DNA of 64,000 nucleotides, taken from Acidobacteriota bacterium. GTDB taxonomy: Bacteria; Acidobacteriota; UBA6911; RPQK01; JAJDTT01. The notes under the pieces are model-generated. The model ran no database searches. It was not told where the DNA came from and saw nothing but the letters and a program-made list of their open reading frames with translations. Where the stretch lies: positions 6,048,001-6,112,000 of the forward strand of contig CBDCJH010000002.1 of NCBI GenBank assembly GCA_965217775.1, written 5' to 3'. This document shows positions 1 through 64,000 of the stretch, piece by piece. Each line of letters starts with the position of its first letter. The first letter of the stretch is position 1. The position numbers and the translations under genes were made by a program.

Positions 1-301
1 GATGCTGTTCGCGGACCGGCTTGAGGTCATGAATTCGGGCCGGTTGCCGCCGCCCCTGACCGTGGACAAGCTGCGCCTGCCGCACCAGTCGCTCCCGGGC
101 AATCCGTTGCTGGCGGAGTCGATGTACCTGCTGCAGTACATCGAGAGGATGGGGACCGGGACCGTGGACATGATCCGACGTTGCGCGGAGACGGGCCTGC
201 CGGAGCCGGAGTTCGAGGTCGGCGCGGGGTTCCTGATCAGGATTTGGCGGTCCGGAGACCACGAGACCACCCAAGACCGTCGCGACACTACCCAGGACGC
301 A

Positions 302-330
302 ACCAGAAACCACCAGAAAACCACCAGAAC
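302..330 (+). repeat. 11-bp tandem repeat tract 1 (CCAGAAAACCA)
   Basis: accagaaaccaccagaaaaccaccagaac. Confidence 0.75.
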
Positions 331-602
331 GGAAGGGGGCCAGCCAGAACCTGGCGAACCGAATCCTCACATTCCTGCGGGAGCATCCGTCCGCCAGCCG
401 CCGCGACATGGTTGGAGCACTTGAAGGCGCCACCGAAGGGAGCGTCCGGTATCAGTTGGACAAGCTCAAGGAATTGGGTAAGTTACGTCGCGTCGGGCCA
501 GATAGGGGGGGACGCTGGCTGGTTATCGACGATCCCGACACGGACGCCAGGGAGGAGCCCGACGACTCTGCGGGGGACCGCCGGCACGCAAGGGAGACCC
601 AG

Positions 603-643
603 CCAGAAAACCACCAGAAAACCACCAGAAAACCGCCAGAAAC
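603..643 (+). repeat. 11-bp tandem repeat tract 2 (CCAGAAAACCA, about 3.6 units)
   Basis: ccagaaaacca-ccagaaaacca-ccagaaaaccg-ccagaaa. Confidence 0.85.
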
Positions 644-900
644 GAAGGCCAATCGCCAGAACCCCCATCCCTTTCCGGCCGCATCCTGGCTCTCCTTCGC
701 CAGAATCCTTTTGCGGGCCGCCGCGAAATCGCCACCACCCTCGGCACCACGCGATCCATCGTCCGGTACCGGCTGGACAAGTTGCGCGCGGCCGGGAAGA
801 TCGAGCGGATCGGTCCCGACAAGGGCGGCTACTGGAAAGTGCTGGGTGAATCCGCTGTCGAGCCCGAACCTACCCCCGAACGCGATCCCCGGAGCTCCCG

Positions 901-3900
901 ATGACCGCAGTCGGCGAGCTCGAAATCCGCACGCAGCGCCGTGTTGTCGACCACTTCCGGCGCCGGCTCGGCTACAGGTACCTGGGGAACTGGCACGAAC
1001 GCCCGAACAACCGGAACATCGAGGACGACCTCCTCAAGCGGTTCCTTACGCGCCAGGGCCATGACCCGGCCATCATCAACAAAGCGCTGGACAAGCTCGG
1101 CAAGGCCGCCGCTCTCGGCGGAGGCAAGACCCTCTACGACGCCAACCGCGAGGTCTACGGTCTCCTCCGCTACGGAGCCAAGGTCAGCCCCGGGCTCGGC
1201 GAACACACGGTCACCGTTGACTTGGTCGACTGGGGAAACCCGGCCGCCAACGACTTCGCCATCGCCGAAGAGGTCACGATCGAAGGGAATCACACCAAGC
1301 GGCCCGACATCGTGCTCTACGTCAACGGGATTGCTGTCGGCGTACTTGAGCTCAAGCGCTCGACCGTCTCGGTGGCGGAGGGAATCCGCCAGAATCTGGA
1401 CAACCAGAAGAGGGAGTTCATCCGGCCGTTCTTCACAACCGTGCAGCTCGTGCTGGCGGGCAACGATACCGAAGGGCTCCGGTACGGCGTGATCGGGACG
1501 CCGGAAAAGTACTGGCTCCGCTGGAAGGAAGCCGGTGCCCCTTCCTCTGACGTTCCCACCTCTCCCCTTCTTCGCGAGTTCGGCCAAATCTGCGCCCCTG
1601 TTCGCCTGCTTGAACTTATGCACGACTTCGTGGTCTTCGACGCCGGCGTCAAAAAGATCTGCCGCCACAACCAGTACTTTGGCGTGAAGGTGGCCCAGGA
1701 GTACGTCGGGCGCCGCGAAGGTGGGATCATTTGGCACACCCAGGGCAGCGGCAAGAGCCTCACGATGGTGTGGCTGGCGAAGTGGATCCGTGAGCTCAAG
1801 GGCGTGGACGGCCGCGTGCTAATCGTCACGGACCGCACCGAGCTCGACGAGCAGATCGAGAAGGTCTTCACCGGCGTGGACGAGGACATCTACCGCACGC
1901 AGAGTGGAGCCGACCTTGCGGAGGTGCTTCGCGACCCCGCCAAGTCGCTGATCTGTTCGCTCGTCCACAAGTTCGGGAGTTCCGAGGAAGGCAGCATCGA
2001 CCAGTACGTGAGCGACATCCAGAAACACGTGCCGCGCGGTTTCCGCCCTCCCGGCGAGATCTTCGTCTTCGTGGACGAGTGTCACCGCACCCAGTCCGGC
2101 AAGCTCCACAAGGCCATGAAGGCCATCCTCCCCGGAGCCACGCTCATCGGCTTTACGGGAACCCCGCTCCTCAGGTCCGACAAGAAGCGCAGTATCGAGA
2201 TCTTCGGCCCGTACATCCACACCTACAAGTACGATGAGGCGGTGGACGACAAGGTGGTTTTGGACCTGCGCTACGAGGCGCGTGACATCGACCAGAACAT
2301 CACGTCGGAGGCGAAGATCGATCAGTGGTTCGATCTCAAGACCAAGGGGCTCAGCGACTTGGCCCGGGCGCAGCTCAGGCAGAAGTGGGGCACCATGCGG
2401 AAGGTCACGAGCTCGCGGGACCGGATTGAGAAGATCGTGGACGACATCCTGATCGATATGGAGACGCGTGACCGCCTGAAGAGCGGGCGCGGCAACGCCA
2501 TGCTCGTGTCGGACAGCATCTACGCGGCCTGCCGCTTCTTCGAGGCGTTCAGTGGGACCGGACTGAAGGACAGGTGCGCCATCGTCACCTCCTATAGTCC
2601 CGCTGCAGGCGACATCAAGGGAGAAGAGACCGGCGAGGGCCTGACCGAGAAGCTGCAGAAGTACGACGTCTACCGCAAGATGCTGGCGGACCACTTCGGC
2701 GAGCCCGAGGACAAGGCCATGAACAAAGCCGAGCAGTTCGAGCAGCAGGTCAAGCGGCGGTTCGTCAACGAGCCCGGGCAGATGAAGCTCCTGATCGTCG
2801 TGGACAAGCTGCTGACCGGTTTCGATGCCCCTCCCGCAACGTATCTCTACATCGACAAGAAGATGCAGGATCACGGTCTCTTCCAGGCGATCTGCCGCGT
2901 CAACCGACTGGACGGAGAGGACAAGGAGTACGGCTACATCGTCGACTACAAGGATCTGTTCCGGTCGCTGGAGGGAGCGATCAAGGAATACACGGGCGAG
3001 GCGTTCGAGGGCTATGACCGCGAAGACGTGGAAGGCTTGTTGAAGGACCGCCTCGAGCGTGGGCGGGAGCGGCTGGAGGAGACCCGTGAAGCGGTCAAGG
3101 CGCTGTGCGAACCCGTCGAGCCGCCTGGGGACACCAAGTCGTACCTGCGGTATTTCTGCCACGACGGAGAGGGCGACACCGCCCGGCAGCTTGCTGCCAA
3201 CGAACGGAAGCGCCTCACGCTGTACAGGATGGTGGCGGCGTTTCTCCGCTCCTACGCCAACCTGGCCAACGAAATGATCGAGGCGGGTTACACGGAGGCC
3301 GAGCGACTCGAGATCAGGCACGAGGTGAGCCACTACGAAAAGGTTCGCCAGGAGGTCAAACTGGCCAGCGCCGACTACGTCGATCTCAAGATGTTCGAGC
3401 CCGCCATGCGGCACCTCCTCGACAACTACATCCGGGCCGACGAGAGCAAGGTCCTTTCCGCATTCAACGATCTGACGCTCGTAGACCTGCTCATCAAGGA
3501 CGGGGAGAGCGCCGTCGATTGGCTTCCCGAAGGGATTCGGGGCAACCGCCGCGCCGTCGCCGAGACCATCGAGAACAACGTCCGCCGCCTGATCGTCGAC
3601 GAGATGGCCGTGAATCCCAAGTACTACGAAAAGATGTCGGCGGTGCTCGATGCGCTGATCAAACAGCGCAGGGAGGAAGCGATCGAGTACGAGGCGTACC
3701 TCAAGAAGGTCATCGAGCTCGCCGAACAAGTGAGGAACGGGGAAGCCGGTGGTTCATATCCGGCGAGCATCAAAAACGGAGCACTGCGTGCAATATACGA
3801 CAACCTGCCGGCCGCATTACCGGCGGACCGAGTAGCTGAGCCTGGCGTGAGATGGGAGCCGGATACCGAAAACGATCCCCGCGAGGTCGCGGCGCTGGCT

Positions 3901-4056
3901 GTCGATCGCGCAATCCAACAGGCCCGGATGGCCGACTGGCGCGGCCACCCCATCAAGGAGAAGCGGATCGGTAGGGCGATCCGAGACGCACTCGGTCCCT
4001 TCAAGGCTTGCACGAAGACGATCTTCGAAATTGTGAAGGCCCGCAGTGAGTACTGA
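901..4056 (+). CDS. hsdR: Type I restriction endonuclease subunit R
   Basis: RPDIVLYVNG..ELK nuclease motif, WHTQGSGKS Walker A, DECHR, FTGTP, LLTGFDAP, QAICRVNR. Confidence 0.96.
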   Translation: MTAVGELEIRTQRRVVDHFRRRLGYRYLGNWHERPNNRNIEDDLLKRFLTRQGHDPAIINKALDKLGKAAALGGGKTLYDANREVYGLLRYGAKVSPGLGEHTVTVDLVDWGNPAANDFAIAEEVTIEGNHTKRPDIVLYVNGIAVGVLELKRSTVSVAEGIRQNLDNQKREFIRPFFTTVQLVLAGNDTEGLRYGVIGTPEKYWLRWKEAGAPSSDVPTSPLLREFGQICAPVRLLELMHDFVVFDAGVKKICRHNQYFGVKVAQEYVGRREGGIIWHTQGSGKSLTMVWLAKWIRELKGVDGRVLIVTDRTELDEQIEKVFTGVDEDIYRTQSGADLAEVLRDPAKSLICSLVHKFGSSEEGSIDQYVSDIQKHVPRGFRPPGEIFVFVDECHRTQSGKLHKAMKAILPGATLIGFTGTPLLRSDKKRSIEIFGPYIHTYKYDEAVDDKVVLDLRYEARDIDQNITSEAKIDQWFDLKTKGLSDLARAQLRQKWGTMRKVTSSRDRIEKIVDDILIDMETRDRLKSGRGNAMLVSDSIYAACRFFEAFSGTGLKDRCAIVTSYSPAAGDIKGEETGEGLTEKLQKYDVYRKMLADHFGEPEDKAMNKAEQFEQQVKRRFVNEPGQMKLLIVVDKLLTGFDAPPATYLYIDKKMQDHGLFQAICRVNRLDGEDKEYGYIVDYKDLFRSLEGAIKEYTGEAFEGYDREDVEGLLKDRLERGRERLEETREAVKALCEPVEPPGDTKSYLRYFCHDGEGDTARQLAANERKRLTLYRMVAAFLRSYANLANEMIEAGYTEAERLEIRHEVSHYEKVRQEVKLASADYVDLKMFEPAMRHLLDNYIRADESKVLSAFNDLTLVDLLIKDGESAVDWLPEGIRGNRRAVAETIENNVRRLIVDEMAVNPKYYEKMSAVLDALIKQRREEAIEYEAYLKKVIELAEQVRNGEAGGSYPASIKNGALRAIYDNLPAALPADRVAEPGVRWEPDTENDPREVAALAVDRAIQQARMADWRGHPIKEKRIGRAIRDALGPFKACTKTIFEIVKARSEY

Positions 4057-4789
4057 CAGGTACCACATGGATGTCCGCGGCATTCCCGTGGCGGTCATCC
4101 GCAAGGACATCAAGAACCTCCACCTGAGCGTCTATCCCCCCGAGGGTCAAGTGCGCGTCTCGGCTCCGCTGCGCCTGGACGACGACGCGATACGGCTGGC
4201 GGTGGTTTCGCGCCTGGGATGGATTCGGCGCAAACGTGCCGAGTTCGAGCAGCAAGACCGCCAATCCCGGCGCGACTTCGTGTCCGGTGAGAGTCACTAC
4301 TTCGAGGGACGACGCTATCGTCTGGATGTGGTTGAATCGCGAGGCCCAATCGGTATTCGTCTGCGCAACAATGCCTGGATGGAGATGCGCGTGCGGCCCG
4401 CGACCGGTCGCGACGCCCGCGAGGCCCTGCTCTACCGATGGTACCGGGCTCAACTGCGACAGCGCATCCCTGAGATGGTCGCCAAGTGGGAATCCCGGGT
4501 CGGCGTGCATGTGGCCGATTGGCGCATCCGTCGCATGAAGACACGCTGGGGAAGCTGCAATGCCGGGGCTTGCCGCATCTGGCTCAACTCCGAGCTGGCC
4601 AAGAAGCCCCTGCCCTGCCTCGAATACGTCGTCGTCCACGAGATGGCCCACCTCGCCGAGCCGAGCCACAACGAGCGCTTCCGGGAGATTTTGGACCGCG
4701 TAATGCCGAGTTGGCGCCTGCGCGCCGAAGAGTTGAATCGCACCCATCTTGCCGACGAAGTCTGGGGGGAATTGCTGCCTGTCAGGTAA
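4046..4789 (+). CDS. M48/YgjP (DUF45) zinc metallopeptidase, commonly found after hsdR
   Basis: MKTRWGSC, VVHEMAH, HNERF. Confidence 0.9.
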   Translation: MSTDRYHMDVRGIPVAVIRKDIKNLHLSVYPPEGQVRVSAPLRLDDDAIRLAVVSRLGWIRRKRAEFEQQDRQSRRDFVSGESHYFEGRRYRLDVVESRGPIGIRLRNNAWMEMRVRPATGRDAREALLYRWYRAQLRQRIPEMVAKWESRVGVHVADWRIRRMKTRWGSCNAGACRIWLNSELAKKPLPCLEYVVVHEMAHLAEPSHNERFREILDRVMPSWRLRAEELNRTHLADEVWGELLPVR

Positions 4790-4858
4790 CTCTCTCCCTT
4801 GTATTCTTGCAGCCGGGGCGGTAGTAAACTGGGCCGAGACCTGGGAAGGGGGTGTGCG

Positions 4859-6061
4859 ATGAGACGACTGCTGCTGTGGGTTGTGAGTGTGGCATGGTTG
4901 CTGGAACCGATCCAGGCGGCCGGCTGGGAGCGTGTCCAGGTCAAGATCGGCGAGACGGTCAATATCGTTCCCCAAGGCACGCGGCTGGTCCGGGGCATGC
5001 TGGGAATCATACGGCATCCCGACGGGTCCATCTTCGTGAACACCCAGACCGGGGGTCTGGCCCGAAGCCGGGACCAAGGGAAGACCTGGAGCCTGATCCC
5101 GGCAGAGAGGGCCTTTGCCCTGGGTGTCAGCCGCGACGGACGGCTCTGGTTGGCGGACGGCATCAAGGACGCCTCCCAGTTGGTAGTGCGCCACTCCTCC
5201 GACTCGGGCGAGACTTGGACCACGACGGCGCTTGACGTTTCCGATCTCTCCCCGGAATCGAGCCGGCGGCCTTACAACTGGACCGGCGACGACTACAACA
5301 CATTCATCGAGCGGCCCGACGGGACCCTCATGTTCTCGGCCGGTCTGCGGCGAATCCCCTGGTTTTATGAGGATCCGTCCCTGATGGAGGATGGACTGGT
5401 CTCGCCCGACGCCGACGTGGGCGGCCTCTTCCTATTCCGGAGCCGCGATGGCGGCAAGAGTTGGGGCGAACCGAGCCTGGTGCATGAGTTTGCCTCCGAG
5501 GTGGGCTATGCCGTCGATCCCGCAGACTCGGACCGCATCCTGGCCATGACCCGGACCCAGAGGCCTCTACTGGCGGGCGAGGATCGGTCGGAGACGCTGA
5601 AGAAGACGGGCGCCCCGGCCAGCATGGAGTCCCACATGCCCTCCATCTACAAGAACGGCCTGCTGCTGGAATCGCGCGACGGCGGCCGCACCTTCGCCGA
5701 GGTTCCGGGAGGGCTCACCGGATTCTACGAGATTCGCGGGACCATCCTCTGGACGGCGGACAACCGGGTGGTGGTGACCCATCAGGGGGCGCACCCGGGT
5801 GGAGGCCCGGACGGAACCCTGCTGGCCAGAATCAGTCTCGACGGCGGCCGGCGCTGGCTCGACGGCACGGCAACCGGGACACCGGCTATGAACCAATCCC
5901 GAAAATTCGTGCTGGTCCCCAGGCCCCCCGGACATTCCTTCACGGCACCCAGCGTGCAGATCTCCGAAAATCGCTTTCTGAGCGTCTATTTTCACGGAAA
6001 CCTGAGCCGGAACATCGCCATGGTCAGTGGTGTTTTCTGGCATCTGAAGCACCTTCCATGA
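4859..6061 (+). CDS. Secreted BNR/Asp-box (sialidase-like) beta-propeller protein
   Basis: Signal peptide; SRDQGKTW, SSDSGETW, SRDGGKSW, SRDGGRTF, SLDGGRRW. Confidence 0.8.
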   Translation: MRRLLLWVVSVAWLLEPIQAAGWERVQVKIGETVNIVPQGTRLVRGMLGIIRHPDGSIFVNTQTGGLARSRDQGKTWSLIPAERAFALGVSRDGRLWLADGIKDASQLVVRHSSDSGETWTTTALDVSDLSPESSRRPYNWTGDDYNTFIERPDGTLMFSAGLRRIPWFYEDPSLMEDGLVSPDADVGGLFLFRSRDGGKSWGEPSLVHEFASEVGYAVDPADSDRILAMTRTQRPLLAGEDRSETLKKTGAPASMESHMPSIYKNGLLLESRDGGRTFAEVPGGLTGFYEIRGTILWTADNRVVVTHQGAHPGGGPDGTLLARISLDGGRRWLDGTATGTPAMNQSRKFVLVPRPPGHSFTAPSVQISENRFLSVYFHGNLSRNIAMVSGVFWHLKHLP

Positions 6062-6100
6062 ATGCGTTCGGGGTCCCGGCTCCGGCGACGTAGGTCGAGC

Positions 6101-6663
6101 ATGGAGCGAGTCGCCATTGCGATTGTGGGCTGCGGGAATTTCGGCTCCAGCATGGCCCGTCTGATCGGGGAACTGGAGTCCTACCGGATCGCCGGGTGCT
6201 ACGATCCCGACCGGGCAAGCACGTCTTCTGCGAGAAACCCATGGCGCTCAACGTCCAGGAGTGCCACCAGATGATGGAGGCGGCGACGGCGGCCGGCGTG
6301 AAGCTGATGGTCGGCCACAAGCGGCGGCTGCGTCCCCAGTACGCCAAGATGTCCCAAGTGGTTCGGAGCGGCCGTCTCGGACGGGTGATGGCCGTCGACA
6401 TCAATGGTTTCTACCACCGGGATTGGTGGAGCTGGTGGCTGCGGCGAGACCTGGGGGGAGGGCTGCTTCACGTCTCCGGCGTCCACGACATCGATTTTCT
6501 GCGGCATATTTGTGGCGAGGCGGGGAACGTATTCGCCCGGAGTCCCGTGAAGACGGCTCACCGGAGCGATTTCGAAGACGAGATCTCGGCATTGATCCAC
6601 TTCGAATCGGGCGCGGTGGCGACGCTTCAGGTCAGCCCCTTTTCTCCGGTTCGGACCTTTCGC
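6101..6663 (+). pseudogene. Truncated, internally deleted duplicate of the Gfo/Idh/MocA gene 5' end
   Basis: Near-identical to 9570..10280 (MERVAIAIVGCGNFG, CEKPMA); deletion and frameshift near 6210. Confidence 0.9.
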
Positions 6664-6890
6664 CTCGACCTCAAGAGCGGGAAGCTGACCCATCAGGATC
6701 TCGGCCAGATGCAGATGTACGTGAACTACTTCGACCGCTACGTGAAGACCGATGACGAACTGCCGACCGTCGGCATCCTGCTCTGTGACCGCAAGAACGA
6801 TGCCGTGGTCGAGCTGACGCTGCCCGAAGACGCCAACATCTACGCATCGAAGTATCATCTCTACCTGCCGTCGAAACGGGAACTCGCAGC
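6664..6890 (+). pseudogene. C-terminal fragment of YhcG/DUF1016 PDDEXK nuclease
   Basis: DLKSGKLTHQDLGQMQMYVNYFDR..PTVGILLC..NIYASKYHLYLP. Confidence 0.85.
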
Positions 6891-6957
6891 AACTCCTCAC
6901 CGGTTCCATCCGGCTGCCGCTCCCCGACGCCGACACGGAAGACGACCACGTCCATGA

Positions 6958-7115
6958 CAGCCCGTGGCAAAAGTCGTCACGGCATTCGACCGTCCCTGCA
7001 TCCCGGCGGACTGCGTTGCGATTCGGGCACATACTCCCGGTATGCACCCGAATCGCGCCTTGTCCGGCGGGCGCAGGAACGGTCTCGGTGCTCGCGGGAC
7101 TTTCACCACGGACTG
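6958..7115 (+). mobile_element. 158-bp MITE copy 1, target-site duplication ATGA
   Basis: TIRs CAGCCCGTGGCAAAAGTC / GACTTTCACCACGGACTG; ATGA at 6954-6957 and 7116-7119. Confidence 0.9.
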
Positions 7116-8810
7116 ATGACGCCTGAGTCACAGAACGTCGAGTGGAAGTCGTCCTGGCGGGACGAGTTCCTGAAGTGGATCTGCGGTTTCGCCAACGCCC
7201 AGGGCGGTGTCCTCGAGATCGGCCGGAACGACTGCGGCGAGGTCGTCGGGGTCAGCGACGTTCTGCGCCTGCTTGAGGAGATTCCCAACAAGGCGCAGTC
7301 TCTCCTCGGCATCGTTGTCGATATCGACCTGAAATCGGAGCATGGACGCGAGTACCTGCAGATCGGCGTCAAGCCCCATCCCAATCCGATCAGCTATCGG
7401 GGCAAGTTCCACTATCGGTCCGGGAGCACGAGCCAGGTCCTTCGGGGCGCCTCGCTCACGCGCTTCCTGCTGGAACGGCAGGGGCGGACATGGGACGATG
7501 GGGCGATCCCGGGGGTCCGCATGCGCGACTTGGACGGACACGCGCTGGATGACTTCCGGGAACGCGCTTCCGTCAGCGGCCGCCTGAACCAGAACATTCT
7601 CCGCGCATCGGACTCCGAGGTCATCGAGAGCTTGCGCCTTCGCGAGGGCCGGCACCTGAAGCGCGCTGCCGTCCTGCTCTTCCACCCGGAACCGGGCGCC
7701 TTCTTTCGGGAAGCCTATCTCAACAGCCCGTGGCAAAAGTCGTCGCGGCATTCGACCGTCCCTGCATCCCGGCGGACTGCGTTGCGATTCGGTCACATAC
7801 TCCCGGTATGCTCCCGAATCGCGCCTTGTCCGGCGGGCGCAGGAACGGTCTCGGTGCTCGCGAGACTTTCACCACGGACTGTCAAGATCGGGTATTTTCG
7901 CGGCGCCGACATCATGTATCAGGATACGGTGGAGGGCGATCTCTTCTCCCAGGTGGAGCGCGCCATGGACCTCCTCTACTCCAAGTACTCGCGCGCGCTG
8001 ATTTCGTACGACGACGTTTACCGGGTCGAGACTCACCCCGTGCCCTACGAGGCCATGCGCGAAGCGGTCACAAACGCGGTCATCCATCGCGACTACGCAG
8101 TCCCCGTACCCATTCAGATCCGTGTCCATGACGACCGCGTGGCCATCTGGAATGCGGGGCGGCTCCCGACGGGGTGGTCGCTGGAGAATCTGACCGGTGA
8201 GCACGCGTCACGGCCGTACAACCCGGCGATCGCGGACGCTTTCTTTGGCGCAGGCCTGATCGAAGCCTGGGGTCGCGGGATCCGCCGGATCAGGCAGGCA
8301 TGTGAGGACGCGGGTAACCCGGTGCCCCGTTGGCGGATCGAGCCCGGCGGTCTGTGGGTCGAATTCCCGTTTTCTGCCGCGTACCTGGCCAAAGACGCTC
8401 GGTTGCGCCGAGCGGGAAATCAGCCAGAAAACCACCAGAAAACCACCAGAAAAGACGGTCAACAGCCAGAAAAAGGCCAGAAAACCGCCGGAGAAGTCCG
8501 GGAAGAGGCGTCCGGAGACCCTGAAGACCACCAGAAACGAGTAGGATCAGCCAGAAAACCGCCAGAAACCCCGTCCCTTTACGACCGTATTCTCGCTCTT
8601 CTCCGTAGGCAGCCATCCATCAGCCGCCGCGAAATGGCCGCCACGCTCGGCACCACCACGTCCACCGTCCGGTACCGGCTGGACAAGTTGCGCGCGGCCG
8701 GGAAGATAGAGCGGGTCGGCCCCGACAAGGGCGGGTACTGGAAGGTGCAGGGCGGGTCCACCACCGATCGCGATCCTTCTCCCGAACCCGGCTCCGGGAA
8801 CGCCCGATGA
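7116..8810 (+). CDS. AlbA_2 (Schlafen-like) + HATPase_c_4 + wHTH protein with an in-frame MITE insertion
   Basis: ESQNVEWKSSW..GFANAQGG, REAVTNAVIHRDY, IEAWGRG, C-terminal HTH; ends in ATGA overlap with the hsdR remnant; upstream in-frame ATG at 6954. Confidence 0.85.
   Translation: MTPESQNVEWKSSWRDEFLKWICGFANAQGGVLEIGRNDCGEVVGVSDVLRLLEEIPNKAQSLLGIVVDIDLKSEHGREYLQIGVKPHPNPISYRGKFHYRSGSTSQVLRGASLTRFLLERQGRTWDDGAIPGVRMRDLDGHALDDFRERASVSGRLNQNILRASDSEVIESLRLREGRHLKRAAVLLFHPEPGAFFREAYLNSPWQKSSRHSTVPASRRTALRFGHILPVCSRIAPCPAGAGTVSVLARLSPRTVKIGYFRGADIMYQDTVEGDLFSQVERAMDLLYSKYSRALISYDDVYRVETHPVPYEAMREAVTNAVIHRDYAVPVPIQIRVHDDRVAIWNAGRLPTGWSLENLTGEHASRPYNPAIADAFFGAGLIEAWGRGIRRIRQACEDAGNPVPRWRIEPGGLWVEFPFSAAYLAKDARLRRAGNQPENHQKTTRKDGQQPEKGQKTAGEVREEASGDPEDHQKRVGSARKPPETPSLYDRILALLRRQPSISRREMAATLGTTTSTVRYRLDKLRAAGKIERVGPDKGGYWKVQGGSTTDRDPSPEPGSGNAR
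7724..7881 (+). mobile_element. 158-bp MITE copy 2, TSD TCAA, in frame within CDS
   Basis: Same TIRs; TCAA at 7720-7723 and 7882-7885. Confidence 0.9.
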
Positions 8811-9378
8811 CTCCCGTCGGCGAGGTCGAGGCTCGCACTCACCGCCGGGTCATTGCCCACTTCCAGCACCACCTCGGCTATCAGCCCGTGGCAAAAGTCG
8901 TCACGGCATTCGACCGTCCCTGCATCCCGGCGGACTGCGTTGCTATCGGCTCACATACTCCCGGTATGCTCCCTCCGAAGCGCCTTGTCCGGCGGGCGCA
9001 GGAACGGTCTCGGTGCTCGCGCGACTTTCACCACGGACTGCTATACTTTCCTCGGCAACTGGCACGAAGGTCAGAACAACCGAAACATCGAAGCCGACTA
9101 TCTCAGGCGATTCCTCGCGGGCCAGGGTCACGACCCCGCCATCATCCCCGGCTCGAACCTGATCGGCTTCATCGGCACGCCGCTCCTCAAATCCGACAAG
9201 CAGCGCAGCGTCGAGACCTTCGGACCATACATCCACACCTACAAGTCCGACGAAGCGGTAGGCGATGAGGTGGTGCTGGACTTGCGCTACGAGGCACGCG
9301 GCATCGACCATGACATCTCCTCCGAGGCAAAGATCGACCAATGGTTGACCTGAAGACTCGGGGATTGAGCGACCTGGC
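8807..9378 (+). pseudogene. hsdR: Degenerate hsdR copy (MITE insertion, about 1 kb internal deletion, truncation)
   Basis: MTPVGEVEARTHRRV, LGNWHEGQNNRNIE and IGFIGTPLL..VVLDLRYEAR match 901..2370. Confidence 0.9.
8882..9040 (+). mobile_element. 159-bp MITE copy 3, TSD CTAT
   Basis: Same TIRs; CTAT at 8878-8881 and 9041-9044. Confidence 0.9.
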
Positions 9379-9541
9379 CCGCGCGCAGAGCTGGACCCTG
9401 CGGGTGAGATTGCTGAAGATCGGGGTCCAGGTCCGGGTCACGAGGCGCAAGGTCTGGCTGTCGTTTTCCGAGAGCTACCCCTATGCGGTGCTGTTGAGGA
9501 CGGCTCTGGCGCAAGTGCAAGTCCTCCCGCTTCGCTGGTAG
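9375..9541 (+). mobile_element. C-terminal fragment of an IS1380-family transposase
   Basis: ARAQSWTLRVRLLKIGVQVRVTRRKVWLSFSESYPY resembles IS1380 transposase C-termini. Confidence 0.7.
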
Positions 9542-9569
9542 CATCATCTTAAAGAGGCGGGTTCGGCAA

Positions 9570-11456
9570 ATGGAGCGAGTCGCGATCGCGATTGTGGGCT
9601 GTGGGAATTTCGGCTCGCACATGGCCCGCCTGATCCAGGAGTTGGAGCCCTTCCGGATCGCCGGTTGCTACGATTCCGACTGGGCCGGCGCCGACTCTTT
9701 GGCGGCCGGTCTCGAGACATCCACTTACGAATCGTTCTCCGACTGTCTGAGCGATCCCAGGCTCGACGCGGTTTTCCTGGCGACGCCCAACCACCTGCAC
9801 TGCCCCCAGGCGGTGGCGGCCGCCCGGGCGGGCAAGCATATCTTCTGCGAGAAGCCCATGGCGCTCGACGTCCAGGAGTGCCACCGGATGATGAAGGCGG
9901 CGACGGCGGCCGGCGTGAAGCTGATGGTCGGCCACAAGCGCCGGCTGCGTCCTCAGTACGCCAAGATGTCCCAGGTGGTTCGAAGCGGCCGTCTCGGACG
10001 GGTGATGGCGGTCAACATCAATGGGTTCTACCATCGGGACTGGTGGAGCTGGTGGCTGCGGCGAGAACTGGGGGGAGGGCTGCTTCACGCCTCCGGCGTC
10101 CACGACGTCGATTTTCTGCGGCACATCTGTGGCGAAGCAGGGAACGTGTTCGCCAGGAGTCCCGTGAAGACGGATCATCGGAGCGATTTCGAAGACGAGA
10201 TCTCGGCATTGATCCACTTCGAATCGGGCGCGGTGGCGACGCTTCAGGTCAGCCCCTTCTCTCCGATTCGGACCTTTCGCCAGTCCTTCGGCGTACATAT
10301 CGTGCTGGAGCAGGGCGGAATCCTCTACGATCCCGGCGATTGCAGCGTCACCATTCGGAGCCGCGACGGCTGGGAGGAGCGGCACCGGTTCGACAACGAG
10401 GCCGGCTTCCGGAGCGCCTACGTCGAAGAGTTGACCAGCTTTGCCGATTGGATATTGAGAGACGAGGAACCGGTGCTCACTGGTTGGGACGGCCTGCGCT
10501 GCGTGGAGATCATGGAGGCCGCTTATCTCTCGGCTCGGACCGGGCGGCAGGTCGAGCTGCCGCTGCCGCGGCGGAACGCCCCCGCCATCATTCGGGGCCC
10601 CCTCTCCCGGAGGCGGGACCTGGAGGAGCCGACCCTCTTTGCCCGAGGTCTCTCCATGCCCGAGGGCCCGGCCTTCGACGCCGGCGGAAACCTCTTCGTG
10701 GCCAACTGCCGCGCCGACCACGTGTCCAGGATCTCCCCGGCCGGCCGGGTGTCCCGCTTCCTGACCACGGGCGGAAAGCCCCAGGGCGTGGTGGTCGATC
10801 CGGACGGGAGCCTTCTCATATCGGACCACAAGTTGCGCAAGATTCTGCGGGCCGGACCCGATGGATCGCTGGAGGATTTCTGCACCCACTACGGTGACGG
10901 ACGCCGGCTTCGGGGACCCAACGAAATCCTTCTCGGTCCCGGCGGGCAGTTCTACTTCACCGATCCGGGAACGGCGTGGCGCGGCCGTCGTACCGGAGCC
11001 GTCTCACGGGTCACGGAGCAGGGTTTCGCGGAAATTCTTGCGGACGGTCTGGAGTTCACCAACGGCTTGGATTTTCATCCCGACGGGTCGGCGATCTTCG
11101 TGGTGGAGACCACCAGCGGTAAGATCCTGCGCGCGCCGCTGGATGAGTCGGGGGCCTTGGCCGGACCTCTCGAGGAGTTCGTTCGTTTCCCGGGCCGGGT
11201 CGGTCCCGACGGGATCCGATTCGCCGCCGATGGCGATCTCTACGTCACCCTCTTCGGCCGCGGCCAGATCGCCGTGGTCTCCCCCGGCGCCGAGGTGATC
11301 GATCGAATCCGGCTTCCCGGTCTGTATCCCACCAACGCGGTCTTCCGGGACGGTAATCTATTGGTGTGCGAAGGGGCCACGGGCGCCATCTGGAGTCTGG
11401 CTCTGGGTGTTGAGGGGCTTCCGAGCTACTCGGAGAGGGTTTGGAACGGAGTGTAA
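9570..11456 (+). CDS. Gfo/Idh/MocA oxidoreductase fused to an SMP-30/gluconolactonase domain
   Basis: GCGNFG, CEKPMA, HDVD; then PEGPAFD, GPNE, FTNGL, GPDG, PTN. Confidence 0.9.
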   Translation: MERVAIAIVGCGNFGSHMARLIQELEPFRIAGCYDSDWAGADSLAAGLETSTYESFSDCLSDPRLDAVFLATPNHLHCPQAVAAARAGKHIFCEKPMALDVQECHRMMKAATAAGVKLMVGHKRRLRPQYAKMSQVVRSGRLGRVMAVNINGFYHRDWWSWWLRRELGGGLLHASGVHDVDFLRHICGEAGNVFARSPVKTDHRSDFEDEISALIHFESGAVATLQVSPFSPIRTFRQSFGVHIVLEQGGILYDPGDCSVTIRSRDGWEERHRFDNEAGFRSAYVEELTSFADWILRDEEPVLTGWDGLRCVEIMEAAYLSARTGRQVELPLPRRNAPAIIRGPLSRRRDLEEPTLFARGLSMPEGPAFDAGGNLFVANCRADHVSRISPAGRVSRFLTTGGKPQGVVVDPDGSLLISDHKLRKILRAGPDGSLEDFCTHYGDGRRLRGPNEILLGPGGQFYFTDPGTAWRGRRTGAVSRVTEQGFAEILADGLEFTNGLDFHPDGSAIFVVETTSGKILRAPLDESGALAGPLEEFVRFPGRVGPDGIRFAADGDLYVTLFGRGQIAVVSPGAEVIDRIRLPGLYPTNAVFRDGNLLVCEGATGAIWSLALGVEGLPSYSERVWNGV

Positions 11457-11483
11457 CGGACCACTATCAGGAGGAGAGAAACC

Positions 11484-12500
11484 ATGCCGAAACATCGTCT
11501 CGTCTGGCTGACCATCGTCGACCAGGCCACCTCCCCGCTGGAGGCTCAACTCTCGGGGCTGGACTATGAACTGGAAGTCGTTCGCTCGCCGGACCCGAAA
11601 ACAACGGTTCAGGCGGTTCGCGACGCCGACGTGGTGGTGGCGGTCGGGGTGCCGCTTCGAACGGAGGTGCTGGGTCAGGCCGGGAGGCTTCAGGCGATTC
11701 TGAGCCAGGGACATGGCTTCGATCACATCGACATCGACGACGCCACCCGGCAGGGAATCATGGTGGTCAACACCCCCGGGTTCTGCACCGAAGAGGTCTC
11801 CAATCATGCCTTGGCCCTGCTGTTGGCCTGCACCCGCCAGATCGTCAGTCTGGACCGCCGGGTGAGGAACGGAGGATGGACGCCGAATCTCTGGGGCAGG
11901 ATTGACCCCATTCCTCCCCTCGTCGGACAGGTTCTGGGCTTGGTGAGTTTCGGCGGCATCGCCCGGCTCTTTGCCCGGAAGGCCCGGGCTCTGGGCCTGA
12001 AGGTCATCGCCTACGACCCGTACATTCCCCCCTGGATCGCGCAGGAGTACCGGATCGAGCTGGTCCCGGACCTGAACGAATTGGCACGCCGCTCCGACTT
12101 CGTGTCCACTCACGTGCCCAGCGACGCCGGCACCCGAGGCATGCTCGGCGAAGCCTTTTTCCGGGCCATGAAGCCGAGTGCGTTCTTCGTCAACACGGGC
12201 CGGGGCCGGACCGTCGACGAGGCAGCCCTGATTTCGGCGCTCCAGGAAGGAGAGATCGCCGGCGCGGGTCTGGATGTTTTCGAGGTGGAACCGCTCTCCT
12301 CGGAAAGCCCGCTCCTGGAGATGGATAACGTGGTCCTGACCCCGCATTCAGCCGGGCTTTCCGAAGCGATCTGGAATCGTGGCGCCACCATCATGGGGCA
12401 GGAAGCGGCCCGCATCTTCAGGGGGGAGTGGCCCATGTCCCTGGTCAACCCCAAGGTCCGGGACCGGTTGGCTCCCCGCCGGCCGGCCACCAACAGTTGA
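11484..12500 (+). CDS. D-2-hydroxyacid dehydrogenase family
   Basis: GFDHID, VNTGRG, AGLDVFEVEP, LTPHSAG. Confidence 0.9.
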   Translation: MPKHRLVWLTIVDQATSPLEAQLSGLDYELEVVRSPDPKTTVQAVRDADVVVAVGVPLRTEVLGQAGRLQAILSQGHGFDHIDIDDATRQGIMVVNTPGFCTEEVSNHALALLLACTRQIVSLDRRVRNGGWTPNLWGRIDPIPPLVGQVLGLVSFGGIARLFARKARALGLKVIAYDPYIPPWIAQEYRIELVPDLNELARRSDFVSTHVPSDAGTRGMLGEAFFRAMKPSAFFVNTGRGRTVDEAALISALQEGEIAGAGLDVFEVEPLSSESPLLEMDNVVLTPHSAGLSEAIWNRGATIMGQEAARIFRGEWPMSLVNPKVRDRLAPRRPATNS

Positions 12501-12586
12501 TTTGAAGGGACCGGACCCCCGTCAGCGCCGGCGTGGGGCCAGCACGAATTCGTCCAGGTCGATCTTGCCTTGGGGCGATCCTCGAT

Positions 12587-12940
12587 CTACACGTACTCCA
12601 CCGGCTGGGGGTGGATCTCGTCGGCCGGTCTGCGGCCTGCGTCGCGCCGCCCGCTTCCTTCCAGTCGACTGATGATCCGCACCGTCATCTCGTGGTCGCA
12701 ACGGATCTGACAGCTCAAGCGGACCCCGGTCACGCGGCGCCGCTCCAGAACCTCCTTTTCCGCGGCCGTCATCCGCCCGGGCTCGCCTTCGACGAACTCC
12801 ACCCGGCAGGTGGTGCAGCGGGCGTTCCCCCCGCAGGCGTGCAGTTGATCGATGCCGGCCTCGTCGGTGAGAGCCAGAACCAGCCGCTTTCCGGGACCTA
12901 CGTCGAAATCTCCTACACCTTCCACAGTCAGCTTGGGCAT
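12587..12940 (-). CDS. 2Fe-2S ferredoxin
   Basis: CGGNARCTTC..RLSCQ. Confidence 0.9.
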   Translation of the reverse strand: MPKLTVEGVGDFDVGPGKRLVLALTDEAGIDQLHACGGNARCTTCRVEFVEGEPGRMTAAEKEVLERRRVTGVRLSCQIRCDHEMTVRIISRLEGSGRRDAGRRPADEIHPQPVEYV

Positions 12941-12942
12941 GC

Positions 12943-13734
12943 CTACTCCTCTTTTCTCGTTTCCGACCGTCGATCGAAGTCTTCCCGGTATTGCAGGTCG
13001 TCTCCCAACGGAACCGCCCGGAACTCGTGTTGGATGGTGCGGTCCAGCACCGGGTCGTTGAGGCCCACCAGGAAGCTGTCGCCGACGCCCAGCGCCGTTT
13101 CCGGGGGCAGGTCAAGCCGCTCGACCGTCTCATCCACCGAATCCAGGAAGGAACCGCAACCGCAGTACAGGACCATGGGATCGGCCAGGGTTCGAACCTG
13201 GTTCAGGTTCAGCAGGTACTCCAGGTCCACCAGCTCGGAGATCTTGCTGTCCTGCAGCGGCACCGTATGCTCTCCCACCACCACGTGGCTGAAGATGCGC
13301 AGTTCATCCCAGTGGGACCGGACCTCCTGGTAAGGCCAAGCGGTTCGCGCCAAAGGGTGAGGACACATCTGTTTGGGTTTGTCCGGAAAGAGGGGATCCA
13401 ATTCCCGATCGCACTGGTCGCTGCCGACGGAAACGAGGATCTCGTCGCCGTCTCGGATGGCCACGACCTCGGCCTCCCCACCCGTCATGGAGCCCTGGAC
13501 CTCGAAGTCGGGGCTCTGGGTCAGAAGATAGCGTCCCAAGTGGAAAACGGAGGGATTCGTGAGCGTGGCCATGGTGAATCGTCCGTCGCGCTCGAGTTGC
13601 TCGTCCATCTGCTTCCGCATCTCCTCCACGTCCCGGGAGCAGAAGCGGGCGCCGGAAACCGACCCCACCGGAAGGGAGCGCTGCTCGGTACCGGACCGCC
13701 CCTGTACCGTCATCTCGACGTAGGTGATCTGCAT
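12943..13734 (-). CDS. DUF2848 family protein
   Basis: GEAEVV, VGSDQCDR, KQMCPHP, HWDEL; GGAG RBS upstream of ATG 13734. Confidence 0.7.
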   Translation of the reverse strand: MQITYVEMTVQGRSGTEQRSLPVGSVSGARFCSRDVEEMRKQMDEQLERDGRFTMATLTNPSVFHLGRYLLTQSPDFEVQGSMTGGEAEVVAIRDGDEILVSVGSDQCDRELDPLFPDKPKQMCPHPLARTAWPYQEVRSHWDELRIFSHVVVGEHTVPLQDSKISELVDLEYLLNLNQVRTLADPMVLYCGCGSFLDSVDETVERLDLPPETALGVGDSFLVGLNDPVLDRTIQHEFRAVPLGDDLQYREDFDRRSETRKEE

Positions 13735-14086
13735 CCGCGTAGGATACTCCGATTCTCCCATCCTTGCGACAGCGTCGAGCTGGCGGAAACAGGACCTGCC
13801 CCTGCCCCTCAACCTGCTTCGGGTCCGACAGAAAATGGTGTGCTATCGGGCTTCATTACGCTGGACGCGTCCAATTTTTCGTGCTATTCCTGGAAAAAAA
13901 GTACGGTGGCGATTTGGACTTGTATCTTCGGGTGGCCGATCGTGGTCACTTGGTGATGGGAACTCCCCATGAAGGATCGCGTGGTGTGTCCGACCCTTAC
14001 CCAAACGCTTACTTCCCCAATAACCTATGGACCATGAGTTACCGCCGTGCCGTCCGAAGGCATAATGGTGCCGGAGGATCGTCACC

Positions 14087-15064
14087 TTGGCACGAAATCA
14101 ACTGTCTTATCTGTCGATCATTCCGATTCTGGTAGTCGCCGGACAGGATTTCGCTCCGGCGCAGACCTCGGCTTGCGCCGATCACTCGATTTCCGCCGGG
14201 GCCGTGCGGACACCAGAGGAGGTGGAGGCGTTCGTCAAGTGTGCCTACGAGTATGTCCAGGAAGTGGGCTTCGAAGAGGCTCGGAGGGCCTTTCACGAAG
14301 ACGAGCGGTGGAGAAAGGGCGCCTCCTATATTTTCGTCTCGGAAGATACGCCGGTGAGTGAAGAGACTCGCAGCTTCGTCTTCCCGCCTGACCCCTCGAG
14401 GGAAGGACAGACGTTCGCAAGACTGTTGAACGACGCCTTCGGCAACAACTACTATCAGGAACGAAATCGTATCCTGAGCCTCGCCGGCGAGGGCTGGATC
14501 TACTACGCGTTCACGAACCCGTCGACCGGCATGGAAGAGCCCAAGGCCTCCTACGTCAAGAGCATCGACTGGGACGGGACCCCGGCCGCCATCGGCTCCG
14601 GAATCTACCGCCGCGACCTCCCGGGGACATGCCGCCGAGAAGAGGTCAACGCCACGGTGCTCGGCATGGATCCGTCCAACCAGAGGCTGCAGGAATTCGT
14701 CCGTTGCGCGGCCATGGAAATGGAGTCGATGGGGTACTTCGCCTCCATCGGCCTGTCCTCGGATCCTCGTTGGAGACAGGACTCGGTCTACGTGTTCGGC
14801 GTGGACGGGAACGGCAACACGCTGTTCAGCGGGGACCCGTACCGCTGGGGCGGCTGGACCTTGGGCGGGCAGGATACCGAGTTGACCTCCCTGGCCGACC
14901 GGGACGACCTGAGCGTGGCCCAGGCCTTCGGTGAAACCTTCCTTTACTATATGTCCCGGAATCCCGCGACCAGGATGCAGCAGCGGAAGGTCGTTTTCGT
15001 CAAGCGGGTGGTCACCTACGGCCTGCCGATCCTGATCGGCTCCGGCTACTACGTGGATGAATGA
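14087..15064 (+). CDS. Secreted tandem Cache-2-like domain protein, paralogue 1
   Basis: Signal peptide; two W..G..Y(I/V)F..D..G..GW.YY...NP..G..EPK.SY.K..IGSG.Y units; no TM or output domain. Confidence 0.8.
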   Translation: MARNQLSYLSIIPILVVAGQDFAPAQTSACADHSISAGAVRTPEEVEAFVKCAYEYVQEVGFEEARRAFHEDERWRKGASYIFVSEDTPVSEETRSFVFPPDPSREGQTFARLLNDAFGNNYYQERNRILSLAGEGWIYYAFTNPSTGMEEPKASYVKSIDWDGTPAAIGSGIYRRDLPGTCRREEVNATVLGMDPSNQRLQEFVRCAAMEMESMGYFASIGLSSDPRWRQDSVYVFGVDGNGNTLFSGDPYRWGGWTLGGQDTELTSLADRDDLSVAQAFGETFLYYMSRNPATRMQQRKVVFVKRVVTYGLPILIGSGYYVDE

Positions 15065-15103
15065 CACATTATCGAAGGCGGATTGCAGATCTGGAGGATC
15101 CTC

Positions 15104-16084
15104 ATGTCTACAAATCACAGATTGTCCGGTTGCCTTTTCTTATTGATCCTGACGGCCGTCCCGCCGCAGGCATTCGCCAGCGGCGACGGTCCGTCGTGCG
15201 CGGAGAAATCCGTCGTCGCCAGCGCCGTCCAAACGCGCGACGACGTTCGCGCCTTCGTTCAGTGCGCCTACGAGTACGCCATGGAGATGGGACCGGAGGA
15301 AGCTCGCAGGGCGTTCAACGAGGATGAACGTTGGAAGAGCGGTCCCATCTACGTCTTCATTTCCGAATCGACGCCGATGAGCGATCAAGCCCATCACTTC
15401 GTTTTCCCGCCCGAACCCGAGCGGGAGGGAACCTCGCGCGGCCTCCTGATCGACGTCTTCGGCAACGACTACTACAAGGAGCAGCACCGCATCACGAGCG
15501 GCTTCGGGGAAGGATGGCTGCACTATTCGTTCACCAATCCGGCGACCGGCAGGGACGAGCCGAAGGCGACCTACATCAAGAGCATCGACTGGAACGGGAC
15601 CCCGGCCGGCATCGGGGCGGGGATCTACCAGCGGGACATCCCGGGCTCCTGCAATCGGGAAGAGGTCAACGCCGCAGGACTCTCTGCGGATCCCTCCAAC
15701 CGGAAGTTGCAGGAATTCGTCCGCTGCGCCGCCATGGAGCTGGAGTCGATGGGATATTTCGCCTCCATCAGCTTGTCGTCGGACCCGCGCTGGAGAAACG
15801 ACTCGGTCTACGTGTTCGGCGTGGACGGAAACGGCAACACGCTCTTCAGCGGGGACCCCTACCGCTGGGGCGGCTGGACGTTGGGTGGGGCCGACTCCGA
15901 GTTGACGTCGCTCAGCGACCGGGACGACCTCAGCGTGGCCGGCGCCTTCGGTGAGACTTTTCTCTATTACAGGTCGCGAAACCCTTCCACGGGGATGCAG
16001 CAGCGAAAGGTGGTATTCGTCAAGCGGGTGGTCACATACGGGCTGCCGATCCTGATCGGTTCCGGCTACTACCTGGACGAGTGA
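15104..16084 (+). CDS. Secreted tandem Cache-2-like domain protein, paralogue 2
   Basis: Same architecture; GGAGG RBS. Confidence 0.8.
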   Translation: MSTNHRLSGCLFLLILTAVPPQAFASGDGPSCAEKSVVASAVQTRDDVRAFVQCAYEYAMEMGPEEARRAFNEDERWKSGPIYVFISESTPMSDQAHHFVFPPEPEREGTSRGLLIDVFGNDYYKEQHRITSGFGEGWLHYSFTNPATGRDEPKATYIKSIDWNGTPAGIGAGIYQRDIPGSCNREEVNAAGLSADPSNRKLQEFVRCAAMELESMGYFASISLSSDPRWRNDSVYVFGVDGNGNTLFSGDPYRWGGWTLGGADSELTSLSDRDDLSVAGAFGETFLYYRSRNPSTGMQQRKVVFVKRVVTYGLPILIGSGYYLDE

Positions 16085-16126
16085 CAAGGCAGCATTTGAC
16101 CCATTGCAAGTCCGGAGGACCTCAGA

Positions 16127-17098
16127 GTGAAGCCACGTTCATTGGTCTGCCTTCTGATTCCCCTGGGCCTCGCGGCCGTGGTGCCGCACGCTTTCGCCAC
16201 CGCTGACGATCTCTCTTGCGCGGACAAGTCCGTCGCCGCCGGCGCCGTTCGCACTCGGGACGACATTCGGGCCTTCGTTCAATGCGCCTATGAATACACC
16301 CTCGAAGTCGGCACCGAAGCCGCCCGGCGGGCCTTTAACGAAGAAGAGCGCTGGAAGAGTGGACCGATCTACGTCTTCGTCGCCGTCGGGACGCCCGGAG
16401 ACGAGCGACTGGTCGTCTTCCCACCCGCCCCCTTGAGGGAAGGACTTCAGTTGGGACCGCTGGTCGACGTCTTCGGCAACGAATTCTTCCGTGAAGGAGC
16501 GCGTATCGTCGGCGATTTCGGAGAGGGATGGCTGTACTACTCGTTCTCGAATCCGGTGACGGGCCGGGACGAGCCGAAGGCTTCCTACATCAAGTCGATC
16601 GACTGGGGCGGAACCGCCGCAGCCATCGGCGCGGGTGTCTACCTGAGTGACATTCCCGTGACCTGCCTGAGGGACGAGGTCAATGCCATTCGGCTGGCTG
16701 CCGAGCCCTCCGATGAGAGGCTGCAGGAATTCGTCCGCTGCGCCGCCATGGAGCTGGAAACGATGGGGTATTTCGGCTCCGTCGGGCTGTCCTCGGACCC
16801 CCGCTGGAGACAGGACTCGATCTACCTGTTCGGCGTGGATGCCAACGGCAATACTTTGTTCAGCGGCGATCCGTACCGCCGGGGCGGTTGGGCTTCGGGG
16901 GGAGCCGATTCCGAGTTGACGTCGCTCGGCGATCGGGACGATTTGAGCGTGGCCGTGGCCTTCGGCGAAACCTTCCTCTACTACCGGACGCAAAATCCCG
17001 CCATCGGACTGGACCAGCGGAAGGTGGTCTTCGTCAAGCGGGTGGTGGTCTACGGACTGCCGATCCTGATCGGCTCCGGTTATTTCCTGGATGAGTGA
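16127..17098 (+). CDS. Secreted tandem Cache-2-like domain protein, paralogue 3
   Basis: Same architecture; GTG start with GGAGG RBS. Confidence 0.8.
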   Translation: MKPRSLVCLLIPLGLAAVVPHAFATADDLSCADKSVAAGAVRTRDDIRAFVQCAYEYTLEVGTEAARRAFNEEERWKSGPIYVFVAVGTPGDERLVVFPPAPLREGLQLGPLVDVFGNEFFREGARIVGDFGEGWLYYSFSNPVTGRDEPKASYIKSIDWGGTAAAIGAGVYLSDIPVTCLRDEVNAIRLAAEPSDERLQEFVRCAAMELETMGYFGSVGLSSDPRWRQDSIYLFGVDANGNTLFSGDPYRRGGWASGGADSELTSLGDRDDLSVAVAFGETFLYYRTQNPAIGLDQRKVVFVKRVVVYGLPILIGSGYFLDE

Positions 17099-17468
17099 GA
17101 CGACTTCCGGCTCCCGTCCGTCACCGCGTCACTGAGAATACGTCGAACAGGACGTTGCCGTGCAGTGCTTGTCCGGCTCCACTGCCAAGTCTGCCGGAGA
17201 GCGGATTTTCGGGGCGAGCGCTTCCGTGTGACATGTGCGTGATCGCCAGGGTGCTGGAATTCAAAAAATAATCATGCTATTGCTTGAAACAAGCGGATGG
17301 CCGTACTCATGTCCGAGTCGGCGTCCATTGTCCCTCGATCACTGGCGAGGCTGGCTTCATGCGTGCTCATGGAGCGCATTTCGTGCCCGTTCTCACCCCT
17401 CGCGGGTTCCCTATTCTCGTCTGCCGTTGCGTGAGTCAACTCTGCGGTGAGATTGGAGGTTTGTCGCA

Positions 17469-18449
17469 ATGAAAAGACATGGACTTTCCTGTTTCCTGGT
17501 TCTCTCGACCTTAATTGTCGCCATTCAGGGTGTCAGCTTCGCTCAGACTCGGACTTGCGCCGAAAACTCCGTCGTCGCCAGCGCCATTCGCACGCCGGAA
17601 GACGTTCAAGCTTTCGTCCAGTGCGCCTACGAGTTGGTCCAGGAAGTGGGCTTCGAGGCGGCCCGGCGGGCTTTCCACGAAGAGGAGCGTTGGCAGAGCG
17701 GCCCCTACTACATCTTCGTCGACGAAATGACGCCGATCTCCGAAGAGAGTCGAGCGTTCGTCTTTCCTCCCGACACTTCGAGGGAGGGGCAGCAATGGGG
17801 CCTGCTGATCGACGCGTTCGGCAACGACCTCATTCAGGAGTTCTATCGTCTTGCGACCACCTTCGGCGGGGGCTGGACCTACTATTCCTTCAGAAACCCG
17901 GCGACCGGATACGATGAGCCCAAGGCCTCCTTTTTCAAGGCCATCGACTGGGACGGGATTCCCGCTGCCATCGGCGCCGGGATCTACCGCCGGGACGTCG
18001 CCGGCACCTGCAGGAGGGAGGAGGTCAACGCCATGGGCTTGGCCTCCGAACCGTCCATCCAGAGGTTGACCGAATTCGTCCGTTGCGCCGCCATGGAAGT
18101 GGAGTCGATGGGGTACTTCGCCTCCATCAGCCTGTCCTCGGACCCGCGTTGGCGGCGGGACTCGATCTATGTCTTCGGTGTGGACGGCAACGGCAACACC
18201 CTGTTCAGCGGGGACCCGTACCGCTGGGGCGGCTGGACCTTGGGAGGAGCCGATTCCGAGCTGACCTCGCTGAGCGATCGGGACGACTTGAGTATCGCCA
18301 ACGCTTTCGGCGAAACCTTCCTCTACTACGAGACGCGCAATCCCTCCACCGGGATGCAGCAGCGGAAGGTGGTCTTCGTCAAGAGGGTGGTCACCTATGG
18401 TCTGCCGATCCTGATCGGCTCCGGCTACTATCTCGCGGACGAGGAATAG
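17469..18449 (+). CDS. Secreted tandem Cache-2-like domain protein, paralogue 4
   Basis: Same architecture; GGAGG RBS. Confidence 0.8.
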   Translation: MKRHGLSCFLVLSTLIVAIQGVSFAQTRTCAENSVVASAIRTPEDVQAFVQCAYELVQEVGFEAARRAFHEEERWQSGPYYIFVDEMTPISEESRAFVFPPDTSREGQQWGLLIDAFGNDLIQEFYRLATTFGGGWTYYSFRNPATGYDEPKASFFKAIDWDGIPAAIGAGIYRRDVAGTCRREEVNAMGLASEPSIQRLTEFVRCAAMEVESMGYFASISLSSDPRWRRDSIYVFGVDGNGNTLFSGDPYRWGGWTLGGADSELTSLSDRDDLSIANAFGETFLYYETRNPSTGMQQRKVVFVKRVVTYGLPILIGSGYYLADEE

Positions 18450-18502
18450 GATCGGCCGGAACGGGCTCAAGACGGGTTTTGCCGGACACTCCTGATTCGG
18501 GA

Positions 18503-20011
18503 TCAGTCCATGGCGTCTTTGGCCGTCTTCAACAGCTCCACCGCCTTCGTTGCGATAGCGTCTCCCGCGGGCCGGGCGAACGGAGCACGCCGCATGTAGC
18601 GGTAGGAGGCCGACATGTACTCGCCGTCCCCCACGTCCCGGCTGGTGCCGATGTAGCCTAGATATCCGTTGCTGTAGGCGGCGGGAATGGTCATGGCGAA
18701 GGGACTCTGCCGCCGGATCTGTTTCCCGATTCCGGAAAAGGCCTCGCACGGGATGGTCACCACCGCCACGTCGCCCAAGACGATGGCTTGCAGGGGAACG
18801 GGCAGGGAATCGGGCAGGGCCGTACCGTTTTTCTGAACCTCCAAAGCCCAGTCGGTCCATCTCAGCAGCGGCCGGGCCAGGTTCTTCCGGTATTTCATCT
18901 TCATGGTCGAGGAGAAGTTGTAGCCCAGGACCCGGAGCGTGTCGGGGTCGCCCGCCTCGGTGCGCCGCTGAAAATCCATCAGGTCCCGCCGCTCCTGCCG
19001 GAGCTTCTCAGGCGGCGGAAGGGGAGCATACGGAACCTGTGCCGTACCCCAGGCCAGGGCCAGCGCGGACTCGGAATTGGCCCGGGTTCCGGAGGAGGCT
19101 CGAATCAAAGTGCCTCCCAGTCGCCGTCCGGCGGCCCGGGCCCTTTCGGGACCGTCGAACATTCCCTTGACGTTGATGTCTCCCGCACAGCCCTGGAGAA
19201 AGAACCCCACGGGCCGCCGGGGGTGAAACGATTCCACCAGGTCCAGAATGGACCAACCCGAGAAATCGGGGTTGATCACCGGTTCTTCCAGGTTGTAGGA
19301 GGCCACCGGGTGGCCCGTGAAGTGTCCCATCAGGGCCAGCGGCGTGCCGTCGGGGCGATCGAAGCGAAGCAGCGAGGCCAGGGGATCGTTGGCGCCCTCG
19401 AAGTCGCCCAGCAGGATCCGGTCCTCTTCCCGCATGAAGTAGGTGGACCCGTCGGGACGGACGCCTTTGCGGTTGTAGGTGATGGAGGGTTCTTCCGCAG
19501 TCGCCCAGGAGAGCTTGGCCGGCTCGAAGCCGGCCTCCAGGGAGCGGGCGGCCTCCCGGAGATTCCTGAAGAATCGCTTGCCGAAGCCCCGGACGTTTCT
19601 CCTCAATCCGCCGAGGGTGACGATGGAGTGATTATGGGTCGCGGAGGCGATGGTCTGCTCCTGGGGAATGCCCAGACCCCGGGCCAGAAAACGCCTCCCC
19701 TCGTGCCAGATGTTGTAATCGCTGTTGACCCAGCCCAGGGTCAGCCTCCCTTGCCGGAGGGCCAGGAGACGGGTCTCCATGGGACCCTCGATCTTGCGAA
19801 CCACCGGATTGACACCGAGGGTTGGAGACGGGACACCTGTGGGCGGGGTGCAGTCGAAGCGGAGCGCGGAGATCTCCAGCTTCCCTCGCCCCACGACCAC
19901 CTGATCGGCTGCGGGTTTCCCCCACGTATGCCGCGGGAAGGGCAACAGGGAGGCTCCCAGACCCACCAGAAAGTGACGCCGGTTGGCGCCTCTTCTTCTG
20001 ACTCTTCTCAT
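18503..20011 (-). CDS. Tat-exported neutral/alkaline ceramidase-like hydrolase
   Basis: RRHFL Tat motif, ATHNHS, FTGHP, QGCAGDIN, PCEAF, YSNGYLGY. Confidence 0.7.
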   Translation of the reverse strand: MRRVRRRGANRRHFLVGLGASLLPFPRHTWGKPAADQVVVGRGKLEISALRFDCTPPTGVPSPTLGVNPVVRKIEGPMETRLLALRQGRLTLGWVNSDYNIWHEGRRFLARGLGIPQEQTIASATHNHSIVTLGGLRRNVRGFGKRFFRNLREAARSLEAGFEPAKLSWATAEEPSITYNRKGVRPDGSTYFMREEDRILLGDFEGANDPLASLLRFDRPDGTPLALMGHFTGHPVASYNLEEPVINPDFSGWSILDLVESFHPRRPVGFFLQGCAGDINVKGMFDGPERARAAGRRLGGTLIRASSGTRANSESALALAWGTAQVPYAPLPPPEKLRQERRDLMDFQRRTEAGDPDTLRVLGYNFSSTMKMKYRKNLARPLLRWTDWALEVQKNGTALPDSLPVPLQAIVLGDVAVVTIPCEAFSGIGKQIRRQSPFAMTIPAAYSNGYLGYIGTSRDVGDGEYMSASYRYMRRAPFARPAGDAIATKAVELLKTAKDAMD

Positions 20012-20069
20012 AGCCGGGTTATTCCGCTTCGGCACGGGATAACGGGATCCTCGGCGGGAGCAGTCGCGC

Positions 20070-20852
20070 CTACCAAAGGGTGTAGCCTCCATCGATGACG
20101 ATGCTGGCGCCCGTCACGTAGCGGGAAGCGTCGCAGGCCAGATAGACGGCCAAGGGGCCCAGATCCTCGGGTTGCCCGAAGCCGCCCATGGGAATGTGGG
20201 CCATGAAGGTCTTGATCACCTGGGGGTGTTCCTTGGACCAGCGGATGTTGGGCTCGGTCATGAAGCCGCCGGGACAAATGGCGTTGGCCGTGATGCCGTG
20301 GGGCGCCCAGTCGGCGGCCACGGCCCGGGTGAAGTGGATCACGGCCGCCTTGGAGGTCTCGTAGTGACGGCCACCGATGTCGCGGGCCACGATCAGTCCG
20401 TTGATGGACGCGTTGTTGATGATGCGTCCCCCCTGGCCCCGGCTCACCATGGCCCCGCCGATGATCTTGGTGCACAGGAAGGTGCTGGTCAGATTCAGAT
20501 CGATGAGGCGTCGCCATTGCTCCAGGGTCATCTCCGTGGTGGGGATGTTCTCGCGGCGTCCTCCCACGTTGTTGATGAGGATGTCGATGGGGCCGTGATC
20601 CCTGAGAGCCGTCTCGCAGGCCCGTTCGCAATCCTCCATGTCGCCGATGTCGGCCTGGATCGGGAACGCCTCCCGTCCCAGGTTCCTCAGATCTCCTGCC
20701 GTCCGCTCCAGGGATGCGGCATCCCGCCCCACCAGAATCACATCGGCGCCGGCCTCGGCGATGGCCAAGGCCATCTCGCGCCCCAGCCCCCGGCTGCCGC
20801 CGGTGATGAACATCCTCTTTCCCGTCAATCGAAACCGGTCGAATACGCTCAT
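20070..20852 (-). CDS. SDR oxidoreductase
   Basis: TGGSRGLG, NNVG, YETSK. Confidence 0.92.
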   Translation of the reverse strand: MSVFDRFRLTGKRMFITGGSRGLGREMALAIAEAGADVILVGRDAASLERTAGDLRNLGREAFPIQADIGDMEDCERACETALRDHGPIDILINNVGGRRENIPTTEMTLEQWRRLIDLNLTSTFLCTKIIGGAMVSRGQGGRIINNASINGLIVARDIGGRHYETSKAAVIHFTRAVAADWAPHGITANAICPGGFMTEPNIRWSKEHPQVIKTFMAHIPMGGFGQPEDLGPLAVYLACDASRYVTGASIVIDGGYTLW

Positions 20853-20873
20853 TTCGCCATTCCCCGTCCGGAG

Positions 20874-20898
20874 TTCGGCGGTTGGAAACCGCCGCTCC
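20874..20898. repeat. REP-like palindrome TTCGGCGGTTGGAAACCGCCGCTCC
   Basis: Identical 25-mer at 63379-63403; variant near 61032. Confidence 0.75.
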
Positions 20899-20906
20899 CC
20901 TCTTTC

Positions 20907-21932
20907 CTATCCCCCGTGCGCATCTCGCCAGTCGAACACCATGTTCATCATGGTCTTGTCCCGGTGGTAGGCCATCTCGTAGGCCTCCACCATGCGAGTG
21001 TAGTGGAGCCGGTGGGTGACGAGGCGTTTGGGTTCCAGCAGCCCGTCGGCCATCAGCGTGAAGAGGTGAGCCCGGTGCCGCGTCTGTTGGACGTCGCCGT
21101 CGGCTCCGGGGAAGAGGTCGGGATCCTTGCCGGAGACGGCGATGAGTGAGATCCCCTTGATGTAGAAGAGCTGCATGGAGAGGGGGTTGAACTCCAGGTT
21201 TTCTTCTCCACGGCCCAACAGGCTGACGATGGAGACACGGCCGCCGTCCCGGACGATCTCCACGGCGGTTCGATAGGCGGGCCACGGGTTCGCCGTCAGG
21301 ATGACCAGATCGATGCCGCGGCCGCCGCTGAACTCGTCCAGCTTCGCGCCCAGATCCGGGTCGTCGCTGCTGAAGAGCCCGTGGGCCCCCATGCGCTGGG
21401 CCATCTCCAGGCGCAGGTCGCTGTTGCCGATGGCGGCAGTGCGCGCCCCGTAAAGAGGCCCGATGGCGACGGCGCCCAGGCCCAGCGTCCCCAGACCGAC
21501 TACGGCCACGGTTTCGCCCGGACGCAAGAGCCCCTTGTGATAGCAATGGGCGCTCAGGGAATAGAGATTTCCGAAGACGGCGTCCTCGGGGTGAACGCCG
21601 TCCGGGACCTTGACCAGGAAGCCCTCAGCCGGAGCGCAGATGTATTCCGACTGGTGATGCATCTGGGACAGGACCCGGTCTCCCACCTGAAACCCGGTGA
21701 CGTTGGAGCCGGTGCCCCGAATCTCGCCCAGGTTGCTGTCTCCAACCCAGCGGGGATACACGGGAGCTCCGGGGACGTCCTCGGCCCCTTCGTAATTGCC
21801 GCGGTCGGTCCCGATCTTGAACCCGGTCACGATGGTCCGGACCCAAACCTCGTCCGGCGCCAGATTCGAGGGGTCGAGCTCGTGGTCTTCGATCCGGAGG
21901 TCCCGGGGGCCGTGCAGGATGGCGATCTTCAT
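20907..21932 (-). CDS. Medium-chain (Zn-ADH-like) dehydrogenase
   Basis: GPRDLRIE, GLGTLG Rossmann motif, LVTHR. Confidence 0.85.
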   Translation of the reverse strand: MKIAILHGPRDLRIEDHELDPSNLAPDEVWVRTIVTGFKIGTDRGNYEGAEDVPGAPVYPRWVGDSNLGEIRGTGSNVTGFQVGDRVLSQMHHQSEYICAPAEGFLVKVPDGVHPEDAVFGNLYSLSAHCYHKGLLRPGETVAVVGLGTLGLGAVAIGPLYGARTAAIGNSDLRLEMAQRMGAHGLFSSDDPDLGAKLDEFSGGRGIDLVILTANPWPAYRTAVEIVRDGGRVSIVSLLGRGEENLEFNPLSMQLFYIKGISLIAVSGKDPDLFPGADGDVQQTRHRAHLFTLMADGLLEPKRLVTHRLHYTRMVEAYEMAYHRDKTMMNMVFDWRDAHGG

Positions 21933-22094
21933 CTGGACTTGCTCCTGGTTGGTCTGTGAGTCTCGGTGCGAATCGGGACTGTTACGTTACCAGCCCCTGG
22001 CGACTTTTGCCACGGTCCGAAAGGACGAAAAGGAGAGGCGGGATTTCATCTCACGACTACCATGCGAAGACGATCGGCATTATCCTGGAAGAAG

Positions 22095-22697
22095 ATGAAG
22101 GGGAAGCAGATTCGACGCAGAGACGCCCTCAAGACCATGGCTGTGGGTTCCTCCGGCCTGGTGCAACTGGCCGCGTCGGCGCCGGTTGCGGGATCCCTCC
22201 CGAAACTGGCCGCGGCGGCTGCTCAGGGTGCGGCCGAGACTTGGAAAACCCGCTTTCTGACGCCGGAACAGGCGGAGCTTTTGGCCACGCTGGCCGAGCT
22301 CATCATCCCGGAAACCGACACCCCGGGGGCCAGAAACGCCCGGGTCCATGAGCATATCGATCTGGTCTTGAGCCACGAGACCAAGGAGGTCCAGCAGGAA
22401 TTTCGGAAGGGACTCGCGGAAGTCGATCGGCTCAGCCGCAACCGGCACCAAGAAGCGTTTGTCCGGCTTTCCCCGCAGGATCAAGAGGCGCTCCTGGGCC
22501 GGCTTGCGGATCCGGAAGCGGATCCCCCTGGGGGAGTCGTGGGCCAGCGCTTCTTCCGGGACCTGCGCCGGAGAACCGTGTTTGCCTACTACACATCCCG
22601 GGAGGGGATCCACCAGGAATTGAAGTACCAGGGAAAGCAGGTGTTGGCGGAATGGGAGGGTTGTCCCCATCCCGGCCATCACGGGGACGAGGCGTAG
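22095..22697 (+). CDS. Gluconate 2-dehydrogenase subunit 3 family (Tat)
   Basis: RRDALK, IIPETDTPGA, AYYTSREG. Confidence 0.88.
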   Translation: MKGKQIRRRDALKTMAVGSSGLVQLAASAPVAGSLPKLAAAAAQGAAETWKTRFLTPEQAELLATLAELIIPETDTPGARNARVHEHIDLVLSHETKEVQQEFRKGLAEVDRLSRNRHQEAFVRLSPQDQEALLGRLADPEADPPGGVVGQRFFRDLRRRTVFAYYTSREGIHQELKYQGKQVLAEWEGCPHPGHHGDEA

Positions 22698-22721
22698 CCC
22701 GTCCGCTCGCGAGGTTTTGCA

Positions 22722-24407
22722 ATGGCCCAACATGAATACGACGTCCTGGTCGTGGGCAGTGGAGCCGCCGGAGGCATGGCGGCCAAGGTCCTGACGGAGC
22801 ACGGGTTGGAGGTGCTGGTGCTGGAGGCCGGTCCTCCCATCAAGAACACTGACTTCCTGACCCACGCCATGCCCTACGATTTCCGTTTTCGGGGACGGGG
22901 CAATCCCGAAGTCATCCGGAAGGACGGCTGGCTGGCGGCAAGGGAGCAGACTCCATTCTCAGGCTACTACACCAAGGAGAGCGAGCATCCCTATACGAAT
23001 GCTCCGACGAGTGGTCCGCAAAAGCCCTACAAATGGACGGGCCGTTCCCGGATTCTGGGGGGACGGACCCTGCACTGGGGCCGGCAGTCCTTCCGCCTGG
23101 GCGAGTTCGACTTCAAGGCGGCGAGCATCGACGGCTACGGGGTGGACTGGCCCTTCACCTACGCCGACCTGGCGCCCTATTACGACAGGGTCGAGGACTA
23201 CGTGGGGATCCAGGGGTTCAAGGAAGGCCTTTCCCAGATTCCCGACGGCCGATTCCTGCCTCCCTTCGCCTACAACTGCTTCGAGCGTCTGATGCGCAAG
23301 GCGGCGGCCCGGAAGGGTTGGCGCCTGACAGCGCTCAGAACGGCCCAATTGAGCCGTTACCACCGGGGACGGCCGCCGTGTCACTATTGTGGCAGCTGCG
23401 GCTCCGGGTGCGACGTGGGAGCCTTTTTCTCCAGCATCGCCGTCACCCTCCCCGACGCCGCCAAGACGGGAAAGCTGACCCTGCTGACCGACGCCGTCGT
23501 CCGGGAGGTGGTGGTGGACAAGGAGGGCCGGGTCCGGGGCGTCTCCTATATCGACCGGAAGAGCAAAGTGGAGCGGAAGGTTCACGCCCAAGTGGTGGTG
23601 CTGGCCGCCGGCACGCTGGAATCGACCCGCATCCTGCTCAATTCGGTTTCCCGTTTCCACCCTCGGGGCATGGCCAACGGCAGCGGCGTCCTGGGCCATT
23701 ACCTGACCGATCACTTCACTGCCGGTCAGGTGATCGGAGTCCTGCCCGAACTGGTGGGATCGAAAATCCGCAACGACGACGGCAAAGCCAACGGCTCCTA
23801 CATTCCCAGGTACAGCAATCTGGGAAGCCGCCATCCCAAGTTCATTCGCGGCTACGGGATCATGGTCAAAGGGGGCAGCGGCGTCTTCCCGGGGCACGCC
23901 GACCTGATCGGAGGCTTCGGCGCCGGTTACAAGAAACGGATCAAGGAATTGCACCCGGCGGTGGTCCGGGTCTACGCCCGGGGGGAGCCGCTGCAGATCT
24001 TCGACAGCTACGTGGAGATCGACACGGACGTGGTGGACGCGTGGGGAATCCCGGTCCTGAAGTTCCATTACAAGAGGACCGACAACGACTACGACATGCT
24101 GGAGGACGCCTTTCAGAATCTACAGGAGCTCATGCATGAGGCGGGAGCAGAGATCCTCCGCGAGGACAAGTCCCTGAGCGCTCCCGGGCGGATCATCCAC
24201 GAAATGGGCACCACCAGAATGGGCGACAATCCGCGAACCAGCGTCCTGAACCAGTTCTGCCAGGCCCACGAGATTTCGAACCTTTTCGTCATGGACGGCG
24301 GCTGCTGGCCCAGCTCCGCCTGCCAGAACCCGACCGAAACCATTCTGGCGATCGCCTGGCGGTCCAGCGACTATCTGGCCGAGCAGTTCCGGAGGGGTGA
24401 GTTCTGA
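22722..24407 (+). CDS. GMC family oxidoreductase
   Basis: VVGSGAAGG, LGGRT..WG, HEMGTTRMG, QNPTET. Confidence 0.93.
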   Translation: MAQHEYDVLVVGSGAAGGMAAKVLTEHGLEVLVLEAGPPIKNTDFLTHAMPYDFRFRGRGNPEVIRKDGWLAAREQTPFSGYYTKESEHPYTNAPTSGPQKPYKWTGRSRILGGRTLHWGRQSFRLGEFDFKAASIDGYGVDWPFTYADLAPYYDRVEDYVGIQGFKEGLSQIPDGRFLPPFAYNCFERLMRKAAARKGWRLTALRTAQLSRYHRGRPPCHYCGSCGSGCDVGAFFSSIAVTLPDAAKTGKLTLLTDAVVREVVVDKEGRVRGVSYIDRKSKVERKVHAQVVVLAAGTLESTRILLNSVSRFHPRGMANGSGVLGHYLTDHFTAGQVIGVLPELVGSKIRNDDGKANGSYIPRYSNLGSRHPKFIRGYGIMVKGGSGVFPGHADLIGGFGAGYKKRIKELHPAVVRVYARGEPLQIFDSYVEIDTDVVDAWGIPVLKFHYKRTDNDYDMLEDAFQNLQELMHEAGAEILREDKSLSAPGRIIHEMGTTRMGDNPRTSVLNQFCQAHEISNLFVMDGGCWPSSACQNPTETILAIAWRSSDYLAEQFRRGEF

Positions 24408-24480
24408 ATCCCGGCGGTTATCCTGCCGCGGTCCGTCAGTTCACCATCCCGTGGCTGTCGTCCGGACCCGCATCCGGCGG

Positions 24481-24966
24481 ATGATGCCTCGTGATGGGGA
24501 TCGTCAGTGCGACTTTCGCTCCGGCGGCGGGAGAAGCGATCTTCAGACTCCCTCTTTCTCCGTAACAGAGGCGGAGGCGGCGCCGTACGTTTCTCAGGCC
24601 GTGGGCGCCGTTTGGTGGACCCGACGGCGGGAGACCCGGCCCGGTGCCAAGCTGGTGGCTCGCCGCGGGTTGGACTACTACCTGTTGGACCTGGACGACG
24701 TGTACGCGCTGCAGGCCGACGGAGAAATCGTCCGGATTCTCACCGCACGAAGGAAATACCGGGCCGTGCACAGTCTGGGCCGTCTCGAGGAGCGCCTTCG
24801 GGGCACCCAGTTTCAACGGGTTCACAGGAGCGTGCTGGTGAACACGAATCGGATCCGCAGGCTGAGTACTCTGAGCAGCCGCCGGTGGCTGCTGACGCTG
24901 ACCAACGGTCTCGAATTCATCGTCAGCAAGCGCCGGGCGCCGCTGGTGAGGAATCTGCTTTTGTAG
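24481..24966 (+). CDS. LytTR DNA-binding domain protein without a receiver domain
   Basis: FQRVHRSVLVN, IVSKRRA; start uncertain. Confidence 0.75.
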   Translation: MMPRDGDRQCDFRSGGGRSDLQTPSFSVTEAEAAPYVSQAVGAVWWTRRRETRPGAKLVARRGLDYYLLDLDDVYALQADGEIVRILTARRKYRAVHSLGRLEERLRGTQFQRVHRSVLVNTNRIRRLSTLSSRRWLLTLTNGLEFIVSKRRAPLVRNLLL

Positions 24967-24984
24967 CGATGAGTGGGATGTAGA

Positions 24985-25042
24985 GGGGGGACTACGGTCC
25001 CCCCTGACCCCCCCTATTCGGCGACAAGAAAGTCGCCGCTCC
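24985..25042. repeat. Composite REP-like element
   Basis: ggggactacggtcccc + ggcgacaagaaagtcgccgctcc; similar unit at 40527-40581. Confidence 0.7.
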
Positions 25043-27605
25043 GCCGGAAGTGCCAGTTTTCGGTGTTGCCGGGCTGGGGATAGTTGGACTCGGATGCCCT
25101 CCCGTCCCGGGAGTGGATGAAGACCCGGATCTCCCTATCTCCAGGATCGGGGAATTCGAGGAGGGAGAATTCGTACAGGTAGCCGCTGTTGTCGATCTCG
25201 GAGCTGCCGTACGTCTTGACGACGTCGCTCCGGTATCGGCCGGTCCGCCCCGCGTACAGGAATTCTCCGTCCCGAAACAACACGATGGCTTGAGGCAGGA
25301 CGAGGTTCTCCACGTCGGCGCCCCAGCCGCCGATGAAGATCCGACTCCGGTCCGGACTCAGACGGGAGACGACCCATCCGGTGACGCCCGGGTCGCCGAT
25401 CGGGATCTTCTTTCCTGCCGGCGTCACCAGGAGAGTTGCCTCTCCCACCGAATCCAACCGGTAGGTAGAGGGAGCGGGTACTTCCACGGGCAAGAGTGCG
25501 AGGCCTGATCCGGTCCTGCGCGTTTCGTAGATTCGGATCTGGTTGCTGCCGTCCCGATAGGCTGTCTCCGGGACGACGGCGGAAAAGATGGTTTCTCCGC
25601 CCAGTTGTGAGGTGCGGGTCACGGCGCCGACGGTGCCGTTGACGCCGATGGCCAAAGTCCGGCCGATCCGGGAGTCCTGGCTGTCGTGGACCCGACCCGA
25701 GATTCGTGACAACAAGAAGGACGAGCCGAGCTCGACCTGCCGGAACAGGTGGCTTCCGTCGATCTCCACCGTCAGGTCCGATTTCCCTTGGGCCAACGCG
25801 TCCGTTCGCTCGCCCACCAGTTCGGCGTCGGGTCCGATCCGATAGAGATCCTGCTCGGAGAGTTCACCGTTCGCGGCGCCGAAGAGTGCCAGCTTGCGGT
25901 CCAGGCTCGACCAGCGTGACTCCAGGCGGGGATCGAACGAGAACTTCTCGCCATCGTCGTTGTAGACGATCTTCTCGGGCCGTTCCCGTGCCTCGGCGGC
26001 CAGGGCAGACCGGCCATCCAGCGGCCACTCCGTGTCGATTCCCAGCATCTCCACCAGGGTCGGAAGGATGTCCATGCTCTCCACGTTGCGGTCGCTGAGG
26101 ACTCCCTCCTGCTGCCCCGGCGCCTTGACGATCAGCGGGACGGAAATGATGTCCATGTAGTTGGTGCCGGTCAACAGGCGGCGCGAGTCGCCGGCACGAA
26201 AGCTGGCTCCGTGGTCCGCGGTGAGGACCAGAAGCGTCGAGTCATAGAGGTTCTGCTCACGGAGCCGCTGGACCAGTTCTCCGACCAGACGATCCAGGAA
26301 CATCACCTGCAGGAGGTGGCGCTGATAGGCCTGGGCCACCAGCCACGGATCGTCCAGCCATTGATTCACGTCGAGACCCCGGTTGTTGGGCCCCACCACC
26401 CCGGCCACTCCCGGCCGCTCCGAGAGCGTGTACAACTTGCCCGAAGGAAGGTATATCCAGCTTGCATGGGGAAGCATGGAGTGCAGGAAATAGAGGGTCG
26501 GCGGTCCGTCCCCCCGAATCGAATCGACGAAGTCTCGAAAGCGGTCGGCCCGTCTCGACCAGTCGACGCGGAAGTCCTTCCAGGCGCGCCGGATCGGACC
26601 GGGGGCGCCCGGGTTCAGGAACTGGTTCCAGGTCTGGGTCACCGGAGGAAGCCAGCGCGAGGCCCAGGTCGCCGGCAGCAGGAGGTGGAGATAGGCGACC
26701 GACAGATCCTCCACCAGCAGCCGGAAGCGGGGACCGAAGGGTGCCGGCGTTCTTCGAGGATTCAACCCGGTCACGTTTTCCCGAATCCGCAGATCGTGGG
26801 AACCGGAAAGGAGGGAGAACAGGTTCCTGGGATATTCGCGAAACAGAGGCAGGGGAAACGGACGCTGCCGGGGCAGGGTTCCCGACAGGATCACCGGAAT
26901 CGACAACAGGGTGCTCTCGTTGTTGGTGGTGGCGTTCCGGAACCAGTAGGAGTTTCCCGCCAGCTCGGCCAGGTTGGGAAAGAGGTTCGAGTCGATCTCC
27001 CGGCGCCCGTCGAGCAGGGAGATGAGGGGGAACTCGTCGAAGATCACCATCACGACGGGCGCCTTGGCGCCGGACACGATCCCCACTTCGGAGTCCGGTT
27101 CGGGAAGGATCAGCTTCCGGATCTCCGAATCCAGGAGAAACAGAAGCGGGAACAGGACGACCGCCGGAATCAGATAGGACAGATAGGTCCGGATCACCGA
27201 GAATCGGCAATACGCGAACACGAAGACCGCCCCGGAGAGCAGGGAAAGGATCAGCGCCACTGCCTCGGGCGCCGGTAGTCTCTTGAGCCCCTGGAGGACG
27301 AGTCCGGTGGTCAGGAGACCCAGAAGGGCCAGGTAGGTCCCGGGGCCCAACTGCGGATGGACTCTGGCCAGACTCCGGACCACCATCGCCGCCGCTCCCG
27401 GCAACAGAAGGGACAGCATCAGAGTCAGCAGGAGAATGTCCACCCGCTCGCTCTGGTGGGCCGGCAGGAACTCGGGATGCCGGGTCAGGAGATCGTAGAT
27501 GGGCTGCGCCGTCGTGAACGCCGACAGGACCAGCAGGTGGATGAACCGGATTCGGATCCCAGTGGCTGGTTTGCTTCGATCCGGGTCATTCATCTGTAGT
27601 GGCAC
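25014..27605 (-). CDS. Membrane-anchored sulfatase-like hydrolase/transferase
   Basis: N-terminal TM helices; VIFDE, LPHASW, TADHG, DILPTL. Confidence 0.8.
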   Translation of the reverse strand: MPLQMNDPDRSKPATGIRIRFIHLLVLSAFTTAQPIYDLLTRHPEFLPAHQSERVDILLLTLMLSLLLPGAAAMVVRSLARVHPQLGPGTYLALLGLLTTGLVLQGLKRLPAPEAVALILSLLSGAVFVFAYCRFSVIRTYLSYLIPAVVLFPLLFLLDSEIRKLILPEPDSEVGIVSGAKAPVVMVIFDEFPLISLLDGRREIDSNLFPNLAELAGNSYWFRNATTNNESTLLSIPVILSGTLPRQRPFPLPLFREYPRNLFSLLSGSHDLRIRENVTGLNPRRTPAPFGPRFRLLVEDLSVAYLHLLLPATWASRWLPPVTQTWNQFLNPGAPGPIRRAWKDFRVDWSRRADRFRDFVDSIRGDGPPTLYFLHSMLPHASWIYLPSGKLYTLSERPGVAGVVGPNNRGLDVNQWLDDPWLVAQAYQRHLLQVMFLDRLVGELVQRLREQNLYDSTLLVLTADHGASFRAGDSRRLLTGTNYMDIISVPLIVKAPGQQEGVLSDRNVESMDILPTLVEMLGIDTEWPLDGRSALAAEARERPEKIVYNDDGEKFSFDPRLESRWSSLDRKLALFGAANGELSEQDLYRIGPDAELVGERTDALAQGKSDLTVEIDGSHLFRQVELGSSFLLSRISGRVHDSQDSRIGRTLAIGVNGTVGAVTRTSQLGGETIFSAVVPETAYRDGSNQIRIYETRRTGSGLALLPVEVPAPSTYRLDSVGEATLLVTPAGKKIPIGDPGVTGWVVSRLSPDRSRIFIGGWGADVENLVLPQAIVLFRDGEFLYAGRTGRYRSDVVKTYGSSEIDNSGYLYEFSLLEFPDPGDREIRVFIHSRDGRASESNYPQPGNTENWHFRRSGDFLVAE

Positions 27606-27818
27606 CCATCGGGACTCCTACGACTTCTCTCAGGGTGACGACATTCCAACAAATGGGGAGGAAAGAGAAAAGAGGAAAGAGAAAAGTAGAGAAGAGAAGC
27701 ATCCCGATTCGTTGTCGGGGTCACTTCTACTTCTTTATTTTCGCTTCCGGCGTGCTATGTTTTTTCCGGTCGGCCCGGAGCTTGGAGTTGAGCGGTTTGG
27801 GCCGGCTTGGCGAGTCTC

Positions 27819-28667
27819 ATGGATCATCTGGTTCGTCCCCTTTCACCGGCCGCCGTCGTATTGGATCTGGGAGCGGGACCGGGGAGTTTTTCCTATGCCG
27901 GGACCGAGGCTCGGGTCTTGGCGCTGGACGTGGATTTTCCCGACGCCGCGCAAGGCGCTTGGGCCCGGGTTCTGGGAGATTCGGGTGCGATTCCCCTCGG
28001 GGAGGAGACCGTCGACGTGGTGGTCTGCAACCATACGCTGGAGCATTTTCCGGACTGCCGGGAGGCCATTCGGGAAATCGATCGCGTGCTCCGGCCGGGG
28101 GGCTCTCTCTGGGTTGCGGTTCCCGACAGCGGTTGTCTGGACGATCGGCTGTATCGCTATCTCTTTCTCGGAGGCGGTCACGTCAACCTCTTTTCTCTCG
28201 CCAGCCTGGTGGAGGCGATCGAGACCGGCACCCGCCTTCGGACCCGTTCCTGCAAGAAACTCTACACCGGGTTCGTCTATCTGAATCCTCCCGATCCCGG
28301 GAAAGTCCAGTACTATCCCCAACGGGCTCAGTGGCTGGCGCGAATCCCTGCCCGAATGCTGAGGATTCTGCTCTGCTGGATGAACTATGCGGTTCGGGTA
28401 TTGGATCGTCTCTTGCCGACCCGTCTGAGCCAGTACGGCTGGGGACTGGTGGCCCGGCGGGAAGACAACTCCTCCAGGCCGGTGACGGATCTCGCCCGCC
28501 TGCGAATGGAAGCCGGCGACGCCAATGTCTGCTTTGCCTGTGGAGCCGGGCATGTGGAGGCGACGCTCAAACCCTTCCGCGTCCTCTTCCGTACCTTTTA
28601 CAAGTGTCCCAACTGTGGGACTCGCAACCCCATGTCTCCCCTGAGGGAGTCTTCAGGATCGGTTTGA
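27819..28667 (+). CDS. Class I SAM-dependent methyltransferase
   Basis: VLDLGAGPG, LEHFPD, RVLRPGG; C-terminal CxxC..CxxC. Confidence 0.85.
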   Translation: MDHLVRPLSPAAVVLDLGAGPGSFSYAGTEARVLALDVDFPDAAQGAWARVLGDSGAIPLGEETVDVVVCNHTLEHFPDCREAIREIDRVLRPGGSLWVAVPDSGCLDDRLYRYLFLGGGHVNLFSLASLVEAIETGTRLRTRSCKKLYTGFVYLNPPDPGKVQYYPQRAQWLARIPARMLRILLCWMNYAVRVLDRLLPTRLSQYGWGLVARREDNSSRPVTDLARLRMEAGDANVCFACGAGHVEATLKPFRVLFRTFYKCPNCGTRNPMSPLRESSGSV

Positions 28668-30278
28668 ATGGGCCCGTCTCCCAAGCCTTCAGGTGAAACC
28701 GGTTCCCCTTTCGGGAAGAGCCTCCGCTACTACGCTCTCCGGATTCTTCTGGCCGTGGGGGTCTCGGCCCTCTGTCTGGCGCTGGCCACACCCCTGGCGA
28801 TGAAGTTCCTGCGGCCGGCCCTGCTCCACTACCTGCTCGACAACCTCTCCGACGCCCGGCGATTGGAGCTCTACGAGTCCCTGGTCTCCAGGTCGGGCCA
28901 GTTCTACGACGCCGTGCCCGAACCCGGGGTGGGGCGCCTGGGGAAGAGAGGAGTCGCGACTCGGTACCGGGGCGCCGAGGTCCGGATCAACAACGCCGGC
29001 ATGCGGAGTTCCTCCGACTATCGGGCCAAGCCGAAGGGGGTCTTTCGGATCGTGTGTCTGGGAGACTCCTACGTGTTCGGGACCGGCGGACCGGAGCAGG
29101 ACCGGTTCTGCGATCAGTTGGAGGAGTTTTACCGAAGCAGCGATATCCGCGCCGGCGGCAAGGCCATCGAGACCTATGCCCTGGGGTTGGACAGCTGGAC
29201 CCTGTCCCAGGAAGCGACCTATCTCTCCAACCGGACCTCCGCCTACGATCCGGACGTCATCCTGCAACTGAGCGTCTCCAACGACATTACGCCCTTGGCC
29301 GGCGTCAACGGCTTGGGCATGGCTACCTACGAGTTCAGTCCGGAAGCACGGCATTTGGGATCCGGACTCTTCTCGAATCAGGCGGCGCGGTATTTCGGCG
29401 AGCGGAACTTCAGCGCCCTGGCCTGGAGCCTCTCTCCCCAGAGTCGGCAGGAGTGGGATCGTGCGTTTTCGGCCCTGGGCCGCCTGGTAGAACTCCAGCA
29501 GGGGAGGGGAGGCAAGATTTTGCTCTCGGTCTTGGACTACCCTTTCTCCGGCCAATTCTTCAGCGAGCTCTACACGTGGCATTTTCACCAGTCAAAGCTC
29601 CAGGTCCCCTTTCTGGCGACCTCGTTCCTGCCTTCGTTCGAGACGCAGCTTCCGCATGACGCACACCCCAACCGGCTGGGGAACAGCTACTTGGCGGCCC
29701 ACTATATTCATGCCCTGAACCGGCTCGGATGGATTCCGGTTCCCGACTCGGATCTCCCGCACCTGCCGGAAGATCTCACGCTGGAGTTCAATCCCGAACC
29801 CGATCCTGAAAGATTGAAGCGGGACCGGGAGGAATTCGTCACCGATCACCTGCGGACCAGTCTGGACTTCGGCCGTCTGACCCGCGAGGAAACCCGGGCG
29901 TTTCTGGGAGGAATATTTCCGGAACAGGGGGGAGAGAAGGCGCTTCAGGGCTATCCCTGGGCGTCGATAAGAAGCGGTTTCCTCATGAGTCGTCTGGAGG
30001 GCGGACGCGAGCGCCGGGTGGCGCTGGAGATCCGTATTCCTCCCCTGCCGGAACTCTTTCCCTTCCACCTGTCGGTGCAGATGGAAGGCATGGAAATCGC
30101 CCGTCTTGCTCTGGAGAAACCGGAACCGTCGGACCTCTACCGGTTGGTGGGGGATCTTCCCGGACTGGATCGCCGCGACCTGGCCAGGGAGATCGTCCTC
30201 ATCGCCTCGTCTTACTTCGCCGGTATCGGCAACCCGAGAATGAAGTCGTTCCGGCTGATTTCAGCGAAGCTGGAGTAG
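28668..30278 (+). CDS. SGNH/GDSL hydrolase-like protein
   Basis: LGDSYVFG, SND, DAHPN. Confidence 0.75.
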   Translation: MGPSPKPSGETGSPFGKSLRYYALRILLAVGVSALCLALATPLAMKFLRPALLHYLLDNLSDARRLELYESLVSRSGQFYDAVPEPGVGRLGKRGVATRYRGAEVRINNAGMRSSSDYRAKPKGVFRIVCLGDSYVFGTGGPEQDRFCDQLEEFYRSSDIRAGGKAIETYALGLDSWTLSQEATYLSNRTSAYDPDVILQLSVSNDITPLAGVNGLGMATYEFSPEARHLGSGLFSNQAARYFGERNFSALAWSLSPQSRQEWDRAFSALGRLVELQQGRGGKILLSVLDYPFSGQFFSELYTWHFHQSKLQVPFLATSFLPSFETQLPHDAHPNRLGNSYLAAHYIHALNRLGWIPVPDSDLPHLPEDLTLEFNPEPDPERLKRDREEFVTDHLRTSLDFGRLTREETRAFLGGIFPEQGGEKALQGYPWASIRSGFLMSRLEGGRERRVALEIRIPPLPELFPFHLSVQMEGMEIARLALEKPEPSDLYRLVGDLPGLDRRDLAREIVLIASSYFAGIGNPRMKSFRLISAKLE

Positions 30279-30327
30279 GCGCGCCGAAACCGGATGGCGT
30301 TTCGAGGCGACGACTTCAACGGTCGGA

Positions 30328-31005
30328 TCACCCGCCACCAAGGGGCCGCCTGGGAAGGCGAGGCACCGGCTTTTCGAAGTGCACGTCTTCCTGAAGCTGG
30401 ATGGTCAGTGTGGAACCCCGGGGCAGGACCACGTCCTCCCCCCGCTTGAAGAGCGCCATGAGCCCGCCGACGGCGGCGCCGATGGCGGCGCCCGCGGCGG
30501 CGCCGCGGCCCATTCTACCCCGCATGGCGCCGGCGGTGACTCCGATGATGGTCCCGGTCACCGCTCCGCCGGCAGCGCCCGCCAGGACCTCGCCTTTCGC
30601 GCCTCCCTGAGCCCGGATCGTTCCCTCCTCGCCGTCCAGATCGGTGGCGTAGCCTTCCGAGGACTGGACCCCGGCTCTCATGTAACGCGTCGTCCCATCG
30701 GGGAGGATCACGGTGTCGAACTTCAGGGTGAGCTCCGCCTTGCCCTTGATCCGGCCCGCCCGCTTGCTCTTGTCCACGTAGCCGATGATGTAGCTGCCCA
30801 CCGGAATGACGATCCGGTCCTGAGCGGTGACCGGGACCTCGACCTGGCTGGAAAACTTGTCTCCGGAGCGAGCCGACTTGGTGTTCAAGCTCTGCTGCAG
30901 GCTGATGAAGATATCGGACTTTCCGGGAATGATGGTGTCATCGATGCTCTGGCCACTGAGCGGAATCGTGCTCAGGAGTCCAGTTGCGAGAAGACGTTTG
31001 ATCAT
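30328..31005 (-). CDS. Secreted TrbI/VirB10-like beta-domain protein
   Basis: IVIPVGS.I.G, LKFD, glycine-zipper GAAIGAAVG, VVLPRGS. Confidence 0.6.
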   Translation of the reverse strand: MIKRLLATGLLSTIPLSGQSIDDTIIPGKSDIFISLQQSLNTKSARSGDKFSSQVEVPVTAQDRIVIPVGSYIIGYVDKSKRAGRIKGKAELTLKFDTVILPDGTTRYMRAGVQSSEGYATDLDGEEGTIRAQGGAKGEVLAGAAGGAVTGTIIGVTAGAMRGRMGRGAAAGAAIGAAVGGLMALFKRGEDVVLPRGSTLTIQLQEDVHFEKPVPRLPRRPLGGG

Positions 31006-31214
31006 GCCAATTTTTCCTCCGCCGGCTTGGGAGGGTCGGGACAACTGGACGGTTTCTCCGGACCCAAGCCGCATTGATCGAGTCTACAACAGATGTTCAT
31101 CTACTTGGATTGGACTGGGAGTCCAGGGGTTCAACCGGTTTGCGGAGGCGGCGTGGAATCGGCGGATGTTGTTTCCAACCCGGCCCGGTATCTCGTTTCC
31201 GGGCTCCGGACGCT

Positions 31215-31319
31215 CGCCGACTCGAAAGTGTCTCCGGCAGAGAAGCAACCCGGCAGATCCGGGACGCTCACTCCGTAGACGTTCTTTTCGTCTTTGTGAA
31301 TTACGATTGGAAACAGCAT
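31215..31319 (-). pseudogene. hicB: HicB antitoxin N-terminal fragment
   Basis: FPIVIHKD..YGVSVPDLPGCFSAGDTFE, then unrelated sequence. Confidence 0.75.
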
Positions 31320-31341
31320 CAGCGGTTTCTACGCAATGGCT

Positions 31342-31420
31342 ATCCAGCCGCCGACTCTTCGTCTGGTCCCGTCTTGCTCCGCTTTGGACCGAAGAGGGCA
31401 CCCACAAGGAGCACCCCTAC
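31342..31420 (-). repeat. GTAG-type REP element with conserved flank
   Basis: gaagagggcacccacaagg(a/g)gc(a/g)cccctac recurs at 57162-57191 and 61329-61358. Confidence 0.75.
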
Positions 31421-31504
31421 CAAATATTCTTCATCAATTTGCAGGGGAATTCGAGATCAAGTAACCGGTTCACCCGGAAGACCCGTCTTGAGCCACAATC
31501 GATT

Positions 31505-31897
31505 TCACGACCCGGAAGACTCGGCCCCATCCTCGTCGCCGGAGCCGAAGATCTCGTGGACGGCGGCGATTCCCTCCCACGCCGCGGGAAATCCGGCATA
31601 GGGAGCGATGTGAAGCAGCGTCTCCACGATCTCCTTCCGGGTGGCGCCGTTGCGGCGAGCCATGCGGATGTTCAGTTCCAGGCCCCGCTGCCGCCCCAGG
31701 GCCGCCAGGGCCGCGATGGTGCAGAGACTCTTGGTCCTGCGGTCGAGACCGGGCCGGGCCCAGACTTCTCCCGACAGGAAGCCGATGACGTAGGCTTCGA
31801 AATCGGGCGAGATCTCCTGCCAGGATCGTTGCACCTGGGCGGCCTGATCCGCTCCCAGCATCTCTTTGAGAATCCGGATTCCTCTTTCCCTGTTCAT
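31505..31897 (-). CDS. Carboxymuconolactone decarboxylase family protein
   Basis: GEVWARPGLDRRTKSL, YAGFPAA. Confidence 0.9.
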   Translation of the reverse strand: MNRERGIRILKEMLGADQAAQVQRSWQEISPDFEAYVIGFLSGEVWARPGLDRRTKSLCTIAALAALGRQRGLELNIRMARRNGATRKEIVETLLHIAPYAGFPAAWEGIAAVHEIFGSGDEDGAESSGS

Positions 31898-31907
31898 GTG
31901 CGCTCCT

Positions 31908-32684
31908 TCACAGATTCAGACCGCCGCAAACGTGAATGGCTTGGCCGGTGACGCTCCGGGAGGCGTCCGACGCCAGGAACAGAACCATATCGGCGATATC
32001 CTCAGGAGGGATCATGCGCCGCAGGGCGATGTTTTCGGTGAACTCCGCCCTCAGCTCAGCGTCGGGCAGACCTGTGGCCAAGTGCCGGTCCCGAAGAACC
32101 CGTTCTATTCTGTCCCCTTCGACGGGGCCGGGACAGATGGCGTTGGACCGTACGTTGTAGGGTCCCAACTCGGCCGCCAGCGTCCGGCTCAAGCCGAGGA
32201 CGGCCCACTTGGAGGCGGCGTAGGGCGCCCTCAGTGGAAAGCCGATGCGGCCCGCCATGGAGGAGATGTGCACGATGGACCCGGACCGGCGGGCCATCAT
32301 ATGGGGGTAGACGGCCTTGTCGCAGAGGAACGAACCGGTCAGGTTGACCGCGAACACGTGCTCCCACTCTTCCAGGCTGACTTCCGAAATGGGCGCCGTG
32401 GGGCCCGCGATCCCCGCGTTGTTCACCAGGACGTCGATACGGCCCCAACGCTCCAGGATCGCCTCCACCGCCTGCTCGATCTCTTGGGGCCGGGTCAGAT
32501 CCAGGTCGATGGCCAGGGCCTCTTGTCCCCGGTTTTCGATGTCGCGGGTGGTTTCCCGGACGCCTTCGATGTCGGCGACCGCCACCCGGTAACCGTGGCC
32601 CGACAGGGCGAGGCTGATTTTCCTGCCCAGGCCCACTCCGCCGCCGGTGACCATGGCCGTTGGCTTCGAGCCGGTGTTTCCCAT
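31908..32684 (-). CDS. SDR oxidoreductase
   Basis: TGGGVGLG, NNAG, YAASK. Confidence 0.92.
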   Translation of the reverse strand: MGNTGSKPTAMVTGGGVGLGRKISLALSGHGYRVAVADIEGVRETTRDIENRGQEALAIDLDLTRPQEIEQAVEAILERWGRIDVLVNNAGIAGPTAPISEVSLEEWEHVFAVNLTGSFLCDKAVYPHMMARRSGSIVHISSMAGRIGFPLRAPYAASKWAVLGLSRTLAAELGPYNVRSNAICPGPVEGDRIERVLRDRHLATGLPDAELRAEFTENIALRRMIPPEDIADMVLFLASDASRSVTGQAIHVCGGLNL

Positions 32685-33562
32685 CAGTCGATGATCTTGT
32701 TGAGAGGGTATTCCACGATGCCCACCGCCCCGGCCGCCCGAACCCGGGGAACGATGTCCCGCACCACCGCTTCGTCGATGATGGTATTGACGGCGGTCCA
32801 ACCATCATCGGACAGAGACGAGAGGGTGGGTTTCTGGAGAGCCGGCAGGATATTCAGGACCGCATCGAGACAATCCAGGGGAACGTTCATCATCATTCCC
32901 ACCTTGCCCTCGGCGGCCATGGCCCCTCGAAGCATCAGCGCGATGTTCTCGATCTTCTGCCGCTTCCAGGGATCGTCCCAGGCGGCTTGGTTGGCGATGA
33001 GCCGGGGTGTGCTCACCAGGATCGTATCGACGACTCTGAGGTTGTTGGCGCGCAGGGAAGAACCGGTCTCCGTCACCTCCACGATGGCGTCGGCCAGCCG
33101 GGGCGGCTTCACCTCCGTGGCGCCCCAGGAGAACTCCACGTGTGCTTCCACGTTGTGGCGTTTCAGGTAGTCCCGGGTCAGGTTGACTCCCTCGGTGGCG
33201 ATGTGCTTGCCGGCCAGGTCGGCCGGTTTGCGAATGGGCGAATCTTCGGGCACGGCCAGGACCCAACGCACCGGCTTCCGGCTCACCTTGGAGAAGACCA
33301 GCTCGGCGACTTCGACCACCTGGGCCCCGTTCTCCACGATCCAGTCATGTCCGGTCAGACCGGCGTCCATGACCCCGTCCTGCACGTAACGGGCCATTTC
33401 CTGGGCCCGGATCAGGATGCACTCGATCTCCTGATCGTCGATGGACGGATAGTAGGACCGGGAGCGGAACCGGATCTGGTAGCCGGCCTTGGAAAAAAGT
33501 TGGGCCGTCGCCTCCTGAAGACTGCCCGCGGGGATTCCCAACGTCAAAATCTGTTCGCTCAT
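32684..33562 (-). CDS. hisG: ATP phosphoribosyltransferase (long form)
   Basis: [35 protein letters not shown]. Confidence 0.95.
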
Positions 33563-33963
33563 TTGGATTTCCCGCTCCCGTAGACCTTGGATGGGTCGAA
33601 TACCGGCTCCACCGAGACGGCCAGTCTCCCGTCTTCCACTTTCCGAAAAAAGCAACTCCTGTAGCCCTTGTGGCAGGCGGCGCCTCCGACCTGAGTGATC
33701 CGGAACAACAGAGTGTCGGCGTCGCAGTCCACGTGAACGGATCGGATCTGCTGCACGTGTCCGCTCTCCTCTCCCTTGCGCCAGAGACGGTCGCGGCTCC
33801 GGGAGTAGTAACAGACCCGGCCGGTGCGGAGCGACTCCGCCAGCGCCTCCGAATTCATGTACGCCATCATGAGGACGTCGCCCGTCTCGTCATCCTGAGC
33901 GATGACGGGGACGAGCCCTCCCTGCTTGTCAAAGTCGATCTGGTCCTGAAGCGACACGCTCAA
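33559..33963 (-). CDS. hisI: Phosphoribosyl-AMP cyclohydrolase
   Basis: [31 protein letters not shown]. Confidence 0.95.
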
Positions 33964-35000
33964 CCTTCCTTTCCCGTGGAGTCGAACATGGGTGCCAAGT
34001 CCCGGTGGTGATAGAAAAGCGCCGGCGTTCCGCCGGTGTGCAGGAAGACGAGGTCGTGGCCCTTTCGCCAGCGGCCCCGACGGACGTCCGCCAGGAGAGC
34101 CCCCATGGCCTTGCCCGTATAGACGGGATCCAGAAGGATCCCCTCCCGTCGAGCCAACAGGGAGATGGCTTCCAGGCTTTCGGGGGTCGCGATGCCGTAT
34201 CCGGTGCCGATGTAGTCAGGGCTCGCCTGAACGTCTTCCAGCGTCACGGCCGGTTCGAGTTCCAGAAGCGCAGCGGCGTCGTTGGCCAGTTTGACCATGT
34301 AGGAAGCGGTGTCGAAGGGCCATTCGATGGGCATGATCGCCTCCAGAGCCGCCTCCCATCCCAGCAGCTTCCGGCCCAGGAACATCCCCGCGCCGGTGGA
34401 GCCGCCGGAGGAGAAGTAGACGGCGTCGGCCCGGACGCCCTGCTCGTCCAATTGTTCCCGGAGCTCCAGCAAGGCCAAGGTGTAGCTAACGGCCGCGGCG
34501 GCCCGAGAGGCCGGGTCGGCGATGGTGAAGACCTTTCGTCCTTCGCTCCTCAGGCTGTCGGCCTTCTCCTTGATCTTGTTCCAGAGGGGCGGTCCCATGG
34601 GTTCCGAGTTGAGCTCGATCCGGGCCCCGACCAGGTGGTCCAGGAGGAAGTTTCCCTGGAACTCAATCTCGGCGTGATCCGTGGTCAGGACCAAGTGGCA
34701 TTCCAGGCCCAACTTGGCCGCGGCGGCCGCGGTCTGGCGGCAGTTGTTGGACTGGATTCCGGCTCCCCAGACCAGGGTGTCGGCGCCTTCCTCCAGGGCC
34801 CTCCCCAGGATGAACTCGTTGTGCCGGGCCTTGTTCCCGCCGAAGGCGAGGCCGGTGCAGTCGTCCCGTTTGATGAAAATCCGGGGACCGCTCATTGCTG
34901 CACTCAGACGGGGAAGCTCTTCCAGGGGTGTGGGCAGATGGGCCAGTTGGACCCGGGGAAGACGGTCGATCCTGGCTCGAAGTTCCTGGGGGCTGATCAT
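33960..35000 (-). CDS. D-cysteine desulfhydrase/ACC deaminase family PLP enzyme
   Basis: [33 protein letters not shown]. Confidence 0.9.
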
Positions 35001-35155
35001 CTGTGAGTCTCTGGATTGGAGTTTACAAGCTTCGATCGAACGATTGGTGGGGCCGGCACCGGAGCCGGCCGCCGGCCGCCAGTTTACCAGCCTCCGGTGA
35101 AACTCCGATGCCGAATCGTCCGAATGCCCCGCGGCGGGCGCACGGTCATGGACCG

Positions 35156-36745
35156 CTATTCGATTGCGGCCTCCTTGGCGTGGGTGTACAGCAACTTGCC
35201 CTTTTCGTCGTAGAAGGTGAAATCCATGCGAGCCTGCCCCTCGCCGGTCCGGCCGATCTTCATGAGCAGGAAACCACCGGTGGGTTCCTCGTAGTGGTAG
35301 GGCTGTTTCACTTTTCCCTCGGGATCCGAGGATTTGGGGTCGCCCGGAAAGTACCCTGGAATCGCGTTGGCGTCGATCATCGAGCCGACGGAGAATTCCT
35401 GGAAGCCGGAGGGGTGGACCGCATGATACTGCCAGTGGCGGTCCCCGCAGATGATGACGAAGCGTTCGGGAGAGAACTGGTTGTCCGTCAACCAGCGGAA
35501 GAACTCGTTGCCTTCATATCGGAATCCACCTGGGTTGATGTGGTTGTCCCGCTTCGAGCCACTGCCGGGTCCCACCATGGCTGTCGCGGAGAGAAGGACC
35601 TTGAAGGTGGCGTCGCTCTCCAGCAGAGTCCGTTCGAGCCATTCCTTCTGCTCTTTCCCCCAGACCGTCTTTCGGGGACCGTCGGGAAAGTCGTTGGGGC
35701 TGCGGTAGTCGCGTCCCTCCACGATCCAGATCTGCAGGTCCCGGTTCACTCGCCGCGTGGAGTAGGTCACCGTAGCGGACGCCCGTGGATCGACGACGGG
35801 GTACTGTTCCCGGAACATCCGGACCCCCAGTTCGTGGGAAGGAGCGTTGCCGGAACCGGAGTGCTTCGGGTAGAGGTTCTCCTTGGGGTAGGCTCCGATC
35901 CTGTCCTGGGCATAGACGCGGGCCGGATTGACCGGATCGGAGTCGTTGAACCGGTAGTCGTGATCGTCCTTCAACCAGTAGGTGGCCACTCGGACGAACA
36001 GATCCAGGAACCTCTGCTGCGAGTACTGCTCCTGGTGCTTCATCCGCAATTGGTGCTGGGTCTCCGCCCGTCCTCTCATCTGGTGACCGCTTCCGGGGCC
36101 GTCGTAGTAGACGTTGTCTCCGAGACCCACGAAGAAATCGGGCTCCAAGGCCAGGATGGCCGCCAACGCCGGGTAGCCCAGCGCCTTGTCCGGTCCGCTG
36201 TAGGGTGGTTGGGAACCGCTGCCGGTGTAGTGGAATTTGCTGTAGTGCATGCAGGTGGCGAGGGCGAAGCTGTAGGACACCTGCCCGGTCTCCCCGCCCA
36301 GGGTGGTGAAAGTCGCCGCCGCCGATTTCTCGAGCCGCGACTTGTCCGGCCCGTAGACCAGACGGTAGTGGTAGCGGGTCTCCGGCCGCAGCCCATCCAC
36401 CTTGACCTTCACGATGTAGTCGTTCTCCGGGAGGGCGGCGAGCCATTCCGTCCGGATCGAGTTCTTGAAATCGGCCCCGGTCCCCACCTCGAAGCCGGCG
36501 ACCCCCTCGATGCCCAGGACTCCCGACCAGCGGCGGTCGACGAGACGTTTCGTCGAGGTGAGACGGGACTGGAGGATGGCCGACGTGTCATCCACGGCGC
36601 CCACCATCAGACCGTGACCCAACTCCATGGGAAAGGGATCCTCGGACTGGGAAAAGCCCAGGTTTCCCAGGGTCAGAAACAGAAGCAGTGCGGGAATCCG
36701 GGCCCGGCGGCCGATCATTGCTCTAAGTTCTTGGAGACTGATCAT
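35156..36745 (-). CDS. phoD: Alkaline phosphatase D family protein, paralogue 2
   Basis: LGDNVYYD, DDHDY, GDRHW. Confidence 0.85.
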   Translation of the reverse strand: MISLQELRAMIGRRARIPALLLFLTLGNLGFSQSEDPFPMELGHGLMVGAVDDTSAILQSRLTSTKRLVDRRWSGVLGIEGVAGFEVGTGADFKNSIRTEWLAALPENDYIVKVKVDGLRPETRYHYRLVYGPDKSRLEKSAAATFTTLGGETGQVSYSFALATCMHYSKFHYTGSGSQPPYSGPDKALGYPALAAILALEPDFFVGLGDNVYYDGPGSGHQMRGRAETQHQLRMKHQEQYSQQRFLDLFVRVATYWLKDDHDYRFNDSDPVNPARVYAQDRIGAYPKENLYPKHSGSGNAPSHELGVRMFREQYPVVDPRASATVTYSTRRVNRDLQIWIVEGRDYRSPNDFPDGPRKTVWGKEQKEWLERTLLESDATFKVLLSATAMVGPGSGSKRDNHINPGGFRYEGNEFFRWLTDNQFSPERFVIICGDRHWQYHAVHPSGFQEFSVGSMIDANAIPGYFPGDPKSSDPEGKVKQPYHYEEPTGGFLLMKIGRTGEGQARMDFTFYDEKGKLLYTHAKEAAIE

Positions 36746-38332
36746 TTATTCCGGCGCGGCCTCCTTGGTGTGGGTGTAAAGCACTTTGCCCTTTTCATCG
36801 TAGAAGGTGAAATCCATGCGGGCCCGCCCCTCGCCGGTTTGGCCGATCTTCATGATCAGGAAACCGCCGGTGGGTTCCTCGAAGTGATAGGGATGTTTGA
36901 TTTTTCCTTCGGGGTCCGACGATTTGGGATCGCCGGGAAAGAAGCCCAGAATCGCGTTGGAATCGTCGATAGCGCCGACGGAGAATTCCTGGAAGCCGGA
37001 GGGGTGGACGGCATGATACTGCCAGTGCCGATCTCCGCAGACGATCATGAAGCGTTCCGGTGAGAAACGTTCGGCCGTCAGCCAGCGGAAAAACTCGTCG
37101 CCTTCGGTTTGAAATCCTCCCGGGTTGACGTGGTTGTCGCGTTTGGCGGCGTAGTCGGGTCCCACCATGGGTGTCGCGGAGAATAGAACCTTGAAGGTGG
37201 CGTCGCTTTCCAGCAAGGTCCGTTTGAGCCACTCCTTCTGCTTTTTCCCCCAGATCGTCTTCCGGGGACCGTCGGGAAAGTCGTTGGGGCTGCGGTAGTC
37301 GCGTCCCTCCACGATCCAGATCTGCAGGTCCCGGTTCACTCTTCGCGTGGAGTAGGTCACCGTTTCGGACGCCCGTAGATCGACGACCGGAAGCTGTTCC
37401 CGGAACATCCGCACCCCCAATTCAGGGGAGGGAGCGTGGCCGGAACCGGAGTGTTTCGGGAAGAGGTTCTCCTTGGGATAGTTTCCGGTATTCGACCCGT
37501 CATAGATATGGATGCGGACCGGATTGACCGGATCTGAGTCGTTGAACCGGTAGTCGTGATCGTCCTTCAACCAATAGGTGGCCACTCGGGCGAACAGATC
37601 CGGGAACCTCTGCTGCGAGAACTGCTCGTGGTACTTCATCCGCAACTGGTGCTGCGTCTCCGCCCGTCCTCTCATGTCTTGGTCGGCTCCGGGGACGTCG
37701 TAGTAGACGTTGTCACCCAAACCCACGAAGAAGTCGGGCTCCAAGGCCAGGATGGAAGCCAGCCCCGGGTAGCCCAATGCCTTGTCCGGTCCGCTGTAGG
37801 GAGGGTGGCCACCGTGCCCGGTGTAATGGAAATAGGTGTAGTTCATGCAGGCGGCGAGGGCGAAGCTGTAGGAGACCTGTCCCGTGGGTCCGCCCAACGT
37901 GGTGAAGGTCGCGGCGGTCGATTTCTTGAGCCGAGACTTGTCCGGCCCGTAGACCAGGCGATAGTGGTAGCGGGTCTCAGGCCGCAGCCCTTCCACCTTG
38001 ACCTTCACGATGTAATCGTTCTCCGGGAGGGCGGCGAGCCACGCGGTCCGGATCGGGTTCTTGAAGTCGGCGCCGGTCGCCACCTCGAACCGGGAGATTC
38101 CCTCGATCCCCAAGACGCCCGACCAGCGGTTGTCGACGAGGCGCTCGGTCGAGGTGAGGCGGGACTGGAGAATCGCCGAAGCGTCGCCCACAGAGCCTGC
38201 CATCAGGCCGTGGCCCAGTTCCACGGGAAAGGGGTCCTGGGATTGGGAAAAGCCCGAGTTCCCGAGGGCCAGGAACAGAACCAATGCGGGGATCCGCCTC
38301 CGACAGGACCGTCGGGTGATCGTGGTGGTCAT
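36746..38332 (-). CDS. phoD: Alkaline phosphatase D family protein, paralogue 1
   Basis: Same motifs; signal peptide; GGAGGAG RBS. Confidence 0.85.
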   Translation of the reverse strand: MTTTITRRSCRRRIPALVLFLALGNSGFSQSQDPFPVELGHGLMAGSVGDASAILQSRLTSTERLVDNRWSGVLGIEGISRFEVATGADFKNPIRTAWLAALPENDYIVKVKVEGLRPETRYHYRLVYGPDKSRLKKSTAATFTTLGGPTGQVSYSFALAACMNYTYFHYTGHGGHPPYSGPDKALGYPGLASILALEPDFFVGLGDNVYYDVPGADQDMRGRAETQHQLRMKYHEQFSQQRFPDLFARVATYWLKDDHDYRFNDSDPVNPVRIHIYDGSNTGNYPKENLFPKHSGSGHAPSPELGVRMFREQLPVVDLRASETVTYSTRRVNRDLQIWIVEGRDYRSPNDFPDGPRKTIWGKKQKEWLKRTLLESDATFKVLFSATPMVGPDYAAKRDNHVNPGGFQTEGDEFFRWLTAERFSPERFMIVCGDRHWQYHAVHPSGFQEFSVGAIDDSNAILGFFPGDPKSSDPEGKIKHPYHFEEPTGGFLIMKIGQTGEGRARMDFTFYDEKGKVLYTHTKEAAPE

Positions 38333-38386
38333 GATCTCCTCCAAGTCCCGGCATCATATCCGATTTGGGGTGCCGGGAGGGGCGAC

Positions 38387-38482
38387 GTGGAGGGGGGACA
38401 TTCTTGTCCCCCACTGGGAGGCGACTTTCCTGTCGCCCATTGGGAAGGGCGACTTTCCTGTCGCCCACTGGGACAGGCGACT
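38387..38482 (+). repeat. Tandem REP-like palindrome array (GGCGACTTTCCTGTCGCC), left part
   Basis: 26-28 bp period; the fourth unit is split by the intron. Confidence 0.85.
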
Positions 38483-40399
38483 GTGCGCCAGGCTAACTGG
38501 CACAAGATAGGCGGTGGAAGTCCGCCGAAACGAAGGACTAACCATCCACGTTTCTCCGCGAGCCGTGCGTGGGCACCCGTGAGGGTGTCGGCGAAGCGTC
38601 GGTAGCGGTGCGTATGGGCAGGCTATTGAGCATCGAAAGCTCCCTGATCGGAAGTGCCGAGGCTGTAGTCGCGGTCGAAGGCAACACCGGCTGGACCGCC
38701 CAGGTGAGGGCCGGCCGGGCTCCGCGGTGTCAAAGAACCCAGGCACGTACGCAAATCTTGTTCCGGGACCTGGGAGGGCTTCATTTCACGCCGGGGGGTC
38801 GCCCCGGGGTCGCATGAGAAAGGAGTAACCCGAAACTCATGATGGACGGAACGAAGCAATCGGATTCATCCATAGTAGCGATGAAGCGGGCGAACAAAGA
38901 GGGGCGACCCTCGGCGGAGCCGGTGGAGCGAAGGGATGGAACCAAGGGGAATTCGGTGAGCCAAAGCACGCGCCGGACGCAGAGTCGGGGGAGCGTGTCC
39001 CAAGCGGTGGACCGGATACGGCGAGCGATCGCGAGAAACCCCAAGGAGCGACTGACCGCGCTGCTGCACCATATCACTGTGGAGGCCCTGCGCCGCGCCT
39101 ACCTCGGACTGAGGAAGGATGCTGCGCCGGGAATCGATGGGGTCCGGTGGGAGGAGTACGGGGCGAAGCTGGAAGAGCGACTGCTGGACCTGCATCGCCG
39201 CGTGCACCGGGGCGCGTACCGAGCGCCTCCCGTCCGGCGGGTGAACATCCCCAAGCCGGATGGAAGGACACGACCGCTCGGCGTGGCCGCGCTGGAGGAC
39301 AAGATCCTCCAGAAGGCAGTCGTGGACGAGCTCCTAACGCCGATTTACGAGGCGGAGTTTCTCGGGCTCAGCTACGGGTTCCGGCCCGGACGGAAGGCGC
39401 ATGACGCGCTGGATGCACTGGCCTACGGGATCGAACGGCGGAAAGTCAATTGGATCGTGGACGCGGACATTCGGACGTTCTTTGATGCGATCGACCGGGA
39501 CTGCCTGATGCAGTTCGTGGAACGGCGGATCGGAGACCGGCGGGTGCTGCGGCTGCTGCGCAAGTGGCTGAACGCCGGGGTGATGGAAGAAGGGACCTGG
39601 TCGGACTCGGGGAGAGGGACGCCTCAGGGCGCCAACGTCTCGCCGGTCATGGCCAACGTGTACCTGCACTACGTGCTGGACCAATGGTTCCATCGGACGT
39701 GGCGCCCACGAGTCCCGAAAGGCGAAGCGATCCTGGTGCGATATGCGGACGACTTCGTGGCCGGATTCCAGAGACGGGCGGACGCGAAACGGTTTCTCCG
39801 AGACCTGGGGGAACGGTGCGCCGAGTTCGGGCTGGAACTGCACCCGGAAAAGACGCGACTGGTGGAGTTCGGACGATTTGCGGCAGCGGATCGGCGACGA
39901 CGCGGGGAGCGGAAACCGGAGACGTTCGACTTTCTGGGGTTCACGCACTACTGTGCGAAGACCCGGAAGGGACGGTTCCGGCTGGGGCGGAAGCCAAGCG
40001 CGAAACGGATGAACCGGACCCTGCAACGGGTGGGGGAGAGGCTGTGGAGACAACGGCACGCGGATCACTGGGAGGTCGGGAAATGGTTGAGCCGGGTCCT
40101 GAACGGCTGGCTGAACTATTTTGCGGTTCCGGGGAGTACGCGCTGGCTGCGAGGTTTCTGCTATCTGCTGCAACGGCGGTGGCTGCGAGCCTTGCGCCGC
40201 CGGTCCCAACGCGACCGCTTCAGTTGGGGACGGTTGCGACGGATGACGGAGTTGCTCTGGCCATCCGTGAAGATCCGTCACCCGTGGCCGGGGCAGCGGT
40301 TCCGCTGGCCGTCCACACCCAAGGTAGGAGCCGGATGCCTTAACGGGCACGTCCGGATCTGTGCGGGGGGCGGCAGGAAACTGCCGTTCCTACCGTGAC
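38483..40399 (+). mobile_element. Group II intron, complete
   Basis: 5' GTGCG; domain V GAGCCGGATGC..GCACGTCCGGATC; domain VI ending CCTACCGTGAC; removing it restores GGCGACT|TTCCTGTCGCCC. Confidence 0.92.
38839..40398 (+). CDS. ltrA: Group II intron reverse transcriptase/maturase, no En domain evident
   Basis: IPKPDG.TRPLG, GFRPGR, GTPQG, RYADD, FDFLGF. Confidence 0.95.
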   Translation: MMDGTKQSDSSIVAMKRANKEGRPSAEPVERRDGTKGNSVSQSTRRTQSRGSVSQAVDRIRRAIARNPKERLTALLHHITVEALRRAYLGLRKDAAPGIDGVRWEEYGAKLEERLLDLHRRVHRGAYRAPPVRRVNIPKPDGRTRPLGVAALEDKILQKAVVDELLTPIYEAEFLGLSYGFRPGRKAHDALDALAYGIERRKVNWIVDADIRTFFDAIDRDCLMQFVERRIGDRRVLRLLRKWLNAGVMEEGTWSDSGRGTPQGANVSPVMANVYLHYVLDQWFHRTWRPRVPKGEAILVRYADDFVAGFQRRADAKRFLRDLGERCAEFGLELHPEKTRLVEFGRFAAADRRRRGERKPETFDFLGFTHYCAKTRKGRFRLGRKPSAKRMNRTLQRVGERLWRQRHADHWEVGKWLSRVLNGWLNYFAVPGSTRWLRGFCYLLQRRWLRALRRRSQRDRFSWGRLRRMTELLWPSVKIRHPWPGQRFRWPSTPKVGAGCLNGHVRICAGGGRKLPFLP

Positions 40400-40466
40400 T
40401 TCCTGTCGCCCATTGGAGGGGCGACTTTCTTGTCGCCCACTGGGACAGGCGACTTTCTTGTCGCCT
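40400..40466 (+). repeat. REP-like palindrome array, right part
   Basis: ttcctgtcgccc, then two further units. Confidence 0.85.
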
Positions 40467-40647
40467 GCTCTTCCATGCTGCTATACGATTCCGCGGCCCG
40501 AAAGTGTTGAGGGGGAAAGTGTAAGGTGGGGACTCCGTCCCCCCAAGACCCCCCTGTCGGCGACAAGAAAGTCGTCGCTCCAGACTTGCTATACTCGCGG
40601 GCCGAATCGATTCATACGATTAAACGCCGCCCGTGGAGAGCGAACGC

Positions 40648-41406
40648 ATGTTGGATCTGAAAGACAGGACCGCCCTGATGGTGGGGACGAAGCGGGTGGG
40701 CGGCATCGTGGCACGCCGCTTGGCCCAAGCGGGCGTTCGCCTGGCGCTCAGCTACCGGGGTTCCAAGCTTGAGGCCCAGCACCTCCAGGCGGAGTTGGAG
40801 CCGATGACGCGGACCTGCCTGGTCCAGGCCGACGTGAGCCGGCCGGAGGACGTCGTCCGCCTGCTGCAAACGGTCCGCGAGGAACTCGGGGACCTCTCCT
40901 TTCTCGTCAACCTGGCCTCGGGATTTCCGCGGGCTCCCTTGGATTCGTTGGATGCTTCCGCTTGGGAAGCGGCGGAGCCGGCGGCCCGGGCCAACTATCT
41001 CCTGGCGGTCCACGCCTCCCGCAGCATGCGGCGGAACCGGGGACCGACCCGGGGCCACCTGATCTTCTTCAGCGACTGGGCCGCCGGCGGGACTCCCTAT
41101 CGGAACTACCTTCCCTACCTCACCTCCAAGGCGTCTATCGACTTCATGACCCGCGCCTTCGCCGTCGAATTGGCCCCGCACGGCATTCTGGTCAACGCCA
41201 TCGCCCCCGGGCCCACCATGCGTCCACCGGAAATCAGCAGCGAGGACTGGGAGAGATCCGTGATCGCCCGGACGCCCCTCCGGCGGGAGTCCGCCGCCGG
41301 AGAGATCGCCGAGATGATCGTCACCCTCCTCAAGAGCGAGACCATCACGGGCGAGACCATCCGGGTCGATGCCGGCCGCCACCTGGCGGGTCCGGGCGTG
41401 GATTGA
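40648..41406 (+). CDS. SDR oxidoreductase, pteridine reductase-like
   Basis: GTKRVG, SDWA, YLTSK, VNAIAPG. Confidence 0.8.
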   Translation: MLDLKDRTALMVGTKRVGGIVARRLAQAGVRLALSYRGSKLEAQHLQAELEPMTRTCLVQADVSRPEDVVRLLQTVREELGDLSFLVNLASGFPRAPLDSLDASAWEAAEPAARANYLLAVHASRSMRRNRGPTRGHLIFFSDWAAGGTPYRNYLPYLTSKASIDFMTRAFAVELAPHGILVNAIAPGPTMRPPEISSEDWERSVIARTPLRRESAAGEIAEMIVTLLKSETITGETIRVDAGRHLAGPGVD

Positions 41407-41478
41407 GCGCTCAGATACCGCGGCCGGGACGGAGCCGCAACTTGCAAGTTCAAGACCGGAAATGCAGTCTAGATATTG

Positions 41479-42474
41479 ATGTTACGATCGATCGCACAAG
41501 CGGTTTCGCTGCTGATTCTTCTGTCGGCAACCGTCCCGGCGGAGACCTCGCTGACCTGGTCCAGGGGGCCGGACCTGGCGCTTCCGAGAGGCGGTTACAG
41601 CGCCGCCGTCTACCAGGAGGGAATTCTCGTCGTTGGGGGAGCGTACTGGCGGGACGGCGAAAAACTCTGGACGGATCGGGTCGACTTCTACGACCCCAAG
41701 ACCGCAACCTGGTCGCAACGGCCGTCTCTGCCTGAGCCTCTGGGATATGGGGGCATGGTCCGGATCGAGGAGGATCTCTACCTGTTGGGCGGAGGCAACG
41801 GTCCTCAGCCTCAACGCAAGGTCTTCAAGCTGACCGAAGCGGGCTGGTCCGTGGTGGGCGAAAACCCGGCGCCCCGCTACCTGGCTTCGGTGGTGGCCGT
41901 CGGATCCACCATCTACCTGGTGGCGGGAAGCCTCAGCATGAACGATCTGGACCGTTGTAGCGATGAGGTCTGGTCCCTGGACGTTGCGACCGGCGGCTGG
42001 CAGAGGCTGGCGCCGATTCCGGGGCCGCCGCGGATGATTCAGGCGGCAGCCGTTCTGGGGAGCTCGGTGTACATCTTCGGAGGCTCCACCAAGGAGACGG
42101 GCCGGCGGCTGCAGAATCTGGACGACGCCTACCGGTTCGACACCGAGACGGGGCAATGGACCCCACTGGGTCCGGCTCCGGTGGCGGCCCGGGCCTGGTG
42201 GGCCGAACCGGTGGGCGAACTGATCTACCTCTCCGGCGGCTACGGCCATACGTTTCAGGGAACCGTCTACGAATACGATCCTTCGGGAGACACCTACACC
42301 CTGGTTTCCAGCTTCGAACCGGGCTTGGCGGATACGGAGTTTCTGCACCTGGACGGAGCCCTCTACGGAATCTCCGGTGAAGACAAGGGCCGGTCCCGCT
42401 TCCCCGGCCTTCTCGTCGGCCGCTTTCCGGAAGAGCCGTCCGAGGAGGAGTCCGAGGAGCCATCCGACGAGTAG
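41479..42474 (+). CDS. Secreted Kelch-repeat protein
   Basis: Signal peptide; repeated LYxxGG..YD..W units. Confidence 0.85.
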   Translation: MLRSIAQAVSLLILLSATVPAETSLTWSRGPDLALPRGGYSAAVYQEGILVVGGAYWRDGEKLWTDRVDFYDPKTATWSQRPSLPEPLGYGGMVRIEEDLYLLGGGNGPQPQRKVFKLTEAGWSVVGENPAPRYLASVVAVGSTIYLVAGSLSMNDLDRCSDEVWSLDVATGGWQRLAPIPGPPRMIQAAAVLGSSVYIFGGSTKETGRRLQNLDDAYRFDTETGQWTPLGPAPVAARAWWAEPVGELIYLSGGYGHTFQGTVYEYDPSGDTYTLVSSFEPGLADTEFLHLDGALYGISGEDKGRSRFPGLLVGRFPEEPSEEESEEPSDE

Positions 42475-42525
42475 TCGAAGGACCACCCTTCCCGTTTCGA
42501 ACGCCTCATCCAATCCCGGTAGCCA

Positions 42526-44955
42526 ATGCGTCTGAAAAAGGACGGAAAGAATGAAACCCGGCGGACGGATTTCATGCAGTCGTTCCGTCTCCGGTACGCT
42601 GGATTCTGTCTCGTGGTTCTGGCTTGGGCGGCCTGTTACTCACCGCTCTTGAGTGGCCTGTGGGTAGTCCCCTATGATGCCCTGGCTCAGAATTTTCCCG
42701 CTGCCGCATTCTCCGCGATGGCGATCCAGCAAGGCGATTCGCCCTTTTGGAATCCCTTCCTGTTCAGCGGTCATCCCGCCCTGTCCGACCCCCAGATGTT
42801 CCTGTTTTCTCCCTTGTTGATGCCCTTGATGGTTCTGGGGAACCCTCATGACATCCACTGGTTCACCTTGGTCGTAGCGCTCCACGTACTTCTGGGCGGG
42901 CTTGGTTTTTACGTCTTGCTCCGGCGTGCGGACGTGGCGCTGTTGCCGGCGGTGCTGGGCGCCGTCGTCTTCATGTTCGGCGGGTACGCTCTGGCCCGGC
43001 TGCAGCATACGACCATGATCTTGAGCTACGCGTACTTCCCGTGGGCACTGGTGCTCTTGCGGCAGTTGTTGAACTCTCCCCGCATTGGCCTTGCCGTAGG
43101 CTTCGGTGTGGTCGCCGGGGGCATGGCGATACACGGCAATCAAGTGGCGTACCTGCTGTCGCTGGTCTTGGTCGGCGTCGCGGTGGCAGCGTTCTTCAAG
43201 GCGCCGGACAAAGTCGCATTTCTTCGCCGAAAGCTGCCCTGGCTGGCCGCAGGCGGGATCGTCGCATTCCTGGTTCTGCTGCCCCAGCTCTACGGCATCT
43301 TTCTGTTCCTGGACGACAGCAACCGTCCCCATTTCGAGTACGCCTTCGCCGCCCGGCAATCCATGTGGCCTCATATTCCGGCGACGCTGCTGGTGCCCAA
43401 CCTGTTCGGCGCTCTCGGTGACCACTATGTCGGGCCGGATGATCGGACGGAGTCATTGTTGTACGTCGGTGGCCTCGGCGTCTGGGTGCTGGCGTTCTGG
43501 GGCTTGTGGCACGGATACCTCTGGCGGCGCCGCAACCTGTTCTTCCTCGGAATCCTGATTTTTTCGCTGCTGTACATGCTCGGCGACCTGACGCCGGCCT
43601 ATCGTCTTTTCTACGAGGTCATCCCCGGAATCGCTCTCTTTCAGCGGCCCTTGGACGGTGGTTTTCTGCTCAATATCGCCTTGGCGGGCCTGGTCGCCCT
43701 GGTGTTGGACGAAGTGTTGCGAAGAGACCCGAAGGGGTTTCCGTCCCGCCGGACGCGAGTCGCAGGGAGGGTCTGCCTGGTGCTCCTGGGGACGGCATTC
43801 TCTTTCGCCGTATGGAAAGGCGTGACTCTTCAGCAGGATTGGCGGCCGGTGCTCGAGGCCCTCGGCGCCGCCTCGGCTTGGATCTTGGCATCCGCGCTGG
43901 CTCTGTTTCTATTGCTGCGTTACGAACGTCCGCGCTGGCCGTTGTCCCTGGCCCTCACGGCCCTTCTGGTGGCCAACCTGGGATGGGTGAACCTGAACCG
44001 CAGGATCAATCTGGTCCGGACCAGCGACATCAGCCAGCCCGGTGGGCTGCCGAAGTTCCATCGGCAAATCCTGGAGTTCATTCGGGAAAATACGGCGGCC
44101 GGCGAGAGGGGTGCTCCACCTCGCCGTGTCGATTTGATCTACGCCGGGGCGCAACTTTCGAATCTGCCCAATCTCTATCCGTTTCACTCCATTTCGGGTG
44201 GCAATCCGCTTGTCTCCGGCCGCTATCAGATGTTTGCCGGGAAACGAAACGTCTACTCCGGACCACCCCTGTTCTCACCCATGATGCCGGGCTATTCATC
44301 GGGAGCATTGGATTCTCTGGATGTGAAATACGTGATCACGGCCCTGGACCTGGAAGAGTACGATTCCACTTACGATGCGGCCGAACTGCCGCTGGTGACT
44401 CGCTTTGCGAACATCTCGGTCTACGAGAACCTGGATCTGCTGCCGCGAGCGCGCCTCTTGAACCGGTTCCAGGTTGCCGGCAGCCGGGAGCAGGCGGCGG
44501 AACTGCTGGCCAGTCCGTCTTTTTCACATCACGGCAACGCCGTGGTCGAATTGCGGAAAGGGTGGACTCCCGAGTTGGAAGAACTATTCGGGGTGGTTGG
44601 AACCGAGCGGTTCGTGGCGAACTCGAGTTTCGAGATTTCAACCGAGCCAAGCGACCGTGACCGAGTCCGGATCGTCCGTTACGAAAATGACCGCGTGGAT
44701 GTGGTGGCCGACAGCAATCATCCGCGCCTGCTGGTCTTGGCGGACGTGCTCACCGAAGGATGGAAGGCCTATCTGGGCGAAAGGGAACTGCCCATCCACT
44801 ATGCCAACTACGCTTTTCGAGGCGTGTTTCTGCCTCCGGGAAGCAACGAGGTCAGCTTTCGCTTCCGGCCTTTCGACGCCGACGTCGCCCTCAACGTCCT
44901 GCGGAGGGTCTTCTCCGGTCGCGACGAAAACCCGGTTCCGATTCGATACCGGTGA
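42526..44955 (+). CDS. YfhO-family polytopic membrane protein (GT-C-like)
   Basis: PFWNPFLFSG.P, many TM helices, GWKA..ANYAFRGV. Confidence 0.82.
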   Translation: MRLKKDGKNETRRTDFMQSFRLRYAGFCLVVLAWAACYSPLLSGLWVVPYDALAQNFPAAAFSAMAIQQGDSPFWNPFLFSGHPALSDPQMFLFSPLLMPLMVLGNPHDIHWFTLVVALHVLLGGLGFYVLLRRADVALLPAVLGAVVFMFGGYALARLQHTTMILSYAYFPWALVLLRQLLNSPRIGLAVGFGVVAGGMAIHGNQVAYLLSLVLVGVAVAAFFKAPDKVAFLRRKLPWLAAGGIVAFLVLLPQLYGIFLFLDDSNRPHFEYAFAARQSMWPHIPATLLVPNLFGALGDHYVGPDDRTESLLYVGGLGVWVLAFWGLWHGYLWRRRNLFFLGILIFSLLYMLGDLTPAYRLFYEVIPGIALFQRPLDGGFLLNIALAGLVALVLDEVLRRDPKGFPSRRTRVAGRVCLVLLGTAFSFAVWKGVTLQQDWRPVLEALGAASAWILASALALFLLLRYERPRWPLSLALTALLVANLGWVNLNRRINLVRTSDISQPGGLPKFHRQILEFIRENTAAGERGAPPRRVDLIYAGAQLSNLPNLYPFHSISGGNPLVSGRYQMFAGKRNVYSGPPLFSPMMPGYSSGALDSLDVKYVITALDLEEYDSTYDAAELPLVTRFANISVYENLDLLPRARLLNRFQVAGSREQAAELLASPSFSHHGNAVVELRKGWTPELEELFGVVGTERFVANSSFEISTEPSDRDRVRIVRYENDRVDVVADSNHPRLLVLADVLTEGWKAYLGERELPIHYANYAFRGVFLPPGSNEVSFRFRPFDADVALNVLRRVFSGRDENPVPIRYR

Positions 44956-45004
44956 CGGATCCGGTCGACGCAGCGAGGCGGTCCGGGGGGCGATACTGGT
45001 GCCG

Positions 45005-45751
45005 TTACGTGCCGGAGACGACCGCCGGAGCGAACTTCCGCCGGTAGAATCGGGTCCAGATGATGATGGCCGGAACGCCGATGGCCGTCGGCAGAATCCA
45101 GGGCACGACGGCAAGCGGTCCCGCGAGTTCGTAGGCCCACAGGCGCTGCGCCCCGAAGACGGCGAACGCGGTGTGAAAGGCGATGCCGCCGCCGAGCATC
45201 GATCCCAGGTGGCTGTAGAACCAGCCCATATGCTGTGCTCCCGGGTTGCGCATCAGACGTAGCATTCCGTGCCCCGTGAAGAGGCCAATTGGGCTCAGTG
45301 CCAGCAGTATCGGCGAGAGGTGCGACCACGCCGCCAGAGCGAACGCGATGACGGTGACGCTGCTGGCAATGGAGGCCCAGCCGAGCGCTTCGTGCCCCGG
45401 GGTCCGTAGCGCGTCCGGCGCCTTGCGTGTTGCCACGACCCGGATTGCCTGGCGCACCATGGCGAACGTGGTCACGCCCAAGTACCCGAGGAACAGGGCG
45501 AAGCCGTAGAGTTCGGGCCGGTCGGCGAGTCCGGGACCCTGGACCTGATAGGAGACGATCCGTCCGGCGGCCGCCGTGACCGCAGACAGAGTCACCACGT
45601 AGGCGCAGTAGGTGAAGACGCGGCCGGCCCGCACGTGCACCCGACCCCCCTTGCGAGCGAACAGCGGGATCCAGAACGCGGCCAAGCCGACGAAGCCGGT
45701 CGCGACGTGAGCCAGGATAAGCAGATCGAACAGCAGGCTCACGATACGCAT
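45005..45751 (-). CDS. DUF2306-like membrane protein
   Basis: KGGRVH..GR, WFYSHLGSM.GG.IA..TAF. Confidence 0.65.
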   Translation of the reverse strand: MRIVSLLFDLLILAHVATGFVGLAAFWIPLFARKGGRVHVRAGRVFTYCAYVVTLSAVTAAAGRIVSYQVQGPGLADRPELYGFALFLGYLGVTTFAMVRQAIRVVATRKAPDALRTPGHEALGWASIASSVTVIAFALAAWSHLSPILLALSPIGLFTGHGMLRLMRNPGAQHMGWFYSHLGSMLGGGIAFHTAFAVFGAQRLWAYELAGPLAVVPWILPTAIGVPAIIIWTRFYRRKFAPAVVSGT

Positions 45752-46365
45752 GACGAAGACCTCTCACGGGCGTTAGGATCAACATCCGATGCGTCCGCGC
45801 CGCTGGACCTGACTGCGATCCTCCGATCGATTGCGGCCAGCGTCTCGTTGCACCACGTCACCTTGGAACCGATGGAATGAATGCCCATCCGGAGCGACGC
45901 GAACTTGTGAAATCCCGAGTCGCTGTAACGTTCCGGCGCGTCTCCGAAGTTGGCGGTCACCTCCCGTTCCACCGCCCGCAGCTGCGCCAGCCAACGGGCA
46001 AGATGGTCGCGGAGCGCCTTGACGAACGCGCGGGTCTCGTGGAGGTCGCATACCGCGTCCATGAAATAGAGCTGGGCCAGGTACGCGAACCGTTCCGTGC
46101 CGACCACCGGGCCGCGACGGAGCCACTGCAGCAGCTCGGCTCGACCCTTCTCTGTCCGCGTGTAGACCCGGCGCTTCGGTCCCTTCGGCGACGGTTCGAG
46201 CCGGCTCCGCAGCATCCCCTGCCGCTCGAGGCGCTTGAGGGTCGGATAGATCTGGCTCAGCTCGGCGGACCAGAAGTGCCGGATATTCTCACCGAACGCG
46301 TTCTTGAGGTCGTATCCGGTGGCCGGCTCGCGCAGCAAGCCGAGGAGAATGTGGTCGAGGCTCAT
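45739..46365 (-). CDS. PadR-family transcriptional regulator
   Basis: TGYDL, SQIYPTL, Y..TEKGR. Confidence 0.9.
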   Translation of the reverse strand: MSLDHILLGLLREPATGYDLKNAFGENIRHFWSAELSQIYPTLKRLERQGMLRSRLEPSPKGPKRRVYTRTEKGRAELLQWLRRGPVVGTERFAYLAQLYFMDAVCDLHETRAFVKALRDHLARWLAQLRAVEREVTANFGDAPERYSDSGFHKFASLRMGIHSIGSKVTWCNETLAAIDRRIAVRSSGADASDVDPNARERSSSCVS

Positions 46366-46369
46366 GTTG

Positions 46370-46411
46370 CTATATCAATAATGACATAGTTGACTATATA
46401 AACTCTGTCAT
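46370..46411. promoter_or_regulatory. Putative PadR operator, inverted repeats
   Basis: TATATCA-N4-TGACATA and ATGACATAGTT..AACTCTGTCAT directly upstream of padR. Confidence 0.55.
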
Positions 46412-46577
46412 AGTAGGTCAAGCGGTCACCGGACAGTGCCGGTTCCTCCCGTCCGATTTGGAGGTCTTCGGCCGCCGATGAAAACGTCTATCGATCCCAC
46501 TCGTCGCGCGCCCCCTGCGGTATGATCGCGAGCGACCGATTCTTGACCGCAAACGCCGAGGACAGGAGAGACTTCCC

Positions 46578-47570
46578 ATGACAGGTCCGATACTTACGAT
46601 CATTGTCTCGCTCGTATTGAGCGCCCCCGGTTACGCCGGCCGGCTTCCTGCGGAGACCGCGGAGGGTCCGGGCCGTTCCGGCGCAGGTGCTGGATCCAGG
46701 CCCGAAGGGGTCCACTGCAAAGGCCAGCCCCAAGGCACGTCCTGCTGGATGGAGTTGGCCAATCAGCCGGGATGTTACGTCTGGAACAGCTACTTCCAGC
46801 AGGACGAGACCGTGGCTTGGACCGCAGGGTGCGCCGAGGGGTTGGCTCACGGCACCGGCACGCTGACGGAGGTCTGGGACGGGGGCAAGAAAAAAGAGGA
46901 AAAAACCGGGCGCATTGTGGAAGGAAAGGCACTGGGGCCATGGGTCTTCCGCGACCAGGATGGGTCCGTCTCAAAAGGCTCGTATAAGGAGGGGATGCGT
47001 CACGGCGACTGGGTCGAGCGCGTGGCGGGAGGGACCGTCCAGGAAGGTCCGTATGAGGCGGGGAAACGGCAGGGCAAGTGGGTCCTGCGCTTTGCTACCG
47101 GGACCGTCATGGAAGGCTCGTTTGTGAAGGGGTACCAGGAGGGCTCGTGGGTGTTGCGTTTCGCTTCCGGGAACGTCTCGGAGGGTCCGTACAAGGCGGG
47201 TAGGCGTCACGGCGACTGGGTCGAGCGTTTGGCGAATGGAACCGTCCAGGAAGGTCCGTATGAGGCAGGGAAGCGCCAGGGACGGTGGGTGTTGCGTTTC
47301 GCTTCCGGGACCGTGATGGAAGGCCCGTTCGTGGCGGGACAGCGTCAGGGTCATTGGGTCGAGCGCTACGCGGATGGGGCCGTCTTGGAAGGCTCATATG
47401 AGGCGGGGAAGGAGCAGGGCCATTGGGTTGAACGTTTGGCGGACGGGACCATCCAGGAAGGCCCGTATGAGGAGGGGAAGCGCCACGGATGGTGGTTTAA
47501 GCGCAGGAAAGGGGTCGTGGTTGAGGAAGCGTACTTTGTGAAGGGGGAAGGAGCGTGGGGCCAAAGTTAG
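46578..47570 (+). CDS. Secreted protein: Cys-rich N-terminal domain plus about 9 MORN-like 23-aa repeats
   Basis: Signal peptide; repeat G.WV.R.A.GTV.EG.Y..GKR. Confidence 0.75.
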   Translation: MTGPILTIIVSLVLSAPGYAGRLPAETAEGPGRSGAGAGSRPEGVHCKGQPQGTSCWMELANQPGCYVWNSYFQQDETVAWTAGCAEGLAHGTGTLTEVWDGGKKKEEKTGRIVEGKALGPWVFRDQDGSVSKGSYKEGMRHGDWVERVAGGTVQEGPYEAGKRQGKWVLRFATGTVMEGSFVKGYQEGSWVLRFASGNVSEGPYKAGRRHGDWVERLANGTVQEGPYEAGKRQGRWVLRFASGTVMEGPFVAGQRQGHWVERYADGAVLEGSYEAGKEQGHWVERLADGTIQEGPYEEGKRHGWWFKRRKGVVVEEAYFVKGEGAWGQS

Positions 47571-47585
47571 CAGGAGAGCCTCTCC

Positions 47586-48434
47586 ATGACAGGTCCGATC
47601 CGCACTCAAGGAGCCTGCGCCGCAGAAATTGATCTACTGCGAAAGCGCCCCACTTTCTCGCTACGATCATTCCTACGGCGCGGACTCCTGGTTGTTTTGG
47701 TCCTGTTCAGTAATTCCGGTCTCGCCGGCCCGCTTCCTCCGGAGACTCAGGTGAACCCTGGAGCGGGAGCGGGTCCTGCCGCCGAGGGGGTCCGGTGCCA
47801 GGGTCAGCCCGAGGGCGCGTCCTGCTGGATGGAACTGACCAACCACCCGGGATGTTCCGTCTGGATCAACCATTACCAGCCCGACGAGACTGCGACCTGG
47901 ACCTCAGAGTGTGCCGAGGGGTTGGCTCAAGGCACGGGCACACTTACGGAGGACTGGGACGGGGATAGGAAAACCAAGGAAAAAACAGGATCGCTCCTAG
48001 CTGGAAAGGCACAGGGCCGGTGAGTCTACAGCGACCAGGACGGGACCGTCGCGGAAGGCTCATACGAGGCAGGGAAGCGTCACGGCCATTGGGTCGAGCG
48101 TTTGGCGGACGGGACCGTGCAGGAGGGCTCGTACGAATCTGGGAAGCGGCAGGGCCAATGGGAATTACGCTTCGCTTCCGGGACCGTCATGGAGGGCCCG
48201 TTTGTGGACGGGAACCAGCAGGGCCGGTGGGTGTTGCGTTTGGCGGACGGGGGCGTACTGGAAGGCCCGTATGAGGCGGGGAAGCGTCACGGGCATTGGG
48301 TCGAGCGCGACCAGGACGGGTACGTCTCGGAAGGCGCGTATGTCGATTCACTGCGTCACGGATGGTGGTTTGTGCGCAATAAAGGGGTCGTGGTTGAGGA
48401 AGCGTACTTTGTGAAGGGGGAAGGCCAAAATTAG
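47586..48434 (+). pseudogene. Paralogous MORN-like repeat protein with an in-frame TGA
   Basis: ORFs 47586..48023 and 48102..48434 share a frame; TGA 48021-48023 aligns with Trp of the paralogue. Confidence 0.8.
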
Positions 48435-48506
48435 GCCGTCCGCCCTGGGAGCGGGGACATTCTTGTCCCCGTCTTCATGGCCGACGCCTGATCCGTGTCT
48501 CCTTCG

Positions 48507-48722
48507 TCAGTCGTCCCGCGCCTCGCGCGCTCGCCCTCGAACCCGCGCCACGATCACAGCGGCGAGCCCCAGTACTCCGCCGATCAATACGAAAGCCGGC
48601 GTGTCCGCGCCTTGCTCGCCGAGCGAAGCATTGAACACGCCGCCAGCTAGCATGCCGATCAGCACCGCGAGCATAACCCTCACGGCGTCGCGGTAGCCGG
48701 GACGGGATTTTCCTTCAGTCAT
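48507..48722 (-). CDS. Small two-TM membrane protein
   Basis: Two hydrophobic segments; GGAG RBS. Confidence 0.45.
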   Translation of the reverse strand: MTEGKSRPGYRDAVRVMLAVLIGMLAGGVFNASLGEQGADTPAFVLIGGVLGLAAVIVARVRGRAREARDD

Positions 48723-48812
48723 AGTTCTATCTCCAAATATCTCGTCCTCGCAGCCGTGCCTCGGCCAGCGGCCGCCGAGCCCAATAATTCCGTCGAGACA
48801 GCCTGCTGGACT

Positions 48813-50033
48813 TTACGGTCGCTTCACCTCGATGGTTCGGCCGTAGATCCGGCGCGAGGGGGAGGTGTAGTAGTCGTCCCGCTTGTCGTAGACCACGAAG
48901 AGCTTGCCGGGCCTGATCTCGCGAACCGTGGTGTAGGCCCCGGTGATGTCCATGGCGAGCCGGGTCACCTGGGTCCAGGAGTGCCCCTGGTCCACGCTGA
49001 AGGCCACGAAGATCCCGTCGTCCTTGAAATCGGGCTTGTGCCCGAAGCTGGCCACAAGAGTGCCGTCGTGCATCTCGATCAGGTCCGGGTCGACGCCCAC
49101 GATGTCCCGCCACCTGCCCCAGCGGCTGTACTGCCAGCGCATGGGCTGGGCTTGGCTCCAGGTGGCTCCTTCGTCGTCGGAATGGGCCTGATAGATGGGG
49201 TTCTCCCTTCCGGTGCGCATCGGGCAGACGAGCCGACCTTCATGTTTACCCCGGTTGAGGCGGACGATCACCGGCTCGTTGAATCCCTCCTGACCCATGG
49301 GGCCAGCGGCGATGGTGGAGACGTAGGCCCAGTTCTTGCCCACGTCGGTTGAGCGGAGCAAGAGAGCGCGGAACTGTTTCATGCTGGGCCGGTACTGGCT
49401 GGGCGTGTCGTCCTCCTTGAAGACGCCGTAGATTCCGGCCAGGAGGTTGCCGTTGGGCATCTCCAAAATCGTCCGGTGCCAGAGGATCCCGGTGGGGACG
49501 GTGTCTCCCCGGTCATCGCCCAGGTTCGGCTTGGCCCGGGGGACGTGGGCGAAATAGGGCGAGGGGGGCACCGTCTGCCACTGGTCGTCCGAATGCCAGA
49601 CCTGGCCCTGGAAGCGGCCGTCCCCGATGAACCGGCTGTAGTAGTCGAAGATCAGGATCCGGCCCGAGCGCAGTTGGAGGGTGCATCCGGAGATGATGGG
49701 GCCGTCTCCCTGTTCTTCGGTGGGATACCAGAGTTCCCAGGTCTTGCCGCCGTTGGCGGACCGCACCGTCCGGGGGATGTCACGCGGGTAGTTGGGTCCG
49801 GTGTACGACTCGGGATTGGGCCGGAGGACGGTCCCCACCACGATGATGGTCCCCTCCCGGGTAGTGGTCATGTAGGGGAAGATGGCGTCCTACATGACCA
49901 CCGTCTGGGGTCCGACAAGGATTTCCAGTGGTTCCTGTGCCCTCTTGCCGGCGCCCGCCGCCGGGGTCGGATGGGCCCAGAAAGCGAGTAAGCACGCGAT
50001 TGACAAGGTTCGAGGCTGCGCTGCCGTCATCAT
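48813..50033 (-). pseudogene. Secreted BNR/sialidase-like protein with an in-frame TAG
   Basis: Signal peptide from ATG 50033; TAG at 49890-49892; Asp-boxes SANGGKTW, STDVGKNW, SDDEGATW, SVDQGHSW. Confidence 0.75.
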
Positions 50034-50178
50034 GTTCGTGTCTCCATCGAAGGTGAGTCGTGGGAATCAATATCCGAAAAAACGCTGGGATATTACAAGC
50101 AGAACAGGAGGGATCCGTTGTCCCTGGTTCCGCGTGGGGACATCTCCAATCTTGTTGGGGAACTCGCGGGAGGCGTGG

Positions 50179-51150
50179 TCAACGACTGTAGCGGTAATCG
50201 AAAATGCACGATGAGCCGACCATTTCTCTAAACCATAACGTCGCAAAGGCGCCCATCGAATCGGTCAGACGCACGGGTTCGTTGAGACTGAAGTGAACCG
50301 GTTGCTGAAGACCGTCGTTGATGGCCACGTTGTCGGCATAGAGATACGTGCGGTCCAAGTTGTCCAGTATGGGATTCAGCCGTCCCTGAATGCCTGGAAG
50401 GTGCCCCGTACGTTTCGCAATGATCAGCGAACCCCCGTTCACGGCCGGGTGCATACGAATTTCGAGTGGCTTGTCCGGCAAGTAGCTCCGTATCACGCAG
50501 GCCGCGAAACCTGGTGCGGCGCAGAACACCGTCATGGGGAGCCTTGCGTAGAGATCGAAACTCGCTCTTCCGAACGCATCAGTACGCTCCTCCCGGTACG
50601 TCTTGTCGGGATAGAGCAAAAGCACATGTACGTCGCGCAACGGGTCGCCGGTCCCGTGTTGGCGCACCGTTATGCTCCCCGCCACCCCGTCCGGCGGAGG
50701 TGGAATCGCTGCCGGAAGGACAAGTTTCAATTCCCGTTCGCCGATCAACTCGAAGACGGGCTTCTGTCCGGACAGCGAGAACGTTTCGTCCTCGATGACG
50801 GCGATGCCCTCGCCCCGCCGTTCGATGAAGTATCGTCGCCCGCCCCAGGCGCCTCCCCGACGGGACACTGTCCCAGCCGTGAGGCCAGGAGTTCGTTGCG
50901 GGCGAACTGGCTGGTGCGAAAATCTTCCGCCGTCATGGAGTTGCAGAGACACCGGGTGAGTAGAGCTCGAGCCTGTCATCAAACATGAACAGACATATCT
51001 TCGATCCCCGCACGGCGTAGTCGCGGTACACGACGGCGTTCACCACCGCCTCGAAGACCGCGCGTTCACTGTATTGGGGCAGATCCTGGCGGGCCGGTCG
51101 TTTACGGGCCGCAACGCGCCGGTTGCGGACGACGAAACGCATCGTTTTCA
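50179..51150 (-). pseudogene. Frameshifted fragment of a RecG-C-like (HATPase_c_4) protein with an extra C-terminal domain
   Basis: FEAVVNAVVYRDY..FDDRLELYSPG, IERRGEG. Confidence 0.65.
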
Positions 51151-51197
51151 GCATCGGCGAGATATTCCTGCCAGCCGGAAGAGTCCACGACGTTCAT
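51140..51197 (-). pseudogene. vapC: VapC (PIN) N-terminal fragment
   Basis: MNVVDSSGWQEY; start overlaps the antitoxin stop. Confidence 0.7.
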
Positions 51198-51421
51198 GTC
51201 CGATCATCCTCGCGAGGAACTTCGGTCTCGATGCCCTTGACAAAGCCCCGCATTCGGCGCATCGGACGCACGGGAATCAATTCAATCCGGTTGTTATAGG
51301 CAATGGCCTGAACCTTTTGTCCGGGTTCAAGGCTCAACTCATCACGAACGTCCTTCGGGATGACAACCTGAAACCTTGGTGAGATGGTCACAATCGACAG
51401 GTGAATCCTCCATTGATCCAA
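51194..51421 (-). CDS. AbrB/MazE-type antitoxin
   Basis: VTISPRFQVVIPKDVR; true start uncertain. Confidence 0.75.
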   Translation of the reverse strand: MDQWRIHLSIVTISPRFQVVIPKDVRDELSLEPGQKVQAIAYNNRIELIPVRPMRRMRGFVKGIETEVPREDDRT

Positions 51422-51534
51422 TCGACACCTCCTCGGTCACGACGTGCTGCCCGTCTTTCGCTCGAAATCCGGTGGGCTGCATCATCTCAATTGAACTTAT
51501 TTGGACCAGTGTTGCTCTGCACGTCGTCTGGTCC

Positions 51535-51790
51535 TCACTCCAGTACAACTCGAACTTTGTCTGGTTCCTTGCCTCTGGTGAGTTCGTCCAGGTATTCCTC
51601 GAATCGTCGTTTTATCTCCACCGGTGTCGCCGGTGAACTGCCGCCGACCAGCGCTGGGTGCAGATCCTCCATTTTGACCGAAACCTTCCGGAGTCGGGAA
51701 AGCGCCCCACGCAGAGCCGGCATGAGGTCCGGGTCCGGACGGTCCGGCAACGCCTACTGCTCGATGCAATCGTTCACCCGCGTCCTGGGC
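51535..51790 (-). pseudogene. C-terminal fragment of DUF6079 (type 3 BREX BrxC-like ATPase)
   Basis: GGSSPAT..E.KRRFEEYLDELTRGKEPDKVRVVLE. Confidence 0.7.
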
Positions 51791-51843
51791 ACCGGTCTGA
51801 GCGGACCGTCGTCCCAACCCCGTCCATGGGATCGCCCACCCGA

Positions 51844-52335
51844 TCAGGACTGCGAATGAGGGCAGGTGCTTCTCTTCGTCCTCGAAGGGTCAGCCCCGGA
51901 GACACGCTCTCCCGGCACCGTTTCCAGAGCCTCTCTCCGAGCGGCGCGCCGCAGACGTCGGTCCCAGCATGCAAATATCAGCGGATCGTCCAAACGACTC
52001 CCTAACATCAGACAGGAGGCCAAGTGGACGACGTCTGCCCTCTTGAGAGGGTACTGGTTCAAGAGCCGGCGCACCCATGGATCGAGTTGTGATGAGATCT
52101 CTACGATCGGCAAAGTGCGCCAGTCACGCTCGAATCGGGCCCGCACCTCGCGTAGCTCCGTCTGGTCGGACGGTTGCTCTCGCTCCTTTCGATGAAGCGC
52201 CGAGAGGGTTTCGGCGTCGGCAAGACGAGACACGGCCCGGAACTGCGCGTCAGACCACAGAGCCGCGATCTGCTCCGTCCCTTCTTCTACAAGGTAGCGT
52301 TTTACCAGGGCACTGGTGTCAAAATAAGCGATCAT
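51844..52335 (-). CDS. vapC: VapC PIN-domain toxin
   Basis: YFDTSALVKRY, ADVVHLAS, CWDRRL. Confidence 0.88.
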   Translation of the reverse strand: MIAYFDTSALVKRYLVEEGTEQIAALWSDAQFRAVSRLADAETLSALHRKEREQPSDQTELREVRARFERDWRTLPIVEISSQLDPWVRRLLNQYPLKRADVVHLASCLMLGSRLDDPLIFACWDRRLRRAARREALETVPGERVSGADPSRTKRSTCPHSQS

Positions 52336-52616
52336 CGGCGGTCTTCGCTGACGATGTCTGACACCGACAGTGGACGGCCTCCGATTCGAGGCGGGCGGGG
52401 ACGGTCGCAAGGCGAGGCCTCCAGTGGAAGGGTCACCAGCCCCGCCGCCGCCAGACCGGCCAGCCTTTCCGTAATGGAAGCCGAGCGCCTTGGCTCTTTG
52501 ATGATGCGTGCGACCCGCCGACCGCGGTCGGTGATGACCACCTCGTCACCGGCTTGTACCGCGGCCAGATAGCTGCCGAGACGCGCTTTCGCCTCACCGA
52601 TATCAGCCACGATCAT
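52332..52616 (-). CDS. Phd/YefM antitoxin
   Basis: EAKARL..YL..V..GDEVVITDRGRRVA. Confidence 0.88.
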   Translation of the reverse strand: MIVADIGEAKARLGSYLAAVQAGDEVVITDRGRRVARIIKEPRRSASITERLAGLAAAGLVTLPLEASPCDRPRPPRIGGRPLSVSDIVSEDRR

Positions 52617-52631
52617 TTCCGAAGCTCCTCC

Positions 52632-52669
52632 GTCTGCAGCAGACTACGTCGCCGCGGTTCACGGGTCAA
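52632..52669 (-). promoter_or_regulatory. Sigma70-like promoter of the TA operon with overlapping palindrome
   Basis: TTGACC-N17-TAGTCT; palindrome GTCTG-CAG-CAGAC. Confidence 0.55.
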
Positions 52670-52744
52670 CGAATGGGTCCTTCCACGTCGAAATGCGGAT
52701 TGCGGGTTCCGTGCCCGTGTCTCTTGTCCGGCCTTCGACTTCGC

Positions 52745-53985
52745 AAGGGACATCCTTTTTTTTCGAGCAGACTCAGGACCTGCCGGGAGTATTTCGACTT
52801 CTCGGGGACCAGCTTTTGGCCGTCGAGAAGTTCCAATGCGTCAAGAACGGCTGTCGCTTGCCGGGTGCGTTTCTGGCCGGCGATCGCCCGCAGAGCGTCC
52901 TGGGCGGCCAAGTCCCGGTTCTTTGCCGTGATGAGGACCGAGAAACTGGGATAATCCGGCGCCTGATCCCGGAAATGACCTTGCAGGCAGATGCCTGCGA
53001 CGGTTTCAATCAGGTCCCGGAAGTTAATGGTCTGGTGTGGGGCGATGCCGGACAATTGCCGGACGGACTTCCCATGGGACCATTTCAACGGCGCCCTCGT
53101 ACGGCCCTGATAGGTGACGTCATAGGCATCCGACTTGTGCTGCTGTAGCCAGTGCACCAACTTGTCCTCGAAACGCCGGGCCTTGGTCTGGTAGGTCGCT
53201 TTGGCGTGACCCGACGAGGTGGAGGCCAGTTCCATGGCAGCGGTGTAGCTCCGAATCGCCGTGCGGTAATCGTCGTCCATCCCGGTCAGCCTCAGGAACA
53301 GCTCGTCGGATTTCTTCTCGTCCTTGAAGTGCGGGGGATCGAAAGGCTGTAGGAAATATAGGTAGAAGTCCCGTGGCGGGACCGCGGTGGAGCGTTCGTT
53401 GGGCGCGCCGAAGAAGAGGTAGCCCTGACACGGGGCATTCCGCTCCGGCCACGTCAAGGCTCGCTCCCAGGTCTTGTAGCCGGTCACGTGGGGAGGCTGG
53501 TCCTTGCACTCCATGACCTGGGTCAGCGCAGCATAGTAGTAACGGTCGAGTGTCGCGGAGTCGAGACGTTCGGCGCGTTTTTCGATGAGCGCGTCAAAGT
53601 CCTCGGTCTTTTGCAGGTCGAAATGGAACTGCCCATTGTCCGGATTGGAAGAGATGAATTGGCCGCTACGAACTGGATGTCTCTCCTGGCGATGAGAACC
53701 TGTTCGAAGCGGTCCTTCACCCGTCGGATGCTGTCGGCCACGTACGCGAAGCGGTCACTGTCGAAAATGGCGTCCTTGACGCCGACGATAAATCGGAAAC
53801 GCAGACTCTTGCACACCTCGCCGATTTCACGGAGGAAATTCAGGTCCAGGATGAGTTCCTGGTCCTTGCGGGTGCGCAGGTAGTCGAGAAGCTCATCCAC
53901 CACCAGGAGGAAGCCCAGATTCGGGTAGCGCTCGTGGAACGCGGACATCATGTCTTCGAAGGCGCGTTTGTTGCCGGAAACCTCC
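52745..53985 (-). pseudogene. Internally deleted DUF6079/BrxC-like P-loop ATPase (type 3 BREX)
   Basis: [23 protein letters not shown]; [21 protein letters not shown]; frame change near 53668. Confidence 0.75.
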
Positions 53986-54363
53986 GACGGTTGTGCCATT
54001 CCACGCCGCAATCACGATCCTGTTGCGAGAGAGCCCCTGGAGCAACCGAAGCGGGTCCTGTCGTAGGCTAACGTCGAACAGGACCTCCAGGTTGTCGAGC
54101 AGGACCATTTCTTCACCGCCACGATCGGTAATCTCTTGAAGAAGGCGGGAAACGCGCAAGATCCGCTGGCGCCGGGTCAAGTCCAGCATTCGGCGCGATA
54201 GCTCGAGATTGACGTTCACCAACGGAGCCCCGCTATGATCCCGCAGCTCCCTTAGTACGGTTGTCTTGCCCGTACCGGCGGGGCCGACGACCAATACCAG
54301 CCGGTGAAAGAGTCCGGCTGCCTGCTTGACCTTCTTCATGATCCGATCGGCAACTGGTTCCAC
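53985..54363 (-). pseudogene. brxF: BREX-3 BrxF P-loop protein, 3' truncated
   Basis: HRLVLVVGPAGTGKT, LDNLEVLFD.SL.QDPLRLLQ.LSRN..AAWNG. Confidence 0.8.
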
Positions 54364-54659
54364 TGAAGTATTTCTTCCTCAGGCCGTGAGGCTTCAATCC
54401 AGGCTTCGTCCAAACGGTTTGCCGAAACCAACTACCTGCGCGTCGGCCATCGCGAGTAGTGGTGGCCATGCGCTTGCTCCAGGCATCGGATGCCGGGTTC
54501 GACCCAAACGAAGACGGACATGCATGACCATTTCCAAGAAAGTAGCATGAAGAAAACTCGGCCTGCCACAGCGAGCCAGAACTGTCCAAGGCTAGTCAGG
54601 CCCTCCGGGAAGAGTGCTGACGACGACCGCATAGACGAAGGTACCCACGAAGCTCACCG

Positions 54660-54688
54660 AAAAAGCAAGGGCCTCCGAAGAGGCCCTG
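54660..54688 (-). terminator. Intrinsic terminator
   Basis: AGGGCCTC-TTCG-GAGGCCCT followed by TGCTTTTT on the minus strand. Confidence 0.7.
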
Positions 54689-54723
54689 CGCCCTGCGGTC
54701 GAAACTGCAAGGGGTGTGCCGCT

Positions 54724-54752
54724 AATTTACGCGCCCGACCGATGAAGATCAA
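54724..54752 (-). promoter_or_regulatory. Sigma70-like promoter
   Basis: TTGATC-N17-TAAATT. Confidence 0.5.
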
Positions 54753-54805
54753 GCCGGTTTGTTCTAGATGAAAGACGACCCCGTTGTGTTTCCGGAGTGA
54801 CGCTG

Positions 54806-55276
54806 CTACCGTCCCTCCTCGCGTTTGACCCCCGGGCTGAAGATCTCCAGCAGCTTCTCCCGCCGGTAGTCGAAGATCCGCTTCACGTCTCGTCCAACCC
54901 CCAACCGGTTCACCACGGCGCCGCCCCAGACGGCGTACCGGACCGTGTCCTCGCAGATGGCGCCATTCTCCGAATCGCGAAATCGATGCTCGTGGAACCA
55001 GAGGCGGTAAGGACCCTTGAACTGCCGGTCGACGAATCGATGGGGCGGCTCCCACGCCGTGATTTCGCTGATCCAACGGATCGGCACTCCTCGGAGGCGC
55101 AACCGGTATTCGACCCGGGTTCCCACCTCCATCCGGATGGGCTCGGGCGTCACTACTTGGAATCGGAGCCAGGGAGGGGTCAGTCTCTCCAAATTGTAGG
55201 CGTCGGAGAAAAAGGGAAAGAGGTCTGAAGTCCGTCGAGCGACCCGGACCTCGCTGTTCAGCTCGAAGATTCTCAT
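54806..55276 (-). CDS. SRPBCC family protein
   Basis: NLERLTPP, FVDRQ.KGPY..W.HEH.F. Confidence 0.88.
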   Translation of the reverse strand: MRIFELNSEVRVARRTSDLFPFFSDAYNLERLTPPWLRFQVVTPEPIRMEVGTRVEYRLRLRGVPIRWISEITAWEPPHRFVDRQFKGPYRLWFHEHRFRDSENGAICEDTVRYAVWGGAVVNRLGVGRDVKRIFDYRREKLLEIFSPGVKREEGR

Positions 55277-55502
55277 ACGGGTCCTTCCGGGTGACGGCCG
55301 AGTTCCGTCCAGTCGATCGAGTTGCGCCGGGCTGGAGCTTCGGAATCCGGGCGCTGCCGAGGTCCACAGTTCAGTCTATCCGCTTCCGGCATGCCGGGGT
55401 CCCCAGCCACCACCTCAAGAAGCCTGGGTCACGGCGAAAGATGTAGGGCTGGCAGCCGACGTTCCATCCTGGGTAAACTTGGCGGCGACATCGAAGGTAA
55501 CG

Positions 55503-56288
55503 ATGGCTCCCCTGATTACGGATCGTCTCGGCGAATTGCTGCAAGAGCATGAACATCTCTACGGCGTCCTGTGCCGGGACGCGACGCTGACCGACGTCGA
55601 GTTGATGGCGCAGGCCGGCTACCACCTGGTCTGGTTGGATCTGGAGCACTGTCCCCAGTCCATTTCCGAGTTGATCCGGCTCACCCGCAGCATCGAGCAT
55701 CTGGGGATGGTGCCCCTGGTGCGGATCCCCGAGTTGCTGCGCACCAACGTCCAACCCCTGGTGGATGGGGGCGTCCGGATCGTGACCCTGCCGGACGTCC
55801 GGACCGTGGAGCAGGCCGCCCGGCTGGTTCAACTGGGAAAGTTCCCGCCCCTGGGACAGCGAGGCGTCTCCTCCACCAGCGCCGGGATCGGCTTTCAGCT
55901 TGGTCCTGATCCGCTGGAGACTCTGCACCGGGTCGACCGGACGGTTCGGATGATGGTCATGTTCGAGAGCGACGAGGGTTACGGGAACCTGGAGGAGATC
56001 GTCGGCCTCGACGGGATTGACATGGTCTCCGTGGGCCCCGGGGACTGGGCCACCGGCCTGGGTCTCGGCGGCCGGGAGGCGAAAGAGTATCTGGTCCCCA
56101 AGATCGAACACATCTTGCGGGTGACGCGGGACGCGGGCAAGATTTCGGTCATGTCCGCCTCCGGGCCCGCCGATGCGCGGTACTATTCCGATCTGGGCGT
56201 CCGATTATTCATCGTGGGTGTCGACGTGGCGCTGAAGCGCATGGCGTTGGTGAAGGCGCTGCGCCAGTATCAGGGCGGGGAGGTGTGA
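55503..56288 (+). CDS. HpcH/HpaI aldolase family
   Basis: LDLEH, VRIP, PPLGQRG, MFES, VGPGD. Confidence 0.88.
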   Translation: MAPLITDRLGELLQEHEHLYGVLCRDATLTDVELMAQAGYHLVWLDLEHCPQSISELIRLTRSIEHLGMVPLVRIPELLRTNVQPLVDGGVRIVTLPDVRTVEQAARLVQLGKFPPLGQRGVSSTSAGIGFQLGPDPLETLHRVDRTVRMMVMFESDEGYGNLEEIVGLDGIDMVSVGPGDWATGLGLGGREAKEYLVPKIEHILRVTRDAGKISVMSASGPADARYYSDLGVRLFIVGVDVALKRMALVKALRQYQGGEV

Positions 56289-57040
56289 TGACGGTTCGAC
56301 TCGAATTTGTGGGACATGCCTGCTTTCGTATCTTGGAAGAGAGAAGGCCGACCCTGGTCACGGACCCGTTCTCCCTGACCATCGCCGGTCTGCCGAACGA
56401 CGATCTGAGTCTGGACGGAGACATCGTGATCGTCAGCTCGCTGACCGATCTCGCCCACGACAACGTCGCTCTGGTCAAAGGGAAGCCCCAGGTGATCAAC
56501 GCCCTGGACGTGGCCAACGGCCGGGTCGAGGGGACCATCAACGGCCAGCCCGTGGCGGCGATCCCGGCGGCGGAGACGCCGGATCATCCCGACGGTCCCG
56601 AAGACAACGCCCTCTACGCCTTCCAGGCGGGAGGCCTGTGGTTCGCGCACATGGGGGACGTGGGGTACGAGCTGGGCCGGGAGGAGTTGGCGCCATGGAA
56701 ACGCCGGTGCGACGTGCTGATGGCGCTGGTGGGCGCGGGGTTCACCGTCCCCTTGGATGCCCTGGACCGGATGATCGATATCCTGCAACCCACCTGGATC
56801 GTTCCCATGCACTACGCTCTGCCGCCCTTCGGATTCCGGGGAGTTCCCGGCGGCAACATGAGTCCGGTGGATGTCTTCCTGAATCGGCGGCCGCGGGATC
56901 CGGTCCTCGTTGTCCGCCATCACACCATCTCGTTCCCGACGCAGCGTGCTTCTAACGGACGGCCCACCCTCGTGGTCCTGGAGCCGTCGGGCTACCAGGC
57001 GACCGGTGGACTTCCCGAGTTCCAGGTCGCGCCCTATTGA
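56288..57040 (+). CDS. MBL-fold protein
   Basis: GHACF, TDPF, HMGD, VPMHY; degenerate HxHxDH. Confidence 0.75.
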   Translation: MTVRLEFVGHACFRILEERRPTLVTDPFSLTIAGLPNDDLSLDGDIVIVSSLTDLAHDNVALVKGKPQVINALDVANGRVEGTINGQPVAAIPAAETPDHPDGPEDNALYAFQAGGLWFAHMGDVGYELGREELAPWKRRCDVLMALVGAGFTVPLDALDRMIDILQPTWIVPMHYALPPFGFRGVPGGNMSPVDVFLNRRPRDPVLVVRHHTISFPTQRASNGRPTLVVLEPSGYQATGGLPEFQVAPY

Positions 57041-57675
57041 ATCCGGCGGCCGCGCGTCGCGCAGCCAAGAACAAGGGACGATCGGCGAGACTATGGCGAG
57101 GACCGTTTCATCACCGTCGGCTTTCCAGCCGCCGGCTCTTCGTCTGGCTCCGCTTTGGGGTGAAGAGGGCACCCACAAGGGGCGCCCCTACTAGAACCTT
57201 TCTTCGGTTTGTTCCCGAAAAAAGGTCTGTGCCTTGTTGATCTCGCTCATTATCTTGTTGTCAGGCAAGTCTCCCCGAACAAAAATCAGCACTGACGCCG
57301 GCTCAGAATCATCAATATTCAAGTGCATCGCCCAAAGGTTGAAAGCACACTTGCCTGTAGCAGTGCCGTAGCGGCGTTTGAACAGCAGGTCTTGATTGGC
57401 TTTTCCGCGACGCATCAGAGCGTAGCAAAATGGATTCTTTTGCATCTTTCGTACTCGATTTTCCTACAACTTATATTTCTTGCCTCGAGACAATTCGGAT
57501 ATTTGTATAAGTTAATAGCTATCTATGTTTCCCCGGCTGCGGGGAGAAACAGGCGTGACGAAGCACATACGCCTCCAGCCGCAACAGATATAAAGGTATA
57601 TATATGTAAATACATAAATAATGTTATTCAACGGCAGACAATAGGAACAGCATGTGTGTTTCCGGAGCCGTCGGG

Positions 57676-59040
57676 TTATCCGGGCCCATAGGCTCCCCAG
57701 GGATTCTTGTCCAAGACCCTTTCCAGAAAGCGCAGGGCATTTCCGCCCAGAATCTTCCGGATCTCCTCGTCGCTGAAGCCGCGGGCCACCAGGCCGACCG
57801 TCCAATAGGGCCAGTTGCTCCACTCCATGGGCCGGGCTGAGTAGTTGGGAATATAGGTCAAGTCGGTCCCGATGCCAACGTGGTCGATCCCGGCCACCTT
57901 GACTGCGTGTTCCAGGTGCCGGGCGAACTGTTCGAACGTCGCCGGACGGGGCGGGTCGCTGTTCCACTTGGAACGGTTCGCCGGGTCCCCCTGCTCCCAG
58001 AGCCGGTGGTCCACGATGTAGATGCCGATGAGGCCGCCCTTGCCCGCCACCACCCGGAGGTAGTCGTCGTCCACGTTGCGCTGGTCGATGTCCCGGTAGA
58101 CGGCGGAGCAGGCGGTGTGACTGTTGATCACCGGCTCAACCGAAGTCTCGGCTGCATCCAGCGCAGTCCGGCGGGCGGCGTGGGAAAGATCGACGGCGAC
58201 GCCGAGTTCGTTCATCCGGAGCACCAGTTGGCGGCCCTCCCGGGAGAGACCCGGATCCCGGTGCCAGAGTTGGTAGGCGTCCCAGGCCACGGCGTTGGAG
58301 TGGGTGTGGCTGAGTTGGGCCATGCGCACTCCCAGTCCGTAGAACAGGTCCAGGTGCTCCACCGACTTGCCGGGCACCCAGAGCGCGTGGACGCCCTGGA
58401 GTTGGGAGAGGAGTCCCAACTTCCCCTGGTTGCGCGCCTTGCGAAGATCCTTTGCGCCTGCAATTCGCACGACGTCGGGCAGGCGGCCGTAGGCCAGATT
58501 GGATGTAGCCATCCAGCGCAGACACTGATCGAAGGTATAGTGGCCGGCGTTGTCCTCCACGGCCAGATCCAACCCCGTGAGCTGGTAAAGTGCCCTCCAG
58601 TCCTCTTGCCAGCCGTTTTCGAAGGCCGACTCCAAGGGCTTATGGTTCCACCAGGTCCGGCGCACCAGACGGGAGGCCTCCCTGGGGTCGACGCCTTCGG
58701 CTTCCAGCTCCTTCCGATTCCACGCGAGCATATGCTGGAGTCGCGGCCCCGGCTGCCCGATGGCGGCGGCAACGTAGACGGCGCCCATGAGATCGGCGAC
58801 ATAGGCGTCGTGGTGGAGCTCCAAGCCGTGTTCGAGTTGTTTCGGAGTCGGCTTCAGCTCGGCCAGGATGGTTTCTCTTCCGGCCATCACACGTGATCGG
58901 ATCGGCTCTCTCAGCGACTTGCCGGTCAGAGCCTCGGGGGTGGGGGCGGCCCCGCGCGAGTAGACGTACGGCGCTGTGGCGAGTCCGCCGGCGAGCGTCC
59001 CCTGCAGGAGCGAACGCCTGGAAAATGGTTGCTGCTTCAT
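57676..59040 (-). CDS. Tat-exported membrane dipeptidase (M19)
   Basis: SRRSLL, DLSH, SHTA, DHVGIGTD, KILGGN. Confidence 0.85.
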   Translation of the reverse strand: MKQQPFSRRSLLQGTLAGGLATAPYVYSRGAAPTPEALTGKSLREPIRSRVMAGRETILAELKPTPKQLEHGLELHHDAYVADLMGAVYVAAAIGQPGPRLQHMLAWNRKELEAEGVDPREASRLVRRTWWNHKPLESAFENGWQEDWRALYQLTGLDLAVEDNAGHYTFDQCLRWMATSNLAYGRLPDVVRIAGAKDLRKARNQGKLGLLSQLQGVHALWVPGKSVEHLDLFYGLGVRMAQLSHTHSNAVAWDAYQLWHRDPGLSREGRQLVLRMNELGVAVDLSHAARRTALDAAETSVEPVINSHTACSAVYRDIDQRNVDDDYLRVVAGKGGLIGIYIVDHRLWEQGDPANRSKWNSDPPRPATFEQFARHLEHAVKVAGIDHVGIGTDLTYIPNYSARPMEWSNWPYWTVGLVARGFSDEEIRKILGGNALRFLERVLDKNPWGAYGPG

Positions 59041-59062
59041 GATCCGGCACCTCGTTTGGACG

Positions 59063-60958
59063 TCACCTTTCGAATCGGCGAAACCATCCCGATTCGGGAT
59101 TGGATTCCATCGTCCCCCAACGGGATCGCCACCAAAAGTCCGACCGCGACCCCGTGGGAGTGTCCACGTCTCGAACCATCAGGTTCAAGCGCAAGTTCCG
59201 CCAGGTGGCCCCGGCAATCCCGTCCAGGGAGGCATGGGGGATGGCCACCTCCAGGGTATACCCGGCCGGGTTGAGCGAACTCCAAGCCCGCAGGCCATCG
59301 ATGGGGTTCCGGCCGCGAAACACGATAGCAGCTCCAGGCTGGGAGCCCGGGGCGAGGCGAACTGTACGGTCACGACTCGTTGCGGTGGCGGCATCGGACT
59401 GGCCCGAGCCTCCTCCGGCTTCGGCGGGACGGGGATCCAGGTACAGAACGACGCTGTCCCGGAGCGAAGACCGCCTGCCGGCCAGGTGGATCCGCTGATC
59501 GTCCCGCACTTCCACACCGAGATACAAATACGCCGGGTCTTGAACCAGGCCGAAGCGAACCCCGAGATCTTCAGGGCCGCTCCAGGTGGAGGAGTCTCCG
59601 GTCAACTGCCGGGGCCGAGCCATGGAGACGGGAAGGGACGGCCAATCGTCGAGTCGTCCGTCCAGGGTTGGCGGGCCCTCGTTCAGGTCAGCGATGAGCG
59701 GCCGCCGCTCTGCCGCGGCGTAAATGGTCCGAGTCCAGGAGACGGGCCGGGGGAGTTGATCCGGCCGGTAGGTGGTCCGCACTTCCGCCGCCAGAGCGTC
59801 CTCGGCGGTGGGTTGCCAGGATTCGGGCCAACTCAGCCTGACCTCCAGCCTCTCGGTGGAACCGGGCGCCAGCGTCTTGACGACGGCGTAGGGAGACGGT
59901 GTCAGATGCGGGTGGGCTTCCCAGCGGACACGGATCTCGAGCGGCATATCCGCCCGGTTCTCCAGCTCAAGCCAGGTCCGCCCGCGCCCGGGGGAATCGG
60001 TGGTGATGGTGTCGAGTCGTACCGCATACTCACCGCCGAGACGATTCGTGAGCCGCGCCATGGCCTCGGTCCGCACGTCCTCTCCCAGGATCCCGTCCAG
60101 CTTCAGGTTGGCCATCACCGGTCCGTCAGCGGTCATGGTGACCCAACTGATGTGGTCGAAGCGGCCGTGGGAGAGCCCGGAGAGGGGACTGGCGCCGCCG
60201 GTTGTGGCCAATTGGTAGTATTTGTACTGGGCGCGCTGGTAGCGGACGTAGCGGTGCCGGTGCCCGGCAAAGACCGTGTGGGGCCGGCCGGCCAGGGCCT
60301 GTTCCACCGCTTCCCATCCCGATCCCGCCTGGTAATTCCAAAGCGGTTTGTGGAGAAAGACCAGGGTCCAGCGGACCTGAGTGTTGGCTTCCAGGATCTG
60401 CCGCGCGAAGGCGGCCTGCTCGGGTCCGATCCGGCTGGCCTTCCCGTCTTCGGTGTTCAGACAGAGGAAGAGGACCCCCTTGTAGACGAAGTGGTAGTAG
60501 GTGGGGCCGAACCGCTTCGTCCACTCCCTCCGGGCCGTGTCGTTCCAGATGTCGTGGTTGCCGGGCACGTAGAAGAACCGCATCCGGAGGATGTCGACGG
60601 AGTCCCGGAAATCGGACCACTCGCGCTCGACCTGGTCCAGGTCGTCGGTCGCCCCCTCGATGAGGTCTCCCACGCTGACGACGAACTCCGGCCGCAGATG
60701 GTTGATCTTGCGGAGCGCGCTGCGAAATATGCCCTCCCGGTGTCCGCCGGTGCGGTCGGAGACGATGATGAATTGGAATTCGTCCGGGTTGTTCAGCAGA
60801 CCCTTGTCGGTCCACGGAGTGGGTCCCTCGATCTCGGGGAATCGGGTCGGGTGCTTACCGGAGTCCTCACTCGGAGGGGTCCAGGCGGCGACCAGTCCCA
60901 AGCCTGAAACCACTGCCAGGATCAGCAATCGGCGGAAGGTGGTGTTTCTTGTCTTCAT
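59063..60958 (-). CDS. Secreted calcineurin-like metallophosphoesterase with a C-terminal CBM9-like domain
   Basis: SDRTGG, GDLIEG, GNHD, AGHRH; LDGRLDDW..LYLGVEVRDD. Confidence 0.8.
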   Translation of the reverse strand: MKTRNTTFRRLLILAVVSGLGLVAAWTPPSEDSGKHPTRFPEIEGPTPWTDKGLLNNPDEFQFIIVSDRTGGHREGIFRSALRKINHLRPEFVVSVGDLIEGATDDLDQVEREWSDFRDSVDILRMRFFYVPGNHDIWNDTARREWTKRFGPTYYHFVYKGVLFLCLNTEDGKASRIGPEQAAFARQILEANTQVRWTLVFLHKPLWNYQAGSGWEAVEQALAGRPHTVFAGHRHRYVRYQRAQYKYYQLATTGGASPLSGLSHGRFDHISWVTMTADGPVMANLKLDGILGEDVRTEAMARLTNRLGGEYAVRLDTITTDSPGRGRTWLELENRADMPLEIRVRWEAHPHLTPSPYAVVKTLAPGSTERLEVRLSWPESWQPTAEDALAAEVRTTYRPDQLPRPVSWTRTIYAAAERRPLIADLNEGPPTLDGRLDDWPSLPVSMARPRQLTGDSSTWSGPEDLGVRFGLVQDPAYLYLGVEVRDDQRIHLAGRRSSLRDSVVLYLDPRPAEAGGGSGQSDAATATSRDRTVRLAPGSQPGAAIVFRGRNPIDGLRAWSSLNPAGYTLEVAIPHASLDGIAGATWRNLRLNLMVRDVDTPTGSRSDFWWRSRWGTMESNPESGWFRRFER

Positions 60959-61092
60959 GGACTCATTCTATGCGGCTTCCTGAGACTTCGTCACGAATGG
61001 AAGATGGAAAATAGGCGAAAATTGTGGGTTCGGCGGCTGGAAACCCGCCGCCTTCGGGTCTTCCGGCGGCAACTCGTCGTGGGACAGGAAAA

Positions 61093-61169
<77 letters not shown>

Positions 61170-61421
61170 ATGAAGAACGGCAAATTATAGCTTACGCGGG
61201 AAATGGCTGGCAAATGTGGGGGCGGGGGTTTGTAACCCCCGATTCTTGGAGATGTGGGGGATAGGGATGTGCGCCTTTCTACGCGGGGGACAACATGTCC
61301 CCCCTCCCATGCACGCCGGTTGCCTCCTGAAGAGGGCACCCACGAGGGGCGCCCCTACGGTGTTTGGTTTGAAACCAATGGGATGCGTATTGCGGCGCCG
61401 TCCCTATGGACTATTGCTAGA

Positions 61422-61886
61422 ATGAAGCCCGTGGCCAGGAATGTGGGGACCGAGATACCGGACCGGATCGTCGCCGAGATTCGAAGAGATCCTCCGATAC
61501 CGGAGGCGATTCCGCTCGTCAGCGTGGACCCGGAGGGATTTCCGCATGTCGCCCTCCTGTCCTACTACGAACTCTTTCTCCAGGACGGGGTCCTCGGGTT
61601 TTTCGTCCAAAACGGGAGCCGTTCGGGACGCTTCCTCAAGACCGGACGCCGCTGTACGCTCCTGTTCGTGAACCCCGACTTCGTGGTTTACGTCAAGGGA
61701 CGGGCTCATTGGAGAGGGGATCGGGAGTCCTGCTCCGTTTTTCAGCTCCAGGTGGAGGCCGTGCTGGAGGACTCTCCTCTGCCCGAAGAAGGGGACGTAT
61801 TCCTGAAGTCCGGGATCCGGTTCGCAGCCGATGAAACGTCGCTCGCGAGTCGAGCCCGATTGAGGCGGAGGATGGTATGGAACTAG
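61422..61886 (+). CDS. Pyridoxamine 5'-phosphate oxidase-like FMN-binding protein
   Basis: LVSVDPEGFPHVALLS, split-barrel pattern. Confidence 0.65.
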   Translation: MKPVARNVGTEIPDRIVAEIRRDPPIPEAIPLVSVDPEGFPHVALLSYYELFLQDGVLGFFVQNGSRSGRFLKTGRRCTLLFVNPDFVVYVKGRAHWRGDRESCSVFQLQVEAVLEDSPLPEEGDVFLKSGIRFAADETSLASRARLRRRMVWN

Positions 61887-63310
61887 CGAAGCATCGGGCC
61901 GACGTCGTGGTCGTCGGAGCCGGACCTGGAGGTTATGCGGCCGCGTTTCGGGCGGCCGATCTGGGCCTTCAGGTGGTGATGCTGGATGCCCGGGGACGGC
62001 CCGGAGGCGTCTGTCTTCACGACGGGTGCATCCCCTCCAAGACCCTGCTCCACGTGTCGGACCTCCTGACCCGGATTCGCGAGGCGGATCGGCTGGGCAT
62101 CGAGGTCGGGGAGCCGAGGGTGAATCTGGACCGGCTCCGGTCCTGGAAACGCTCGGTCATCGACCGTCTCGCGTCCGGAGTCGCCCACCTGGCCCGCCAG
62201 CGAGGCGTGCGGATGATCTGGGGGCGAGCTCGATTCTTGAGGTCGGGCAGACTGGCGGTCAGCGGAGAGGATTCCGCGGAGATCGACTTTTCCCACGCTG
62301 TCCTGGCCACAGGCTCGCGGCCCGTGGCCTTGCCCGGAATGCCGCTCGGCAGCCCCCGCCTCTTGGACTCAACCACGGCGCTCGACCTGGAGACGATTCC
62401 CGAGAGCCTGCTGGTGATCGGCGGGGGGTACATCGGCCTGGAACTGGGGACCGTCTACGCGGCTCTGGGAAGCCGGGTCACGGTGGTGGAGATGTTGGAC
62501 GGCCTGCTTCCCGGCGTGGACCGGGATCTGGTCCGGCCTCTGGAGAAACGGATCCGGAGTCACTTTGAAGCGGTTCATCTACGAAGCCGGGTCGGGCGCG
62601 TGCGGGAAATCGAGGACGGACTGGAGGTGGAGCTGGAATTGCCGGGTGAAACGGTTACACGCCGCTTCGACCAGGTGCTGGTGGCCGTGGGCCGGCGTCC
62701 GAATTCGGAGGGACTGGGCCTGGAGAATACGGGAGTGACGGTCGACGCCCAGGGCTTCATCCGGACGGACACACAGTGCCGGACCGACGATCCGACGATC
62801 TTCGCCATCGGCGACGTGGCCGGCCAGCCCATGCTGGCTCACAAGGCCACCAGGGAGGCCAAAGTGGCCGCCGAGGTCATCGTGGGCGTGGAGTCCGGTT
62901 TCGAGCCGGAGGCGATTCCGGCCGTGGTGTTCACCGATCCCGAGGTGGCCTGGTGCGGCCTCACCGAAGCGGAAGCCAAGGCCACCGGCCAGGAGGTCCG
63001 CGTGTTGCGGTTCCCTTGGGCGGCTTCGGGCCGGGCCCTGACCATGGGGAGGTCCGAGGGCATGACCAAGCTGATTCTCGAGCCCGACTCGGGGCAGGTC
63101 CTGGGGGTGGGCATCGTGGGAGTCCACGCCGGTGAGCTCATAGCGGAGGGGGTGGCGGCCATCGAGATGGCGGCTCTGGCGGAGGATCTGACGCTCTTCA
63201 TTCATGCTCATCCCACGCTTTCGGAGACCTTGGGAGAGGCGGCGGAGTTCTTCCTGGGTCAGCCCACGCACCTGTTTCGCCGGCCGAGGAGGCGGGGGGG
63301 CGATTTCTAG
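61877..63310 (+). CDS. lpdA: Dihydrolipoyl dehydrogenase
   Basis: GAGPGGY, GGVCLHDGCIPSK, GGGYIG, HAHPTLSE. Confidence 0.95.
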   Translation: MELAKHRADVVVVGAGPGGYAAAFRAADLGLQVVMLDARGRPGGVCLHDGCIPSKTLLHVSDLLTRIREADRLGIEVGEPRVNLDRLRSWKRSVIDRLASGVAHLARQRGVRMIWGRARFLRSGRLAVSGEDSAEIDFSHAVLATGSRPVALPGMPLGSPRLLDSTTALDLETIPESLLVIGGGYIGLELGTVYAALGSRVTVVEMLDGLLPGVDRDLVRPLEKRIRSHFEAVHLRSRVGRVREIEDGLEVELELPGETVTRRFDQVLVAVGRRPNSEGLGLENTGVTVDAQGFIRTDTQCRTDDPTIFAIGDVAGQPMLAHKATREAKVAAEVIVGVESGFEPEAIPAVVFTDPEVAWCGLTEAEAKATGQEVRVLRFPWAASGRALTMGRSEGMTKLILEPDSGQVLGVGIVGVHAGELIAEGVAAIEMAALAEDLTLFIHAHPTLSETLGEAAEFFLGQPTHLFRRPRRRGGDF

Positions 63311-63403
63311 TCGCCCGGTCACCGAGTTGTTGTGGATTGGGAGGTGGGCCACTGGGCGACTAGAAATCGCCCCACCTGTTCGGCGGTTGGAAACCGCCGC
63401 TCC
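63293..63403. repeat. REP-like cluster: inverted pair plus a third-type palindrome
   Basis: gggcgatttctagtcgccc .. gggcgactagaaatcgccc .. cggcggttggaaaccgccg. Confidence 0.75.
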
Positions 63404-63471
63404 GCCGGTTTGCCTTGCGTCGGCGTTCAGGAGTATTTTTGGAGCCGCTTCCAAGAAAGGAACGATCCACC

Positions 63472-64000
63472 ATGGGAGAGAGTCACGACAGCTTTGGCTG
63501 CCGATCCAAACTGACGACAGGGAACGTCGAAGCCGATTATTTCGATCTCACGTCGCTGGAGCGCCGTGGAGTGGGCCGCGTCTCGCGGCTCCCCTTCTGC
63601 ATGAAGATCCTGCTGGAGAATCTGCTCCGGCATGAGGACGGCGTCACGGTGACCGCCGGGGACGTGGCGAGTCTGGCCGATTGGGATCCGGCCGCCGCTT
63701 CCCAGCCCGAGATCGCCTTCCGCCCGGCCCGGGTTCTGCTGCAGGACTTCACCGGAGTTCCCGCGGTCGTCGACCTGGCGGCGATGCGGGACGCCATGAT
63801 CGGGATGGGCGGGGACCCGGACCGGATCAACCCTCTGGTCCCGGCCGAGTTGGTCATCGACCACTCGGTTCAGGTCGACTCCTTCGGAACCCGCCGTTCC
63901 TTCAGGTTCAACGTGGAGAGGGAGTTTCAGCGCAATCTGGAACGCTATGCCTTTCTGCGCTGGGGCCAGGCCGCGTTCGACAACTTCCGGGTCGTCCCCC
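63472..64000 (+). CDS. acnA: Aconitate hydratase A, partial
   Basis: RLPFCMKILLENLLR, ARVLLQDFTGVPAVVDLAAMR, ELVIDHSVQVD; runs off the window. Confidence 0.95.
   Translation, partial: MGESHDSFGCRSKLTTGNVEADYFDLTSLERRGVGRVSRLPFCMKILLENLLRHEDGVTVTAGDVASLADWDPAAASQPEIAFRPARVLLQDFTGVPAVVDLAAMRDAMIGMGGDPDRINPLVPAELVIDHSVQVDSFGTRRSFRFNVEREFQRNLERYAFLRWGQAAFDNFRVVP

Follow-up and report, generated by a model that had tools for sequence, protein, structure and literature searches.

Eleven-base-pair repeat tracts ahead of the wHTH modules of a truncated gene upstream of hsdR: a probable mutation hot spot in a decaying locus

The window, a stretch of 64,000 nucleotides from the genome here called G000, carries two wHTH modules upstream of an hsdR gene, each preceded by a linker containing tandem 11-bp units. 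The original prediction was that slipped-strand changes in these tracts toggle the modules and possibly the translational coupling of hsdR, raising the question of whether the locus is a phase-variation switch. In G000 the tracts probably mark a hot spot of mutation within a locus in decay and not a working on/off switch. The region contains the following features.

1..250, forward strand: HATPase_c_4 remnant, the 3′ part of a gene with DUF4062, HATPase_c_4 and two wHTH domains (Pfam PF13749, E 7.1e-17)
303..330, forward strand: tract 1 in linker 1, 2.6 units of CCAGAAAACCA, read by hand
351..527, forward strand: wHTH1 module, frame 3, 47% identity to the wHTH of the paralogue
603..643, forward strand: tract 2 in linker 2, 3.6 units of CCAGAAAACCA
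671..904, forward strand: wHTH2 module (671-844) and C-terminal tail, frame 2 (Pfam PF13412, E 4.1e-7)
901..4056, forward strand: hsdR, intact, 1051 aa (Pfam HSDR_N, SWI2_SNF2, T1R_D3-like; the hsdR of the related genome G007 is equally long)
4046..4789, forward strand: YgjP-like metallopeptidase gene 3′ of hsdR (Pfam PF01863, E 5e-60)

The HATPase_c_4 remnant is in frame 2 (ORF 2..424, stop at 422-424); its homology to the full-length gene starts at about window position -31/-32, and tblastn aligns it to the paralogue from amino acid 379. The wHTH1 module cannot be translated as a whole, the first frame-3 start being an ATG at 408 within the module, and it has a weak Pfam match to FaeA (E 0.0028) that is under the cut-off. 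The wHTH2 module is 66% identical to that of the paralogue, and the first start after the last frame-2 stop is a TTG at 782; neither module has a usable start codon in the present G000 sequence. The domain order of PF13749 followed by PF13412 is present, but its pieces are in different frames. As predicted, the gene ends in an ATGA overlap with hsdR (ATG at 901, TGA at 902-904), and hsdR has a Shine-Dalgarno-like GGAG of its own at 891-894, six bases before the ATG. PADLOC and NCBIfam searches gave partial or sub-threshold matches only (pAgo/SIR2-associated and Csa3 wHTH-like stretches) and named no system.

By Tandem Repeats Finder, an 11-bp unit is repeated 2.6 times at 302-329, 3.6 times at 603-642 and 2.7 times at 8424-8453, in agreement with the hand reading of the two linker tracts and with the units originally described there. 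Tract 1 begins with CCAGAAACCA (303-312, a unit lacking one A), continues with CCAGAAAACCA (313-323) and closes with CCAGAAC (324-330); tract 2 has three full units (603-635) followed by CCAGAAAC (636-643). Where 0.47 occurrences of the word CCAGAAAAC would be expected in the window there are 10, a number reached in none of 100 shuffles, and eight of the ten are inside the two linker regions; an 18-mer allowing at most one mismatch occurs seven times genome-wide, every one in the two linker loci. The unit CCAGAAAACCA is hydrophilic and lacks stops in all three frames, and the 33 bp of three units translate as PENHQKTTRKP.

The gene is intact in G007, where the DUF4062 (PF13271, E 3.3e-20), HATPase_c_4 and wHTH domains are in a single ORF of 629 aa that ATGA-overlaps a 1051-aa hsdR, with hsdS (PF01420, E 9.5e-47) and a YhcG/DUF1016 gene upstream. 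In G000, 2,598 bp of the G007 sequence (between 1438 and 4037 of locus L025) are missing and the flanks are joined between window positions -33 and -32. The missing stretch held the 3′ end of YhcG, hsdS in its entirety and the opening ~307 codons of the gene, including the N-terminal DUF4062 core that the G007 orthologue retains, and a truncated YhcG precedes the remnant in G000. No PF01420 match is found near the window, the three matches genome-wide being at 2.01 Mb (two) and 3.49 Mb. An 816-aa hsdM-like ORF, named by eye from its sequence, is located upstream, and hsdR and hsdM are not accompanied by hsdS at this locus. Because the specificity subunit is lost, the locus calls for annotation as pseudogenes accompanied by an orphan hsdR and hsdM. 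The same locus has been damaged independently in two other genomes: hsdR and YgjP are missing from G005, and in G002 the hsdS region is gone together with the greater part of both hsdM and hsdR.

The orthologous locus was aligned from four genomes of the same genus (G007, G005, G003 and G002), with 91-94% identity to G000. Tract 1 is 11 bp longer than in G000 in all four (3.6 versus 2.6 units), whereas tract 2 is 22 bp longer in G007, G005 and G003 (5.6 units) and 11 bp shorter in G002 (2.6 units). The predicted arithmetic is right, both for one unit gained in tract 1 restoring the frame of wHTH1, which is realised in all four relatives, and for one unit lost in tract 2 restoring that of wHTH2, which is realised in G002. 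The gene is in frame across the tracts in 4 of 4 relatives and out of frame only in G000 among the five aligned genomes, the units in the relatives' tracts are often imperfect, and the ATGA overlap with hsdR is kept in all five. The original prediction had proposed this comparison of unit number and frame, and would have been undone by invariant tracts or by single-base errors in the A-runs; instead, tract length varies by whole units, with clean 11- and 22-bp differences. Because the relatives differ by exactly +11 and +22/-11 bp, single-base errors are excluded and the frameshifts are attributable to whole-unit slippage.

Tract lengths were also compared in assembled Logan contigs of four sequencing runs (X15, X17, X18 and X1, out of 24 runs found). 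Tract 1 is 11 bp longer in one X15 contig and one X1 contig, and tract 2 is 22 bp longer in one X1 contig; the X15 contig has three other differences from G000 in 283 bp besides tract length. At place 306 of X15 the insertion depth is 37.8/75.4, with other contigs there not listed, and this figure does not amount to evidence of two alleles. The X17 and X18 contigs end inside the tracts, so the G000 tract lengths are those of the assembly alone. That no independent run confirms these lengths, with X15 and X1 longer, would fit an assembly or sequencing artefact in which units were dropped in error from the consensus and the real sequence is in frame, but this is very improbable: clean 11- and 22-bp indels are unlike homopolymer errors, restoring the A missing from the first unit would leave the frame broken, similar whole-unit differences occur in unrelated assemblies, and the gene is independently broken by the 2.6-kb deletion. 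Small shares of the words (0.14-0.30) are present in several sponge-metagenome runs, from which no habitat is claimed.

The second frameshift (-1) offsets the first (+1), and each lies within an A-rich repeat, as would be the case if programmed recoding, by ribosomal frameshifting or transcriptional slippage at the A-runs, joined the three frames. Such recoding is scarcely credible, however, as the orthologues are plainly in frame (4 of 4), the A-runs in the tracts are only 3-4 bases long, frame 2 has the stop at 422-424, the gene lacks its 5′ half, and an Rfam search of window positions 1-1200 gave no match at E up to 1.

The in-frame paralogue to which the prediction compared the gene is part of a second locus in the window, which has the following features.

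6665..9569, forward strand: second, decayed locus, bracketed by a partial GFO/IDH/MocA gene duplication (6206-6664 = 9823-10281, 93%)
6665-6873: YhcG 3′ fragment
6954-7116, 7723-7881 and 8882-9040: three copies of a ~160-bp genome-wide repeat
7116..8810, forward strand: paralogue with SLFN_AlbA_2, HATPase_c_4 and one wHTH (Pfam), in frame across its tract
8424..8453, forward strand: 11-bp tract of the paralogue, 2.7 units
8807 to ~9388, forward strand: hsdR remnant, carrying an insertion and missing ~1 kb

The paralogue does have a similar tract (with extra single 11-bp units at 8477 and 8551), an open frame and a terminal ATGA (8807-8810), but what had been taken for its own hsdR copy is a remnant ending near 9388. 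The paralogue is itself damaged, by a 159-bp repeat-element insertion (7723-7881) that the prediction overlooked and that amounts to 53 codons relative to 511-aa homologues (BLASTP against P0055). Its homologues P0161 and P0162 both have a reading that would fit the loss of one unit at this tract. A reciprocal rearrangement was considered and rejected: the YhcG fragment at 6665-6873 does not exactly complement the deletion, and leaves a ~140-bp gap in G007 coordinates.

Among 80 related loci searched with Tandem Repeats Finder, eight have a period of 11 and 43 show solely other periods, most of them multiples of 3; the others have no repeat (9), no adjacent wHTH (19) or were not scored (1). 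In the family as a whole a tandem repeat nearly always makes up the linker before this wHTH, usually with a unit of 12 or 21 bp. Frame breaks at the linker occur in two of the eight period-11 loci (L031 and L032) versus none of the 43 multiple-of-three loci, and both the 11-bp unit and recurrent whole-unit out-of-frame alleles are limited to one subfamily. L031 and P0006, which are 99.8% identical over 546 aa, are one unit apart, and L031 and L032 are out of frame yet have a full-length upstream part. Protein readings place four of the 49 listed cluster members (P0130, P0137, P0161 and P0162) out of frame at the tract, the whole-unit difference in these being deduced from the protein readings only; these four alleles and L031 sit in otherwise intact-looking genes. 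Where DNA was available and the frame classifiable, 3 of 16 period-11 loci are out of frame (G000 copy 1, L031 and L032), with L127 left out of the frame classes as its ORF begins just 93 nt upstream of the tract. Two other kinds of apparent break were rejected, that of L066 being a 7-bp duplication inside HATPase_c_4 and those of L074 and L078 reflecting an ‘HTH2’ match that belongs to the next gene. L056 also looked like a frame break at first and is not counted among the linker breaks.

By record titles and source names, the 11-bp design spans Acidobacteriota, Gemmatimonadota, Gammaproteobacteria and one low-GC metagenome contig (L128), and its persistence in such distant lineages implies that selection has not purged it. 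It is not tied to hsdR, since 7 of 13 period-11 loci checked have no hsdR downstream. A metagenome scan for two tandem units returned 43 loci, only three of which (L127, L128 and L142) are wHTH linkers; the motif alone is therefore no marker of the family, the rest being unrelated intergenic or other repeats. Across 401 genomes of the phylum the same pattern is present only in G000, G002, G005, G006 and G102, too few for statistics.

In an AlphaFold2 model of the C-terminal 318 aa of the G007 protein both wHTH modules adopt a winged-helix fold with pLDDT values of ~89-95 (~89 for the wHTH1-equivalent residues), whereas both linkers are below 40 and lack secondary structure. The DNA motif dictates which codons the linkers use: compared with the rest of the G007 gene, the linkers use AAA for 4/5 versus 2/17 Lys, AGR for 6/12 versus 8/64 Arg, and CCA for 5/10 versus 2/32 Pro codons. 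In P0045, part of linker 2 is by eye in another frame than in P0034, with the frame regained before wHTH2, so the linker peptide is weakly constrained. As the unit is stop-free and hydrophilic in all three frames, the linker would tolerate gain or loss of units provided that the net frame is kept.

These observations bear on whether the tracts are an evolved contingency locus, in which reversible high-frequency slippage switches the wHTH modules and the tracts are kept for that role; where the gene abuts hsdR, a loss of translational coupling, or polarity, would make hsdR expression change as well, and G000 would be a lineage caught OFF that lost the 5′ half of the gene later or independently. 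We regard this as possible but unlikely. It would account for a unit within an ORF whose length is not a multiple of 3, as in SSR contingency loci, for the variation in unit number between near-identical sequences (G000 and the X15 contig; L031 and P0006), for the proportion of out-of-frame period-11 loci with further OFF alleles deduced from proteins, and for the conserved ATGA overlap. An out-of-frame tract in an otherwise intact gene, as ON/OFF toggling would give, is seen in L031 and L032 but not in G000, where the gene is truncated and no switch can operate. Passages of a survey of type I R-M genes take SSRs of at least three units as candidates, a number reached by the three perfect units of tract 2, but rate four or fewer units as probably switching at very low rates (PMC7383803). 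Other points against it are the tracts themselves, which with 2.6-5.6 units are short and in relatives often contain imperfect units, the GGAG that hsdR has of its own, and the 7 of 13 period-11 loci with no hsdR downstream. Recurrent whole-unit out-of-frame alleles in intact-looking genes are nevertheless also what a contingency locus would produce, and phase variation elsewhere in the family is possible. Rather improbable is a wider role for the 11-nt unit as a contingency device in inter-domain linkers, by which slippage of one or two units would rid DUF4062/Schlafen-type defence proteins of uncultured bacteria of their C-terminal wHTH modules, reversibly and with high frequency; the same holds for the addition that ATGA-coupled slippage lowers restriction while methylation continues, with G000 as a fossil switch.

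For G000 the preferred reading is that of a hot spot of mutation within a locus in decay. The 11-bp tracts would be slipped-strand hot spots in disordered inter-domain linkers of a defence-island protein, which in intact relatives comprises DUF4062, HATPase_c_4, linker, wHTH, linker and wHTH and is encoded between hsdS and hsdR of a type I restriction-modification operon, and a change of one or two units places a frameshift ahead of a wHTH module. The G000 operon is decaying, the 2.6-kb deletion having taken the YhcG, hsdS and DUF4062 segments, and the differences of -11 bp (tract 1) and -22 bp (tract 2) from the three closest relatives are best read as unselected slippage in a pseudogene that probably lacks function. 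The predicted toggling survives in that whole-unit changes between relatives or strains decide the frame of the modules, but the truncated G000 gene has nothing to switch.

One subfamily has exchanged the usual in-frame 12- or 21-bp unit for one of 11 bp, and time and again its natural alleles are whole units apart and out of frame; gene callers will split or truncate genes with period-11 linkers at the tracts. If the arrangement is adaptive, SSR phase variation would extend from pathogens to uncultured environmental bacteria and from hsd genes to embedded defence genes, and would gain an unusual unit length. Keyword searching of the literature, which is no proof of absence, brought up no work on repeat linkers in this kind of protein or on SSRs within the accessory genes of type I operons; the supplementary tables of PMC7383803 could list longer units.

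SSR-variable type I R-M systems are similar in having a tandem repeat with a unit that is not a multiple of three in an ORF of a type I R-M operon, in the shift of frame upon unit gain or loss, and in differing unit number between related genomes. They differ in the location of the repeat, which here is in an accessory gene between hsdS and hsdR rather than in hsdR, hsdM or hsdS, and in its unit, the survey passages mentioning units up to octa- and nonanucleotide (PMC7383803) against 11 bp here, in tracts of only 2.6-5.6 units; the G000 gene is moreover a truncated remnant, and reversible switching is a candidate property here. The DUF4062 ‘Evangelion’ proteins are described as single-gene anti-phage defence proteins (bioRxiv 10.64898/2026.06.25.731849), and the G007 orthologue similarly starts with DUF4062 joined to a diversified C-terminal region; the passages found in that preprint mention no wHTH, linker or type I R-M context. 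The DUF4062 part is deleted in G000, and a defence role of the G007 protein is putative.

The in-frame repeat linkers (12-, 21- and 24-bp units; 43 of the 80 loci) share with the 11-bp type their position between HATPase_c_4 and wHTH, their hydrophilic low-complexity character and their variable copy number. Their motif ACCACCCAGAAA (TTQK) is the 11-mer differing by one C, and L114 mixes 11-bp units with units of ACCACCCAGAAA length. Slippage in these alters linker length only, whereas the 11-bp unit shifts the frame unless changed in threes. We know of no printed description of in-frame tandem-repeat linkers before the wHTH of HATPase_c_4 proteins. The PrrC anticodon nuclease is encoded by an accessory defence gene embedded in a type I R-M operon. 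It belongs to an unrelated protein family, and the G007-type gene is linked to the Hsd proteins by gene position only, but in both cases a non-R-M gene is located inside an hsd operon and adjoins hsdR.

The left end of the window carries two arrays of 11-bp repeats in the linkers ahead of two winged-helix modules, upstream of hsdR. The arrays here and in a paralogous gene were located with Tandem Repeats Finder (TRF) in the first 13 kb, and the reading frames by three-frame translation:

HATPase_c_4 domain (Pfam E 7.1e-17), frame 2, with a stop at 422–424
302–329, tract 1, period 11 bp, 2.6 copies
351–527, first winged-helix module (wHTH1), frame 3
603–642, tract 2, period 11 bp, 3.6 copies
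671–844, second winged-helix module (wHTH2; PF13412, E 4.1e-7), frame 2, with TGA at 902–904
901–4056, hsdR, intact, 1051 aa, with HSDR_N, SWI2_SNF2 and T1R_D3-like domains
8424–8453, paralogue array, period 11 bp, 2.7 copies

The frames of the three domains are those of the original prediction, and the wHTH2 stop overlaps the hsdR ATG. The earliest start codon for wHTH1 (ATG 408) lies within the module and the sole start past the last stop in the wHTH2 frame is TTG 782, so neither module is translatable whole in the present state of this genome (G000). Within the 64-kb window the core CCAGAAAAC is present at 10 sites (0.47 expected; none of 100 shuffles reaches 10), eight of them in the two linker regions, and an 18-mer covering two units has seven matches (at most one mismatch) in the whole 6.43-Mb genome, all in this locus and that of the paralogue.

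A DNA search finds the locus in nine of 61 related genomes, G000 included. Four same-genus genomes (G002, G003, G005 and G007) align to G000 at 91–94% identity across the whole region, and each carries exactly one additional 11-bp unit in tract 1. Tract 2 is 22 bp longer in G003, G005 and G007, corresponding to two additional, somewhat diverged units, and 11 bp shorter in G002; because +22 and −11 are equal modulo 3, all four are in frame throughout, which leaves G000 as the only one of the five to lose frame, and it does so at both tracts. Since the differences are exact multiples of 11 bp, the G000 lesions are whole-unit insertions or deletions, rather than the single-base errors in A-runs, or invariant tracts, that would have spoken against the prediction. 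All five genomes share a tract 1 whose opening unit is one A short, and adding that A back leaves the frame broken. Among public sequencing runs, an X15 contig near-identical to G000 (three other differences in 283 bp) has an additional 11 bp in tract 1, and an X1 contig has 11 bp more in tract 1 and 22 bp more in tract 2. An assembly artefact is an unlikely source of the frame breaks, and programmed recoding across them is likewise unlikely.

The G007 orthologue is a 629-aa ORF containing DUF4062 (E 3.3e-20), HATPase_c_4, and two wHTH modules, each preceded by a linker; it is ATGA-coupled to hsdR, with hsdM, a YhcG/DUF1016 gene and hsdS (PF01420, E 9.5e-47) upstream. Homology to this gene in G000 starts only at −31/−32 (upstream of the window), and mid-YhcG sequence lies immediately before it. 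Between −33 and −32 the two sides of a 2,598-bp G007 stretch meet (G000:C2 about 6047967/6047968; 7967/7968 in the extended locus L008), which puts mid-YhcG/DUF1016 sequence next to the HATPase_c_4 domain of the gene after next, with no clear microhomology at the junction. Deletion of these 2,598 bp took the 3′ end of YhcG, the whole of hsdS and some 307 5′ codons of the gene; a search for hsdS-like sequence near the window in G000 found none. Further upstream (L008 4786–7236), an 816-aa hsdM-like ORF overlaps the YhcG ORF start and has a long C-terminal extension that, by eye, looks charged and possibly coiled-coil. From the same type I R-M locus, G005 lacks hsdR and YgjP. In G002, different deletions have taken the hsdS region and the greater part of both hsdM and hsdR, but an in-frame 294-aa remnant with HATPase_c_4 and both wHTH modules is retained. 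The locus is decaying in relatives as well, by independent deletions.

The paralogue (ORF 7116–8810; SLFN_AlbA_2, HATPase_c_4 and one wHTH) stays in frame through its tract and has ATGA at its end, as had been proposed, but a repeat-element copy of 159 bp sits within it (an insertion of ~53 residues relative to 511-aa homologues), and its 'hsdR' is a remnant with another copy and a ~1-kb deletion, ending near 9388. The ~160-bp element is open in at least one frame and is present in hundreds of copies on both genome contigs (tblastn with residues 1–58 and 250–315 of protein P0001). This stretch has three copies in 2.1 kb, and two of these sit inside genes:

6954–7116, repeat element copy
7723–7881, repeat element copy
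8882–9040, repeat element copy

Compared with G005 and G002, the whole segment 6665–9569 is an insertion; on either side of it lies one copy of a partly duplicated GFO/IDH/MocA oxidoreductase gene (6206–6664 and 9823–10281; 93% identity). ORF 6196–6957 is a chimera of GFO_IDH_MocA_C and YhcG_C.

AlphaFold2, run with a 33-sequence alignment, models the C-terminus of the G007 protein with pLDDT of ~89–95 for both wHTH modules, and both linkers fall below 40 without secondary structure. Codon choice in the G007 linkers is set by the DNA motif and not by genome preference: AAA is used for 4/5 lysines (2/17 in the rest of the gene), AGR for 6/12 arginines (8/64) and CCA for 5/10 prolines (2/32). 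The homologue P0045, compared by eye with P0034, reads part of linker 2 in another frame and regains frame before wHTH2, and constraint on the linker peptide therefore seems weak, with net frame being what matters.

The C-terminal part of the G007 protein has 128 protein matches, whose linkers show the peptide period PEN.QKT.RK., equivalent to three 11-bp units, one per frame. TRF on the linker regions of 80 related genomic loci gave period 11 in eight and only other periods, mostly 12 or 21, in 43 (two also with a short 7- or 13-bp repeat); nine have no repeat, 19 have no adjacent wHTH and one was not scored. By these counts the repeat linker is the rule and the 11-bp unit the exception. Across many phyla, HATPase_c_4 proteins have ahead of the wHTH a linker of tetrapeptides (TTQE, GEKL-like and others) encoded by perfect 12-bp repeats (L070–L108), with widely varying copy number (10.2 in L094; eight of ACTACCCAAGAA in L078). 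A metagenome contig (L132, 1201–1837) has a ~640-bp array of CCAGAAAACCA-like units alternating with CCATTTTCCA-like units, without wHTH context.

Linker frame breaks occur in two of the eight period-11 loci (L031 and L032) and none of the 43 others; L056 is ambiguous. The in-frame protein P0006 has one unit more than L031 and is 99.8% identical over 546 residues. Among 49 listed of the 88 members of five 90%-identity clusters, read from proteins only, P0130 loses frame at tract 2 and P0137 at tract 1, P0161 and P0162 read exactly like the paralogue type minus one unit, and P0140 is an in-frame variant lacking 11 aa. On DNA, 13 classifiable period-11 loci are in frame and three are out (G000 copy 1, L031 and L032), a descriptive count as the loci are related.

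We regard the G000 tracts as probably a hot spot for slipped-strand mutation within a disordered linker. On this reading, two losses of a unit have become fixed in a fragment of a gene whose type I R-M operon is decaying. An evolved phase-variation switch, as originally predicted, is a rather doubtful alternative: whole-unit ON/OFF alleles do recur, so that phase variation is partly supported as a property of the family, but a switch cannot be operating in G000, where only part of the gene is left. An effect of such a switch on hsdR through translational coupling is a candidate only. A GGAG of its own precedes the hsdR ATG by six bases; hsdR is absent downstream in seven of 13 period-11 loci checked, whereas many 12- and 21-bp loci do have it. 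P0020 (845 aa) is a predicted protein with a wHTH module fused to the HsdR N-terminus (HSDR_N and SWI2_SNF2 Pfam matches), suggesting that the ATGA stop/start boundary was lost in some allele.

DUF4062 proteins have recently been reported, in a preprint, as single-gene anti-phage systems (bioRxiv 10.64898/2026.06.25.731849), which makes a defence role for the intact orthologue plausible. SSR phase variation in type I R-M genes has been surveyed for hsdR, hsdM and hsdS only, in a study that judged tracts of four or fewer units to be probably slow (PMC7383803), and keyword searches of the literature turned up no account of linkers built from 11-bp repeats, nor of SSRs in accessory genes of hsd operons. 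The G000 example is a pseudogene, and switching is a candidate only. What sets this SSR frameshift hot spot apart from known SSR phase variation is its unusual unit length and the gene setting in which it lies.

Follow-up and report, generated by a model that had tools for sequence, protein, structure and literature searches.

A compact group II intron family in an Acidobacteriota genome that very probably homes to REP palindromes by RNA guides

Closest described introns and insertion sequences

Group II introns persist in bacteria by finding harmless sites, and known safe havens include attC sites, terminators and insertion sequences, along with the ends of a few conserved genes. RmInt1 of Sinorhizobium meliloti, a IIB-type, class D, En-minus intron, homes into ISRm2011-2. 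The intron described here lies in a 64,000-nt stretch (the window) of contig CBDCJH010000002.1 from an Acidobacteriota bacterium, and it has in common with RmInt1 a protein with reverse transcriptase and maturase only and no endonuclease, two guides (EBS1 and EBS2) that read the target, residence in a multi-copy, non-essential repeat and, for the window intron as a proposal, replication-fork priming. Unlike in RmInt1, the target is an 18-nt REP hairpin rather than an insertion sequence, and different sublineages of the window intron, all in a single genus, have come to carry guides for different REP variants.

Class IIC introns (B.h.I1, GsI-IIC, IIC-attC) resemble the window intron in being En-minus and compact and in their link to DNA hairpins such as terminators and attC, and they are described as lacking EBS2, having a short EBS1 and inserting downstream of the hairpin (PMC3522654, PMC4424553). 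The window intron, in contrast, pairs through two 6-nt guides, EBS1 and a covarying EBS2, and it enters the loop, with the hairpin's own 5' arm as IBS1. The comparison with class C made in the initial annotation thus survives as an analogy only: the covarying EBS2 and the insertion into the loop rather than past the hairpin rule out assignment to class IIC.

A Klebsiella plasmid intron (NZ_CP014649.1), which we infer to be Kl.pn.I5/Se.ma.I1, belongs to the same Rfam family (RF02005, 186.6 bits), and its protein is 52% identical to the window protein over all 519 residues, N-terminal extension included. Small K. pneumoniae plasmids carrying Kl.pn.I5/Se.ma.I1 are tabulated in the part of PMC6764390 available, and PMC3522654 places this intron at specific intergenic sites of plasmids or chromosomes, all of its homing sites being occupied; unlike the window intron, it is described at sites other than REPs. 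Its ORF class does not appear in the accessible portions of Leclercq 2012, Toro 2013, Nagy 2013 and Zimmerly 2015 or in the table of PMC6764390.

The use of REPs as a dedicated, harmless and multi-copy landing site is shared with REP-targeting insertion sequences (ISPpu9, ISPpu10, ISPa11, IS1397), for which 7/7, 7/7 and 6/6 copies in REPs are given in the passages available (Tobes and Pareja 2006, PMC1525189). These are DNA transposons whose REP is recognised by protein, whereas the window intron reads it by an RNA guide. The same passages place only two of nine copies of a Pseudomonas putida KT2440 group II intron at REPs (PMC1525189), and this is the nearest report we found: the open full-text literature, subscription journals being outside its scope, yielded no account of an intron that homes into REPs by EBS pairing. 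EcKTE56.groEL, a specialised IIB1 intron with the groEL stop codon as its single-copy target (Gomes et al. 2025, PMC12584367), and related IIB1 introns are, like the window intron, dedicated to a single conserved setting in the genome; unlike that of EcKTE56.groEL, the target of the window intron recurs a few hundred times. The mechanism is standard, and what appears to be new is the REP niche, with guides that track REP variants.

The intron, its protein and the REP array

The window element is a group II intron. It begins GTGCGCC and ends CCGTGAC, in keeping with the GUGYG/AY boundary rule (GUGCG at 38483, ...GAC at 40399), as do all 10 full-length copies. The sequence just before the intron is GGCGACT (38476-38482) and that just after it is TTCCTGTCGCC (40400-40410); joined, they give GGCGACTTTCCTGTCGCC, identical to the intact units at 38420-38437 and 38448-38465, which bears out the initial annotation's claim that a 1917-nt intron exactly splits the fourth of six tandem palindromes. 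Because the bases flanking each junction differ, the boundary cannot slide. The covariance model RF02005 aligns over its whole length (1-225) to the domain I core with 165.7 bits (E 5e-48, cut-off 49). Putative domains V-VI match RF00029 with E 3.7e-6, at a score of 37.5 bits that falls under the Rfam cut-off of 40, and the match stops exactly at the proposed 3' end; four relatives (L024, L043, L029 and L031) score 40.8-41. A bulged A, identified by eye only, lies 8 nt from the 3' end of the intron. Minus its ORF, the intron is compact at ~640 nt, of Rfam type D1D4-6.

The 519-aa protein carries reverse transcriptase domains with a YADD motif and an X/maturase domain, and matches TIGR04416 over residues 83-455 (355.6 bits, cut-off 300); its sole Pfam domain is RVT_1 (120.7 bits). 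The Pfam and NCBIfam search returned nothing beyond RT/X, and domain X is thus not followed by a recognisable H-N-H (D/En) domain. The ORF crosses domains V-VI, across which its C-terminal ~60 residues are coded, and ends 1 nt short of the 3' splice site. The intron family is best described as endonuclease-less, EBS2-bearing, IIB-like and compact.

The surrounding palindromes (Table 1) belong to a family with the stem-loop GGCGAC-TTTCTT-GTCGCC that is a short imperfect palindrome, present in high copy and in tandem and inverted clusters, as expected of REPs and BIMEs. Its search pattern matches six times in the window against 0.01 expected (100 shuffles, none of which reached six), and 229 copies in the genome differ from the 18-nt core at no more than 3 positions. 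Their stems vary in a compensatory manner, and neighbouring units are spaced 26-28 bp apart. A second REP family, GGCACCC-CTTGT-GGGTGCC, has 35 copies. Further REPs of the first family had been reported at 25031 and 63355; an exact unit is present at the former (25020-25037, minus strand), and those around the latter (63296-63400) are REPs with variant arms, GCGATT...GTCGCC and GGCGGTT...ACCGCC. A search for a Y1 transposase (RAYT) with REPs on its flanks found none: it gave three weak PF01797 matches (39, 31 and 22 bits), with no exact REP within their 1.5-kb flanks.

Table 1. Coordinates in the window of the intron, its guides and targets, its protein and the REP units
Feature	Position	Strand	Evidence or remark
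Group II intron, GUGCG...AC	38483..40399	+	1917 nt; identical boundaries in 10 copies
Ribozyme domain I core	38517..38739	+	Rfam RF02005 group-II-D1D4-6, 165.7 bits
EBS2 (GCUCCC), 13-nt internal loop of domain Id stem	38639..38644	+	covariance-model structure line; covariation
EBS1 (AGUCGC), terminal loop	38667..38672	+	covariance-model structure line; covariation
Reverse transcriptase/maturase, 519 aa, YADD, without endonuclease domain	38839..40398	+	TIGR04416, 355.6 bits
Putative domains V-VI	40326..40399	+	RF00029, 37.5 bits (under cut-off)
IBS2 of window copy, GGGACA	38470..38475	+	4/6 pairs with EBS2; family consensus GGGAGC
REP unit 1, variant GGGGACATTCTTGTCCCC (GGGGAC/GTCCCC)	38394..38411	+	sequence reading; variant recurs genome-wide
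REP unit 2, intact (GGCGACTTTCCTGTCGCC)	38420..38437	+	REP pattern search
REP unit 3, intact	38448..38465	+	REP pattern search
REP unit 4, 5' half	38476..38482	+	last six bases GCGACT (38477-38482) are IBS1
REP unit 4, 3' half (TTCCTGTCGCC)	40400..40410	+	sequence reading
REP unit 5, intact empty target	40420..40437	+	REP pattern search
REP unit 6, intact empty target	40448..40465	+	REP pattern search
Inverted REP unit, 1 mismatch, makes cluster BIME-like	40559..40576	-	REP pattern search
Solitary REP, same family	25020..25037	-	exact match, REP pattern search

Guide pairings and occupied sites

The hexamer AGTCGC, noted in the initial annotation as the complement of GCGACT and as a putative EBS1, lies where it was placed (38667-38672), and its assignment is upheld: RF02005 aligns AGUCGC to the columns that form the terminal loop of GCC-GA-GGCU[GUAGUCGC]GGUC-GAA-GGC, and the hexamer changes together with the 5' flank from one sublineage to the next. 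Folded thermodynamically on its own, the domain Id segment (38624-38733) pairs two EBS1 bases, with a stability no better than that of shuffles (z -0.34), and is uninformative, so the loop assignment draws on the covariance model and on covariation. EBS1 pairs at 6/6 positions with the REP 5' arm GCGACU, and EBS2 (GCUCCC) pairs at 6/6 with the consensus REP leader GGGAGC and at 4/6 in the window copy; the insertion point lies inside the REP loop, 1 nt past the 5' arm.

Ten EBS1/IBS1 pairings were read, seven of them in six genomes of the genus. AGUCGC/GCGACU occurs in this genome, G002 and G006. Within GGGGGAC...GTCCCCC palindromes the pairing is AGUCCC/GGGACU (six copies in G005, one in G002), and G005 further holds AACCCC/GGGGUU, in its full-length copy, as well as AAUCGC/GCGAUU and GGUCGC/GCGACC. 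The pairing GGGUGC/GCACCC belongs to an ORF-less copy of this genome (C2:3223516) and its ortholog in G007, and GGAUGC/GCAUCU to G004. Outside the genus the pairings are UAAGCG/CGCUUA, GCACAU/GUGUGC and GGCCCC/GGGGCC. EBS2 and IBS2 exist in three covarying versions, GCUCCC/GGGAGC, CCUACG/CGUAGG and CAUGCA/UGCAUG. Both guides thus covary with their flanks in sublineages from the six genomes of the genus. G002 has nine copies of the element and G005 has 11; in G006 there are eight, all ORF-less, and no close protein. In the alignments inspected, no covarying partner (EBS3) was found for the first 3' exon base (+1). Fifteen elements of this genome have a 3' junction, and in 13 of them this base is T.

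This genome holds 16 elements: 10 full-length copies with 99-100% identity, four ORF-less copies and two remnants, namely an internally deleted copy and a 67-nt remnant. The 519-aa frame is intact in nine of the full-length copies and frameshifted in one. Fourteen elements (9/10 full-length copies, 3/4 ORF-less copies and both remnants) occupy the same position in one REP family of ~200 copies, with the arm GGCG(A/G)(C/T)T preceding the intron in each and the complementary arm following it in 13, the 67-nt remnant being without a 3' junction. The fourth ORF-less copy sits in the second REP family, which matches its own altered guides, and one copy lies inside a gene, at a perfectly pairing non-palindromic site. 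The initial annotation had expected other copies at REPs too, and only one of the 16 lies at a non-REP site. EBS2, the ORF-less derivatives, the replication-strand bias and the inverted unit at 40559-40576 had not figured in it.

A pattern search for GGGAGC-N-GCG(A/G)CT finds 39 sites in the genome, of which five are occupied; the 34 empty perfect sites comprise 31 REP palindromes, one half REP and two non-REP sites. Since 31 of 34 are REPs, base pairing alone explains the preference for REPs, and the low occupancy (5/39) indicates that insertion is rare or counter-selected.

Competing readings, mobility and replication strand

The census also bears on whether the REP is recognised by its DNA structure, as in class IIC, with the stem-loop extruded, for example, on the single-stranded lagging-strand template and the EBS pairings serving only to fine-tune insertion. 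Several observations speak for this: two unrelated REP families are both entered where the 5' arm meets the loop, by intron variants that differ entirely in EBS1 and EBS2; the protein is without an endonuclease and has IIC reverse transcriptases as its best solved-structure relatives (7uim, E 6e-48; 6ar1, E 2e-45); and a loose pairing rule, tolerant of G-U pairs and of a single mismatch in EBS2, gives 828 non-palindromic sites of which only one is occupied. For recognition by pairing alone it is an assumption that such weak sites go unused. With strict pairing already directing the intron to REPs, however, a structural term is superfluous, and a folded hairpin would mask IBS1, which is the 5' arm itself, from EBS1. 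Some occupied sites moreover are not palindromes: the in-gene copy pairs perfectly without one, the site of the G004 sublineage is non-palindromic and exactly complementary to both of its guides, EBS1 and EBS2, and three more distant relatives have no palindrome in the flanks read (both flanks in G050 and G029, the 5' flank only in G049). The covarying EBS2 is a further point against it, class IIC introns having none, and on balance we consider recognition of the hairpin itself unlikely. It is most improbable that the intron entered a REP once and was then copied along with it by REP spread or REP recombination: REPs are themselves multi-copy and clustered, and the identical 3' flank of the ORF-less copies C2:4405417 and C2:4406623, ~1.2 kb apart, could be a local duplication, but the flanks of the 10 full-length copies (70 nt on each side) differ outside the REP, the occupied REP variants differ in stems and loops, ~150-200 REPs carry no intron, the intron boundaries are base-exact in every copy, co-duplication could not produce guide-flank covariation across sublineages, and the REPs themselves have no replication-strand bias (17/31 empty perfect targets, by hand count, and 72/153 permissive palindromic targets are co-directional with the fork).

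RNA-guided homing of a group II intron family to the REP palindrome, the reading put forward in the initial annotation and supported here, is in our judgement the best explanation, and one we hold with high confidence. The excised intron RNA, with the reverse transcriptase/maturase, would locate GGGAGC-N-GCGACT|T by two RNA-DNA pairings, EBS2 (GCUCCC) on the REP leader and EBS1 (AGUCGC) on the 5' arm of the REP together with the first T of the loop; the RNA would reverse-splice after that T and then be copied into DNA. Because the protein is without an endonuclease, the primer is most likely supplied by a replication fork as the intron inserts into the template of the lagging strand, and such entry would account for the co-orientation of all full-length copies with replication. 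Use of fork-derived primers by En-minus introns is described in a review (PMC4424553). ORF-less derivatives retain the ribozyme and guides and were presumably moved in trans; on this view the eight ORF-less copies of G006 would be stranded. REPs, taken as intergenic and present in hundreds, would give the intron many harmless sites, and its sublineages appear to have altered EBS1 and EBS2 to track REP stem variants, the second REP family and one genome's mobile element. REPs, so far documented as targets of DNA transposons, would thereby also serve as landing sites that are recognised through RNA guides. The seven guide variants in six related genomes and two REP families, each matching its own flank, constitute a natural retargeting series of interest for targetron design and for the rate of EBS1/EBS2 evolution.

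More tentatively, and with rather more doubt than belief, REP hairpins and the intron family may be co-evolving partners rather than a parasite and its passive target. REPs, single-stranded on the lagging-strand template, would offer endonuclease-less introns a physical entry point, each compensatory change in a REP stem would be followed by a matching change in EBS1, and guide 'alleles', those of ORF-less copies included, would partition the REP variants of a genome. If so, the genus would be a natural experiment in RNA-guided retargeting, and REP stem diversification would gain a selective explanation, namely escape from intron insertion.

The 10 near-identical full-length copies, nine of them with intact ORFs, suggest a living family that may still be active. 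A join of 38482 to 40400, as from an empty site or spliced exons, occurs in none of the assembled metagenome and metatranscriptome contigs. The joints 38372>40415, 38412>40414 and 38444>40447 are repeat cross-joins, with sides of 23-31 nt in REP units and extra letters. Contigs of the RNA-library run X5 span the intron and not the flanking genes, a faint hint from contigs that cannot themselves show transcription.

The GC-skew minimum lies at 4.95-5.0 Mb, with dnaA at 5.011 Mb, and the maximum at 1.65-1.7 Mb. All 10 full-length copies, and 15 of the 16 elements overall, are co-directional with the replication fork; at a background of 0.55, 10 of 10 would arise by chance with a probability of ~0.0025 (hand-computed). 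This bias fits insertion at replication forks, and it might also reflect selection for co-orientation with transcription; set against the unbiased empty targets, the 10/10 co-directional copies amount to an in-genome control that supports the fork-primed route. If GC skew marks the terminus correctly, the ORF-less copy C2:1903834 runs head-on against replication.

REP palindromes as intron sites

The observation is real. Joining the two exon halves that flank the group II intron recreates an 18-nt palindrome identical to the intact neighbouring units, which defines the boundary with single-base precision, and reading the sequence confirms that the fourth of six tandem palindromes is split, as the initial annotation had it. 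The REP pattern is matched six times in the window versus 0.01 expected from shuffles. A PhoD-like phosphatase gene (minus strand) and a short-chain dehydrogenase gene (plus strand) flank the array, which thus lies within a divergent intergenic region; a further small palindrome occurs between the array and an inverted REP unit.

Features in the window (intron placed by reading 38000-40900)
Feature	Position	Strand	Details
Group II intron	38483-40399	+	1917 nt; starts GTGCGCC, ends CCGTGAC; between GGCGACT and TTCCTGTCGCC
Intact tandem REP units	38420, 38448, 40420, 40448		
Domain I region	38517-38739		Rfam group-II-D1D4-6, 165.7 bits
EBS2	38639-44		GCUCCC
EBS1	38667-72		AGUCGC
Intron ORF	38839-40398		519 residues
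Small palindrome	40520-40545		GGGGACTCCGTCCCC
Inverted REP unit	40559-76		
tRNA gene	61096-61169	-	76.4 bits

Domains V-VI score 37.5 bits against RF00029, just below the cut-off of 40, with the match ending exactly at 40399. The intron protein scores 355.6 bits against the group II RT/maturase model TIGR04416 (cut-off 300) and has RVT_1 as its sole Pfam domain, with a YADD motif; domain searches found no endonuclease domain. Its closest plasmid-borne relative is encoded by the Klebsiella intron Kl.pn.I5 / Se.ma.I1 (named as in PMC6764390), with proteins 52% identical and the same Rfam ribozyme family, and the closest solved proteins are class IIC reverse transcriptases. Identity as a class IIC intron was rejected, given the presence of EBS2 and insertion inside the loop. 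Contigs from metagenome and metatranscriptome runs on sponge and marine samples contain sequence nearly identical to the intron (window 38464-40465), with a high depth when summed.

A DNA search of the whole 6.43-Mb source assembly, in which the window spans C2:6048001-6112000, returned 10 full-length copies that are 99-100% identical, a copy lacking intron positions 15-770, a 67-nt remnant of the 5' end and four ORF-less copies (640-755 nt, ~82-87% identity). The 519-aa frame is open in nine full-length copies and frameshifted in one. Extracted flanks place nine of the 10 in the palindrome GGCG(A/G)(C/T)T|T(T)C(T/C)(T/A)G(T/C)CGCC, with entry always after the same T; palindromes of this type also host the deleted copy and three of the four ORF-less copies, and the remnant retains the 5' half. 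The fourth ORF-less copy occupies a palindrome different from the main REP. The remaining full-length copy (C2:3929720-3931636, in locus C2:3928220-3933136) sits at a non-palindromic site, ...GGAGAUGCGGCU|G, in sense orientation within a 475+104-codon ORF with a weak DUF6797 match; as the exons are in frame across the intron, splicing would restore the host gene. Alignment also revealed a 113-nt AT-rich, MITE-like insert with ~20-nt terminal inverted repeats interrupting domain I of the ORF-less copy at C2:1903834-1904588.

The main REP family, searched at up to three mismatches from its core, has 229 members on both strands, arranged in tandem arrays at 28-bp spacing and as inverted pairs, with a conserved GGAG(C/G) leader and compensatory stem variants (GGCGAC/GTCGCC, GGCGGC/GCCGCC, GGGGAC/GTCCCC). 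No convincing candidate for a REP-associated transposase (RAYT) of this family was found in the source genome.

Guide sequences and their co-variation

Covariance-model alignment places AGUCGC in the 8-nt terminal loop of the hairpin preceding the conserved GAAGGCAACA, bearing out its earlier designation as a putative EBS1, and it is indeed fully complementary to GCGACU, the six bases that end the exon. EBS2 lies in a 13-nt internal loop of the domain Id stem and complements GGGAGC at -13 to -8 of the REP consensus; the window copy has GGGACA there, leaving 4 of 6 pairs. Because a stand-alone fold of the guide-bearing segment was uninformative, the guide assignment rests on covariation. In a divergent ORF-less copy (C2:3223516), EBS1 is GGGUGC and EBS2 is CCUACG, and both pair exactly with the copy's flank, CGUAGG-G-GCACCC|. 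Its site belongs to a second REP family, GGCACCC-CTTGT-GGGTGCC, which this ORF-less sublineage targets and which occurs 35 times in the source genome (for example C2:48124-48142).

Guides and their partners in relatives
EBS1	IBS1 or flank	Source
AGUCCC	GGGACU	Six copies in G005 and one in G002 (same genus), all in GGGGGAC...GTCCCCC palindromes
AACCCC	GGGGUU	G005, full-length copy
AAUCGC	GCGAUU	G005
GGUCGC	GCGACC	G005
GGAUGC (EBS2 CAUGCA)	UGCAUG-G-GCAUCU	G004 (same genus)
UAAGCG	CGCUUA	G050 (same order)
GCACAU	GUGUGC	G029 (same order)
GGCCCC	GGGGCC	G049 (same order)

One copy in a further genome of the order, G055, matches at only five of six EBS1/IBS1 positions. The G004 sublineage (L043, L025) occupies a non-REP site, with a tyrosine-recombinase (phage-integrase family) gene following closely downstream; ~120 nt of upstream flank are common to the two loci, one of which also has a DNA methylase gene upstream. 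The related intron in G049 (L030, contig C20) apparently starts GAAAGCG, not GUGCG, and its EBS1/IBS1 match is still exact.

With one mismatch allowed, a GGCGRYT-type arm precedes 6 of 9 intron 5' ends in G002, the only one in G003, 0 of 3 in G004, 9 of 11 in G005 and 7 of 8 in G006; the three G002 misses have arms GGGGACT or GGGTGACT. G006 holds eight ORF-less copies, its best match to the 519-aa protein in this query being only 37% identical, and these copies are perhaps stranded, unless another protein serves them. On contig C13 of G045 (same order), two copies stand head to tail with no intervening exon, GTGCGCC coming directly after the 3' end CTACCGCGAC.

REPs are documented insertion-sequence targets, and a P. 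putida intron is at REPs in only 2 of 9 copies, according to PMC1525189; no description of EBS-guided homing to REPs turned up in full-text literature searches. The chemistry is common to all retrohoming group II introns; the novelty lies in the REP niche and in how visibly the guides have diversified along with REP variants.

Target choice and replication bias

The proposal that EBS pairing guides this intron to REPs is supported, and is extended by EBS2, the covariation, the ORF-less derivatives, a strict target census and a replication bias. Exact GGGAGC-N-GCG(A/G)CT occurs at 39 sites in the source genome, five of them occupied; the 34 empty sites comprise 31 REP palindromes, one half REP and two non-REP sites. 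REPs thus make up >90% of strict targets, in agreement with the nine of 10 observed, and hairpin recognition is therefore not needed. A looser rule permitting G-U pairs and one EBS2 mismatch yields 983 sites, 155 of them palindromic; among the non-palindromic ones, just one carries the intron.

Cumulative GC skew is lowest at 4.95-5.0 Mb and highest at 1.65-1.7 Mb, with dnaA at 5.011 Mb. Plus-strand copies lie at 5.17, 5.31 and 6.09 Mb and minus-strand copies at 2.16-4.69 Mb, so that in all 10 full-length copies the sense strand is on the leading strand, meaning that the strand targeted was the one serving as lagging-strand template. Empty targets carry no such bias (17/31 strict REPs co-directional by hand count; 72/153 loose palindromic sites), and the hand-computed chance of 10/10 at a background of 0.55 is ~0.0025. 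Such a bias is expected of introns without an endonuclease, which are primed from the replication fork (review PMC4424553); selection favouring alignment with transcription could also produce it. Across all elements the orientation holds in 15 of 16, the sole exception being an ORF-less copy at 1.90 Mb.
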